Assembly (NCBI GenBank): GCA_000002445.1
Contig: CM000207.1
Location: forward strand, 1,440,001 to 1,504,000
Source: Trypanosoma brucei
Lineage: Eukaryota
Reading direction: 5' to 3'
DNA length: 64,000 nucleotides
A program made the translations under genes and the position numbers. How positions within the stretch are numbered: the stretch's first letter is position 1; each line of letters begins with the position of its first letter. Shown here piece after piece: positions 1 through 64,000 of this stretch. The notes below the pieces were generated by a model, which saw nothing but the letters and a program-made list of their open reading frames with translations, was not told where the DNA came from and searched no databases.

Positions 1-447
1 TTTAAAAGTTGGTGGGAGGAACGAAATCAACAAATACGTGAAAAAAAAATTCGAAGGAATAAAACAACGAAAAGAAGCGTCACTCGCAGCACAAGAGGTC
101 AATAATAATTCATTTTCTTCTTTTCAACCGTTTGCAATTTGTGTCTGCTGTGCAAATGCGCTATTGCTCTTTTCTGTGAGTTAAGTCAATCAGTCACTTA
201 ACCGTGAGAAGAGGAAAAAATCAAAAATTGAAGGAAAAAAAAAAGAAAACAATAAAGCGAAGAAACAAAACAAATAAATGAACCAAAGAAAAAGGAAGGG
301 ATCAAAACGAGAATGACATGAAGCATTTGAAGAATTAAAAAGAAAAAAGAGAAAACGAAGAAACTTTTGTTAATTGCGCCGTGTGAATATGTGATGCGTG
401 TAAGGAGAAGTGGGCGAAAACACAGAGAACACAAAGTGTATAAAATA

Positions 448-448
448 T

Positions 449-500
<52 letters not shown>
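448..500. repeat. compound microsatellite (CA)n(TA)n
   Basis: acacacacacacacacacac followed directly by (at)15. Similar (TA)n, (CA)n or (GT)n tracts occur at 3292-3314, 4126-4141, 17773-17796, 18174-18194, 18722-18741, 22666-22692, 25434-25452, 28305-28328 and 55879-55904. Confidence 0.95.
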
Positions 501-503
<3 letters not shown>

Positions 504-3500
504 TCCTAATCACCACTTTCTTCACATTCGTACAAATAATAGTTTCCCCTCCTCTTCCTCCTAAAACTGACGGTTTATCATCAGCGTTAACATAATCATT
601 ATCAGCGTTTTCATTGTTGCGGTCACGACCATTACTGTCATTATTTAAATGGTCCATCCTCTTTTTTTATAGAATTTCTTATTAATTTTCATTTCTATTT
701 GCATATATATATATATATTTCAAGGGTGCACGAAAAGGGAAAATGACGAGACAGAGAGTGAGAAAAAAAAAAGAAAGGGTAATCCTTCCTATTATATGAT
801 GTACCTTTTTGCTTCGTTTTCATTTTCAATGAGGTTTAATACTTGAAAAAGACAAAAAAAAGAGAAAAAAGTAACGACACCAACTTGTCCATCTGCTTAA
901 TTTGTTCTTTTTTTTTTTCTATTTAAAAATTTTTATCCCCTCGTGAGAAATCGATGTCAAAAACAATACTTATCTCCGAGTGAACATTTCCTTTACTTTC
1001 TTTTTTTACTCTTCTTCTTTTGCCTTCCAAATGAAATCTTTTCTTTTTTCCCCCTTTCCTCTCTCGGGTTCACTGCTTCATGAATCCGCTCGCTCACAAT
1101 TCATGCCACTTTTTGCTGTTTTTCTTTTTGTTTCGTTACTTACATTACTTTCCTCCTTTTTCTTGTGCCATCCATACATTCTTACGGGAGGAAAAGGCCA
1201 AACTCTTATTAACGTTCCCTTTCATGTTCTTCTTATATCAATAAATCAAGTCACTATCCATAAAAAGAAGAAAAAATAAAATACTTTCCTTTCCCAACAT
1301 TTCCTTCTCTCAAGAAAACAAAACACACACACACACACACTTTGATGTCATAATCACATAAAAAACGTACGAAACGAATTAATGATGTAATATTTAAACT
1401 CTTGTATTTATATGTTAATCAATTAGTCAATTAGTTTATTATTGAACTAGTTTATTATTATTATTGATGTTAATATATATAATTAAACCCTTTGGCCAAT
1501 CCTTCATCACGTCACTTAACGTTTTTCCCCCTCTATTTATTTATTTGTTACCTCCTCCTCCTCCTCCTGTTGAGGTTTTATGGCAAAAAGATGGAGGACG
1601 AAGTGAAATGAAACAATATTCACGTGATAAAAGGACAGGTGGGTGGAGATGGGATCAAAAAAAAAATAAAATACATAAAAATAAAATACATAAAAATAAA
1701 ATAAACCCCCCAAAATAACACAAAGAAGAAAAAGTAGGGAAAAAACTTAAAAATAAAAATAAAAAATGAGAGATTGGTAATTTATAATTATATTAAATTA
1801 TATGAAATAACTGACCCTCCCGTTACCGGTTGCATCCCTTTTATTTATTCCCATACTCTTCCTTATTATTGGTTTCTCCACCTTATCTCTCCCCTCCTCC
1901 GATAAAAAAAAAAGTAAAAAAAACCCAGGAAGAAAAAACAAAACAAAGCGGAAAGAAAGAAAGCCGGTAACGATGTGAAAAGGCAATTGGGGTTGACATA
2001 TCAGCTGAATTGACTATTTCAGTGCTTTTCTTCTCGTTTTTTATATCTTCTCTTGCATGTTTACCTTCACTTCACACCCTTTTTTCTCTTTTTTTGTATG
2101 TTTCTTCCTTCACACGCATGCGCTTTCCTTCTTCCACTCACTTCTTTTCAACAGTATGAAATATAAATAAATATTTATATATGTATGTTTATTTATTTAC
2201 ATATTTTCACTCGGTTACCTGATGTAATACTTTCTTCTTGTTTCTCTGAGGTTAAAATCTTCCCAGTGCGTGTGAATGCATGTGGGGGAGAGGCGATGAT
2301 GGTGGTGATGGTGGTGAAAATAAAAAAATAAATATCATGTTTTCGTTTTTGATGGTTCCTCTTCAATTATGTAAATAAGTAAAAAAAAAAAATATATATA
2401 TATATATATTACTTATATGCATATATTTTTCCTCTTTTCTTCGTTTTGGTGCTCTTACAATTATATGCTTCATGCTTATTTTCACCTTAACTCCGCACCT
2501 ACGCCCCCGCCTCTTCAACTATTCCATCAGTTATTATTCTTCGTGCATATGCACTGAAAAGGCGCGGAGGGGAGAAAATAAAGAACCAAAGTGTGTGTCT
2601 GCAACATGGATGAAATAAAACGTTTCATGTAATATAAAAAAATGGGGGTAAATACGAAATAGTAAAATAAATAAAATGTTTTACGAATGGAGCGGCAGAA
2701 CGCTCTTAAGGGGGAAGGAGAGAAAATTAAATTTTATTTCCCCTTTAAATAATGACAATAACACTTACGACAACAACATATTATTATTATTATCATATTA
2801 TTATTAGTGTAAATATAATAATTGCGGGAGTTTTAGTGATGTCGGTATCTGGGGGGTGAGGGGAACGTTTTGGCGTGTTGATGAGCTCCCACTTTGCGGA
2901 AACGACAAAATAAAAAAAGAGGTGGAAATGGAAATGTATTAAATTGAAAAATAAAGACGTGAAACAAAATAAATTCGGTGAAATCAACTTGAGTACATTC
3001 AAACACACAACGATTAGCAGTGCATTACATTTACATCTCATTTGGGGAGGGAAATATCAGAAAAATATCGAATGCAAACAAAACATGCGTGTAAAAGAGC
3101 TGCATGAATAATGAAAATGATAAAGGAGTAGGGACAAGGAGGAACGAGAAACCAATAAGCAGGTGTGAAATAAAGAGAGATAAAAAGAGTGGAACAGAAG
3201 TTCGAGAGGCCCGCAAGGAGGCTTTAAATAATAGCTATAATAATAAGGCTGCAACCGTAGCGGTCGGAGGAATGTGTTGCTCCTCCCATTACATATATAT
3301 ATATATATATATATGGTGATGTACATGCGTCTCTTCCTTCTGTCTCATCAACTTCTTCCTTCCCTTTGTTGTCTGTGGTTTGAAATGCGGCTGCTTCGAC
3401 AGCATCAGTTAATGCTTCTCCCTCCTTTCTTTGTTTGTCCCCCTCTCTTCACAACCACACGCCCTCCAACCTTTTCCCTTCCCCCTTTCTGACTCATTTG

Positions 3501-5092
3501 CTCCCACTCTCTCACGCAGTGGATGCCAACCATATATAAATATAAATACAAATAAATAAGTAAATAAATATATATGTATATGAAGGAAAGAAAGAAGGAA
3601 AGGAAAACAAAAGGAAAAACAGTTAAACGTGCACACACACGGAAATTGGACCGCTTGTCCCTCCTTTTCCTTTTCTCTCTTTGTTTCCCCATTCCCATTC
3701 CCATTCTTATTCTCATTCTTCCCTCTTTTCTTGTTCTTACATTCCCTCACTTCATTTGTTGACTTACATTTGTTGGTTCTCTCCTTCTCACATAACATAT
3801 AAAATACATATAACTGCATGCATGTATGAATCAATATGTTTTTGATGATATTCTTTTTTCAATTATTGGTGGCAGCGAGTGTCGTGTCTCGCCGCTTGTA
3901 CGTTGAGTCTCCACCTCATCTTCATCATCATTTCAGTCCCACAAAAGAGACGGGAACCGGTGTTAATAACTTACAACAAAGCAACACAAACGGGGAACGT
4001 GGAGAATCACAGGAGAAATCAGGAATCAAGATATAAATAGCCTGATAAGTGAGTAAATAAGGAAACGGAATCGGAAGAAAAACAATAATAATAATAATGA
4101 TAATAATAATAATGGTAATGGTAATAATATATATATATATATTATATATAGAGAGAAATGGAAGGGCATTGCACCGCACTGGTTCTCTTTACAAGCAGGC
4201 GCTGTGCAGAGGGGGATGCGCCCTCCACCAAGGTACATGAGTTTAATCACATATGATAAAATAAAAACAAAATAAAGGGGAGTAAAAAAAAAAAAGACCA
4301 AATCAGGGAACAAAGGGAGATGGTCTGTAGTTAAAAGTAAGGAATGGGTGATGAGCAAAAAAAAAAAAATAGCAGATTTACTGATAAGAAGGAAAGGAGG
4401 ATGGAGGGAACGAAAAAAGAAAACGGGTGACTGAGGGAGCGCAGCGACACGACAGAACAATGAAAGTTTAAAGATGGTCAACAAAGAGAGGAAAGGTACG
4501 GTAATCTAAGTACCAACAGTTCCAACTACAGTGCGTGGCGAAAGTACGTGTTTGTCTTCTGAAACGAAGTGGCAACATCACGGCTGCACCACAACTCCAC
4601 CCCCAAAATATTGAACTCCTCTTGTTTCACTATTTTCTTTACCCCCTCCTTCCCTTCTCTCGTTGGTACCTTCCCTTACCGCTTTCATTTCATTTCTTTC
4701 CCCCTCCTTTCCCACTTCCATTTGTTATATTCTCTCTTTCTTCATTTCCCCCATCCTTCGCTAACTTCCCACTTCGACCCGTTTCCCCCGTCACCGCAGT
4801 CTCTCCTAACCTTTTCGCTCTTACTTCCTTCTTCCTTCCATTTGTCCACTACTGCAATTGTTACCACCTCCTTTCAATCCCTTTCTTCCACGACCCGACC
4901 CTCAAAAGGTGCCACCAAAATGAGCAGTGAAGTGCAACGGGGAGGAACTCAGGAATGAAAAGTGAAGAATAGTGGCGGTAAGTGTGAAATGCAACGTGCA
5001 CCAACTGCAGAAGTATCAGAGAATCAATTAAGAGCGATGCCGCAGGTAACGGCATCAATAGTTTCGGTGGGGACTGTCAGGCGATGGGGACC

Positions 5093-5866
5093 TCATGACC
5101 GAATTCGCGCCCCACGAGGTGCACGCCACCGCGTCCCACACTGCGTGAATGCGGCCACACCGGCAGCGGCGCGGGGCAATGCTATCTCGTCGAGGTATGC
5201 AAACCAAACACGGCAGCGAAACACATCGAAGGCAACTCGCTGAAGGCGGCGAAAATCAACATACGTTCTCACGTTCCGCACAATGATGCACGTTATCTTG
5301 CGACCATCCAATTGGTACATAACGTCCTTAATGTACGCTGGGCATTTCACTTGTTGAGCCAGCGACCTCATCTTCCGGAGAGCCTCCGATTCCTTTTCGC
5401 AGAGGGCTCGGTACTGTTTCACATCACGTGGGGTTGCAAGACGGAGAACCCGCACCTCCACGTGCGGTGGCAGAGCCGGTAATGAAGTAATGGCGCGTAC
5501 AATACCCAAATCCTCGCCTCGATCTCCCTCTGTCACGACAGCCTCACCCACTTGCACAGAAAAAGGGAGGTAAAACTCCAGGGCCCCGTACTTAAACTCC
5601 ACCAAACCAATGTGCACCATCGCATCGGGAGAGCAAAGACTTGGTAGTCCGTTACCACCCACCACCTCATTTTCTTCCGCTACCGCTTTATTGTGTGAAG
5701 AGACGGAGGTGCTGGCGGTGGTGGTGGATGAAAGGAGCGGCTGCGGTGACGAGCATGTGGCGATGGGTTCCAACACACAGGCCGAATACGGGTCATGATG
5801 GTAACGTCTCACAGGACGGCCGAGAGCAGGTGGAGCGACGAACTGGTTAGCAGCTGCTGCGACCAT
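5093..5866 (-). CDS. PSP1 C-terminal domain-containing protein (hypothetical)
   Basis: Minus-strand ORF. I chose the internal Met (MVAAAANQ..., ATG at 5864-5866) as start because the upstream part of the ORF-track entry is low-complexity translation of a (TA)n/pyrimidine tract. Central segment VEFKYGALEFYLPFSVQVGEAVVTEGDRGEDLGIVRAI matches the PSP1 C-terminal conserved-region consensus (V.F...R.......G..V.VE.DRGEDLG.V) from memory. Confidence 0.55.
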   Translation of the reverse strand: MVAAAANQFVAPPALGRPVRRYHHDPYSACVLEPIATCSSPQPLLSSTTTASTSVSSHNKAVAEENEVVGGNGLPSLCSPDAMVHIGLVEFKYGALEFYLPFSVQVGEAVVTEGDRGEDLGIVRAITSLPALPPHVEVRVLRLATPRDVKQYRALCEKESEALRKMRSLAQQVKCPAYIKDVMYQLDGRKITCIIVRNVRTYVDFRRLQRVAFDVFRCRVWFAYLDEIALPRAAAGVAAFTQCGTRWRAPRGARIRS

Positions 5867-6557
5867 AACGCTAGTCTCTTGGTGTTTCGTTGGTTGTGCT
5901 GGCTTGAATGGAGTTAACTTCCAGACAAAAAAAAAAGAAAGAAACTGCAGTAACGAAATTATTCGGATACAAACCCGAAGGTAAATATATATAAATACGG
6001 GAATCACACAATACATAGCGCATAGTGAAGAAGAAGAAGAGTGAAGGTGTCCAAGTAATCAGCATAATCCCTTTAGGGCTGACTACTACAGCGAAATTTT
6101 TACCGGTAAGGGAGTAGGAGTTACAAAAAAAAAAAAAGAAACAAAAGTGACGCAGCAGCAACAGCAAGAGGAGAGTACCATCCTTGTCACAAAATAAATA
6201 TACTTAAAAGGAGAATCTGATACGTGATGCTAAAATTGACTTCTTTTAAAAAAATTACTATTGCTCCCTGAAAATTACTCAATTGCGTGGAGAAACAAAT
6301 CACACATGTCAACCCTCTTCGCTACCAAATACACAACACATATAAATATATACATACAAAAAAATAATAGATAAAGGAAACCACAGGAAACAACAACAGA
6401 AAAGTAATGCAACAACAAACAGCAAAGGAATACAACAAGGAAAACATTACCTTCAAAAGATATACCAATCTACGTCACAAACATTTACGTAAAAAAAACA
6501 TAACAAACAGAACTCAATATAAAGTAAAACAAAGCTATATAGATATATATGAAACAA

Positions 6558-7700
<1,143 letters not shown>

Positions 7701-8945
7701 TCAAATCACATGGTATAACTGCTTTGTTGAAGCAAAGGTAAAACAACAAGGAAACAACAAGGATTATTTGGCATCATCCCTGTTCTGTGGTAAATTAAGA
7801 ATTTATGGCTCTCGCCAGCATCATATCCAGTAGAGAAGAACATTATCAAAACTGTAAAAGAAAACCCTCAAAGAGTACCTCATTAGAGCAACCACGTTGT
7901 CATGGCAGATACTGCGGTCAAATGTGCACAGTAACACAACGATAAATTTCAATATAACTATCTACGAGCAGCAAAAAGGAGAGTAGAAAAAGCAGTGGTA
8001 ACCACAACAAGTGAATCAGCACCCCATACAATGGACGAGAACACAGCGCTTTTATTGATGCATGCGTGTCGGGGGAAGTCTTTTATATTGTGAAGGGACA
8101 AATAGAAAAAACAACAACACTCCCAATCACACATATACGGTACAGGGTTTCTGTTCCCCCATGCTGACCTTTCACGTATCACCTTTATTGTTTCCCTCTT
8201 CCCTCCCTTCTGTTGTTTGCCTGCAACAACAGTGTTACGGTTAATGAAAATTTACAGCCCACCACACCTGTACATTCATTTCAGCACGAGCTGAGATGTA
8301 GGCAAGTCTTTCATATGTTTGTCGTTCACACATCGTGTACCCCTCCACTGATTTTGTAACGAATTAACGTCTTAAATTGATTTTGTTAAGATACACCACT
8401 ATCACCTTCCAACACAGAGTCAAGGGAGCAAAAAAACACAATTATAGGCAGTACAAATAGACAACTTCGAGAAATTGGGACAAATGCTGTCAGATATGCA
8501 TTATACGCAATGAAGTAAGCAAAGGAAACTTTACGAATTTCTAAGATGAGGGCCATAGGTGTACGGCCTGCTTGTTTCATTAGTGCAGTTACCAAAACTA
8601 TCCCGCTAGCAAGATAAGGCGCATCCTTCCATTAATCTTGTCAGAAATGCTAGACATTCCTTCATGCCTCATCCAAGACCATGCCCACCTTTCTGGGTGT
8701 CATTATTTTGACCATATAAGCAGCAAGACAAAGGGTAGTATACCAACAACAAAAACAGCAACAACAATGAATAGATAATTGCTCGCCTTTCACACAAGAA
8801 AGGAAGATAAGCACACCTACTACTAGAGAAATGACATCTTAAAGACGAACAAAGTTGTTTTCCTCTCTTTTCGACTTTTCAACAACAGGTCCGTCATTAT
8901 TAACAACACTTTACTGATTTCACCTTTCCACAGGGGGAGGCACCA

Positions 8946-9977
<1,032 letters not shown>

Positions 9978-11450
9978 TTAACTAATCATTATGGCAGCAT
10001 ACTTTGTTGGTGATAACTCACATAACGTAAGTATTCAAACCACATGGTATAACTGCTTTGTTGAAGCAAAGGTAAAACAACAAGGAAACAACAAGGATTA
10101 TTTGGCATCATCCCTGTTCTGTGGTAAATTAAGAATTTATGGCTCTCGCCAGCATCATATCCAGCAGAGAAGAACATTATCAAAACTGTAAAAGAAAACC
10201 CTCAAAGAGTACCTCATTAGAGCAACCACGTTGTCATGGCAGATACTGCGGTCAAATGTGCACAGTAACACAACGATAAATTTCAATATAACTATCTACG
10301 AGCAGCAAAAAGGAGAGTAGAAAAAGCAGTGGTAACCACAACAAGTGAATCAGCACCCCATACAATGGACGAGAACACAGCGCTTTTATTGATGCATGCG
10401 TGTCGGGGGAAGTCTTTTATATTGTGAAGGGACAAATAGAAAAAACAACAACACTCCCAATCACACATATACGGTACAGGGTTTCTGTTCCCCCATGCTG
10501 ACCTTTCACGTATCACCTTTATTGTTTCCCTCTTCCCTCCCTTCTGTTGTTTGCCTGCAACAACAGTGTTACGGTTAATGAAAATTTACAGCCCACCACA
10601 CCTGTACATTCATTTCAGCACGAGCTGAGATGTAGGCAAGTCTTTCATATGTTTGTCGTTCACACATCGTGTACCCCTCCACTGATTTTTCTCTTGAAAA
10701 AACTTCATCACACATCTAAGTTTCATGTAAACGTATGTATCGCGGTGTGTAAATTGACGAACGCAGAGCAAACAAAAAAAACATTCAAAATAATACGGGT
10801 ATTTATAAATATCCGTACGTAGTATGGTCACCTTTTTGGCATCCAGCCACAGGTAAAATTATAAATGAAAAATAACTGCCAAAGCAGCAGACCTCAATGC
10901 GTGAACAGTTAAGTTCGGTACAACCCCACTAATACGAAAGGATTTATCAATTCGATAAACAGGAGGCTGATGTTCTCCTACTTAATATATTCTACGCAAA
11001 GAAGTAAGCAAAGGAAACTTTACGAATTTCTAAGATGAGGGCCATAGGTGTACGGCCTGCTTGTTTCATTAGTGCAGTTACCAAAACTATCCCGCTAGCA
11101 AGATAAGGCGCATCCTTCCATTAATCTTGTCAGAAATGCTGGACATTCCTTCATGCCTCATCCAAGACCATGCCCACCTTTCTGGGTGTCATTATTTTGA
11201 CCATATAAGCAGCAAGACAAAGGGTAGTATACCAACAACAAAAACAGCAACAACAATAAATAGATAATTGCTCGCCTTTCACACAAGAAAGGAAGATAAG
11301 CACACCTACTACTAGAGAAATGACATCTTAAAGACGAACAAAGTTGTTTTCCTCTCTTCTCGACTTTTCAACAACAGGTCCGTCATTATTAACAACACTT
11401 TACTGATTCACCTTTCCACAGGGGGAGGCACCATCAATGATTTTTCTTAT

Positions 11451-12422
11451 CTATGACTTTCCCTCGAAATTCATCATTTCTTCGTTTTTAATTACGATTG
11501 CAACAGGTACGCCATCTTCAGTCACTTCACGTGAATTGGCACCACAACATGGCAACCAGCGAATAAAAAGTTGCAGCTGCCATGGAGCTCCATCAGCGTT
11601 GTGACCTACTGCTATGAATGTTGCAATTGTTAAATAAATAGCTACCAACACGTCATCTGTGTAATGGAACCGAGAGGCAACGATGCAATAGTAGCCAAAA
11701 ATTGCTACCACAGTCACCACAGGACGAAACGACCAATGTACCATTGCCCCATAAATCCAGTGGAACATGAGATGAAGCGTCAGAATCACAGTATGGCCAC
11801 TGTACATGAGATCACCACAGTGTATGGAACCGGCACCAGCTGTAAGAACAGTAAGTATGACATCTTTCACACGATTTTCTATTTTCGGCGGGTCTTGGCA
11901 CAGGTCATCGGGATTGGGAAGCGACGTCACTACCATAATAACTGAACGGGAGAGTAGCAGGAGTGCGTATGATGTAATAAAACGGATCCATGCAATGGTA
12001 TGAACGTTGCGCAGTTCAATACGGCAATTCTCCTTACATAACCACACAGATAAAAAGAAGCGACTCACACCGGGAATGTTACATGGGAGTTCTGGTTCAC
12101 CCGACCCCACACAATGCCGGTGAAGAAGGTACAGTTTGAAAGCGGTGAAAACACTCAGAATATTCAAGAAACCGATACAGCAGTCTGCGACAGAAAACAA
12201 AAAAGGATACTTGTGCAATACCTCAAAACCGAGATCTGGTAGCGGCTTCGTCACCTTGGGGTCCGGCATACGTTCATGTGTGATTTGCAACAAAACAGCA
12301 AGGATAAAGACAACAATTACGAATACAACTGTGAATCGAATGACTTGCGTTCGTAATGGCAAGGGTTTCCTCATTCTGTTCCAAAAGGAACCACTATACA
12401 TTTCCACTGGTGGGACAGCCAT
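11451..12422 (-). CDS. SLS: sphingolipid synthase, tandem copy C (most diverged in TM2-3 region)
   Basis: 323-aa ORF with the same SMS-family motifs. Diverged segments: [53 protein letters not shown]. Unique tail ...[17 protein letters not shown]. Shares its downstream (3' UTR-side) sequence with copy B (8505..8945 about equals 10990..11450). Confidence 0.85.
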
Positions 12423-13744
12423 TGGTGGTGGTACTAATCCTGGTGGTGAGAGGGAGAAGAAAGGTTAACTAATCATTATGGCAGCATACTTTGTTGGTGA
12501 TAACTCACATAACGTAAGTATTCAAACCACATGGTATAACTGCTTTGTTGAAGCAAAGGTAAAACAACAAGGAAACAACAAGGCTTATTTGGCATCATCC
12601 CTGTTCTGTGGTAAATTAAGAATTTATGGCTCTCGCCAGCATCATATCCAGCAGAGAAGAACATTATCAAAACTGTAAAAGAAAACCCTCAAAGAGTACC
12701 TCATTAGAGCAACCACGTTGTCATGGCAGATACTGCGGTCAAATGTGCACAGTAACACAACGATAAATTTCAATATAACTATCTACGAGCAGCAAAAAGG
12801 AGAGTAGAAAAAGCAGTGGTAACCACAACAAGTGAATCAGCACCCCATACAATGGACGAGAACACAGCGCTTTTATTGATGCATGCGTGTCGGGGGAAGT
12901 CTTTTATATTGTGAAGGGACAAATAGAAAAAACAACAACACTCCCAATCACACATATACGGTACAGGGTTTCTGTTCCCCCATGCTGACCTTTCACGTAT
13001 CACCTTTATTGTTTCCCTCTTCCCTCCCTTCTGTTGTTTGCCTGCAACAACAGTGTTACGGTTAATGAAAATTTACAGCCCACCACACCTGTACATTCAT
13101 TTCAGCACGAGCTGAGATGTAGGCAAGTCTTTCATATGTTTGTCGTTCACACATCGTGTACCCCTCCACTGATTTTTCTCTTGAAAAAACTTCATCACAC
13201 ATCTAAGTTTCATGTAAACGTATGTATCGCGGTGTGTAAATTGACGAACGCACGGTGTACTTGTCAATATGCCCGAAGAAGAGTGATAATTAATATACGT
13301 TTTAGCTGATGATTGTAACAAAAATACGATCGCTGAAGGGGAAGAAAAAAAATAACAGCTTACATATACATATATATGTTTTCGCTGAGGTGCGGTTTAT
13401 TCGCTGCACGGTACCATAAGAAATATAGTTATTATTGAAGACAATTAAAATCTTATTTGTTCAGAATAAGTAAGTAAAAAGAATTTTACTATTATTGGGA
13501 GAGTATTTTCTTTTTTAAGGAAGGGTATTTATTCAATTCCCTTTTTTCCCCTAGAAGCAGCCCTGCTCGACCATTACTATCACTAGATCCTTCGTGGGCT
13601 CAAAATAGCTTTACGCTAAGCCAGGCGGACCAAAAAAATAGAAAATTAAGATTTGAGGCACACTTTCCGTATTACGATGTCTTCCGACAAAAAAAATAAT
13701 ATATATATTCAGCTATGCGGCTGAGGAGGTCATCCATCTATGAA

Positions 13745-14857
<1,113 letters not shown>

Positions 14858-15130
14858 TCAAACCACATGGTATAACTGCTTTGTTGAAGCAAAGGTAAAA
14901 CAACAAGGAAACAACAAGGCTTATTTGGCATCATCCCTGTTCACAACTGAAGTTGTGATGTCAACTCTCCTTGCAGTGGTAATACGCAAAAAGTCTTAGC
15001 GAAAGTATTCCGCAGAAAAATTTTTACGAAGCGCGATAATTGAAGCGATAGTTGCGTTTCATGATTACACAACTGCTTTAAGTTGTGGCACCTATTCTGT
15101 ATTTTCATTTGCGTCTCATTTTCTTTTTCT

Positions 15131-16069
15131 TTACTTGCTCAACTCAGAACACCTGAAGTATTGTGTCGCTTCTTCTAAGAGTGTAGCTGCATTGTTTGAT
15201 GTTATACCTTTCAGCCCTCTGCGAAGACTATCGACGCTGTCACACCATGGTGTGGCATTTAACTGCATGAGAAGCGGAAGCTTCCGTGCTGTACTGCTCT
15301 TCCACAATTTCAACTTTTCCTGTTCTTGAAGTTCCGTGTTTAATGCATTTAGCAGTCCTATCGTTGCCGCATTTACTTCGGCTAGCGGTGTGACATCGGT
15401 ATTGCCGTCTATCGGTTGTGCAAGATCGTCTGTATATAGCTTATAGCGATTTATAATGAAGTCAGGCTTTATTGTTTTGAGCATAAACTGAGTGTTCGTC
15501 CTACATCCAATGGCAAGAATGCAAAGGGCACGCACCGCCGTGTCGTACGGCAGAACGCCACTAATTGCCTTCTCAATCACACCCTTGCATAAAAGCTCCG
15601 ACTCAAAGCGATCGTCACTTCTTTTTGCGGTTTCGTGGGCGTCTGCACTGCAAACAAAGAGATTCCTGTGCAAATTACACCAACTGTCGAATAAATCTGC
15701 AATGTAAAAATAGGGTATATCCTCTGAAATGTGCTCTTCTAACCAGGAAATCTGTCCTGGAACTTCGCATTCCCCCAGCAGCTGTTCAAACGTCCACCGC
15801 GCCTCGGCAGCGGAGCCGCTGCCATACCGTTCAATGATTTCCTCCAATACCTCTTTCTTATAGCCGTATTTCTCGCTGAACGACACCGGTAAAATCCACT
15901 CCTGAAGGAATAAATGAAGTTTAAGTGTCCCTACGTGCAGGGCCCGAAGGTTCGCTTCACTAATAAGTCCCTTGTCCTCAACGAAACCTAAGCCACACCA
16001 ACCGGCAGTAAAGCCCCCTACAAGAGATAATACACCTTTCCCTGTGACATACAACGACCTAGGCGACAT
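15131..16069 (-). CDS. conserved hypothetical protein (312 aa)
   Basis: Long minus-strand ORF with a non-repetitive, balanced composition (MSPRSLYVTGKGVLSLVGGFTAGWCGLGFVEDKG...). It sits in the same orientation as the flanking genes. I recognise no family motif. Confidence 0.5.
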   Translation of the reverse strand: MSPRSLYVTGKGVLSLVGGFTAGWCGLGFVEDKGLISEANLRALHVGTLKLHLFLQEWILPVSFSEKYGYKKEVLEEIIERYGSGSAAEARWTFEQLLGECEVPGQISWLEEHISEDIPYFYIADLFDSWCNLHRNLFVCSADAHETAKRSDDRFESELLCKGVIEKAISGVLPYDTAVRALCILAIGCRTNTQFMLKTIKPDFIINRYKLYTDDLAQPIDGNTDVTPLAEVNAATIGLLNALNTELQEQEKLKLWKSSTARKLPLLMQLNATPWCDSVDSLRRGLKGITSNNAATLLEEATQYFRCSELSK

Positions 16070-16421
16070 ATTGAATTTCTAATAAATGAATATGACGTGT
16101 GAAGCGCGATAGGAAAACACACTCGAAATCTTACATGAAACAGACGAAGAAGGGGGAAAGTGCTGAAAGAGCCTCTCGTGCACTACACCGCTTCCACAAA
16201 ATAACTAAACCAGCACCGGCTATGCCCCATGCATACATTTGCCCCAATTTCACCTCCAACAACCCTCGTCGCAGTATTTCGTGATGGTTTGCGGAATACA
16301 CGGTCAATCCTGTACGCACCGGTTTAAAGTTTGCTACTTCTGCGAAGGGAGGGAGAGAAAAAAACAAAACAACCTCCTTCAACTGATCATCAAAGTGAAG
16401 AGAGGTTACGTGCATGTAGCG

Positions 16422-17210
16422 CTAACGAGTAATCCTTTTTGCCAGCATCACTGCAAGCAGCAGAAATAGTAATCTTCTCAGGACACCGAAAATTGGGTGG
16501 CTTTGCTTTTCTTGTTTCCGGTGCCTGGAGGGTCTGCGGCGGGTACCTGACACAGCGCTTTCTCTGCTGGAGTCGGTGCCCTTTGGCAGCTCCACCCATC
16601 TACCCGCCTCGTCCATATACATACCAGATTTCAGTTTATTGTACTGTTGACTCATGCCAATGTAATTTCCCATAAACTGAAGCGCACTCCCAAACGTCAT
16701 TTGAATGACACCCGCAAACATCCCGCACATCTCCAAAAGACGCCCTACGAGCATGAAAGTCATTTGACTGCGCTGAAAGTCTTCTGACATCCCCATGCCG
16801 TACATACCAGGCATACCTAATCCACCATATAAGCCACCCATTCCTAAGCCTCCGTACATGCCAGGCATGCCGAGACCTCCATAACCCATTCCTAAGCCTC
16901 CGTAGCCCATGCCGAGACCCCCATAACCCATTCCTAAGCCTCCGTAGCCCATACCAGTGTTGTAGCTGTTCGCATATTCATTATTGTTGTTGTAGCGATT
17001 CGTTTGATCCACCGTGTTTACTGGCATAGCATTTTGAGAAGTACCCGCTGTTCCAGGTGCCGTGACTAGAGCATTAGAAGGTGGTGAAGTGCCCACCGGG
17101 CTCAGGGGTTGCTGTGCTAGTGAAGTGGTGGACGGCAGTTCACCGCTTGGCAGCGGGTTCTGTGCGGCCACTCCACCATTTCCTTCACTGACAGGAACTG
17201 CTGCCGACAT
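16422..17210 (-). CDS. Gly/Tyr/Met-rich YG-repeat membrane protein (possibly PEX13-like)
   Basis: 262-aa ORF with a Pro/Ser/Thr-rich N-terminus. Central 7-aa repeats (GMGYGGL)x4 then GMPGMYGG variants, encoded by a 21-nt tandem DNA repeat at about 16790-16960. A hydrophobic segment follows (FMLVGRLLEMCGMFAGVIQMTFGSALQFMG), and a basic C-terminal region and terminal hydrophobic stretch complete it. YG-rich repeat plus membrane segments resemble the Pex13 N-region. This is pattern recognition only. Confidence 0.45.
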   Translation of the reverse strand: MSAAVPVSEGNGGVAAQNPLPSGELPSTTSLAQQPLSPVGTSPPSNALVTAPGTAGTSQNAMPVNTVDQTNRYNNNNEYANSYNTGMGYGGLGMGYGGLGMGYGGLGMGYGGLGMPGMYGGLGMGGLYGGLGMPGMYGMGMSEDFQRSQMTFMLVGRLLEMCGMFAGVIQMTFGSALQFMGNYIGMSQQYNKLKSGMYMDEAGRWVELPKGTDSSRESAVSGTRRRPSRHRKQEKQSHPIFGVLRRLLFLLLAVMLAKRITR

Positions 17211-17763
17211 CTGTCGTTTCCCTTACTTTACTTTCACTTGCTCTTATTTCTCTGATTGAGTTACCCCACCTGGTCGTTGAGGGTTGAGGGAATCAAGCGA
17301 ATGGATACCTATTAACCCTGCAAAAATATTCCAAGGTGTGCTCACTTTTCGAAGTAAAGTTAACAATGACAATAATTAAATAACAATAAAAGAGACCATA
17401 ATAACACCAGAAAAGAGGAAAATGGAGCAACAAAACCGCACGGTTACCTCTCTCAAGTGAATGTGGCATACAGATTTCATTTCTCCCAACTCCTTTCACG
17501 AAATAGGGTATGGTCATTCGGGATGTTAAAACCACTCTCGTATTACGTAACAATAAATTAAAAAAACTTAATGTATCTCACTTCCCCCCTCGACAACCTC
17601 TCTGTGGGAGAGGGGGTGTATTTTTACCCTTCTCTTCCCTCCATCACACACACCGACTCACTTTTCCTTGATGTGGTTGCTTTCCTTGTCTTTACACCTA
17701 CCTACCTCCCCCTCCACCGCTTTGCCCAAGAAGAAAACAGAACAAAACATTTAAATGTTACAT

Positions 17764-17795
<32 letters not shown>

Positions 17796-19126
17796 GTATA
17801 TTAATATTACTTGCATACCTTCTCCTTACAGCTTTTTTTTCTCCTTTTCCTTCCCTTTCTACCCCTTCCCCTCAACCTTTCTCTTATCCCCCTACAACCA
17901 CCGGAGAACGGAAACACCACCTGCCGTGACGATACCGAGCCAACATGCCCACTTGAAACTTCAGGCGGTACAAGAAAGAAAAAAAAAATACAACAACAGT
18001 AAAGATGGTAGTGAGGGGGAGGAATGAGACTGGGAAGGAAAGGAAGATGATCAGAAGGAGAAACCACAGGCACCCATGCACGCAATCATCCACACAAAAG
18101 CCAAGAACACAAACACACATCCAAACCGAAAGAAAGAAACAGCAGTTGTACGCAAGTCTCCAACACAAACAAACACACACACACACACACACATACAAAA
18201 CATACAACAAGAAAAAATAAATAAACAAAGAAGACGGACAGGTAGAAAAGAAACAAGGTCATGTAAACGAGCCCACCATCGCCCATGCCATTGGGTCCAG
18301 CACATACACACACAAATATACGCAACAGAACTATACCTCTTATATTCCCTTGTCACATCTCCCTATCCACTTCATTTCGCCGTCTTATAACAGATGCCAC
18401 CCAGGTTACTCCTAAAAAGGACTACTGGGGGATAAATACAAATTCACACCTCCCTTCTGCCTCTTCTCCCTCCTTATTTTCCCCTTCTTGTATTTCCTTT
18501 GTATTTTGCACCCGTCGTATCGCGCGGTGGAGTTGCTGTAATACAAAAAAAAAATAATAACATCCCGCTGTTACTGGGATCAGAAAATGAGCTGAAGGGT
18601 GAACAGAAGAAAAAGAAATGAGATGACATGGACGAGAAAGAAACAAACCAAGCAAACGCGCCCCACCTACATATAGTCCGTTTATGATTAAATTACTATT
18701 ATTATTATTAAAAATTGTTTCATATATATATATATATATATCCCGTTTACTCTAAAATTTACGAGGTTCAGACACTCTCATACCTTTGTTTTTGTTTCTT
18801 CCTCCTTACTTCATTCCTCTGGCCCTTTTTCACACAAACATATACGTATAAATTTTCTGTGGTGGCGCTCCTCGCACCAGCCATCTCCTTTTTTCTTCCC
18901 TTTTGATCATTATTGACGTCGGTCCTCCATTCTCTTCTTGGTTGTGCTAGCGTCGAGGAGTTACTTCACTGGTTTCCCCCTGCCCCCCCAATTTTCCTTC
19001 TTTTTTCTTTTTTTTTTCTTCGAATGATTATATTATATTATCTTCTTCTTTTCCTAGTCCTTTTCGGTATTCGCTTATTTGTATCATTGCCTACCCCCTA
19101 GATGTCAATGCTTACTCCATTGTTAA

Positions 19127-19753
19127 TCACGAACGACCCGGATGCTTTGAGGGGTGCTGGAAGGGGCACTGTTCCCCATACTTGCAGGCACCCTTATTAA
19201 AGTACCTGCACATCACTTGGCCGGTGCCCTCGCTGTGTCGGTGGGTGTGATATCCGTGGTTGGCGCCCCGACCGCGACCTCTAATATTACGCATGCCTTT
19301 ACGGTGTGTGCGGCTATCTTCCAAGTTGCCATCCTCCTCATGTTCATCCACTTGGCTCCCTGCGGGTCCCTGCTGCCGCGCGGACGTTGGACGGGTCTGC
19401 TGTTGAGGGTATGGAGATGCCGCCTCATTTGGTTTAGCTCGTAGTTTGTTAGTACCATCTTCTTCCGCCTCCTCAGGTCGGGGTCCGCGTGCTGGCGGCG
19501 TCCCATCACCCGCTTCACCAGGAGGCACGCGATGGCACTCCTCTACGATGTAATTCCCTATTTTCTGCATCCCACTGAGGTCCCCCTTGCAGTCCTTTAG
19601 CTTGAAGTACATCATGTCACTCTTATCCTGAGATACGCCATGCTTCACAACCTTACCATACTTCCCCACTTCCTTTAGCACTTGGTTCACTTCCGAGCTA
19701 CTCACACCTGAAAGCCAGAGAATCATTCTATGCTCCACACCTTTGTTGGATTG

Positions 19754-19784
<31 letters not shown>

Positions 19785-22219
19785 CTACTTTGCGTCGTCC
19801 TAGGTTGTGGGACCTGCAGAGCTGGTTTTGCTGCGCGGCCACGCTTGGAGCTGCCGTTCTCATCCTCCGCCTCCTGTGCGATGTTGTTTTGGATGGAATT
19901 ATTGCTGATAAAGCTGCGCAAATCATTCATCTCATGACCATCCCTATCATGCTGCGACTTCTCGTTGGAATGTAGAGCGGCCCAAAGCGTTTGAGATTGC
20001 TGAGACCCCAGATACGTCCTTAAACGTTCATCGTACATCTCCCTCGACATCGTTAGTAGCTCCTCCTTTTTTATGCCCGCCTCCAAAACGCTATTAACAA
20101 TCGATTCCGGTACATTCCGTTCGCGAAGAAGGCGCCGCAGCTCTGAGGCAGGTGGTGGCGACAAGTTAGCACTCGACAAGGCCCAAGTCATCTCATCATT
20201 CATCATGTCAACAGACATCGGTGCAGACGCCGGTGACGACGTATAACGGTGTGGCGGCTGCTGAAGGTGATGGTGATGGTGATGATGATGATGATGATGG
20301 TGGTGATGGTGATGGTGCACAGGGGCCACATGCTGCGCATGAAATATCGAATGGTGATGCGCCGGAACAATCGGTACTTGATGCGTTGCCTCTCCACCCA
20401 CAGAAGACGGTGCGCTCGGCTGAGGTGGCGGCTGCTGAGGTAATTTCGTCGGATGGAAGGAGACGTTGTGGTGGTGAAGGGGTTTTATTTGCGCCGGAGC
20501 CGCTTCCGCATTGTGTGCCATCGGTTTAGTTTCAGGTGCAGCGGTATGCTCTTGCTTCACGTTGTAAGAGGGTTGCGGTGGCGGAGGCGACGGGGGCACA
20601 ATTGGTTGCTGCTGCATAACGTCGTGGTGATGGTGGTGTATGTGGTGGTGATGGTGGTGGTGGTGGTGAGGCTGCTGCTGCTGTTGTTGATTCTGTTGAC
20701 TCTGCTGGTGGTGCTGAATTAGATGCAAGTGGTGATGGTGGTGCGGTAGCGGCCGCTGCGCGCTCGGCGGAGGAGGTGACACCGCACCGACAGCAGGAGT
20801 CGCAGGGGCGGTGGTGTTCATCGCACTGATTTGAGGCGAGGGCTGTTGAGACGCCATCGACGGTGTTGGTTGCGGTATCGGTTGCTTCGTCATGGTGGGG
20901 TGCTGAATATACTGATTCGCGTTGTGTCGCTGAGGTGCAATTACCCTTGCACTCGTCGGAGAGCCTGTGGGCCCTATATGATGTGGATGTTGATTGTGAT
21001 TAACATGCGATGGCACCGGCGGTGAGTTGTTACGTACGTTATAATTCGGCTGCGACACGCCCGCTGCACCCTGCTGGGGGGTCGGTGACGGACCCATACC
21101 ACGCCATGCCCCGCGCTGGTGTGAAGCTTCATCGTGGCCCTGTAAACTCTGCTGATGCAAAACGCGGTCGACTGGTCGTTTCGGCAGCCCCGTCGCCACA
21201 GGAATCCGTGGGAACGCATCGTTCTGTGGGTTCTCAAGCTGCTGATGATGCCGATCCTGCTGCTGCAATCCAACTGGCCCAGTTCCTACTACGACATGAT
21301 GGTGATGGTGATGGTGGTGATGGTGGTGAGGCACACTAGGAACCTGTGGCCGTTGTGGGGCAGTGAACTGATTCACTGGCAGACGGGCTCGAAGCTGATG
21401 GTGATGAGCATGATGAGGAAGCACCTCCCGCTCAGCCTCCACGTGCTTCCTCTGAGCGTTAGACCACCCACCGGTAGTGACCGACGGAATCACCTCCTCC
21501 TCCGGCTGATTCATTCCTGCCGGTGCTGCTCCATCCGCATATGTGTTGGAGACCCGCGGCAATTTGGCTTCGACAGTGGGCTGAACTTCGCCCCTGCGTT
21601 CCTTGCCAAACTCAGTAAACGATGGTCGCGCGAGTCCTACAGCGTTTCCGTACGACTGCGATTGAACGGCACCACGAGCGCCGTCGCTGTAGGTGTTGGA
21701 GCCGCCCGTGCGATTCGACGGGGGGTTTATAAGTTCCTGAGCCTGGTGTACCAATGCCTCCAGAGCCGACGGTGAGCAGATGGCATGAAACAAGTAGACG
21801 TCGTCCAGGGAACTCCCTATAACGGTTGCAAGCATTCTTGCATGCTCGGCACCGTAGCTAAGCTCCAGATTGGAGTAGAGCATGTCACCCAATTGCGAGC
21901 GCAGCAAGCGCGGCTCGACCTCGCTTCTAAGAATATCCACGAGTACCACAGATGCCCCAGAAAATGCTGAGTACATGTCCTCCACAGTACTGTTTATGAG
22001 GCCACGCCGAAACACCTCCCGTTCCAGCACACGAGTCAACACACCAAAGTTCTGCCGTAGGTGAAGGAGGGCAACGGGTGTATTGTCTTGGTTCTTATCC
22101 TCCTCCCCCTGCGCCGATGCTGAATGGTTGTCATCTCGCTCTCTTTGTTGCTCCTCCGCATTAGCCGGTAGGGAAGTAAGCGTTTCGGGAGCTTCCTTCT
22201 CCTTTTCGCTAGAATACAT
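19127..22219 (-). CDS. large CCCH zinc-finger protein (1030 aa) with poly-His/poly-Gln low-complexity regions
   Basis: Single C-terminal C-x7-C-x5-C-x3-H finger (CRYFNKGACKYGEQCPFQH). Several homopolymer runs, including H17, H11, H9 and Q12 tracts, encoded by CAC/CAT and CAG repeats. The N-terminal 200 aa are non-repetitive. Size and architecture fit a T. brucei ZC3H-family RNA-binding protein. It could be ZC3H28, but that is an uncertain recollection. Confidence 0.75.
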
Positions 22220-23319
22220 TGGGCTAGCCTGCCGTAAAAAAGCAACAATGAGATATATAACTGATCCTAATCTACGTTGTTGTTGTAATTAATGGTTGTT
22301 GCGAGTCCCGCCCGGGTGCGCAGTGACGAGTAGTGTCGAAAGCGCACAACAGCACGCGGACATGCGTAAAAAAGAAACAGAAAGAAGGTTAGGGTAGTTA
22401 GAGACGTGCTTGTTTCCCGTTAATGTATCGCCAAATACGCGTGTATGTTGTCGAAACTGTAGTGAAAGAGGGCACAGCACCAGAGAGTGAAGAGGAGAGA
22501 GAGTTCTCCCACTTATCTTACACTTCTCTAGTTGCAGCACTACTTTCAACGATTTTCTTTCCCCACAAGACGAACGACAAAACTCAACTCTTTATCTTTC
22601 TCTTGTTTTTTACCCTCCTCATTTTTACCATTTGTAACTTTCCACTTCATTTCATTATTCATAACATATATATATATATATATATATATATACTCTTAAT
22701 ATTTCCCCTCTATATGGGGGAAAAAAAGAGCCAACATAACCCCCCGTATGTGTTTCTGTCGTTCCTCAAGTCCCTCCCCACCCATATAAAAGTTCGCATA
22801 CTAAACTGCCAAACACACTACAAAACGCCAACAAACTGACATATATATACATGTATACATATATATACATCTGTATACGCGTTTGTTTATTTCATTACTG
22901 AAGACATGAAGGTACACTAACCACTCTATCATCCCTTTTAATTTCTCCTTTCACCTCCACTCTTTGACAGATACTACAAAACTTCGGCGTTTTTCCCTCC
23001 TCCTTCCCTTCATCCTACACGAAAACAAACACACAAACGCAAACCCGTTCTTCTCTTCGTACTCAGAAGCATCGTCAAAACTATTCTCTTCACACCATTC
23101 TCTTGAAGAAGGGTGGACCGTACCCCAATGAATGAAGAAACAAAATGGGAAGGGGAAAAAAAAAACACAAACAAACGATTTTGGAGCCTCAGTTTCATTC
23201 CTACCATAATAATAATAATAATCATCATCACCATCGATGTTAAGATTATCTTCATTACTTACCTCCATCAACTCATTCCGCTTTTCGCCAGGACAAATCA
23301 AATCACGAAAAAAAAAAAG

Positions 23320-23341
23320 AAGGAAGGAAGGAAGGAAGGAA
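23320..23341. repeat. (GAAG)n / (GGAA)n tetranucleotide repeat
   Basis: gaaggaaggaaggaaggaagga visible at this position. The mirror-image (CCTTCCTT) tract occurs at about 25111-25130. Confidence 0.9.
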
Positions 23342-26300
23342 TGGAGTAACTGCAACAACCAAAGGAAAACCAAGGTAACGAGAAATAAATGCTGTCAACA
23401 ACCCCTTAAACAAACTCTCTCCCTTACCTGCCTTTTCCACTTCAATCAACCAACCGCACACACTCACAAACACAAACACAAATATGCGGACGCAAACTCA
23501 TTATTATTCTTCCTCCTCCTATCATTATCTTAAATGATTCCTTTCTTTCTCTTTCCAACATTCACAAACCCCATTATAAAAATGGCACCGCCATTAAAAT
23601 ACCACCACACACACACACACACGGATGGAAAGAAGATGGGGAGCGATCGCTCATATTTTTTTTTTCTTTTTGCGTTTATTTTTACTATTACTTTAGTTTT
23701 TGTTGTAGTTTCACCTCCATTTTGATTGTAAGGGTCGCTCTTGCATGGAGATGTGACGCCTTATTCGCACGTCCATATCCTTTTGTTTTTTGTTTTTGTT
23801 TTTTTGAGTGTCCGCGTTGCTGCAGTTGCAAATTCACTCTGCCTTGCATGAAGGCGAAGGACAGGTAAACAGGTAAAAGGAGGACAAAACGAAACCGTCA
23901 AAGCAGAAGAAAAACAACAATAAATAATAATAATAATAAAACAAAAACAAAGGAAAAAAAGGGGGTGAGAAATAAGAAAGAAAAAAACATAGTACTGTTC
24001 CTAACACAAACACGTTCGTCATTCGCAAAATCGTAACCGTAGAAATAAACCGTGCAAATGTTGATCACCGGAGGTGACGATGGACACCTGAGTTATTTAT
24101 TCGTTACCGTCATGATTTATGTGACTTCTTTTTTTTTTTTCCCCGCCTATTTCTTATTTGTTGCTTCACCTCTCATTTTGCCTCTTTTATTTCATCTCCT
24201 TCTTTTGCTTCGTCGTGTTTTCCTCATTTCATTTCCAACAGCACCACCAACGTCCTGCACGGTAACAACAACAACAATAATAATAATAATAATAATGAAA
24301 TGTCACATGTACGGTGTAAAATATGAAAACAACAGTAATGACAGCATTAATGATTGTGTGTCTTTCATTTTCACACACATATACGCGCATGCATACGGAA
24401 ATCAATATCGAGAGACACAAGCGAATTGAAATGAATGGAGGAAACAAAAGGAAAAAAAAACAAACAAAAGATGGCGATCAAAAAGAAAAAAGTGAACGAA
24501 TGAATGAACGAACGAATCAATCAATAAAAGCTCCCCAAGGACGGTTTCATAAATTCTGCATGAAGCCAACATTGGAACAATCACTACCGATTCATGTATT
24601 ATTTATTTCTCTTCACCCTCCTCTCTTCTTCCACCATGTAACATTTCGTTTAATCATTCATGCGCTTTTATCATGTGGAAGAGGGATTATTACCCCTTTT
24701 CTTTATTTCACACACATCAATACACGCATATGTGTGCGTGTACGGAAAAGCATATAATGTATATTTGTGTTATATGCATGTGTGGTATTTACATATAAAA
24801 CCACCACAAAACAAACACATGTTTACCATTAGAACTGTTCATTTAACCTTCTTGAGCGTGTGTAACATCACGTTATGAAACTGAGAGCATTTAAGTGGTA
24901 TTATATGTTTCTTTTCTTTTTTTTAAAAATACTTGTCTTTCTTCATGTTTGTGTGTTTGTCACGTTTTTTTTTCCTCCTCCTCCTCCTCCGCCTCTTCTT
25001 TTTCTCCTCTCTTCTTTCAACATCTCCCTCCATACATATTTCCATCCAATCACCACCAACTCTTCCTTTCAAAAGGAAAAAAAAAACACAAATCACACAT
25101 TTCATCTTCCTTCCTTCCATCCTTCCTTCCTTCTTTTTTTTACTTTTCTTTCCCATTCCGCTATCTGTATATACATGAATACATACATATAAATAAATAT
25201 ATCTATCATTAATATTAGTAATGATTCTTAGAAATTGTAATAATAATAATAATAAAGAATTGTTTATTACTGACTTAAACTCACTTTTCTTTTTTATTAA
25301 TTTTTGGTGGTGTAAAACAACAACAACAACAATTAATCTTCTTCTTTGCTATTTGCTTCGTTTATTTCGCGGATGCCTCCCTTTAATTTTTCCTTTTTTT
25401 TCCTTTTGAATCCTCTCGTTTGTTCTACTACCAGTGTGTGTGTGTGTGTGTGCGTTTGCATTGGTTTCTTGGTTTCGAGTTTCCGACAACAAAAAAAAAA
25501 GGAAAAATTAAAAAAAACACTAAAAATGATTTCCTTATTTTCAATCATTTAACCAAAAGTCACAACAGAATTGACCAAAAATCAAAAAAAAAGAAAGCAG
25601 TGGAGGAAAAATATACGACTGCATAATTTCATCATCCCAAACCTCTTCTTCTCTTTTCTCTTTGTTTTTGTTTTTTATTTTGCTTCTACTGAGTATCATA
25701 ATTTGTTTCCGCTGTCACAATACTGAAGCAATAACACAAAAAAAAAAAGAAGAGAGAAGAGGGAGGGGGGAAAAAATGGAAGAAAAATAGTAACACACCT
25801 TGTTTTAATGGGAAGAACCCCCTCATCTCCCTTATTTTTTTCCTTTACAAAAAAATTGAACTGAACTTTGAGCTAAACGGTCATGGGCGACATCTAGTAT
25901 TCAAACTTTATTTTTATTTTTTCGCTTTAGTTTCTTTTTTTTTTTAAAAAAAATTGTGTGTATGTGTGTTCTCATTTATTTATTTTAGGGATTTTGCCGT
26001 TCCTTTTTCTTATTTACTCTGTATAGATGGATGTGTATGCGAACCGGCATTTCTGTTCTCTTCTCTTCTTCCTCCCCCTTTATTCGATTTCTTTCTTTCT
26101 TTCTTTCTTTTTCTCTCTAATTTTATTACTTTTCTCATCTTTCTTTGTCATATCGACCGTCTAGCTATTTTCACCATTTGAAGTAGTTAGTATTATTATT
26201 ATTATTTTTATATTCTTATTATCCTTATTATTATTATTACCACAGTAACAACCTGGTAAAAAAAAAAAAAAGACTCATCTTCCGCTGCCTTACTTCGCTG

Positions 26301-27287
26301 TCGTTCCCTGCAGTTGTAATTTTTTTTTTTTCACCTCCCTTCTTTCCCTCTCTTCTCGTGTTTGAAGAACAGAAAGGGAAAAGGGGGAGGGGGGAGAAAA
26401 ACAAAAAAAACGTCAGAGCGGTTGCTTTGAACTTGACACCTATATCAATTAGACTACTGTTGCATAATAATAAATGAATACATATATGTATATATATATA
26501 TATTCATTTACGTAACAAAAAAAAAAAGTCAACAAACACAAAAAAATTACAAAATTTATTTTTTTTGTTTTTTTTCTCTTCCCTTCCTCCCTCCCTTCCT
26601 TCCATTTACTCGTCCCCCTTTTTTTTTTTGTCTTTTTGTCTTTTTGTCTTTTTGGTGTTGTTGTTTCTCTTTTCTATACCTTCCCCCTCTTTCCTCTACA
26701 ATTTGTTTGTTTCACACACTTACCTTCTCCCATCTCACCCGCAAACTAAATTTCCTTTTATAACTCACTCCATTCATTAGGAATTAATACCTCCAACTTC
26801 GCAACTTCTTTTTCTTCACAACAACAAACAAAGAACGGAAGCAAAATAATATATAAAAATATATATAAATAAGAAGAGGAAATTATTACCCCCTCCCCAT
26901 TTCATTAGTTAATTCACACCCGCATTTCCTTTCTCCTTAACTCTCCTCCTCCTTCTCCTTATATTACTTTTTTTCTGTTGTGCCTCCCACCCCCTTCCCA
27001 GTTTTAATCTGTAGGAAAATTTTTTAAAAAAAACATATAAACAAACACTAGCAACTGAAACTCGCATACTACATATCATATAACAAACAAGCGGGGAAGA
27101 GGGAAATTGGGGAGTGAGAAGTAAGTGAGGAATAAGTGAACAAAAAAACTTTTAAAAAAAGGAAAAGGAAAAGGAAACAAAAAAGAAACAAAAAAGATAT
27201 GAATAAGGGGGGAAAAACCTCCCACTATCAAACGCACAATGTGAATAGAAAACCATACACGACTTGTGTCTTAATCTCATTTTATCC

Positions 27288-27332
27288 TCCTTTCCTTTCC
27301 TTTTCCTTTTCCTTTTCCTTTTCCTTTCCTTC
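27288..27332. repeat. (CCTTTT)n hexanucleotide repeat within a larger pyrimidine-rich block
   Basis: tcctttcctttccttttccttttccttttccttttcctttcc. The nearby 27651-27720 stretch is an AAT/AAC-rich trinucleotide run. Confidence 0.9.
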
Positions 27333-28581
27333 TCTATCTTCACACATACATACAAAAACAAACAAACAAACAAACACACGCCAATTTCCTTTATTCACTT
27401 TTCTTCCTCCTTTCCATTTCGTACGTGCACATAAATAAATATACATGCGCATAAATATAAATAAATGCATATCCCACACCTCATTGCTCTCTTTTCTTTT
27501 TCGTTCTTTCTCTTTTCCTTTTTCTCTTTTCTCTTTTCCTCTTCCTTTTTCTTTATTTCTCTCCTTATTTCTATCTATCTTTTTACTCCACACTCTGCGG
27601 AGTCGCGTCCATTTGAGAGGCGAATAGCGTGCGAAAGACACAGAAACAACAAAATCAACAGCAACAACAAATAATAATAATAATAGCAATAACAATAACA
27701 ATAACAACAATAATAATAATAGCGAAAAAAAAATTAAAGGAAAAAAGAAAAAGAAAAGAAGAGAGACAAGAAAAGCTTCCGCCTGCGGACATACAGTAAG
27801 CAAGTAAGCGAAAAAAAAAAAGAAGTATAAAAGGAAAGAAAAGAAAAAGGGAGGAACCCATAGGTGAAGGAAGGTATGACAGGCGCATTCTTATACGAAA
27901 TCCCACTAGGAGAGAAGAAAAAGGAAGGGAATAACAAAATGATGAGGGGAAATGAACCTGAAGCACTACACGACTGGACACACCAGCACATGTGTATAAA
28001 ACAAAGAAAAAAAAACCAAAAAAATGGCAAAAGAAAATAGGAAGCAAGACGGCAGTGGTGGCTGAAACGCGAAAGAGGAACAAAATTGAGGGGAGTGGAA
28101 GGAGAGAAACACTAAACAATAACAACAACAAAAAAAAAGCGAGTAGCTGAGGAAATGTGGTGAGGTGTGTGAACAGAAACAAAATAAAAAAGAAAAAAAA
28201 TGGGTGTTAAATAAAGACAGAAAGAAAAAAAAAGAAAAAAACAGGCGGAGGAAACTTAATGCAAGATCAAATTTATTACTCTTGCCCCTTTTTTTCATAT
28301 TAGTGACACACACACACACACACACACAGAACATTTCCCCCTCAGCCATCTAAAGGAAAAACAAACAAACAAACAAACACAGATCGCGTCCATCACCCCA
28401 TTCAGGTCCTTCAACACCTCCCCAACACTGTATGAATTGAGTAACGCGTACGAAAACGCAAGAAAAATGGGGCAAAAAACAAAGAGAACAACTGGAAGGA
28501 AGGGAGGACACACACATAAAAAAAAAACGGAAAGATAATTATGAATCACCGAAGAAAAAAAAAAAGAAATTCCGCGTTGAA

Positions 28582-29631
28582 TCACCACAACGGCACGGAC
28601 CGTGTTCGTAGGCTGTCGTCCCACAACAAAGACAATCCGTCGGGCTGCTGTTGCAACTGTAACTGCGACTGTGATTGTTGTTGCTGAGTCGGCAATGTAG
28701 TGGCCTTCGGCTCTAACAAACTGTGGAGTCCCCATACCGGGTCACTGAACATGACCGTCTCATCGGCCTTCTCGGTTAAATGTGTAACTGAGGTGCGTCT
28801 TGTGAGGTCCACTGGGACACGTGTACTTCCCACCAAAAGCGATTTGGCGACCGCTCCGCCAACTCCACCGGTGTTGTTGGAAGCAGTGATGGGAGTATTA
28901 GTGCTGCCGTTTGCACTCGTCACCGTCGATGTTGCGGTGGCAGCTCCAAAACCCAGTACAGGTGCCAGAAGGGCATTATTCGTGGCCATATTTTGAAGCG
29001 GTGAAGGAATGGTAACGGCGGATGTTGTACCGTGCTCAAATGTGCACTCATTGCTCATGCACCCCACAGATGAACGGAAGAACATGCACTCTACACGGCC
29101 GCGTTTGGCGTTACTGAGGAGCTTGTCCCACTTGCTGCTTGTGGTGGTGTGACTCTTAAGGTAATAATGCATCATCGACCAAAATACGGCCGGCTCACCC
29201 ACAAAATACAGAAGGCCACCCGCACGAAGCTGTTCATTTCCCTCCAGCTCTTGTAACTGCGCCTTAACTTCATTAGCTGATAGCAACCGTGGAATAGGGA
29301 TGGGAGCCAAAGGAGGGGGAAGCTCAACTGCACATCGTGTGCATCCCTCAGCAAAGTTGTATTGCTTTATCTCGAAGTTGCCTTCCAATGCTTCTTTAAG
29401 TATGGCGCAACGCTCCTTCTGGACTCGTTGTTGATGAAAGCCAATATACGAAGGGTTGGTAGAGGCCTCATCAACAGATGGGCGTTCCACCTCGTGCGAG
29501 AAACGACATGATGTACCCCAAGTGCACCGCCCACGGGCGAAGTGCCGACATACGCGCTGACTCTTCGGTGCTGCGGGGGTAACACCGGTGCGCAAACTCT
29601 CCGTGATGACCTGTGTCATGTTAATGGGCAA
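28582..29631 (-). CDS. CCCH zinc-finger protein (349 aa, two fingers)
   Basis: N-terminal finger CRHFARGRCTWGTSCRFSH (C-x7-C-x5-C-x3-H). A second, degenerate finger CMFFRSSVGCMSNECTFEH follows. Ser/Thr/Gln-rich C-terminus. Confidence 0.7.
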   Translation of the reverse strand: MPINMTQVITESLRTGVTPAAPKSQRVCRHFARGRCTWGTSCRFSHEVERPSVDEASTNPSYIGFHQQRVQKERCAILKEALEGNFEIKQYNFAEGCTRCAVELPPPLAPIPIPRLLSANEVKAQLQELEGNEQLRAGGLLYFVGEPAVFWSMMHYYLKSHTTTSSKWDKLLSNAKRGRVECMFFRSSVGCMSNECTFEHGTTSAVTIPSPLQNMATNNALLAPVLGFGAATATSTVTSANGSTNTPITASNNTGGVGGAVAKSLLVGSTRVPVDLTRRTSVTHLTEKADETVMFSDPVWGLHSLLEPKATTLPTQQQQSQSQLQLQQQPDGLSLLWDDSLRTRSVPLW

Positions 29632-31143
29632 TAACTACAAGTGGGATACGAGCAGAGCTTTTTTTTTTTGTGAACTATGGAACAAGTGCTGAACGGTAAA
29701 AGAAAGAGAGAGAGAGAGAGCGAGTACAAAAGAAGGAACGTTGACCATGTGTATAGCAGCGGGGTAATACCAAGAGAGCAAATTAGGTACACCAGTCACG
29801 ATGCCGCAAAAGCGTTCATGAAAAGCAGTGAAAACTTCCATCTCAACACCGCTCTCCGGTATAATTAACATGACGTAACAACGTGAAGTAAAAGATAACA
29901 CATCCCCGCCCAACAAGAGGCTATCGTTTCCTCGTTTAACAAATACATGTTGAGCTGCTCGACTGTCAATCCATCCACGTCTCAAAAAAAAAAAAGAAGT
30001 TAGATATTCCAGGATTCAAGACACAAAATAAAGGCACCCCTGTTACACTTCTTTTAAAATAGAAATTAACCCGAACCCGCATACCCCATCGCATCCTTAA
30101 GCACTTTTACTTCTTTTCTTCCAAAAATGCCGGTTACATCTTAAATCATCAGTTGCGGTGACTGGTAATAAATCCAACCCTTCGGTGAGCACGCCGCAAA
30201 TGGAAACCCATTCATACATCCACACGCATCATCGGCATTACTCGTATACTTTGCTTGTGACTCTCTTATCTTCTTAGTCAAGATATTGCCACCACACATG
30301 CCATTATGTATGCAAATAGGGAGCAAGATAGAAACATATTGGGCGATACAAACAATGGATACCTAACACTAACATCATAAAAAGAAGTGCGAAGAAATAA
30401 AAGTAAGAAGAAGGAAGGGAATGCAAGCAAGTGCTCTTTTGGCAGTGTGGCTGAAACGCTGGGAGGGGCGGCAATGCTCACACCTTGCAATCATTGTTAT
30501 CATTATTCTTAATTTTTTTTGTCTGCCTGACGCTTCGGAAAGGCAGTTACCGAAGGGAAATTGCGAATATGCGGCCCGACAAAAGTGATGGGACCCCCTT
30601 CCTTCATCTAGTGGAGTCAGCAATATACCTTTACCCGGCTCTTACCTGAAATGCTTGCATTATTTTCCCTTTCCGTCTTCTTCACACCTAAGTGGCTTTT
30701 CGTTCTTCTTATTCCTTCTCACTTGGAATACCAATGCAAAAATAATCACCCCTCTCTTCTTTATCAAAGCTAAAAAGAAGAAAAAAAAGCCATTCAACCC
30801 CCTCACTCCGAAATATTTTCTTCATAACCGCTTCCTTTTGTTAACTGTTCCAGTCTCAAGCTCATACGAAATTCCACAGGACAGATCATGAGGACCGCGA
30901 CAAAACAACAAGTGATAAGTACCACAAAACGCATTACATTCCCACACAATATTTCCTCCCTCCCTTCATACCACTCTCACGCAAAGTATAACAAATATCC
31001 ATTTGTCCCCTCCCCTCCCCCCGCCATAACATTCGTTAGGAGTCTCGACATGAGAATGGAGGTCGCCATAATACCAATGTTTGGCACCGCTGATGAGTAC
31101 TACCAATGTGTAATGTGCTATAATAATATGGGCGGTAATGTCA

Positions 31144-31782
31144 TCACTGTTGTTGCTGTTGCCACGAGCGGGCATTAGCGATATCTTTTCTTACAATGAT
31201 GGTTGCCCCTTTGCTTGCGGTAGGGTTCTCCTCGGGTTGGCTGAGGCGAGTCAACTTCTCCTTCCGGTTAAGGTTGCTGAAAAAATGATTGAGCTTGCGT
31301 TCCAATGCCTCGTTCACAAGCATCGGCTTCGGGGCGGATGTTTGTTGTTGTTGATGTTGTTGCTGCTGGCGTTCCTTCCGTTGGTTGACAACAGGCTGGA
31401 AACCGGATTCCTTGTCGATTTTGGCCTGTTTTTCAACAGCGGCGGTGCTTAGCGAAGTCGGAGTCTTAGGCCGCCGGGAGGTGTCTTTTTGCACCTCTTC
31501 CAGTAGTTTTGGTTGTGGCTTGTGGGTGTCGCTGCGCATAGAAACGTTTTCACGTGCAACTTCACGAGCGATGAGGGCATCCATCTCACGCTGATACCTC
31601 TCATCTTCTCTCCTGTCTTTTCTTTCCTTTGGCTTTTTGGTTTTGCTCGGACGAGAGACCAACTTACTCTGCTTCATATGCGAGATGGTGGTGACATCAG
31701 TTCTGGCAATGCTGCGGAATACAAAATAAACCAGCGCGAGGGCAAAGAGAGCGGCACCAATAGCAATTGTGTGATCCAACAT
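31144..31782 (-). CDS. hypothetical membrane-anchored charged protein (212 aa)
   Basis: N-terminal hydrophobic anchor (IAIGAALFALALVYFVF). The rest is highly charged K/R/E-rich sequence with a Q-run. It lies in the same orientation as its neighbours. No recognisable domain. Confidence 0.4.
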   Translation of the reverse strand: MLDHTIAIGAALFALALVYFVFRSIARTDVTTISHMKQSKLVSRPSKTKKPKERKDRREDERYQREMDALIAREVARENVSMRSDTHKPQPKLLEEVQKDTSRRPKTPTSLSTAAVEKQAKIDKESGFQPVVNQRKERQQQQHQQQQTSAPKPMLVNEALERKLNHFFSNLNRKEKLTRLSQPEENPTASKGATIIVRKDIANARSWQQQQQ

Positions 31783-32844
31783 GTTTCTGTCTCTCCGTTT
31801 CTGCCTTTTTATTCAACCCTTCTTTCTTTTCTTTTTTTTTAAAAAAAACTTTTGTGTTCCTTTGTTTGTTGAGGCTATAGATTTCCCTTTCTCGCTGTAC
31901 GCCGCGCATGGAAATAATAATAATAATAGTTAGAGTTTTGTGCATTACAAGTAAGATCAAAAATGAAAAGGAAGGCCAACAGAGGGTTTTGATTAGAGTT
32001 AATGCACGAAGGTTAGAACGGAAAAAAAAAACGCAGACGAAGTCCAACAGGTGGGCGTAGAAGAAGGGGGAGAAGCGCAAAAAGCCAATATGAAATTGGA
32101 AGGATCATTAAGTCCTCGACGAGTGGGCACATCCGTATATGAATTTTGTCAGTTCACTCGAAGCATCCCGATGACAATGAGCAGCGAAAAGGAAGTAACA
32201 CAACGAAAAAAAAATGGTGTGACGGTTAAATCACCCATCAGCCCATCACAACGAATACAAACTGAAGGAGGATTCTTCATGACGACATAAAATGTTTAGC
32301 CACGCGAGAGAAAAAAGAAAAAAAAGAAAGTGAGGCAACACTCCACGACAGCGCTCCTCAACAAAACAAATGTGCCTTCTCAAAGAAAAATGAGGAAAAA
32401 AAAAGGAGACATAGAGATACGAACATTAAGAAAGACATCGACCGGGCCATATGAGGTTAGTTTAGGGAGTTTTGAATTCACCTTCCTTCCCCTTACTTCA
32501 TACAAAATCATCTTCCCTGCGTTACGGCCAGTCACGCACTAAGGTCTCCAAAACACACTAAACTCCCGCTATATCGCAGTTTTACCAGCACCCCGCCGCT
32601 CAATCCATTAGGTGTCAAACCGAGGATGAAAAAAAAAAAAAGAACTTTTTTTCTTTGTTGCCTGGCGGTGAAAGCAGCGGTTCACATGCCAAGTCGAGAA
32701 CCTTCCCTACTGTTGACCTTCCACCTCACCTCGACTCGTTTGTTTCTCCATAAATCTACGCACGTATAAATGGTACGCTAGAGCAAAAGTGCGCTTACGT
32801 ACAAAAAAAAAAAACACATACCACCAAAGTCATCTGCTCCATCG

Positions 32845-34818
32845 TCACGCTGTCTTCTTTTCCTGCATCATAACGCTTGATGCGAGAAGATAATTGTTCC
32901 GGAGCACCCCATGAGAAAAAAATGGTAAGTAAGACAACACATTGTCAGCTCGAGGAAATATCCGACGGAATCCCCCGGCGCATGCCAGTTCCTCTTCCGC
33001 TTCCAAAAGCATCATGTGTTCTGCAGGGCTCAGAATAGACTCGGGTTCTTTGGGGTCGTTGAAACGTGTGAGAAGTGACTTCCGAATCATTTCCCCCGCC
33101 TTGTGAGGATGACGTCCGAATCGGTACCGTTTGTTGTAATTAGGTGGTGACGCCCCTCCATATTCCTGTTGGAAATTCGTCGCAGGGGCATCACGTTGAT
33201 GTGGAACGACGCGAATAAGAGTTAATAAATGTGCGAGCATGCGCGACTTGACAGCCTTGTCCAGAGGTGTTCCCGTCGCCAGGGACGGCATGATATTCAC
33301 CTCAATAAGACGAACGTTGTACTGATCGTCGGCCATTAAATCTAAGCCGTAAAGTTCAAAGCACCCCCGCCCTGTTTTGTTGCGACACTCCTTGCGGAGC
33401 CGCTCAACTACCTCGTGTTCAATACTGAGAAAAGCTTTTATTACCACGTCATCGCAACTACTCAAAACCTTTTCCCATACCCTCCTACCGTTTTCTACGT
33501 TCTTGTCTAAGAACTCACGCAAGTCGGAGAGACACCACTTAATATCTAATGGGTCATCGGAGTCGTATGTCTTACCACGGCTCGCCCGATTCAACTCAGC
33601 GGTTTTGTTCACGGAATAGTTGGTCAGATGTTTCTGAACATTGTCCAAATCCTTGTCCATTCCCGGGTACTTCTGCGCCGCAAAACGAACAAGGCCCTCA
33701 TCGAAAATATAAATACGTAATGGATCAAATGATGTAACGACGCAGTACAACCGTAGGTCAAACTTCCGTCCGAAGATCATCATCGGGTTTCCCACATACC
33801 GCTGGCATACCGCATTTTTGGAGCCTGTCGGCATGGGTGGCATACCCCGATACAAACGAATTCCACGACCGCAACTCGAAGCGCTGGGCTTTACAATGAA
33901 GATTAGTGGATCATCAGCACTATCCGGATTTTCGTTCACGTAGTCCTCCAACTGGGAACGCTGCTTTGGTAAAAGAAATGTCATTGGGATAACATTGAAG
34001 TTGTCAAGCCCAAAGTAGCGCTGCATCTTTTGAATGTTGGTAGCCAAACTATCTTTACGTCCAATACCCCATGTCCCAGGGAAGTGATTAACCTTTTGGT
34101 AAGGGCCAAGATGGGAAAGAATATATGTCGTTGCCCGCTTTGCCCATATCACGTTAAACAGCTCGTTTGATGCTGTGTACTTCATGCCTGAAGCCTCAAA
34201 CGCGTCGATGACAACCTTGAACGCCACTACTCCAGGTCCGAGCTTATAAAGGCACATCCGATTTAGGTTATTCTTCTGAACCGACACCGCATCAAACCGA
34301 AGGGATGGGCGATCATTTCCGTGGTATGTGAGGTTGATCTGCCCAGGGTTCGCGCTGCGCGCCCTCGCGCCGCCGTATCGCTGAATGGGAAAGAAGAGAC
34401 TCCCTGCTGAGAACGAGTAAATTGGTTTTACGAGTGTATAATATATTTTACCCCCAGAATTTGCTCCACTGTTGGATACGGGGGCGCTACTCCTCCGCCC
34501 CTCCTCTCGAGGTGCTACTTCTTCCTCCAGTGTGTACGTGGAGCGCGATATACTGCCCTGGTTCCGGGAGATCATCGGGAGCCTGGCACGGACGCGCGAC
34601 AGGGCGGTCTGCGGGACATACTTTGGGTTAGACGGGTCATCATCATTCGGATCCGGCACAAATTTGCCAACGACAATACGCTGGCTCTCACTCGATGAAT
34701 AAGTCGTTTCAGGTGTCAGGATATCAGTGTCCTCAGCTCCTCCGCGCTGCACGGAAGTAAGCGCCTGTGGGTAAAATGTGGCCACGTTTCTTGGAGGGGG
34801 AAGCACGGGTTCGGCCAT
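32845..34818 (-). CDS. tubulin-tyrosine-ligase-like (TTL/TTLL family) protein, 657 aa
   Basis: TTL-domain hallmarks: VNHFPG..IGRKD, FIVKPSASSCGRGI (ATP-grasp lysine region), FDLRLYCVVTSFDPLRIYIFDEGLVRFAAQKY, LTNYSVNK, and CFELYGLDLMADDQYNVRLIEVNIMPSL. An N-terminal extension of about 230 aa precedes the domain. Confidence 0.85.
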   Translation of the reverse strand: MAEPVLPPPRNVATFYPQALTSVQRGGAEDTDILTPETTYSSSESQRIVVGKFVPDPNDDDPSNPKYVPQTALSRVRARLPMISRNQGSISRSTYTLEEEVAPREEGRRSSAPVSNSGANSGGKIYYTLVKPIYSFSAGSLFFPIQRYGGARARSANPGQINLTYHGNDRPSLRFDAVSVQKNNLNRMCLYKLGPGVVAFKVVIDAFEASGMKYTASNELFNVIWAKRATTYILSHLGPYQKVNHFPGTWGIGRKDSLATNIQKMQRYFGLDNFNVIPMTFLLPKQRSQLEDYVNENPDSADDPLIFIVKPSASSCGRGIRLYRGMPPMPTGSKNAVCQRYVGNPMMIFGRKFDLRLYCVVTSFDPLRIYIFDEGLVRFAAQKYPGMDKDLDNVQKHLTNYSVNKTAELNRASRGKTYDSDDPLDIKWCLSDLREFLDKNVENGRRVWEKVLSSCDDVVIKAFLSIEHEVVERLRKECRNKTGRGCFELYGLDLMADDQYNVRLIEVNIMPSLATGTPLDKAVKSRMLAHLLTLIRVVPHQRDAPATNFQQEYGGASPPNYNKRYRFGRHPHKAGEMIRKSLLTRFNDPKEPESILSPAEHMMLLEAEEELACAGGFRRIFPRADNVLSYLPFFSHGVLRNNYLLASSVMMQEKKTA

Positions 34819-36189
34819 CGATTCGGTGGAAGCTGAAGCACTTGGTTCTAAAAGCGCTTAGTCTGCCTCACCTCGAGTTGGGCTGTGCAAAATAAAGAGG
34901 AGTTGACAGAAGAAGGTACAGCTCAAGAAGGTGGGAATATAGAAAAGACAATTACATCACGCACAAATATATATCTGTTTTTACATATGGTTAAACAGAT
35001 CAGTCGTGCTCTATGCAGAGAAGTCGATGATCTTTATGGGTAGCGAAGGCCCGTCGTGACGATCAGGAACGATGGTAATCAATGTTGTATCATATTTACC
35101 TCAGTTACACCCTTACGACGGCTACAGCATGGGGTACACAACAATGGTGATAGAGGGAGAGAGAAAGGAGTGTTATTAACGCTCGCTGAGTGCCTGAGGT
35201 ACTACTACTACAGGCAGCACAATAGCACACAAAAGACCTGTGCAACGGTGGTGCAGTGGGTCACTTACTAAACTCTTATATGCTAAGCAACATGCTAGAA
35301 ACGCATCCACTAAAAAGGGTAAAAGTCCTTTTACAACTACATGTTACTCGATTGGCACTTCAATGACTCAATAAAGAATATAAACACACTCTTGAAACAA
35401 CACACCACAGCAGCGGCCCTCTCCCCCAAACGTTTGGTGATAGATCATTCAGCTCCAGTCGATACTTTCATCATGTGCCTCCCAACCACCGTAATATTCT
35501 CTTTAGCATTGGCACTCTCCATAACGCCCCTCCCCCCGGCGCGCAAATCTCCCTTTTTTTCTTTTTAAGTTGGTTGCGAACCGCGTAAAAAAAAGAATCC
35601 CCATAACGGCAGTAACCCACTCACTGTGTCGGTGAGGTTGGTGCAAGAGCGCCAACAATAAACAAAACCAAGCGAAAATGGGAAGGGAAGGGATAAATAA
35701 GGGGGAGAAGTAACACAAAGGGATGACGTGCAATCGGCACAAAGCTACATTTCTGATCCATACACGGGCTCAGTCGACAACACTGAAATGTGTAAATGGC
35801 CACCGCTTACTCTAAAGTTATGAGGAGTGAGATCATCACACATAGGCACTCCACCAAAATGGGTTGGCCACGCAGGAGAAAGTGAAAACTAAGTGGTTAT
35901 GGCTGAAAGATGCGCGCAAAACGAGAGCAAAAACAAAAACAAAAAAGACGACTACACAAGGAAGAACTAATAATAACTGCGGCGTCACCCTCCCTCTGAC
36001 ACACACCGGGAGGGAGAGGAGATAGGAGGAAAAATAAGAACAGATGGCCCCAATTGTGTATGCAAAGCCAGTTAGGGGAAGAATCATATCATCCCTCCCC
36101 TTCTCAGTCGACACACTCAACATAAAAACAAGGAAAATAACTAGAGGGATAAGAGTTCGACACTGTCCATAAACCACTGCTTAGCGAGA

Positions 36190-38511
36190 TCATGCATTAA
36201 ACGACAAACTACGCATGATTTCTTTGGCATCACGAAGCCTGTTTGGTGTCCTTGCGGGGGGTAATGAAACAGGTGGGGCAGAGAGCTGAGATAAAGAATC
36301 AGCCGGATAACATATCACCGTTTGTGGTTCTTCCCTCGGAGTTCTCACCTCAGCCACCAAACGCTTCACGCTTCTCAACGCAGCTTCAAGTGTACCAGAA
36401 TCTGAGTTGCTTCGTTTACCCACAAGACGATCAGGGGAGGGCGTTTTCTCATGAGGAGCCCTTAACTTACTGAGCCACTCACCGGCAGCCAAATCCTGCG
36501 GCACATTTTCAAGCGTTGTCTCAGAATCAAGGGTGCTGCTGCAACTGGAAAACGTGTCTGTGATGGCTTGCAGGATTGTGCGCTGCTTCTCCACGCCCTT
36601 GGGACTGAGATCGAGGAAATACTCCTCCAAACACTTTGAGCTTGTGTAAACATCTGGTCCAAGTACTTCTAATGGACATTTAAGACTGTATGCGCTTTGT
36701 TCAAAAAGGAATACCGTAAATGCCGCGTCCATTTCCGTGCAAACGCGCTCCAGGTGCAGTTTCGCGTACGCCTGCGTTACGCGAACAAGAGATTCCAGTA
36801 AGCGAATTGTGATCGGTACACAATCAGCAAGGTTTGGCACCGCGCCGCGGCGCTGCTGCATTTCATAGTACGCCTTGATAAGCCGTGAGGCTCCGTCGGT
36901 GAGCAGCGGACCCCCATTCTGGGAGTAATGTGCGTGAACCCACCGCAAGTAGCGACCCACATCATCGAGCGACAGCACCGAATCCGGCAACCTTCCAGCT
37001 TGCGAATAGTTGAGGATATGCGTGGCGATACGGTCGTCCGTTTCGGGTGACGGGGTGTCCCAAAGAAGAAAGACGAAGTCGAAACGGCTCAACAGTGGCC
37101 CACCAACACCAATTTCGGTCCCATTTTGACGGGTTGGGGGATTACAAGCAGATATAACAGAGCAGCAGGTACGCAGTTTGGTCACCATTCCAGCTTTGGC
37201 CACGGATATCGTTTGTTGCTCCATTGCTTCATGAAGGGAGGCCCTATCACCAACAGAAACGGTCCGAAGCTCGTCAATAACACAAACACCCCCATCACTC
37301 AATACCAAAGCGCCAGGCTCCAATACCCACTCTCCTTGCTCTTTCGATGCCGCAACCGTGAGACCAGCGGAAGTGCTCCCCATGCCAGTCGTGGAAGTGC
37401 TTCGTGGGGCTAAAAGGGCTGCGCATCGTAGTAACTGTGATTTTCCTGTGGAAGAATCACCAACAAAAAGGCAATGGATTGTGGAGCGGACATGCATGCG
37501 CGTCTTCCCAACCGTGGATGTCCCACCCAAAGTCGCCAAAATAACAGCCATGCGAGGAGCGAAGAGTCCCGCCAAATGTGGACAAACGGAATTCACCAAC
37601 GCGCTCCCTCTACCAAATTTGTCTTTGCCGAACGAGGAATAAAAGGACTCGGGTGTAAAGGCGGACTCTTCTACCTGTCCATTGTGCCTCCGCTTTGCCG
37701 CCGCAGACGCGTTGAAACTTCCGCCATCGCGGTAGGAGTCCATCACGTTAACGTTGAGCGCCCAAATGGTGGGTTCAATGATTGGCAACGCATTTGGGTA
37801 AGTATTGCGCCATTTTGGGAAAAGAATACCAATCACCTCCACCAACTGACCTACAGTACATTTTTTCGAGAGGTCATCTTCAAGCGTTATAAGAAGCGTG
37901 CGAGGAAGTCGGCCACTCTCGCTATGGCGCTGCTGCAGTCGGCACTCCGCGTAGTCCATCCACACCTGCCCAATCTGCTGCAACTCCTCTCCTTTGCATT
38001 CTTTGTTCGCACAATGAGGTTTCAACTTTGTTGAGCGGTCAAACGGGCTTGAGGTCAACTCCACTGTCTCAAGGCATTTGAAGCACTTTAACTTGCGCAC
38101 CAGCGGTACCACCTTCTTTGTATTCATCCGGACAATTGATCCACAAACACTAACCAATATCCCGCGCTGGGGAGGCAGCGAGGGCGGCGGGGTTCCCACT
38201 GTAGGAAGATGCGAAAGCCGTGGTGATAAATCACTAGGGTTAAGATGGCGCCCAGCTTTGGCGCAAACCTCCGCACAGATTTTTCTGAGCGCGTCCATGA
38301 GGGTGGTAGTATGGTAGAACAGGAGGTCCGCAACGGATGGACAAGCCGCCAGTAACTTCATGCAGTCCACATCAAGCGTCCATAGATTCCTAGTGGGAAG
38401 AGCTTCCCCGGAGAGCAGCTCCGTCATACACTGCGGGGGCTCACAACATTCAACAAAAAATGAGCGCAGCTGCATCAATAAATTATCCGTTATTGGTGCA
38501 ACACCATTCAT
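36190..38511 (-). CDS. MCM9: MCM8/9-family AAA+ helicase, closest to MCM9 (773 aa)
   Basis: MCM zinc finger (CFKC...CANKEC). Walker A VGDSSTGKSQLL. Then PRSTSTTGMGSTSAGLTVAASKEQGEWVLEPGALVLSDGGVCVIDE...HEAMEQQTISVAKAG, and arginine-finger SRFD. GEW and TISVAKAG resemble MCM9 more than MCM8, from recalled alignments. Confidence 0.6.
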   Translation of the reverse strand: MNGVAPITDNLLMQLRSFFVECCEPPQCMTELLSGEALPTRNLWTLDVDCMKLLAACPSVADLLFYHTTTLMDALRKICAEVCAKAGRHLNPSDLSPRLSHLPTVGTPPPSLPPQRGILVSVCGSIVRMNTKKVVPLVRKLKCFKCLETVELTSSPFDRSTKLKPHCANKECKGEELQQIGQVWMDYAECRLQQRHSESGRLPRTLLITLEDDLSKKCTVGQLVEVIGILFPKWRNTYPNALPIIEPTIWALNVNVMDSYRDGGSFNASAAAKRRHNGQVEESAFTPESFYSSFGKDKFGRGSALVNSVCPHLAGLFAPRMAVILATLGGTSTVGKTRMHVRSTIHCLFVGDSSTGKSQLLRCAALLAPRSTSTTGMGSTSAGLTVAASKEQGEWVLEPGALVLSDGGVCVIDELRTVSVGDRASLHEAMEQQTISVAKAGMVTKLRTCCSVISACNPPTRQNGTEIGVGGPLLSRFDFVFLLWDTPSPETDDRIATHILNYSQAGRLPDSVLSLDDVGRYLRWVHAHYSQNGGPLLTDGASRLIKAYYEMQQRRGAVPNLADCVPITIRLLESLVRVTQAYAKLHLERVCTEMDAAFTVFLFEQSAYSLKCPLEVLGPDVYTSSKCLEEYFLDLSPKGVEKQRTILQAITDTFSSCSSTLDSETTLENVPQDLAAGEWLSKLRAPHEKTPSPDRLVGKRSNSDSGTLEAALRSVKRLVAEVRTPREEPQTVICYPADSLSQLSAPPVSLPPARTPNRLRDAKEIMRSLSFNA

Positions 38512-38908
38512 CGTGACGCACTAGTACTCCAACAACCGAGCTAATATCTCCCAGTACTCTAGCACACAGAAAGGAGTATTCGCAGAGTAATCGCCCCACC
38601 CGCACTGCAGCGGCTGAGAAACGCATTTATGCATTGGATAAAACGGAGAAAACATAGCATCAATTTGCAGCAGGACGCAAAAAGGAAAAAAAGCATGTTA
38701 CCTTATATATACAAAAAGGGTAGGGAAACCCCGTCAACCATAGCCTATTTCTATTTTACCTGTCTGTTCACTGCCTATCAAGCGTTCGATTCCGCCACAC
38801 TCGTAATCGCACACTTCCAAACAGTGTGTTTACCACATGTATGGAAACATATGTATGCATATATATATATACGTATTCTGTTTGCTGTTACGTTGCTGCA
38901 GCCTGGTC

Positions 38909-39235
38909 CTACGGGCTGCACAGGTGAAAATAGTATGCCTCCCAGTCTTGATTTTGGGCTTCTTCATACAACTCAATCATCTGCTCATTTCGAATCTCGT
39001 TCTCCAACTCAACGAGAAGGTCGACTACCGATGGGTCGGTCAGATCGCACTCGAATTCAGATCCTATAAAAGCATATTCGTTGGCTGTGGGCTGGGCAGG
39101 CTTGTCTGACTCCTCCCGCCGAAGCCGCAGGTCGCTAAGCCTCATGTCCCGTCTGCAGGCAGCATTATAATGCATCATCCGCTCCTTAATCTCTTGGCGC
39201 CTGGAGTACAATGCCTTGACGCCGACCTTTTGCAT
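38909..39235 (-). CDS. small hypothetical protein (108 aa), uncertain
   Basis: Non-repetitive ORF with an acidic C-terminus, in the same orientation as its neighbours, lying between the MCM and DMC1 genes. No motif recognised, and it may not be expressed. Confidence 0.25.
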   Translation of the reverse strand: MQKVGVKALYSRRQEIKERMMHYNAACRRDMRLSDLRLRREESDKPAQPTANEYAFIGSEFECDLTDPSVVDLLVELENEIRNEQMIELYEEAQNQDWEAYYFHLCSP

Positions 39236-40506
39236 GGTGCAAGCCTATTGCATTCAACACTTCAAGTGTGGCCGTCCGCGGACTTACTGATGGGAAAAAA
39301 ATTTTCCTAAAAAAGAGGGGAAATGATAGAATAACACGCGAACAAACGACCGCTACGTTAAAAGAGGTTTGAAATTAATTATCTTCACATGCTCTGGCAT
39401 TAAAAAATAGCCCCCCAACGACACTCAGCACTCTATGCTAAATGAAGGGGGGATGTAATATGCAAAACGGGAGGCGAAACAATGAAGTCAACACTTTTCA
39501 CTGCTCACTATGAAGCACCTTTTCAATGGAATCATGTGGGTAGAAGGACGAAGCAGGATATTTTTTTTACCCTGAAAAATGTGCTTCCCAACACGACTAG
39601 CAGTTACAGTTCGAACATCCGTGGTAAGAAACGATACACAGCGCGCCCCACACCGTGTAACCGAACGCCTTCGGGTAACTGAAACCTCGCCGTGTGTTCC
39701 TTCTGTGAAATTAACTCGCACGCCCTCCCTTTAATTTGCGTCTCGTGATTCCGTTAGTTTGTCATGTTGATGAAGCACTTACAACTATTTCCATAGCTGC
39801 ACAACTGTTTGGTGAAACGAGTGGAGGGTGTAGAGAAATACAAAACAAGTAGCGAAAAGGTGGAAACAGATGTGACGGAGTAAAACCCAAATAACGCAAC
39901 AGGTTTAAGCAAAGTACAACAGCGGAAAAATGAACCCACTACAATCAAAGGGAGGTAGAACGTCACTGTTGAAACTATTATCAACGGCCATGCGATGGAA
40001 ATGTACGAAAGCATGTCACATTAACAAAAAAAAATAATAGTCTGTTGCCTAAATATAAACGTCGAGATCTTAAGGATAAAACAACGAGGGAAAGCACGGA
40101 GGGTCGGAAGCACACTCTCCCCGACGAGATTCGTATGTTGAGGGTTTTCTGTTCTGTCAACCTCAATCTCGCCCCCACACTCCGAGAGTGGATCTCGGGA
40201 AGAAAGCGCTCCAGAGACGCAATAAGAAAACTCTGTGCAAATAAAGGGATATGTAAAAGTAATCACAATAGCTGAGGGAAGAATTGAAAATAAAAAGGAA
40301 AGCGTTGGGACAAAGTAAATGTCAGACGGAAGAACAAACCAGGCAAAGTGCAGCTGAAGACGTCAACACCACATCACACACCATCAACCGGCTACGCCAG
40401 ATACTCCCACGCACACAAACACACACGCGAAACAAATAACAGGGAACGGCAAAGGTATGATGAAAACACAACAGTAGCAAGTAGAAACATTCCATAGGAA
40501 AGCTAC

Positions 40507-41556
40507 CTACTCACGTGCGTCAACAATCCCTTGCTCCGATATGCTGAAAACACATTCCACCTCCGGCAACGACGGACTGTCATATATCTTACACACGCGC
40601 TGATCCCCCCGTCCTTTGCGCAGCGACAGTCGCGTCGTTGAGGCATGCGCAAGAATATGACCTCCAATAGGCTTTTTGGGGTCGGCCACAAACATGGAGG
40701 CGCCACCAGGATCCGCAACCACCTGATTTGTTATGTACACAGCAACGTTATACTCCTCCGCAAGTTTAATCATGTTGCTCAACATCTTGGCCAGTTTCTG
40801 CTGCCGCTCCGCGAGCTCCCCTCTGCCAGAAAAATCCACGCGAAAGAGAGCCGTTACACTGTCTACAACAAGGAGACTGAACTGATCCTCTACCATCTTC
40901 GCAGCAACCATTGACAAGAGGTGCATCTGATGCTCGTGCGTGTAAGCTCGTGCCACGAGAATGTTCCCCAGTACGGCCTCAACGTCGAGACCAAAACGCT
41001 CTGCGATGGGCTTAATCCGCTCAGGTCTGAAAGTTGCCTCTGTGTCAACATAAATAGCTTTACCATTGCCCCCCCCCATTGAAATGGGGAGTTGGCACGT
41101 TACGCACAATGTGTGTGCTATCTGCGTTTTACCGGTTCGGAACTCACCAAACGCCTCCGTAATTGACATGCTTTCTATGCCACCGCCCAACAACTGATCC
41201 AGAGCCGTGCTTCCAGTTGTTACACGGGTCACCCTCCCTCTCTGTTGCAGGTAAGCCGTTCCAACGCTGAAACCGCAATCCGATAACTTCCGTGCCGCCT
41301 CGATAATTTTGTCAACTTTGGCATCAGACAAACCCTTGATAAGAACAAGATCCTTTCGGCACTGCATGTGAATCCCAGTCACGGTGAATATACCCGCCTG
41401 CCGCAGCTTAGCGACATCCGCCGCGGCAACCCCCTGCTCGGTAAGGCGGTCAATCTCCATGATGGTGTGCGCCGCGTCCTCATGCGTCGAGTTGTCCGTG
41501 GAAACCGCCGCATCCTTCGCCTCACTTTTGCCCGACCGCGTTCCCACGTGCTGCAT
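40507..41556 (-). CDS. DMC1: RAD51/DMC1-family recombinase, most likely meiotic recombinase DMC1 (349 aa)
   Basis: N-terminal HhH DNA-binding region ([54 protein letters not shown]). Walker [10 protein letters not shown]. Walker [13 protein letters not shown]. Overall RecA-fold signature. Short N-terminus, and 349 aa as recalled for kinetoplastid DMC1. The neighbouring genes (SLS array, ATOM40) match my recollection of T. brucei chromosome 9 synteny. Confidence 0.75.
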
Positions 41557-41952
41557 TAAGTTCCTTCAGATAATTGAAAGCGTGGCCCACTACCTAAAGT
41601 AAACGCATGGGAGTTAAGAGGTGAATCAGATCAAAAGAAAGTGTAGTTGCGGCAGCGCAGTCGTGAAACAGAGAAGAGGAAGGAAGTAAATACAACAGAT
41701 CATGTGGAGGAGAACGGAGAACCGAGGGACTAACTGTAGTACTCATTCGTGAAGGCGCTAATTATGACGATGAGACAGTGCCCGTACCTTTGGAAGACAG
41801 TGCTGCCACAGGAATTTCCTCACTACCCATTGGCAGGAGTCATTGATAACACACCAAGATGCTGGTATAACTTGAAAATGAAATGTAACCACAGCAGCGG
41901 AACGCAGAAGTCAGGAGATGGCTACAAAGAAAGTAAATGGTGCACAAAGCCA

Positions 41953-43029
41953 TCAAAACGGTTGCTGAGAGAACTGGTACAGAGTGTCGCAAACCCTCTG
42001 TAACGTTGAGTCTACGAAAGCCGGCATGAACCCCTTACGGGCGAGCTGAGTCAAATTCTCCCGAATTCCGTAGAACGCAAGCCGTACGTTTCCATCAATG
42101 CGATACAAGTTCTTGGCGTATTGTATATAGAAGAGCGTGAAGATGGCTCCCCCAGAGAATATAACAGTCAACAGCATTATAGCCTCCAACGACACCGCAT
42201 GCATAATGAGTCTTTGAGCGTTTGAAGTTATCGACTGCGCGTAGCGCAACCCCGCTTGATAAGCTGCTGGTGCAACCTGCTGCACTCTTGAGAAGTTAGT
42301 AGCGAGAGAGAGTGCACTGTAGAGGCCCTGAACGACGACAAGTGGAAGTTGCGCCCGAACTCCTGAGATCAATGCCACAAGACAGAGAATCAAGTCCAAA
42401 GTGCAGCGCACGTCAAACCACGACTTGAGTATAGACAAGTCGGGAACCAGCATGTGCCTGGAATGTGCGATAACAGCGTGGCGCGCGGCAGCGGCTATCA
42501 ATAGCAAAAACCAAGCGGAGCTTCCGTTCACCCCAATGAGTGAAGAAGCGAGCGCCGCAAAGGAAAGAACTAACACTAAAGTGTCAACAAGCAATCCTAC
42601 CGTACCATGTGGTGTAATTTGGGGCATGACCACCGGTGAGCCACCAAACTGCGCCTGTCCCCGATTCATTTCTTGCCGTAGCTTTTGCAAATTTTCCCGA
42701 CTACTGCTGTCGGTAGGTTCCAACGCCAGCGCCTTTTCGTATTCTGCTGCGGCCTCCCTTAAATTTCCCATTTTCCAAAATGCCTCACCCACTCGTTTAT
42801 GTGCCTTGAAGTTGTCTCGAACACCGAGTGAGCGCCGCGCAAACGAGATAGCGGCTTCACATCTTCCGAGGGAAAAGCTTGCGGCCGCAGCATTATTTAA
42901 AAGGTCGATGTTCCCACCATCGAGCGCGAGCCCTTCTTCGTAGTATTTCAGTGCCTCTTCAAAGCGCTTTGCTGCGTACGCCTCGTTACCCTTTTGCTTC
43001 AATTCCGTTGCGGTTGTCATTTCCCCCAA
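41953..43029 (-). CDS. TPR-repeat protein with C-terminal hydrophobic/membrane region (358 aa)
   Basis: N-terminal 3-4 TPR units (KGNEAYAAKRFEEALKYYEEGLALDG... GEAFWKMGNLREAAAEYEKALALEP). Multiple hydrophobic helices follow (LVLVLSFAALASSLIGV, WFLLLIAAAARHAVIA, LILCLVALISGV...). Confidence 0.6.
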   Translation of the reverse strand: MGEMTTATELKQKGNEAYAAKRFEEALKYYEEGLALDGGNIDLLNNAAAASFSLGRCEAAISFARRSLGVRDNFKAHKRVGEAFWKMGNLREAAAEYEKALALEPTDSSSRENLQKLRQEMNRGQAQFGGSPVVMPQITPHGTVGLLVDTLVLVLSFAALASSLIGVNGSSAWFLLLIAAAARHAVIAHSRHMLVPDLSILKSWFDVRCTLDLILCLVALISGVRAQLPLVVVQGLYSALSLATNFSRVQQVAPAAYQAGLRYAQSITSNAQRLIMHAVSLEAIMLLTVIFSGGAIFTLFYIQYAKNLYRIDGNVRLAFYGIRENLTQLARKGFMPAFVDSTLQRVCDTLYQFSQQPF

Positions 43030-43662
43030 ATTAACGTTTTAAACACCGCCTTTTTGTGTTATCTCGCAGGCACGTGTGTATGTTATTTTTCCTGAAAGTA
43101 TTCCTATGGTCAGTGGTGTACTCTCTTTTCCCCTTGCTGTAGTTGCCTGCGCTCACTTCCCTTTCCCTTGTTTTTTCCTTGTGGCTGAGGGCAGACCACC
43201 GTAAGTTGGGGCACACAACCGCACAGAGTATGCAAGAAAAAAAAAATAAACAAAGGCAGATTTTTTTAAAAGAAAAAAGCGGGAAAGAAAAGTGAGTAAC
43301 GTTAAGGGCATAAACCAGTGACTGCCTTCGCATTTAAATATGGCAATGAAAACGTGGCATCTTCGCATTGAAGATGCGCTAAGAAGCAAAAGAAATGAAC
43401 CATTCCTCGCTTCCTCTTTTGTATCCCCTGCGCGCATGCGCACATTCCTACCTGAAGAAGCAAATTAACTGATATGAGAATCACAACTATATATTATATG
43501 CACTGACAAAACCTTCGCACTGCTACATTTATTCGGCACCGCATCGCGGTAGCCGACTGTCCCCCACAATATTGTCAAGGACAGTGGAAAAAGAATAAGG
43601 GTGATATCGAAACGAAGCAAGTGATTACTCAACTAAAATGTGACGTGGTTGACAACCTTTGC

Positions 43663-46620
43663 TCAGCGCGATTGAAACTTACTTGCAGCCTCCCTCGGTG
43701 CAACGACAGGCCGCCTCCCAAAGACTTTGTTGTAGTTGTCCTCACGGTTGACAAGCTCAAGTTTATACATCTTCATATCCTCCAACGCCTTCTTCAGGTC
43801 CTGTTCCTTTTTCTTTGCCTCCTTCATGAGGCGGTTAATCATCTCCACATCTTCCTGACGCGACTCTCGGTACTCATAGCGGTGCCGAAGGTCATCAAAC
43901 GCCCTCTGCAACTCCCTTAACCTTGCATTGTGCCCGGTACGCTCTTCTTGCTGTTGCTGAATCAGGTCGTCAACAAACATCTTGTGTTTCATGCCCAGTT
44001 CATTCAAGATGTTCTCCGCTTGTTGTTCCAAATGTTGCATCTTCTCGTCATGATCATGCTGTTTCCGCCTGAGAATTTCATCAAACTCGGACTTTGCTGC
44101 CGCCAGCCTCTGGCGCTCCATTTTCAACTCCTCCGAGCACCTACCCAACTCGTTAGTAAGCCCGTCAATCCTTAACATCGCGTCACGAAGTTCCTCCTGT
44201 GTATTATTGTACTTTAGTCGCAGCGCAGAAAGAGATTCGTCTGCCCGTCGCTGCAAGTTGTCACGCTCCATCGCAGCCGAGGCTCGTAGGTTGTCAAGTT
44301 CTGCCTTCGCCTTCTGCTCGCAAGAATCCATTACGGCCTTGAGGGATTCCTGCAACCTTGTTTCCGCGTCCTGAATTGCTCGCTTCGCATCTTCTCTCAG
44401 CGTTGCAATGGTAGCCTCTAGATCCTGCACCTGCCTCTGAGCGTCGAGCGCATCCCGCTGACTGGTTGCAAAATTTCGGCGCAACTCCTGCAGTTCATTA
44501 GACATATTTCGATCGGATGCTTCCAGGCCTTCCTTCTCCGCGATAAGTTTTGCTATAAGGCCCTTCAGCGCTTGGATTTCTTCAAGCATGACGCTTCTTT
44601 GCTTATTTGCGTCACCGCGAATGCCGTCAAGCTGCTCTTTTAGCCGCCGGAGATCTTCTTCACGCTGCCGTAGTCGATCACCGCTCTCTTTGAGAGCACG
44701 ATGAACTGCCTCCTTCTCATCGGTATCGTTCTTTGCCCGATCTGCAATGTTTTTTATTACCGAATTGCAATGGGATGTGACTTGTTCAAGGCACATCACT
44801 TCCTTTTGGGAGAAGTGGTGCAGTTGCCCTTCGTGTAGTGTACTCAATAGTTTCAATTGCTGGGCGTACGCATTGTGGCATGCCTCTAACTCAGCTACTA
44901 ATCCTCTGTTGTTTGCGTTTCGCCCTTCTTCCAGTTTTTGTTCCCACTCCCTCGCAACTTCCTTGAGCCGGGATTCCGCCTCTTGCCTAATTTCGGCAAG
45001 CTGCGCCTCAAGAGCGGAGATCTTGCCATCGCGATCGGCACACACGGCTCTAACCCGCTGCTCCGCATCCGTCTCCAATTCCTGCAACCGCTGAGCGTAT
45101 CGAAGCGTTTCCTCCTCTAGATTCTGCGTTACCTCCTTCAGACACTTGTCGGTTTCCTCCAACCTCTCCCACGCTACCTTCAGTTCAGCCTCTAAAGAAG
45201 CAATAGTATCACGCAGCTTTTTCTCCAGTTCTTGCATTTCCGCCTCAGCACGACTAGCAGTAGATAGACTCTCCCGGATGCTGTTGATTTGCCGGTCGTG
45301 ATCCCGTTTCAGTTCTGCAACTTGCTTCTCGTGCTCCTTTTTCATTTTGTCCTTCTCAGCCTCGTGCAATCTGGCCATCTCCTCTTTCGCACAGCGGAAT
45401 TCGTCACTGGCCTCTTCGGCAGCCCTCGTTGCTGACGACTGATAGTCAGCCATACTTTTGGCATGACTCTTACGGAGTTGATCCAAATCCTCCAGATGCC
45501 GCTTCTCAAGCTCCTCAATACACCGCTGTAGGTCTGCACACTTCCCCCGTAGCTGAGCCTCGAACTGGCTGTGCTGGTTAGCTTCATCCTGGTTTAATTT
45601 CTCAATATCGTGGAGCTGGGTGCTAAGCGTTTCTAAGCGTTTTTCCAGCACACTTATCTGGTTTTGCAACTCTAAATTCTTTGTCGTAAGTTCGCTGTTG
45701 CGTGTCTCGAGCAAACTACGTTGATTTTCCAGATTAATAACAATAGAATCCTTCTTTGCAAGCTCCTGAAGTTTTTCAGCCAGAGTGTCATTGAGAGTCT
45801 CGCACTGCTTCTGTGAGTCACTCAGTCGATTTTCTAACGCTTTCACAATCTCGCGTAGTTTGGCCTCAGTCTCACGGTAGCTCCCGAGGGAACTCGCCTT
45901 TTCATTGAGGCAGTTACTAAGGGAGTCGCACTCCGCCTGCAATTTCTGCACACATGCCCGTGCCTTCTCACACTCTTCCTTCCACCGGGCCAATTCTGCC
46001 GCTGCCTTCGCATCAGAATCCTTTTGCTTCGCCTCCAGCTGTTTCAGTTCTTGTGCGTGTGCCCTTTCAGCCCCCTCTAGTTTGGACCGTAGATCGTTTA
46101 TCGTCTTCTCTAACTCATCTCTAGCGTTCATCTGCTCCGCCAACATCGCTTTGTACCGGTCATTGTATTCTCGGACAAGATTGGCGGTCTCAGCGTCCTT
46201 TGACTGGCACTTTTCAGCTATCGCCTTTTCTGCATCAGCCTTACAAGATGCCACCACGTCCTTCACTGCCGTTTCGAAACGAGCCTTGCTGGCCTTCAAA
46301 TCCTCCGTCATTGCAGATATCTTCCGTAAGTACTCCGCCTTCGCCGCTTCTAGGGATTCCTTGTATTGTCTCTGCGCGTTCTCTACAATGCCAATACGAT
46401 CCTGCTCTGCCGCACGAAAAGATTCCTTCACCTCCTCAACACGTTTGTTTGTGGCATCGTGCAACTGACGTATCTCATTATCGTGCCGCTCGCGGATATC
46501 ACTGAACCGTGTGTCGTTATCCTCATTTTGCAGGTTAAGGTGATAGATAACTTTCGTTAGTTGTGCTATTTTCTTGCACAACTTGTAATGCAAATCACCG
46601 TCCACTTGTTTGTTGCTCAT
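43663..46620 (-). CDS. large coiled-coil protein (985 aa)
   Basis: Uninterrupted ORF dominated by E/K/L/A/Q-rich heptad-like sequence (LEKRLETLSTQLHDIEKLNQDEANQHSQFEAQLRGK...). Typical of a cytoskeletal/flagellar coiled-coil protein. No enzymatic motif. Confidence 0.7.
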   Translation of the reverse strand: MSNKQVDGDLHYKLCKKIAQLTKVIYHLNLQNEDNDTRFSDIRERHDNEIRQLHDATNKRVEEVKESFRAAEQDRIGIVENAQRQYKESLEAAKAEYLRKISAMTEDLKASKARFETAVKDVVASCKADAEKAIAEKCQSKDAETANLVREYNDRYKAMLAEQMNARDELEKTINDLRSKLEGAERAHAQELKQLEAKQKDSDAKAAAELARWKEECEKARACVQKLQAECDSLSNCLNEKASSLGSYRETEAKLREIVKALENRLSDSQKQCETLNDTLAEKLQELAKKDSIVINLENQRSLLETRNSELTTKNLELQNQISVLEKRLETLSTQLHDIEKLNQDEANQHSQFEAQLRGKCADLQRCIEELEKRHLEDLDQLRKSHAKSMADYQSSATRAAEEASDEFRCAKEEMARLHEAEKDKMKKEHEKQVAELKRDHDRQINSIRESLSTASRAEAEMQELEKKLRDTIASLEAELKVAWERLEETDKCLKEVTQNLEEETLRYAQRLQELETDAEQRVRAVCADRDGKISALEAQLAEIRQEAESRLKEVAREWEQKLEEGRNANNRGLVAELEACHNAYAQQLKLLSTLHEGQLHHFSQKEVMCLEQVTSHCNSVIKNIADRAKNDTDEKEAVHRALKESGDRLRQREEDLRRLKEQLDGIRGDANKQRSVMLEEIQALKGLIAKLIAEKEGLEASDRNMSNELQELRRNFATSQRDALDAQRQVQDLEATIATLREDAKRAIQDAETRLQESLKAVMDSCEQKAKAELDNLRASAAMERDNLQRRADESLSALRLKYNNTQEELRDAMLRIDGLTNELGRCSEELKMERQRLAAAKSEFDEILRRKQHDHDEKMQHLEQQAENILNELGMKHKMFVDDLIQQQQEERTGHNARLRELQRAFDDLRHRYEYRESRQEDVEMINRLMKEAKKKEQDLKKALEDMKMYKLELVNREDNYNKVFGRRPVVAPREAASKFQSR

Positions 46621-47008
46621 CGTACGCCTTTTTGAACAGATTCAGTGGTGGTGACGTTGTTGTTATTAGCTGCATAGAAAAGGGATAGAAGTCATAAGAC
46701 AGTGTAAGCACAGAAGGAAGTAGTACAGTTCTGGCAGTCAAGGAGTAAATGTATACATGTGTATATAGCTCCATTTCAATTTGTCGTTCCTGTTCAGCAC
46801 AGAAGCACAATGAAACTCCTTACGACGCTCCACCTTGCATCAACTATTTTCTCCTCCCTTACGCCACACCCGCCGCATTCCTCGAATAAGCGAAAATATG
46901 CTTCAAGCTAACCGCGCTGAGCCAAGGAATTTCTTACAAATAACGCAGCCGATTAATATTTAACGTTAAAAATGTCGTGTGCCTGCAGAAACAAAGCACA
47001 CGTGCTGT

Positions 47009-47020
47009 GGGGGGGGGGGG
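47009..47020. repeat. G12 homopolymer (C12 on the transcribed minus strand)
   Basis: gtgggggggggggggaaatg in the intergenic region between the ATOM40-like and coiled-coil genes. Confidence 0.9.
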
Positions 47021-47708
47021 AAATGAGCATGCTTCCTCATGCTTCGGTCAATGAACGGCATCCGTAAAGTTAGGGTTGTGCACCCACACTTCCGGAGACT
47101 AAAAAAGGGGGGAGTGCCATCTGTTTTTCTCCTCTGTTCCCTGTTTACCCCCTAACCAATTTCCCTCCTGCATCCACAGAACTTTCCTCTTGCAAAGTGG
47201 AACTCCTCGCCCGGTCGATGGGCTCCACAAGGAGGAGGTTCATGCACATAACTGCTTATAATTTAAACATTTTGTTTTGCTTAGTTCCCCGTCCTCGAAC
47301 ACATGTGCTTCCCTCACACTGATATCCCCCTCTTCTAAGTCAGTTTAACCATCTTTCTGTGCTTCTGCACCCGGAAGGGTTTTACACATATGTTTGTTTT
47401 TCTCGTACCTCTTTTGGTTTCCCACCCCGCTACCTCCCACTGACTTCCCCCCTTGCACATACACCAACCCTACCGGTTGCAGGGCCCACCGATAAATGAA
47501 TTATACACGGACGATGTGAACCACAACCACCGCAGTTGCCTGTAGTAGGGGGGATTGGTAATGAAAAATTGAAAAACGAATCACCAACGTAATCAAAAAA
47601 AAAAAGTTTCCTTCTCAAACACGACACGCCAATCGCTACTTCCTTTCCCATGTTTGCTCTTAAATTCCCTAACCTTTTCGTCCGCTGGGCAAAGACACAC
47701 CATAACTT

Positions 47709-48764
47709 TTAGGCAGTGAATACCACACCATGTTTCAAACCTCCTGAGTGAATGTCGTACAACGCATTGTACATACACATAAACTGGTTGAAACCACTGC
47801 GATCACCACCAAAGGGAACCTCCACAACCGCCTTCAACTGTGAAAATCCGAGCATGGCCGTGCTTACAGATCCTCCGCCAACGAACTGTTTCTTTGTGCC
47901 AAAGCTCAAAAGGCCCATCAAGCCGCTCTGCCCCTTCTTCGTGTATTCTAACTGCATCGCGAACTCGACGTCGCTGGCCCAGTCGCTACGCGTGAGCCCC
48001 ACCTTCCATTCACCTTTGGAGGGGGACCACTCCGCAGCCAGTGAACCCGTTTTCGAGGGATTTGTTATGCATCCCGCATATGACAGCGATGTTCCTTTAG
48101 TCAGCGCATCCCATGAAAGATTCGAGCCCAGGTAGAATCCCCTAATGAGACGCTGGGCATGACTCACTGAAAATGACTGATCCTTCACGTACTGTACCTG
48201 CGTACAGCCTCCTTGGACCCACGGATATTGAATCATACCGACCACGGTGCCTTGTGTCATCCCTTGTTGTCGTTGCGCCATGCACTGCGCGAAGAGCAGT
48301 GCTCCTGTTGAACTCACACGCTGGTACATCAAACTCCACCGACTGAGCGTATTATACGTCGCCACGACAATGTCGCTGAACCCGTTCATTTGTAGACTTA
48401 ACTCCCAGTTGGACATCTGTGGAGATACAAGCATTGTCTTGGTAGACATCATGACGTTCTGCGCATTGCGGGCAACGCTGATTGTGAGACCCTCCTGCGT
48501 CTCTGCTGCATTTCCATCAAGCAAAAGCCTTTGCAAGGGGCGGAGAAGCGTGTCATATGCAACCACTTTTCCTGGCGATGGTGGGCCCTCTTTGGCGCTA
48601 GCTGCCAGTTTCCTTCGAAAGGCATCCTCACGCTGTGCAATGATCTCCTCTTGTGAAGGCTCTAGTGAGGACTCGACATCGACACCCAGTGCGCCTCGCT
48701 TCACTGGTTCCGCTTGCGCAACGGGTTCTTCGCTCTGCTTTCCTCGAAGCCATTCCTTCAGCAT
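47709..48764 (-). CDS. ATOM40: mitochondrial outer-membrane beta-barrel protein, ATOM40-like (351 aa)
   Basis: Alternating hydrophobic/polar beta-strand pattern throughout, with a Gly/aromatic-rich C-terminal strand (VVFTA). No TM helices. Length and locus context (DMC1 nearby) match my recollection of T. brucei ATOM40. I am not recalling a specific alignment. Confidence 0.5.
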   Translation of the reverse strand: MLKEWLRGKQSEEPVAQAEPVKRGALGVDVESSLEPSQEEIIAQREDAFRRKLAASAKEGPPSPGKVVAYDTLLRPLQRLLLDGNAAETQEGLTISVARNAQNVMMSTKTMLVSPQMSNWELSLQMNGFSDIVVATYNTLSRWSLMYQRVSSTGALLFAQCMAQRQQGMTQGTVVGMIQYPWVQGGCTQVQYVKDQSFSVSHAQRLIRGFYLGSNLSWDALTKGTSLSYAGCITNPSKTGSLAAEWSPSKGEWKVGLTRSDWASDVEFAMQLEYTKKGQSGLMGLLSFGTKKQFVGGGSVSTAMLGFSQLKAVVEVPFGGDRSGFNQFMCMYNALYDIHSGGLKHGVVFTA

Positions 48765-49362
48765 CTTTTCAAAGGACAGAGGCTACGGTAATCTTTAGCG
48801 GTCACTCCAACCGTTATATGTACGCTTGCGTGTGAGATCCTTCCCCTACCGCGTCCGTCGGCACGACAAAAACGGGAGAAAGAGAGGAACAAACAACAGT
48901 AGTTAGTAGATGGGTTGTCGAAGCATAAAACAGAATTACTTTATCATCGGTTATTTTCCACACAACTGCCGAATAGCGGCAACCATCAATCAGTAAAGGG
49001 AGAAAGATGACAAGAAGGGGAGAGAAGGCACAGAAGTATTCCCGGCCACATCTCGATTACCCATGCACTCCAGAATGAAGATAAAAAGGGGAGGAGCAAA
49101 GATAGTAAAACAAAAATAAACTTTCAAACGTTAGCACCCCACAAAACGTGAAAAAAAAAATGAGCGCTTGTGACATGCACCGGTTCGTTTCTCGGCAGTT
49201 AGTTCTAAGATCATCCACACATGTCACTCCCCCTTTCTCTGTTTACGTTCAATCCCGCCCCCTCGCCTTCTCCCTTTCCCTCCACTAAACCCCCTTCATG
49301 GAGTCTTGGGGAACCTAGAGTTCACCACATGAATGTACGCGTACAAAAACATACGCGGCAAG

Positions 49363-50115
49363 CTAATCAGCCTCCGCAAGTAGAGTTAGCCACTCCTCCA
49401 CCTCCCTATCTGGAACCCGTGAGAAATGGTGGTCATCTGCTGTACACCTCCCAACCTCCACACCTGACGCCCTCAAAGACTCACCGAGTGCGCTCTGGAG
49501 TGCCGCAAGCGCAATCATTGCGGCTTCTTTCTGGGACAACGTGTGGAATGGTGCATTTTTCTGTTTCTTTTCAAGAAAGGCGCAGGCCTCAATTTGCTTT
49601 TTCCCCACGGCACATGCGTGGTAGCTGCCGCACCACCCCGCTGGGTCTACGCAGTAAATCTGTGGAATCCACGCACCATCCTCATCGTTTTGTTCCATGC
49701 CCACAAACGTCATGATGGTTCCCATCAGTCGCATGCCTGCTTGTTGCGTCCTCACCTGTGCCATGTCTGCCACTCGCTTTGCGAGGACGCTAACAGGCAT
49801 TGGCATGCCGTAGCGGTACTTGTACTCCGACGCCTCGTTACGTGCCTTCTGCACAAGCGCCTTTCCATCGGGAGCCCTCCCAGTTATGCATACACCAGTG
49901 TTATCGTTCACATTGTAGAGAGAGGTAATGGTTTCAGGTCGCATAAGCTTGTCCGGAACACTGTGCTGCGTGAAAACAAGCACAGCATCTTTGCAACGTA
50001 TGGCCACCGTTAGCAGCCCCGCGTAGGTAACTGCCTTGAAGGCATATTCGACTTGATAGAGGGACCCTTCCGGGCTGAAGACAGTAATGTACTTGTCAAA
50101 CCCAGCTCGGCTCAT
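49363..50115 (-). CDS. 20S proteasome alpha-1 subunit (PSMA6-type), 250 aa
   Basis: N-terminus [29 protein letters not shown] matches the alpha-subunit signature ([24 protein letters not shown] of PSMA6). It continues with ...[24 protein letters not shown].. and CVDPAGW.G, typical of this subunit. Confidence 0.9.
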   Translation of the reverse strand: [250 protein letters not shown]

Positions 50116-50804
50116 TGTGATCGTTACGGCAAATTGTCGACGACTGGAGAACTCAGCGCCGGGGCGATTTCGCTTTCGTTATGGATCACCCACTGTTTTT
50201 CCTTCCCTTCTCCTTCTGTACGGTTCAGAAAAAAGGGAGTGCTAGCACTTAAACCAACTGCTTACCTTTCTTTACCTCGCTGATTCTGTCCCGAGATATA
50301 AGAAACACGTGCGAGAGAGGAACGAACGTGGATAAAGAAGCGTATTAACGTTTTCTTTGACAAATGAATGGACAGTGCTTAACAAAAAAAAAGCGGTAAG
50401 GGGCGCGAGTGAAAAGTACTAGAACGGCCATTTAGGTAATGCACAACTCGACAAACTTCGCACATGACAAAAAACAAAGCAAAGAACACAAACGCAGCCC
50501 ACAATTTTGACACTAAGAGAAAGAGCAACCCGCACCCAAAGAATAAAACAAACACACGCCACGCATATGTGGGCAATTTGCCGGGATATACAAAAAACCT
50601 CCCCACTAACGACTCCACCAAAGATGAAGATTCACATCTACGACGAACATGGAGAAACACCTGCACAACCGAGTTGGCGTCTCCCACACCTGCTCGCTCA
50701 GCCACCCTCATCACCGCCAAGGAAACACCCTTCACATATGTTACACTGGGGTTCCTATTTCCCACTCTCCCGTCTGATTTGCACCCGTTTCCAGGTCATT
50801 CATG

Positions 50805-51590
50805 TCATTCATTACCTTCACCCTCATCGCCTCGCTCACTTTCCTCGTTTAATCTACCTCCGTCCTCTGAAGACGTTGGCGAGTACCGTATCATGGCTTC
50901 TCGCCCATTTGGAATGCCACTATCTGACGTCTCCTTGTTGAGTTGGGTCGTCGTTATATCGGACTGTCTCGGGATCTCCTCAAATCTACTGTTATAAACG
51001 AACTTTGCGCTGGGACAATCGAAGGTCCTTGAAACGGCGGATTTTTCGAATACCTGCTGTGAGTGTACCTCTGCAAAGTATTCAACACCGTTAGCCCTCT
51101 CTTGGCCACAGTAATGGGTAACGTGGTGAGAAGCTTGGACAATGCTTTCACAATAGAAACTAGTTTCCATCTTGCCGGACGAGACTGACTCGGCGAGCAC
51201 GTCCATACACCAGCCGCCATTTTTTTCCCGCTTATCAAGAGCAGTATCAAGCCAACGGCATATGTTGTTGATCTTAGCGAGCGTTCCGTTGACCATAGTC
51301 ACCTGAAAACCACGGTAGTCGTTGTACGTCACCGGTTTCACCGCGGGCACGGCGTAAGCAAGGCTCACTGAGTTGTCAGCGCCAGTGCTTTTCGGATCAC
51401 GACCATCTACAGTTCCTGAAGTGAGTGCCCCATCAACCCCACTTCGTGTGGCATTGAGACCCTTGCTCCTCCGCGAAGCTGTTGTGCCCACAGAAATCTG
51501 GCACCCCATCACCGGATATGTGGTGACGTGTGTTTTTTCGTAGAGGGACAAAGGGGTAGCAGCTAATATTAATATTAATAACTTAATCAT
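50805..51590 (-). CDS. hypothetical secreted protein with N-terminal signal peptide (261 aa)
   Basis: Signal-peptide-like start MIKLLILILAATPLSLY. Several Cys. Acidic C-terminal tail (EESERGDEGEGNE). No TM segment and no recognisable domain. Confidence 0.45.
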   Translation of the reverse strand: MIKLLILILAATPLSLYEKTHVTTYPVMGCQISVGTTASRRSKGLNATRSGVDGALTSGTVDGRDPKSTGADNSVSLAYAVPAVKPVTYNDYRGFQVTMVNGTLAKINNICRWLDTALDKREKNGGWCMDVLAESVSSGKMETSFYCESIVQASHHVTHYCGQERANGVEYFAEVHSQQVFEKSAVSRTFDCPSAKFVYNSRFEEIPRQSDITTTQLNKETSDSGIPNGREAMIRYSPTSSEDGGRLNEESERGDEGEGNE

Positions 51591-51826
51591 GACAAAAATG
51601 TGACAGAAAACATGTCAACAACGATAGAGGAGGGGGAAACGCCCAACACACAAAGCAGATTTTGTTCTGAAGACAGAGGATGGGGGAAAAAAAACCGCAT
51701 AGCCTGATGCAATCACATAACACATACGTGGGTGGCATCAGTTGCTAGGGCAAAAACAAAGCAACAGAAAATTTGTTAGTATGAGTCGACCGCGCGCATC
51801 CGTTGATTAGGTCTGTTGCGTGTTCA

Positions 51827-53209
51827 CTAGTGATGGTTGTTCCGGTAAAAACGAGAGAAAACGCGGTCCCCATGAGCCTGAATAGAGGTTTCCAGTGTCC
51901 GACGAAGCGGACCAGCTCGTGTTTCCATAGCATTTAATGCTACGTCTGGGCCGTTTGTGTGCATGTGCAGAGCTGCCCCGGGCGCATTCCCACCGCCTGC
52001 AGCCACGGTTTGTAGCTGTGAATTATCACTCGTCAACCACTTACCTGGAGACATGAAATCCTCGTAATGTTTTTCATACTTGTGTTGTGCTACCTTCAGC
52101 TTCTCCATCTCCACAAGATTCCTGTAGCCCGGTAGCGCATAAGAACCTACTGCAAGGACAGCATAGCGCATCTCGAAAACAGAGGCGCTCGGTTGTAGTA
52201 ATGACTCCTTGAAACGGATATACTCCTCGACACTGTATTCCGGCTTGAACCAATACGCTTGCCTGAGAACATGCACGTCCTGCCCGTAGTGCACCAATTC
52301 TCGAATAACGTGCTCACTTACTGAATCGGCGATGCGTTCCACGTGAAATCGAAACCGGTTGTGTATACCTGTCCTAAGATCTAGGCAACAAGCCGCAGCA
52401 CCCGTTCCTATATTTGGTGTATCTTCCTTCACTGGATGCAAAACATAGAAGCCCTCGACACTATAGTCCCCATGAGGTAATAAAACGATCTTATTTACCC
52501 CCAAATCGTACATATCCAGTACATCTTTGCAACTCCTTCCGTCTTCCACAGTCCAGTTATTGACAAATTTGTCTACGAGATCTTCCGTGGGTGTATCAAG
52601 CGGGATCTCCGCCGCAGAAAGGGTAAGTTCGTGTAAGGCGTCCAATACATCATCATCTCGTGTTGCCTCTAGGCTCGGGAGGGTGAAGTTCACCAAACAA
52701 AATGTTTCAGACGCATACGATTCCAAACCAACCAAACCAAAACTCCCCGCCGGAGGGTCGATGCATTTCCGTCTGCAGAGTTCATCTATAGCTATATTTA
52801 TGTCCATTTGCGCGTTCTGCATAGCCTTCACGGCTTCCCTAATGCTAACACCAAACCGCTCGCTGAGGTGATGTAATGTTGCAGGATTGACACACCGCAG
52901 TGGGTGGCACCCTTCAGGGAAGCACTCACCAAGCTCGCCTGAATAGACGTCCCGTGGCACTGGTTTGTAGAACGCCACACGGTTTCGCATGATGCCAAAC
53001 GAATCACCAGGTACGGTTACGTCTGTCTCATTGTCATCGGTTGGAGACCGATCACGAGAGCGGAGACTCGTCAAGAGCTCTCTCGGGGGCAACTCCTGGT
53101 CCAGGTAACGCTGCTCCTCAACCGACAGCGTCTCTCGGGTGGAGACAGAACGAACGCTAGTGAATACTGTCGGTGTGAAAGCACCCAGTGCGATGCGCCG
53201 GAGTCTCAT
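51827..53209 (-). CDS. hypothetical protein, probable mitochondrial presequence (460 aa)
   Basis: Arg/Ser/Thr-rich amphipathic N-terminus (MRLRRIALGAFTPTVFTSVRSVSTR). A short segment HHLSERFGVSIREAVKAMQNAQMDINIAIDEL resembles a UBA-like/EF-Ts N-terminal fold. The rest is non-repetitive. Confidence 0.5.
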   Translation of the reverse strand: MRLRRIALGAFTPTVFTSVRSVSTRETLSVEEQRYLDQELPPRELLTSLRSRDRSPTDDNETDVTVPGDSFGIMRNRVAFYKPVPRDVYSGELGECFPEGCHPLRCVNPATLHHLSERFGVSIREAVKAMQNAQMDINIAIDELCRRKCIDPPAGSFGLVGLESYASETFCLVNFTLPSLEATRDDDVLDALHELTLSAAEIPLDTPTEDLVDKFVNNWTVEDGRSCKDVLDMYDLGVNKIVLLPHGDYSVEGFYVLHPVKEDTPNIGTGAAACCLDLRTGIHNRFRFHVERIADSVSEHVIRELVHYGQDVHVLRQAYWFKPEYSVEEYIRFKESLLQPSASVFEMRYAVLAVGSYALPGYRNLVEMEKLKVAQHKYEKHYEDFMSPGKWLTSDNSQLQTVAAGGGNAPGAALHMHTNGPDVALNAMETRAGPLRRTLETSIQAHGDRVFSRFYRNNHH

Positions 53210-53499
53210 TTAGTGTGCCGTTTGGGCTATTCGCACGTAAACATCAAATAAGAAATACAGCAGCAAAACGGTCAAATACATGAAGCAAACTAAGGGTACC
53301 AACAATGTGACTGCAAGCACGGCCCTCCGTATATTGGGTAAAGGGTAGTTAGAGCACTTTCGCGCGTTAAAACAAGTTACACGCGATGGGGGAACTTGAA
53401 AAAAGAACATCAAGATTGCGGGGCACGCCCAAGCTCGCCACTCACCGGCAGCAGCTTATTCCCTTCACTACGCGGGCCGACAAGTTGACAACATGCAGA

Positions 53500-54507
53500 T
53501 CAGAAACCCTTGTACAACACTGATACGGTAGATTCCTCGATGTAGACTTCCCCGGTGGATTCATTTCTTACCAGGTCAAATGAAACAACAGCACAATTCT
53601 TTAGTTTTTTTGTCTTTGCCACATGGCGGGACGACGACGGCAAAAAGCGCTTAAAAAAACAACGGAAATATCCGCTGTGACCAACCACTATCACTTCTTT
53701 AAGTGCAGAGTTTCCGGACTCGGCACCGGAGGCAGGCACATAAGGATTGGATTTCACTCCTCCAAACAAATGTTGAACGAACTCATCCATCCGGTCATAA
53801 ACATTCCTTTTGGCAGTTCTGTTACCACCATTTAGGTGGGGGTCAAAGGCGGTACCCAACAGCTGGGGTGTGGCCAATTCCCCCATTTTACACGGAACAA
53901 TCTTTCCAGGCTCGGTGGAGAGGGATTGCGCATCGATATTCCGCGATCCCTCTTGGAGGGACGAGTCCACAACAATTCGTTCGCCCGTGGAAACGATACG
54001 AGGTTGCATGCCGACAAGCGCGGTTTCCATTGCCCGCCGTAGGTTGCTGCAAACAATGAGGGAACAGCTTGCGTCAAAACACACTTGGCCTTTCGCGGAG
54101 CGTACAAAACGGGCCAGCTCTTGTGCCTCTGACCTGCCCTTTTCACTTAAAGGAGAGTCAACGATAACAGAATCGAACGGGTTTGTAAAAAAATAAACGG
54201 CCTCGTTCACCATCGCCTTCACAGCGCGCACAGGCCAAGTTGCATCAAAGCTGTTGAAAAGCGAATTCCACACCGATTGACCGTGTCGGATGAAAACCAA
54301 CCGTATGACACGTTTGGAACCAGACTTTGAGTTAACTTGCACTTGCAAGCAGTTGCTCCCTCGAAATGCCGCCGGGAGGTCATTAGCTGTCGCCATGAAG
54401 AAGAAGCCCTCAAAGTAAGTCACCAATTTCATACGTAGAGCTTGCGCAGCCGGTGCAACTGCAATTGCCACCGCCACCAGCAGTGCAACCACCATCAGAT
54501 AAAACAT
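53500..54507 (-). CDS. histidine phosphatase superfamily (phosphoglycerate-mutase-like) protein, 335 aa
   Basis: N-terminal hydrophobic signal/anchor. RHGQSVWN matches the PGAM-family catalytic RHG[EQ]S.N motif. A downstream VVGHSGYF matches the second catalytic His region. Confidence 0.7.
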   Translation of the reverse strand: MFYLMVVALLVAVAIAVAPAAQALRMKLVTYFEGFFFMATANDLPAAFRGSNCLQVQVNSKSGSKRVIRLVFIRHGQSVWNSLFNSFDATWPVRAVKAMVNEAVYFFTNPFDSVIVDSPLSEKGRSEAQELARFVRSAKGQVCFDASCSLIVCSNLRRAMETALVGMQPRIVSTGERIVVDSSLQEGSRNIDAQSLSTEPGKIVPCKMGELATPQLLGTAFDPHLNGGNRTAKRNVYDRMDEFVQHLFGGVKSNPYVPASGAESGNSALKEVIVVGHSGYFRCFFKRFLPSSSRHVAKTKKLKNCAVVSFDLVRNESTGEVYIEESTVSVLYKGF

Positions 54508-54781
54508 TCGTAGTCGGGTTGCTTTGCCTCTGCTTGACTACTCGCTACGCTAAGTACAGATACATCACAGGAGTCACGATGTCGATAAAGACAATGCAGA
54601 TACAACGGAAGGAGCAGCAGCACTGAAATATACAAATGTAGGCAAACAAAGTACGGGCAAAGAAAAGAGGGAGATATTATCAGTTCAGCAACCGACACCA
54701 AATGGAACGAACCACACATCCACCGGCGGTTCAAGCCGCTTCCATGCAAGGGTCCTGTTTGCACACCGCAGATTTCCCATA

Positions 54782-55459
54782 TTACAGTGCAAATATCATA
54801 TCAGCATCGGACAGCTCCCTATACGCACGACTACGGCCATAAATCGCATCACAGACGGTAGACGCTACCACAGTTATGTCGTACTTACATAACTCAAGTT
54901 CCTTCAGTTTAACATCGGCTTTCTTCACATCCTCGTTACATACGAGATGGAGCTGAGAAGAACGCCGATAGCCCCGTCCACACATAGTTCCATGGGAGTA
55001 CAGCACATCGACTTGCACATTAGACACCGAAACATCCTTAGAACATGTGTATGTTGCCTCCGTATTATTTATAGGGGCACCGGAAGCGTTTAGGCGCTCC
55101 GGAATGGTGTGAATACCATCTCTGTATCGTAACCGCTTGGAGCCAATTTCATCAGCGAGGTGCCATCGGTGCTGGACGCCAAGAAAATTCTCATCCACAA
55201 TGACATTTCCATCCTTATGAAACTGTCGGATCCAACGGCCTGGACACACCTCGTATGTCCAGTAGCCAGTTTTCCATGAAATGCAGCCAGACTGCACTTC
55301 ACTCTCACTGCCACTAGGATTTGTACGAGAAAAAACCTCCACCTCGTACTCGCGGAGCCGCTGCGCCCATTCACATTCCTTCGCAGACACGATTTTTAGT
55401 AGTAAATATAGAGATGCTAAAGTTAAAGCCGCCCGTCCAGCCAACACCGGCTCTGCCAT
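54782..55459 (-). CDS. MRH (mannose-6-phosphate receptor homology) domain ER lectin-like protein
   Basis: Start set at the internal Met that begins a signal peptide (MAEPVLAGRAALTLASLYLLLKIVSA), since the ORF-track start at 55540 adds 27 non-signal residues. MRH-like core: CISWKTGYWTYEVCPGRWIRQFH..., YSHG..CG..RRSSQLHLVCNED, LCKYDITVVASTVC, with the characteristic Cys spacing. Confidence 0.55.
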   Translation of the reverse strand: MAEPVLAGRAALTLASLYLLLKIVSAKECEWAQRLREYEVEVFSRTNPSGSESEVQSGCISWKTGYWTYEVCPGRWIRQFHKDGNVIVDENFLGVQHRWHLADEIGSKRLRYRDGIHTIPERLNASGAPINNTEATYTCSKDVSVSNVQVDVLYSHGTMCGRGYRRSSQLHLVCNEDVKKADVKLKELELCKYDITVVASTVCDAIYGRSRAYRELSDADMIFAL

Positions 55460-56490
55460 GTGCAAACGCTCCGCGCCCCCAGGGACGGCGGATGTCAATG
55501 TACTAGATAAACCACCCAAAGAGGATGGATGCGCAGGCAAACTAAGTAGAGCAAGGAAGGAGTGCCAAAAAATAATGGGAACGACCTGCCGGTTGGTAGA
55601 ATCACAAAAAGAGGTAAAGACAGACGTATAAATTTATATGTGTATGTTATGGATAACACGAACGTCAAGTCTACAATCCCACGGCTTCCCCATCCTTATG
55701 CGGTGTGGCAAACGGTTGCGAACGTTCACAACCAGAGGCGCACACGCAAACATACGCCGTGTCCCCTTCCTTATGTTTCATTTTGCTTTCACCTTATCTC
55801 AGCTTGAAACACAACCCAATAGGAACTAACTATACACGCACGGGGTTGTAAAAAAAAAAACTAATTTTGTACGCACGCATATATATATATATATATATAT
55901 ATACTTCTTAGACGGTAAACGCTGCACCGACAGCCGCACCCCACCTTCCTTCCCATCTCCCGAGCACACATGGTCACCAGAGATAGTCACTAAAGTTCAA
56001 GGGGCTCTTTGCTTGCCACCAAAAACAGACAAACAAATCATGAACCATTTGACGTGGTAGCCTTTCACACGAAGCGGTCCGAGTAGCTTAAATGGATGCA
56101 CTAAACCCTAATCTCACCGAAGCCAGCAACCTTTGCAGTGCGGCGTGGCGGATGGATAATTTTTACACGAGTGTATATATATAAATATATATATTTATAT
56201 GGAAAACCAACGATATATGGTAGGACGAAACTCCTGTTGCCGCAAAAAACTACACGCGCGCAAACACAACGCCACCCACATGCAGAAGGCATACCCCCGC
56301 GCGTACCATTAAAAATAAAAGTTTTCCTTTCTTCACAGTTATGTTCATGCTCACCACCCACACTCTTCTATGGTTTCATTGCGATATCGTTGTCTCCTCC
56401 GTGAAGTATACTGTCCTACCTCGCCTCATCTTGGTAATGACGAAAAGCGAGACACCAACTGAAGATGACACCAAATGAGACAACGTGTGC

Positions 56491-57690
56491 TTAAGCCGCT
56501 GCACGCTTCTTGTATTTTTTCTCAAGCGTCTCCATGAGCTTTGCTGAAGGAGCGTACGGTCCATACGGTGGAATCAGCTCCTTGAATATCATACAATCTT
56601 CCGCCCAATTCGACTGTACCAGGATTAGACCTGGAACCGTCTTCTTCACATGAGCTGCCTCGATCAATATGGGGCACTTTTTTTCACTGTGATCATACAA
56701 CACGTGAGTAGTGGAATTCCTCAGCAGCTCCCCAAGTTTCCCGTGTGAAGATATGATTACTCTTCCTCCGCACGCGACGAGCGCTTTAACAACCAACGGG
56801 TTGGATTCAAGTACAGGTGTCAGAAGGAATTTGATGCCGCTGAAAAGAGCATTGTTCACACGGTTGTTGCGCTGATCACCTTTGAACACTTCTATATCGG
56901 TAGCTCGGTTCCGACCTTCACGGACGTCATCGGAGTGTTCATCTTCCTTCTCCACTAGCCTTCCCTCTCCGGCAGCACTGCAAACAGCTTCGTAGATGTC
57001 TATGTTCGTATATCGTAGTTCTGGTATCTGAAAAGTTGGCGGAAGCTTCATGTTTTCGGGGGAAGTAACCACTTCTCTCGCAGCGATTGCCCCATCAGCT
57101 ACCGCTCTCCCGGCGGCGGCAAGCGTGTATTCCTTGACATTCATAACATAATATGGATGGTGATGGTGCGGAAGGTCCATCCCTTTTACGGTGGGTTGCG
57201 GTACAAGGGGAATGGCGGCCAAATGGAAGAGAGATGGGTGAATCTGGCGCGATTGAAGCAAGCAGTCCAGCATCCACGTGATGGGGACCACAAAAACACC
57301 ACGTCCCGCTTCCACACATTTTCGAACCTTCTCACTTCGTTCGTATCCTGGACGATACACCAACACATTCACTCGACCGAAGTCAAGCTCCACCATGCAC
57401 GTTGCTCCATGCCGCTCAGCCATCCGCCACTCAACGGAGTGACTTTGGTGCTTCACACTACGTGGAATTATGCCGTTGAAGGTTATGGTAAGGTCGGTAA
57501 AGATCTGTGGTACACCGTGACGGTCCATCGGGCGTGCGAAGGAACATATCTTGCAGAAGGCTTCTTCTTTAGGGACCTCCACTGAACAATTTGTGCAAGT
57601 CCATCCACTCGTCGCCACCGTTGAGTCTATCGGGTCGATGACTCGCCGTGCTGCTGATGTTTTCATCTCTCTTGGCTTCGTTACGGGCAT
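56491..57690 (-). CDS. RanBP2-type zinc finger plus tandem BRCT-domain protein (399 aa)
   Basis: WTCTNCSVEVPKEEAFCKICSFARP fits the RanBP2 ZnF (W-x-C-x2-C-x-N-x6-C-x2-C). Two BRCT-like modules: FTDLTITFNG...VEWRMAERHGATCMVELD...VFVVPITWMLDCL, and ALFSGIKFLL...ALVACGGRVIIS...THVLYD...GLILVQSNWAEDCM. Confidence 0.6.
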   Translation of the reverse strand: MPVTKPREMKTSAARRVIDPIDSTVATSGWTCTNCSVEVPKEEAFCKICSFARPMDRHGVPQIFTDLTITFNGIIPRSVKHQSHSVEWRMAERHGATCMVELDFGRVNVLVYRPGYERSEKVRKCVEAGRGVFVVPITWMLDCLLQSRQIHPSLFHLAAIPLVPQPTVKGMDLPHHHHPYYVMNVKEYTLAAAGRAVADGAIAAREVVTSPENMKLPPTFQIPELRYTNIDIYEAVCSAAGEGRLVEKEDEHSDDVREGRNRATDIEVFKGDQRNNRVNNALFSGIKFLLTPVLESNPLVVKALVACGGRVIISSHGKLGELLRNSTTHVLYDHSEKKCPILIEAAHVKKTVPGLILVQSNWAEDCMIFKELIPPYGPYAPSAKLMETLEKKYKKRAAA

Positions 57691-58068
57691 ATTCGGACCC
57701 TCTCGGTTTCAAGGAAAATATTCAACAAGTTAAAAAAAGGTACGAATATTAAGCAGTATCACTCAAAAGGTACGACAACAATGACAAAAAGTTTCCTCCT
57801 TCCCACACTTTGGAAAGGCAGATGTGTGACCAGACGAACAAGCAAATGCACTTGTGTAGGAAGAACTAGTCATAAAGAACATCTACTATAACAAATAACA
57901 TAGGTGAAAACCGAATGTGGTCATTGACATAATTCCCACTTTTCGCAGCAGTGACACAAAGGTCACTCAGATGTTACCTCCTTGTGCAATTAGTTGCCCT
58001 TGCCTTCTAAGTTTAGGCACATCCGTAGATTTCATTCCACAAAGGATGCACAACACGGTAAGGGGTGG

Positions 58069-61000
58069 CTATCGGTGCAGAGGAGGTAACGAGGGAAGTT
58101 CCCGCCCACCCTTCTTCGGCACATCCTCAACACGCACATGCCTGAGCACTCCTGGCGGCATTGGGCGCCATCGCAAAAGTCGTTTGACTGTCTCCCGCTC
58201 CGCTGTCATGAATTCGGTATCCGGCACGGGTGGTACTCCCCGCGGGTACCTCAGCGACTTCGCCCTATTTTCGCGCTCGACTGCCTCCATTGCGGATTGT
58301 CTTCGGGCGCCCACCTCAACGAGATTCTCGACCAAATGCCGTTGTTGTCGACGGAGAGCATCCGCATCAAGACGTTTGACGCGAAGACTTTCTCGCGTTG
58401 ACTCTATATCGCGGAGTAACATTTCCATGGCCTGGTCGTGGGTCGACAGTATAACCTCATCGGCATCAATGCCAACGTTCATCTCATTGATTTCCTCCTC
58501 CTGATGAGTCGTGAGCATACAGCGTTTGATGGGCCGACCGGAGCATAACTCAAGCATCTGCATCTCTGTATGGTACGTCTCAAATCGGAAGGCAACACGG
58601 ATGTCGGAAAGATGCGTCCGCAGGGGGTCATTTCCAAGAGACGAGCTCATATACCAACAATCACCGATCGCCTCTCGCTTAAACGTATAATCAAACCCAC
58701 ACTGAAGCACGGAGTTGCGCGCGATTTCACATAGATCATTCGGGGATAAACCCCACACCCGTGCCGCAACGCTGTATTCTTCGATAAGTGGTTCTTGCGT
58801 CTGGTGAAACATCATCGGATCATCGGTACTAAGTGAAACATTCAGTCCGCGTCTAAAAAATTCTGGGAACGGATTGTTCAAAAACCTCAAAAAAAGCGCG
58901 TTGTTGCTCAGCGGCGAAACGTGCAAACCAATCCGCGAAAGATAGTACAAGTACTGCATAGGAGGATCCTTACGAAGATTGATGCCGTGGCATATGCTAT
59001 TGGCGCAGAGAAACGCCCCATAGAGGTGGCCAACGGATCCAGATTCTCCACAGTGCGGCCGCAGGGCAAATGTCGAAAAGCCACGCGAGGCGCGGAACTC
59101 ATTGAGTGTGCGGATGTTGGCATACAAGTAGTATAGATAGTAGTCGTAGGAGGGATTTTCGACGGACGTCCACGCCCATGGGGATACCACGGTGAAAGGT
59201 GTGTCTATCGTTGCTTCGTTGTCGACAGAATCAAAACCGCTCACATGGTTCAAGAAATTATGCACCAGTGGATGCTGCGACGGGTGCAAAGATGCCTCCC
59301 AAAGCGGCTGGAAGATATTCTGAAGGTACTGGCCGAAACTGCCGATGATATTTTGGGCACGGAACACCTTGTAAACACGTGGAACCTGGATGATCCATTT
59401 GTTGTGTTGTGAAGACATACCGTGTGTAGAGAACCAGAGAGCAAGGCTATCCCATTCCTTGACGTTGGTCCCATAAATCGAGACACGATTCTCAGCATAC
59501 GTATGTCGATCTCTTGAGTATTGAGCAAACACGTCATGAATCAACTCAGCAAAATACCGCCCTTTCATAAAGTTGTCCGTTTTGAGCAGTAGCGAACGCA
59601 TGTCAGGTGATTCAAGAGGATTATATTTATTATTGAAATTGTCAAACCGCTCGAACAATGTGTGGTCCGCCTGAACATTAAGCTGATCAACTGTCAGATT
59701 CGGTGTGATACCGTTGTTCTTAAAGAACTGGGCGAGTGTGAGGATTGTATCGCCCTTCTTAAAGGCGATATCGTCACCACTGTAGACAAGCTTCTTCACT
59801 ACGAAATTCAGAAGTTGTCTACCGGTCATTCCAGCCGCCATGTGAATGTGCGTATCCACCTTAACCGCTTGATAAATGTCTCGGTTTGATGATGTACGCT
59901 CTTCCGTCGTCCCTGCCTCGTTGGCGTGGTTGAGGGCAAGGTGTAGACGAAACTTGTGCTCAAGATTTTCCAACCGTTGGTGCGCAAAGTCCTTCACCTC
60001 TGGGCGTGAACAAATTCCATGAAGTTCAGCCAAATCACTATTAAAGGCCTCCAGTGTGGGAACATGCCGAGGCCACGCGTGGACGACATTCTTTGGGAAC
60101 GAAATGAAAACTGCGTCACTAGCGGCATATGTCCAGTCATCTTCATTGAAACTATCTGTTTTCCTCCGGAAGTCGGCTTCGACTGTACGCTCCGAGGTTG
60201 TTTCCCATGGATTAGGCGGTTCCCATATGTACTTAAAACGCAAATCTAGCGCCCGCGCGACGTGAGGGGCGGCGGCGACCGCTGATTTCACTTCCTTTAG
60301 TGGTCCACTTAGTACCGTACGGGGAAAACGAATGCGCATGTCCAAGACAGTGTCGTATTCCACTTCCTTCACGCGACTCAGGTAGTACCACCGTGAAGGG
60401 CCGGCAACCTCCTGTGGTGACAATTGGTTGAGGCGCAAGTCACGAAGCAAACTATGTTCTAGCTCCCACGATTCTTCACGAAATGCGAGACGCACGTTTG
60501 TCACCTGACTCTTTTCAAACTCGTTACCGTCGACACCCCGATGATACCGCTGCCCAAGCCATTCCTTCTTCCGCTCCGATGGAAAGGAAGACATTATGAC
60601 ACTGTTTCGTGCTAGCTCCGTAACATCTAGGAAACTCAAACGAAATAAATTCATTGCAGTTCCATATTCCTCTATCAATGGCGTCATACTGTGATGAAAG
60701 TAAAGGGGCGCATGTGTACTTATCGCCACCTTGAGGCAGCGGTGTAGAAAGTTAGGAAGGGGATGCTTCTGGTATGGAGTGACACCGCGCACATGATCGT
60801 GAAGGGGACTGACAGTAAGACCAACGCCGTGGAGACCGCAAAGATATTGCAACACGGGGTAATCCATAATTCTCGTGGCTCGCGTAATCACGTCCCCTAG
60901 CAAATATCCAGCCAGAAGCGCGTTCACACAATTCTGGTGAGTGCCACTAATGCGGAGTTGGAAAGTGTTGAGCCCCCTCATTTTTCTAAGATCATTCAGA

Positions 61001-62343
61001 ACCTTCATGTTTGCATAGATGTAATACACGTAATACAATCCATTCGGCTTGTCTTCATAGTTAATATCGCTTGGTACAGGTGATTCCACGTCCAAATCCG
61101 CCTCAACACCGGTAGACACGGCCTCAACTTGAAAGCCACCAAGCTGCTTTAACAGCCAAACAAGAGAGGAATACTTTTGTGTTGATGGTTGTAATGTGGC
61201 CTTGAAGAGCGGCAGAAAAAGGTTATCAAGCTGGTCTTGGATTGTTTTGCATTCAACCGCGTAGTTCACCCCGGAAGGAACCTCGTGCTTCAAACGGAGC
61301 TCCAGGATCCACATATTATTTTTGTAGGGTCCAATGTTCTGCCCATGTAGTGCCTCTGCAATATCGAACAACTCTCCAGGGTAGGTTGCATACACTGGAA
61401 TAGAGTACTCCGTCGCTTGTACATTATATGTCCGCTGTTCCTCCCTCTGCATCCGACGCTGAAGAAAGCGCGCCGTGCAGGAACCCCGAAGGTGAAGAAA
61501 GCTGTACCGCAGTTCCGCACTGAGTGGTTTATTGTCACGTTTACGATCGTCTTTATCATAATTTCCATGATATAATTGCCACCCCAGGCCCTCGACAGTC
61601 AGACGTGTGGGATCCTCCACGCCATTAGCTTGGAACAGTTCCCTCAAAGTGGAGTTGGATCCGTCGCGCAAGCGAATCGGGGCATCAGGGGTGTGGCGAT
61701 ACCAATCTTGGATGAAGTCCAACAGCTCCTGACCATCAGGGAATCGTGACAGGAGAACACAATTATCTACCTTCGTGACGTTGGAAAAGACCCCACCGGC
61801 CTTGCTAAAGCTATGTCTTTCCTCAATATCGGCATTAAGAAGGAAAAACATCCTAGACCGCTCCTGTATAATGTTCAGCCGGTGCGAACAAGCTTTAATG
61901 CATGTTGTATTCCCGACAGTCAGTTTCAGCTGCTGCACATCCTTGACAAACTTTTTCCACGGTTGTGAACACACAATTGACACATCCCTGCAAGAGGCAC
62001 GATAAACACCATCCTCCTGTGAAATAGATACATGCTTCAGATTTGCTGACAAATGTGAGACCTCGTTAGACTTCTTATACTGGGTCCTCATGTCGATGGC
62101 AAGATCGAGACGTTTGTACACCTTGCGCAAATCCACTCCGCCGTCATCTCCGTCGATGACCACCTTGAACATATTTGATTCCTGCAACTGACATTTCACG
62201 TAGTCATTGCGCCCTTCAGTAGTTGCAGTTGGATGCGGTTGCGGTGACTGGCCGAACTGATTCACACTCTGCCATGGCCTAAGAAAAAATGAGCTACGCC
62301 CGGGAGCCAGAGACACACTCATTCTTGCCTCCTCCCCTAACAC
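58069..62343 (-). CDS. AMP deaminase (1424 aa) with an N-terminal degenerate deaminase-like duplicate
   Basis: C-terminal catalytic domain intact: VDTHIH (Zn ligands, + strand 59842-59859), FALRPHCGESG, SLSTDDPMMFHQTQEPLIEEY, ARNSV. An N-terminal region from about aa 350 to 580 aligns to the same domain, but the catalytic residues are replaced: RISGTHQNC for PHCGESG, and AISTHAPLYFHHSMTPLIEEY for SLSTDDP. Confidence 0.9.
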   Translation of the reverse strand: MLGEEARMSVSLAPGRSSFFLRPWQSVNQFGQSPQPHPTATTEGRNDYVKCQLQESNMFKVVIDGDDGGVDLRKVYKRLDLAIDMRTQYKKSNEVSHLSANLKHVSISQEDGVYRASCRDVSIVCSQPWKKFVKDVQQLKLTVGNTTCIKACSHRLNIIQERSRMFFLLNADIEERHSFSKAGGVFSNVTKVDNCVLLSRFPDGQELLDFIQDWYRHTPDAPIRLRDGSNSTLRELFQANGVEDPTRLTVEGLGWQLYHGNYDKDDRKRDNKPLSAELRYSFLHLRGSCTARFLQRRMQREEQRTYNVQATEYSIPVYATYPGELFDIAEALHGQNIGPYKNNMWILELRLKHEVPSGVNYAVECKTIQDQLDNLFLPLFKATLQPSTQKYSSLVWLLKQLGGFQVEAVSTGVEADLDVESPVPSDINYEDKPNGLYYVYYIYANMKVLNDLRKMRGLNTFQLRISGTHQNCVNALLAGYLLGDVITRATRIMDYPVLQYLCGLHGVGLTVSPLHDHVRGVTPYQKHPLPNFLHRCLKVAISTHAPLYFHHSMTPLIEEYGTAMNLFRLSFLDVTELARNSVIMSSFPSERKKEWLGQRYHRGVDGNEFEKSQVTNVRLAFREESWELEHSLLRDLRLNQLSPQEVAGPSRWYYLSRVKEVEYDTVLDMRIRFPRTVLSGPLKEVKSAVAAAPHVARALDLRFKYIWEPPNPWETTSERTVEADFRRKTDSFNEDDWTYAASDAVFISFPKNVVHAWPRHVPTLEAFNSDLAELHGICSRPEVKDFAHQRLENLEHKFRLHLALNHANEAGTTEERTSSNRDIYQAVKVDTHIHMAAGMTGRQLLNFVVKKLVYSGDDIAFKKGDTILTLAQFFKNNGITPNLTVDQLNVQADHTLFERFDNFNNKYNPLESPDMRSLLLKTDNFMKGRYFAELIHDVFAQYSRDRHTYAENRVSIYGTNVKEWDSLALWFSTHGMSSQHNKWIIQVPRVYKVFRAQNIIGSFGQYLQNIFQPLWEASLHPSQHPLVHNFLNHVSGFDSVDNEATIDTPFTVVSPWAWTSVENPSYDYYLYYLYANIRTLNEFRASRGFSTFALRPHCGESGSVGHLYGAFLCANSICHGINLRKDPPMQYLYYLSRIGLHVSPLSNNALFLRFLNNPFPEFFRRGLNVSLSTDDPMMFHQTQEPLIEEYSVAARVWGLSPNDLCEIARNSVLQCGFDYTFKREAIGDCWYMSSSLGNDPLRTHLSDIRVAFRFETYHTEMQMLELCSGRPIKRCMLTTHQEEEINEMNVGIDADEVILSTHDQAMEMLLRDIESTRESLRVKRLDADALRRQQRHLVENLVEVGARRQSAMEAVERENRAKSLRYPRGVPPVPDTEFMTAERETVKRLLRWRPMPPGVLRHVRVEDVPKKGGRELPSLPPLHR

Positions 62344-62797
62344 TCGTTTTCCAGAGGAAGGCGACGTGCAAGGTGCGGAACAAGCAAGTCAGATAGTTCT
62401 CGTAAGATGTGCCTTGTTCTTTTAAGTTCCCGCTGAGCAGACTTGAAAAAAAAAAAGTAAGTGGAGAATGCGATTGGAAACAAGAAAAAAAAACAGTAAA
62501 GTGAGGAAAACAAGAAGTCTGTGACCATCACACGCAATAATAAGGATAGGACGTAACTGTAACCAAGCCCACTCACTGAGGCACAAAAACCCACTGAATT
62601 ACCCTTCGTTGGTATTCAAACGTAATAGGGATATAAAATGATTCTTCCTTCAGCAAAAATATAATGCTATACCCCTCCCCCCCCGCCTCAATGAATATAC
62701 CGGTAACGTGCAAATGACGTCACTTCATGGCCGGCGCTGCTGTTTCTCACTTTTTTTTAATCCACTCGATCGCCATTCACAACCTTCCATTCCGCTT

Positions 62798-63481
62798 CTA
62801 TGGGGCTGTGTCAGCAGGCGCGCCGGCCTCGGGTTTGGCTGACGAAGCCATGCGAAAGTATTTAATTCCCAATAATAAAAGCATAAGACAATGAGCTGTC
62901 CAGAGAGATGCGGATATGATAGCAAGGATAAACACGAGGAAGTTCTTTTCACCAAGCGCCATGATCCATCCGCACCCCCCAAGACCGCTAACCCCAACGG
63001 CCATCCATATGTCGAATATCACACCTAAGGCGAGACCAACGTACCCAAGCCAGCGCCTGGAATTGGCTTCATTTACCACCGATGAGTACACATTGTAATA
63101 CCAAACAACAAACGCTCCAGGAATTCCAACAAGGTACACAAACGACAGACCAAAGTGCATGCCACTCCCGCCGAAAACAAAGCTTAGAAGTGCGATCGAT
63201 ATATTGTAGATAATGATCGCAATGAGGGCAAAGTACATGAAAGCAAGAGTGTACATAAAGCGTTGCGAAGGTACTGGTACCTGTTCCTTGATGTTGTGAT
63301 ACACCAAAGGTTTGATGCACAAAAATTGGGGAGGAAAATTGGGCTCGGGGCCAAGCGGTGATGCGACGTTACCTTGCATTCGGCGTATCTCCTGACGTCG
63401 CTTAGCTAATTCCGCCTCCTTTTCCTCCACCATGGCGAGCGAAAGGTCCGCTGGAATGCCAACAACTGAGTCCGCTGGCAT
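62798..63481 (-). CDS. SCAMP-like (secretory carrier membrane protein) four-TM protein, 227 aa
   Basis: N-terminal coiled/charged region (EKEAELAKRRQEIRRMQ). An NFPP..C.KPLVYHNI motif resembles the SCAMP NPF/CxPxxYxxI region. Four hydrophobic helices with a WYYNVY segment in the TM2-3 loop. Confidence 0.45.
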   Translation of the reverse strand: MPADSVVGIPADLSLAMVEEKEAELAKRRQEIRRMQGNVASPLGPEPNFPPQFLCIKPLVYHNIKEQVPVPSQRFMYTLAFMYFALIAIIIYNISIALLSFVFGGSGMHFGLSFVYLVGIPGAFVVWYYNVYSSVVNEANSRRWLGYVGLALGVIFDIWMAVGVSGLGGCGWIMALGEKNFLVFILAIISASLWTAHCLMLLLLGIKYFRMASSAKPEAGAPADTAP

Positions 63482-64000
63482 CTTTCCAGGCTGATCGAGA
63501 GACGTATACTAGACCCGCTAATATGCGATACGTTGTGTGTATATATTAAACGTATCTATACCTACACCTAACAACTCTTTTATGTTGATTAACCCCGACT
63601 TACTACGTCCCCCTACAAAAGGAACACTGCGGAAAGAAATATATAAATGGCGAAAGTGAAGGAAACACCAAACATAACATCTATTACTGACATTTCGAAA
63701 CACGATGATGGTACATATAGTAACTCAACTTCCTCCAGGTCGACTTGCCGTGACGCGGACGCATAGTTGTTCACATGCAGCTGCAGCAAAAATAGTAAAA
63801 AAAAAGTTTGAACGATGATCAATCATCATCGTCCCCTCACTCCCCGAAAAGAAAAAAAAGCAACCCACAACAAAACATTGCGCAATCTACTATCTTTCAC
63901 TTCCTCTCCCGGGACGAAGTGACCGCAAGTAGCCCTACAGCTGCAACGCCTGAAAAGCATGCACTTGGTAATTAATAGGTCTGAAACCAACCTCGGTAAT

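What the first reader, a model, noticed from the sequence alone, without database searches (positions are those of the whole stretch)
58069..62343. AMP deaminase with an internal duplication in which the N-terminal copy is a catalytically dead pseudo-domain
The C-terminal half holds a complete AMPD catalytic domain (VDTHIH, PHCGESG, SLSTDDP...PLIEEY). The region about 60600-61300, roughly aa 350-580, aligns collinearly to the same domain: YVYYIYANMKVLNDLRKMRGLNTFQLR against YYLYYLYANIRTLNEFRASRGFSTFALR, and HAPLYFHHSMTPLIEEY...ARNSV against TDDPMMFHQTQEPLIEEY...ARNSV. In that N-terminal copy the zinc-binding and catalytic residues are all substituted. That makes it a tandem pseudoenzyme plus enzyme, which could act as a regulatory or nucleotide-sensing module. 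I do not recall this architecture being described as such for this protein.
Basis: seen in the sequence. Interest (0 to 1): 0.6.

Follow-up and report, generated by a model that had tools for sequence, protein, structure and literature searches.

The report
AMP deaminase with dead duplicate domain
This trypanosome gene encodes an AMP deaminase made of two full copies of the enzyme in one chain, the first with every catalytic residue replaced and the second intact, and the same layout recurs across the wider group (Euglenozoa) without having been described in any paper I could find.

Summary
The minus-strand ORF encodes a 1417-aa protein if translation starts at the ATG at 62322. It contains two complete AMP-deaminase (AMPD) units, at aa 52-633 and aa 664-1264.

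- **Similarity between the units:** they align at 27-28% identity (E about 1e-42 to 1e-46). The real score is 160 bits, against 17.9 +/- 1.9 bits for shuffled controls.
- **Profile match:** each half alone matches Pfam PF19326 (N half E=6e-84, C half E=4e-187).
- **Fold:** an AlphaFold model of the N unit superposes on human AMPD2 with TM 0.86.
- **Catalytic residues:** all 7 zinc-binding and catalytic positions are replaced in the N unit and all 7 are kept in the C unit.

By orthology and synteny the gene corresponds to T. brucei Tb927.9.9740, a protein localised to the cytoplasm and the paraflagellar rod (PFR).

The dead-then-active layout also occurs in Leishmania, prokinetoplastids, diplonemids and euglenids. 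The N units group together in a tree (58/60 bootstraps), which points to one ancient duplication. That duplication also gave rise to paralogues in which both units are dead.

Positions of the former active site drift faster than the rest of the dead unit, while structural motifs are kept. I therefore favour a built-in partner or scaffold role, like a fused "prozyme", over ligand sensing at the old pocket. That function is inferred, not shown. No paper describing this architecture was found.

The parts
58069..62322 (-). Complete coding sequence of the tandem AMP deaminase: 1417 aa, ATG at 62322, stop codon at 58069-58071. It is the orthologue of T. brucei Tb927.9.9740.
   Evidence: ORF list. 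The identical 1417-aa product is annotated in GCA_001457755.2. The Leishmania orthologue cluster contains CBZ13110.1, the reciprocal best hit of Tb927.9.9740 in the PFR preprint.
62170..62322 (-). N-terminal head, aa 1-51. It is poorly conserved and lies outside the duplicated unit.
   Evidence: BLASTP against orthologues only aligns from about aa 47 onward.
60424..62169 (-). N unit, aa 52-633: a full-length, catalytically dead copy of the AMP-deaminase core (pseudo-domain).
   Evidence: PF19326 E=6.3e-84. PDB 2a3l 1.7e-63. AF2 pLDDT 85.9, pTM 0.88. TM 0.86-0.87 to 8hu6. Keeps 42 of 82 canonical-invariant columns.
61753..61770 (-). VDNCVL, in place of the VDTHIH zinc-binding HxH motif (His to Cys, His to Leu).
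   Evidence: Alignments; coordinates.
60934..60954 (-). RISGTHQ, in place of PHCGESG (zinc-binding His to Ser, catalytic Glu to His).
60868..60885 (-). TRATRI, in place of CHGINL (catalytic His to Arg).
60706..60720 (-). STHAP, in place of STDDP (zinc-binding Asp to His, catalytic Asp to Ala).
60655..60681 (-). PLIEEYGTA: a structural motif retained in the dead copy. The EEY is invariant in every AMPD unit examined, dead or active.
60334..60423 (-). Inter-unit linker, aa 634-663, predicted disordered.
   Evidence: pLDDT below 50 at model residues 545-566. The wider segment aa 633-700, which runs into the C unit, is about 70% identical to Leishmania.
58531..60333 (-). C unit, aa 664-1264: an intact AMP-deaminase catalytic core.
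   Evidence: PF19326 E=3.7e-187. The whole protein scores 887 bits against TIGR01429 (equivalog cut-off 726). Catalytic signature HHHEHDD and 79 of 82 canonical-invariant columns. 82% identical to Leishmania.
59842..59859 (-). VDTHIH: the zinc-binding HxH motif of the active unit.
59038..59058 (-). PHCGESG: zinc-binding His and catalytic Glu of the active unit.
58975..58992 (-). CHGINL: catalytic His of the active unit.
58816..58830 (-). STDDP: zinc-binding Asp and catalytic Asp of the active unit.
58072..58530 (-). C-terminal tail, aa 1265-1417. It is rich in charged residues and its sequence looks helical or coiled-coil-like. It is conserved at about 37% only within the trypanosomatid orthologues. 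No PTS1-type ending.
   Evidence: Sequence printed; BLASTP to orthologues; weak BAR hit only. It was not modelled: the AF2 construct ended at aa 1275.

Best explanation
**What is shown.** The gene encodes an AMP deaminase that arose by an ancient in-frame tandem duplication of the whole AMPD core.
- The C unit (aa 664-1264) keeps every zinc-binding and catalytic residue. It is the enzyme that converts AMP to IMP and ammonia.
- The N unit (aa 52-633) keeps the AMPD fold and the family's structural motifs. It has lost all seven metal-binding and catalytic residues and most of the other residues that are invariant in canonical AMPDs.
- The duplication predates the radiation of Euglenozoa.

**What is inferred.** Canonical AMPDs work as tetramers built from dimers. 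I propose that the dead N unit acts as a permanently attached pseudo-subunit. It would pack against the catalytic unit within the chain, so the protein would be a built-in heterodimer with one active site per pair. The N unit would stabilise or tune the catalytic unit and offer surfaces for assembling with other AMPD-like paralogues at the PFR. This resembles the trypanosomatid "prozyme" principle, in which a dead paralogue partners the enzyme, but fused into one polypeptide. I think ligand sensing through the former active site is unlikely.
For: **Duplication.**
- N half against C half: E=7e-42. Unit against unit: 160 bits against 17.9 +/- 1.9 bits for shuffles.
- Two PF19326 hits.
- N unit alone hits PDB AMPDs at 1e-63 and 1e-60.

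**Fold.** The N-unit model has pLDDT 85.9 and pTM 0.88, with TMq 0.86-0.87 to 8hu6.

**Dead and live status.** The catalytic signature is CLSHRHA in the N unit and HHHEHDD in the C unit. Of 82 canonical-invariant columns, the N unit keeps 42 and the C unit keeps 79.

**Constraint on the N unit.**
- It is full length and 51% identical between T. brucei and Leishmania, against 82% for the C unit.
- Retained columns are 36/42 identical between the two. Ex-active-site columns are 13/39 identical, against a background of 246/497.

**Fixed N-C packing.** The two-unit AF2 model has pTM 0.85 over 1186 residues. Two freely hinged units of equal size should score about half that.

**N-unit-specific motif.** LTVEGLGLxP is conserved across paralogues. 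It sits where canonical AMPDs carry a dimer-interface Asp (with PMC12246493).

**Antiquity.**
- The same dead-then-active layout is found in Leishmania, Papus, Diplonema, Namystynia, Hemistasia and Entosiphon. Euglena gracilis also has a tandem protein, but both of its units are degenerate.
- The N units form one clan in 58/60 NJ bootstraps.

**Cell-biology context.** Tb927.9.9740 localises to the cytoplasm and the outer PFR domain. A second AMPD-like protein, Tb927.9.7180, is also in the PFR proteome. AMPDs are known to form homo- and heterotetramers (PMC12246493).
Against: - No biochemical data exist for this protein. The activity of the C unit and any effect of the N unit on it are inferred from sequence only.
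- I could not obtain model coordinates or PAE, so I could not test whether the predicted N-C packing mimics the AMPD2 dimer in 8HU6.
- The canonical inter-subunit salt-bridge positions (Lys at column 109, Asp at column 182) are not kept in the N units. If there is an intramolecular pseudo-dimer, its interface has been remodelled. My mapping of those two positions rests on motif spacing, not on a structure.
- The pTM comes from a shallow alignment of 33 sequences.
- Grouping of the N units in the NJ tree could be inflated by long-branch attraction, and three unstable units were left out of the bootstrap.
- The PFR preprint reports an AMP deaminase deletion mutant among those with little or no effect on growth or Rod1 localisation. 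It does not say which AMPD gene was deleted. So no phenotype yet ties the architecture to a function.
Confidence: 0.55

Rival explanations
1. Nucleotide-sensing regulatory module. The dead N unit still binds AMP, ATP, GTP, IMP or phosphate and passes that signal allosterically to the catalytic unit.
For: - Canonical AMPDs are regulated by ATP, GTP and phosphate, and the ATP allosteric site lies on the catalytic-domain fold itself (PMC13277832). A duplicated fold could therefore keep such a site.
- The N unit keeps the barrel and several conserved charged residues: K of KVD, R of LR, EEY, and R..R..E.
- In deeper-branching lineages the N unit still has the catalytic Glu, His and Asp-Asp (Diplonema and Entosiphon: SRNEHDD).
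Against: - In the trypanosomatid orthologues all seven catalytic and metal positions are lost, along with most of the other columns that are invariant in canonical AMPDs.
- These positions differ between T. brucei (CLSHRHA) and Leishmania (ALTKRES).
- These ex-pocket columns are less conserved (13/39) than the domain average (246/497). That is the opposite of what a conserved ligand site predicts.
- The position of the ATP allosteric site in the sequence is not known to me, so that variant could not be tested.
Confidence: 0.2
2. Docking or hetero-oligomerisation module. The dead N unit mainly tethers the enzyme to the paraflagellar rod, or to other AMPD-like paralogues, rather than acting on its own catalytic unit.
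For: - Tb927.9.9740 is found in the cytoplasm and the outer PFR domain. A second AMPD-like protein, Tb927.9.7180, is also in the PFR proteome.
- Euglenozoa carry several tandem paralogues in which both units are dead, for example T. vivax P0005 (GYFGNNR / NRSEYDS). These can only have non-catalytic roles.
- AMPD isoforms form heterotetramers.
Against: - No interaction data exist.
- The C-terminal tail is an equally plausible targeting element.
- The orthologue persists in Perkinsela, which the PFR preprint lists among the organisms without a flagellum, so PFR docking cannot be the only role.
- This rival is compatible with the best explanation rather than exclusive of it.
Confidence: 0.18
3. 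Functionless relic: a duplicated domain that is decaying neutrally.
For: The N unit evolves faster than the C unit (51% against 82% identity between T. brucei and Leishmania) and has lost catalysis.
Against: - It has been kept full length and in frame across kinetoplastids, diplonemids and euglenids.
- It keeps 42 of 82 family-invariant columns, and 36/42 of those are identical to Leishmania.
- It is confidently predicted to fold.
- It has its own derived conserved motifs.
Confidence: 0.04
4. Artefact: two neighbouring AMPD genes merged by misassembly or by reading through a stop.
For: None found.
Against: - There is one uninterrupted ORF in the window.
- An independent assembly holds the identical annotated protein.
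- Single-chain tandem proteins occur in Leishmania genomes and in transcriptome-derived proteins of Papus, Entosiphon, Euglena and Namystynia.
Confidence: 0.01

Closest known systems
Canonical eukaryotic AMP deaminase (human AMPD2, PDB 8HU6; Arabidopsis FAC1, PDB 2A3L; Pfam PF19326, TIGR01429)
   Same: The C unit has the complete family signature, all catalytic and zinc-binding residues, 38-41% identity and TM 0.87-0.89 to the solved structures. The N unit has the same fold (TM 0.86).
   Different: Canonical AMPDs have one catalytic core preceded by a divergent, non-homologous N-terminal region. Here that place is taken by a second, catalytically dead AMPD core.
Trypanosomatid prozymes (AdoMetDC/prozyme, PMC5201418 and PMC6221367; PRMT1 ENZ/PRO, bioRxiv 10.1101/776112)
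   Same: A catalytically dead paralogue of the enzyme is retained in the same lineage. In the known cases it forms the functional complex with the enzyme.
   Different: Prozymes are separate gene products that heterodimerise with the enzyme and are regulated independently. Here the dead copy is fused to the enzyme. Activation by the dead copy is not shown.
Single-chain pseudoenzyme-enzyme tandems such as JAK JH2-JH1 pseudokinase-kinase or receptor tyrosine phosphatase D1-D2 (from my own knowledge, as an analogy only)
   Same: An internal duplication of a catalytic domain, with one copy inactivated and kept as a regulatory or scaffolding module.
   Different: The folds and chemistry are unrelated. 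Regulation by the dead copy is demonstrated there and not here.
Other Euglenozoan tandem AMPD-like paralogues found here (T. brucei Q386C9 cluster P0040; T. vivax P0005; P0004, P0007, P0010, P0013 and others)
   Same: The same two-unit architecture. Their N units fall in the same clan as this N unit.
   Different: In many of them the C unit is degenerate too (NRSEYDS, NxQEHNQ, or HHHEHDG). The window protein belongs to the lineage that kept a fully intact C unit.
Amoebozoan tandem AMPDs (Entamoeba invadens, Pelomyxa schiedti, Soliformovum, Pyxidicula)
   Same: Two AMPD cores in one chain, one of them altered at the catalytic residues.
   Different: The polarity is reversed: an intact N unit, and a C unit with DD changed to DN or DT and often the Glu changed. 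Their units cluster apart from the Euglenozoan N-unit clan, so this is probably an independent duplication.

Membership tests
AMP deaminase (PF19326 / TIGR01429), C unit | Profile match above the curated cut-off | tested here: met
   PF19326 scores 624 bits for the C half alone (cut-off 27). TIGR01429 scores 887 bits for the whole protein (equivalog cut-off 726.3), with the best stretch at aa 760-1263.
AMP deaminase (PF19326 / TIGR01429), C unit | Zinc ligands (HxH, His of PHCGE, first Asp of STDDP) and catalytic Glu, His and Asp | tested here: met
   Signature HHHEHDD; 79 of 82 canonical-invariant columns kept.
AMP deaminase (PF19326 / TIGR01429), C unit | AMP to IMP deaminase activity | not testable with these tools
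   No biochemical study of Tb927.9.9740 or its orthologues was found.
AMP deaminase family, N unit | Homology and fold of the AMPD core | tested here: met
   PF19326 scores 283 bits, E=6.3e-84, over profile positions 120-625 of 630. PDB 2a3l E=1.7e-63. TMq 0.86-0.87 to 8hu6.
AMP deaminase family, N unit | Zinc ligands and catalytic residues | tested here: not met
   All 7 positions are substituted (CLSHRHA) in three independent alignments. The N unit is therefore a homologue of the family but not a functional AMP deaminase.
Pseudoenzyme (a homologue of an enzyme that lacks its catalytic motifs), N unit | Clear homology to an enzyme family, loss of essential catalytic residues, and evidence of retention under constraint | tested here: met
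   Homology and loss as in the two rows above. Retained full length across Euglenozoa, 51% identical between T. brucei and Leishmania, 36/42 of the kept invariant columns identical.
Trypanosomatid prozyme | A catalytically dead paralogue of the enzyme | tested here: met
Trypanosomatid prozyme | A separate polypeptide that heterodimerises with the enzyme | tested here: not met
   The dead copy is fused in the same chain. So this may work like a prozyme but is not a member of that class as defined.
Trypanosomatid prozyme | The dead copy binds and activates the enzyme | not testable with these tools
   The only indirect hint is pTM 0.85 for the two-unit model. No coordinates or PAE were available, and there is no biochemistry.
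Orthologue of T. brucei Tb927.9.9740 | Reciprocal-best-hit link and chromosomal context | tested here: met
   The top hit cluster (P0002) contains L. major CBZ13110.1, listed as the reciprocal best hit of Tb927.9.9740. The window carries the four-gene PAP2_C (sphingolipid synthase-like) array, a Rad51/DMC1-like gene and other neighbours. That this context matches chromosome 9 rests on my own recollection of gene numbering.

The most novel reading that the evidence does not exclude
Euglenozoa may have built a whole family of fused AMPD "prozyme" proteins from one ancient tandem duplication.
- In the lineage of this gene, the dead N unit would be an obligatory intramolecular partner that sets the activity or nucleotide regulation of the single live site.
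- The paralogues with one or both units dead would co-assemble with it into mixed AMPD-like oligomers. These would anchor AMP deamination in the paraflagellar rod next to the rod's adenylate kinases, giving a dedicated adenine-nucleotide buffering and signalling module for flagellar beating.
- Amoebozoa would have reached a mirror-image architecture independently.
Probability: 0.2. Interest if true: 0.7.

Novelty: new variant of a known kind. Interest (0 to 1): 0.5.

Why it matters
- **Role in metabolism.** AMP deaminase controls the adenylate energy charge and the flow from adenine to guanine nucleotides. Trypanosomatids depend entirely on purine salvage, so their purine enzymes are studied as drug targets.
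- **A difference from the host enzymes.** The trypanosome enzyme carries a full-length dead copy of itself, conserved since the common ancestor of kinetoplastids, diplonemids and euglenids. The human AMPDs have no such copy. If the dead unit is needed for stability, regulation or localisation, its interface with the live unit would be a parasite-specific site to target.
- **The prozyme theme.** It would extend the use of dead paralogues as enzyme partners, already known in trypanosomatids, to a fused, single-chain form.
- **Annotation.** Several proteins annotated as "AMP deaminase" in the paraflagellar rod proteome are probably not enzymes at all.
- **Limits.** The gene itself is already annotated, and domain databases would show the two hits. 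The news is the interpretation and the phylogenetic breadth, not a new kind of system.

Tried and rejected
- **The search for homologous proteins.** With the N half as query it returned a single hit (P0001), probably because of the word-index pre-filter. The exhaustive representative search was needed to see the family.
- **Interdomain geometry.** I wanted to compare the predicted N-C packing with the AMPD2 dimer in 8HU6. The tools return no coordinates or PAE, and the afdb50 library was unavailable. Only the pTM argument remains.
- **Canonical dimer salt bridge.** I tried to use the AMPD1 K287-D361 salt bridge as a marker of a conserved dimer interface. These positions are not kept in the N units, so simple conservation of the canonical interface is rejected. 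The column mapping is by motif spacing only.
- **Alternative metal site.** I considered that the new Cys, His and His at three ex-catalytic positions of the T. brucei N unit might form a metal site. I rejected this because Leishmania has Ala, Lys and Glu there.
- **Glycosomal targeting.** Rejected: the C-terminus ...PPLHR is not PTS1-like.
- **Antisense ORF 57917-58504 (+).** It lies inside the 3' end of the gene and I treated it as spurious.
- **Literature.** Eight searches found no description of a tandem or pseudo-AMPD. The only paper naming the gene annotates one deaminase domain.
- **tRNA and tandem-repeat scans of the window.** Nothing relevant to the finding.

Full report
**1. The observation**

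The window contains one long minus-strand ORF at 58069-62343. The GTG at 62343 is only the ORF finder's alternative start. The first ATG, at 62322, gives a 1417-aa protein. Exactly this sequence is an annotated gene product in NCBI assembly GCA_001457755.2, flanked by the same SCAMP, BRCT-like and PRKCSH genes. I use the 1417-aa numbering below.

The two N/C motif pairs it quoted appear in the BLASTP alignment of the N half against the C half.

The similarity is far beyond chance.
- BLASTP of N half against C half gives 27% identity over 568 columns, E=7e-42.
- Unit against unit scores 160 bits, against 17.9 +/- 1.9 bits (maximum 26.6) for 100 shuffles.
- The N half on its own matches Pfam PF19326 (AMP_deaminase) at E=6.3e-84 over profile positions 120-625 of 630. 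The C half matches at E=3.7e-187.
- The N half alone also finds the solved AMPDs 2a3l (E=1.7e-63) and 8hu6 (E=3.5e-60).

**2. Extent and anatomy**

The duplication is not confined to about aa 350-580. It covers the entire AMPD core.
- The N unit is aa 52-633 and the C unit is aa 664-1264.
- Both begin with the short hairpin/helix motif that precedes the barrel in canonical AMPDs: VVIDGDDGG...AIDMRTQY in the N unit and FPRTVLSGP...ALDLRFKY in the C unit.
- Between the units lies a roughly 30-residue segment predicted to be disordered.
- After the C unit comes a 153-residue charged tail whose sequence looks helical; it was not modelled.

AlphaFold2 models built on alignments of tandem homologues are confident.
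- The N unit alone has pLDDT 85.9 and pTM 0.88.
- Both units together (1186 residues) have pLDDT 85.8 and pTM 0.85.
- The N-unit model superposes on human AMPD2 (8hu6) with TM 0.86-0.87 at 26-27% identity, E=3e-35.
- The two-unit model hits the same structures through its C unit, with TM 0.87-0.89 normalised to the target.

**3. Dead and live copies**

I built a profile from the hits and aligned every AMPD unit to it. I then read out seven positions: the two His of HxH, the His and Glu of PHCGE, the His of CHG, and the two Asp of STDDP.
- The C unit reads HHHEHDD, the canonical state.
- The N unit reads CLSHRHA. Three independent alignments agree on this.

Of 82 columns that are at least 95% invariant in 71 canonical single-domain AMPDs, the C unit keeps 79 and the N unit keeps 42.
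- The lost columns include the seven catalytic and metal positions, together with many other columns that are invariant in canonical AMPDs. Whether those others contact the substrate was not tested.
- The kept columns are motifs present in every unit examined, dead or alive: KVD, the LN..R helix, SP, T.P, L.EEY, D..E.A..S, K, and R...R......E.

**4. Identity and distribution**

An exhaustive phmmer search with the N half against 1.84 billion representative proteins gave 1078 hits. About fifty of the best seventy-five are proteins with two AMPD units.

The best hit, P0002, represents the Leishmania orthologues. Its cluster includes L. major CBZ13110.1. A preprint on the paraflagellar rod proteome lists that protein as the reciprocal best hit of T. 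brucei Tb927.9.9740 (bioRxiv 10.1101/2024.04.19.590284).

The window also carries four tandem PAP2_C genes, a Rad51/DMC1-like gene, an MCM, a TTL and other genes, all on the minus strand. From my own recollection, this fits that region of chromosome 9.

The preprint places Tb927.9.9740 in the cytoplasm and the outer PFR domain. It annotates a single deaminase domain. It also reports an AMP deaminase deletion mutant among those with little or no effect on growth or Rod1 localisation, without saying which AMPD gene was deleted.

The dead-then-active layout is found in several lineages:
- Leishmania (ALTKRES / HHHEHDD)
- the prokinetoplastid Papus
- the diplonemids Diplonema, Namystynia and Hemistasia
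- the euglenid Entosiphon

Euglena gracilis (P0017) also has two units, but both are degenerate (SRTEHDD / YHH-NHF).

In the deeper-branching lineages the N unit has lost the three His ligands but still has Glu, His and Asp-Asp (SRNEHDD). The degeneration was therefore stepwise and is most complete in trypanosomatids.

In an NJ tree of all units, the Euglenozoan N units form one clan, separate from all C units and from canonical AMPDs. Bootstrap support is 58/60 after removing three unstable units. Long-branch attraction is a caveat. Together with shared derived motifs (KVDN, LTVEGLGLxP, GLNTxQ), this supports one duplication before the Euglenozoan radiation, followed by gene duplication.

Many paralogues have lost catalytic residues in both units:
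- T. vivax P0005, annotated "adenosine monophosphate deaminase", reads GYFGNNR / NRSEYDS.
- The T. brucei protein Q386C9 has a C unit reading HHHEHDG.

**5. What the dead unit is likely to do**

Between T. brucei and Leishmania, the N unit is 51% identical and the C unit 82%. The segment aa 633-700, which spans the linker and the start of the C unit, is about 70% identical.

Within the N unit:
- family-invariant columns that were kept are 36/42 identical
- columns that were lost (the former pocket) are 13/39 identical
- the domain background is 246/497

The former active site is therefore among the least constrained parts of the dead unit, while the fold-defining and surface motifs are held. 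This argues against conserved ligand binding in the old pocket, and for a structural role.

Canonical AMPDs act as homo- or heterotetramers built from dimers (PMC12246493). The two-unit model has a pTM of 0.85, which would not be expected for two freely hinged halves.

The N units carry a derived but strongly conserved motif, LTVEGLGLxP, at the place where canonical AMPDs have a dimer-interface Asp. The mapping is by motif spacing only.

My best reading is that the dead unit is a built-in pseudo-subunit. It would pack against the catalytic unit and may also mediate assembly with other AMPD-like paralogues at the PFR. This works like the trypanosomatid prozymes (for that literature) but in fused form. 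Every step beyond "dead fold, retained under constraint" is inference.

Rivals:
- A nucleotide sensor using a site outside the old pocket. [quoted passage not shown]
- A pure docking module.
- A neutral relic (very unlikely).
- An assembly artefact (excluded).

**6. Comparison with what is known, and novelty**

The C unit passes every sequence-level membership test for AMP deaminase. The N unit is a family homologue that fails the catalytic-residue test, so it is a pseudoenzyme domain. It is not a prozyme in the strict sense, because it is not a separate polypeptide.

Eight full-text searches found no paper describing a tandem or pseudo-AMPD in any organism.

The gene is nevertheless annotated in public genomes, and any Pfam scan shows both hits. 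I therefore rate it as a new variant of a known kind rather than something categorically new.

**7. Verdict**

- Interest is moderate (0.5). This is a well-supported, apparently unreported, lineage-wide pseudoenzyme-enzyme fusion in a drug-target pathway, with testable consequences. It has no functional data yet.

Noticed in passing
Hits: P0004, P0005, P0007, P0010, P0011, P0013-P0016, P0020, P0022, P0023: Many Euglenozoan tandem AMPD-like proteins have lost the catalytic residues in both units, with recurring C-unit signatures NRSEYDS and NxQEHNQ. One is T. vivax 'adenosine monophosphate deaminase' (P0005), which by its product name is probably the orthologue of the PFR protein Tb927.9.7180. 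These are annotated as enzymes but are probably not.
   Followed up: partly
P0040 cluster (T. brucei Q386C9 / XP_828464.1, 1558 aa): A second T. brucei tandem paralogue has a highly degenerate N unit (RRSRGID). Its C unit is intact except that the second Asp of STDDP is Gly (HHHEHDG). That signature is shared by P0042, P0054, P0074 and P0083. Its activity status is unclear.
   Followed up: no
P0018, P0019, P0021, P0024, P0030, P0043, P0025, P0032 (Soliformovum, Pelomyxa, Entamoeba invadens, Pyxidicula): Amoebozoa have tandem AMPDs with the opposite polarity: an intact N unit, and a C unit with DD changed to DN or DT and often the Glu changed. Their units cluster apart from the Euglenozoan N-unit clan, so this looks like an independent, convergent duplication.
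   Followed up: partly
P0027 (Logan assembly, 1354 aa) and P0011 (eukprot, 7575 aa): P0027 has two fully intact units that are each other's closest relatives, which suggests a recent duplication in an unidentified organism. P0011 is a 7575-aa protein with a tandem of two dead units at its C-terminus.
   Followed up: no
HMM columns 176-185 of the N units; window about 61540-61570 (LTVEGLGWQL): The motif LTVEGLGLxP is specific to N units and is conserved across all Euglenozoan paralogues. It replaces the canonical L(S/T)VDxLDVHA segment, which contains a dimer-interface Asp in human AMPD1.
   Followed up: partly
window 6558-14812 (-): Four tandem paralogous genes with a PAP2_C domain (6558-7655, 8946-9935, 11451-12422, 13745-14812). 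This looks like the trypanosome sphingolipid synthase array.
   Followed up: no
window 1-64000: All 22 ORFs of at least 250 aa lie on the minus strand, so this is one polycistronic unit. They include PSP1, a CCCH zinc-finger protein in a GC-rich stretch (19127-22219), TTL, MCM, a Rad51/DMC1-like protein, a TPR+TMEM33 protein, a proteasome alpha subunit, His_Phos_1, PRKCSH, a BRCT-like protein and SCAMP. AT-rich stretches without long ORFs lie at 1-4 kb and 24-28 kb (GC 0.32-0.36).
   Followed up: partly
window 16798-16952 (inside ORF 16422-17210, -): A 42-bp tandem repeat of about 3 copies (81-90% matches) lies inside an ORF with no Pfam match.
   Followed up: no
window 57917-58504 (+): A 195-aa ORF antisense to the 3' end of the AMPD gene. 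It is most likely spurious.
   Followed up: no
The word-indexed homology search returned a single hit for the N half. It missed even the protein's own cluster and the Leishmania orthologues, which the exhaustive search found at E=5e-262. This matters for judging negative results from that tool on eukaryotic proteins.
   Followed up: yes
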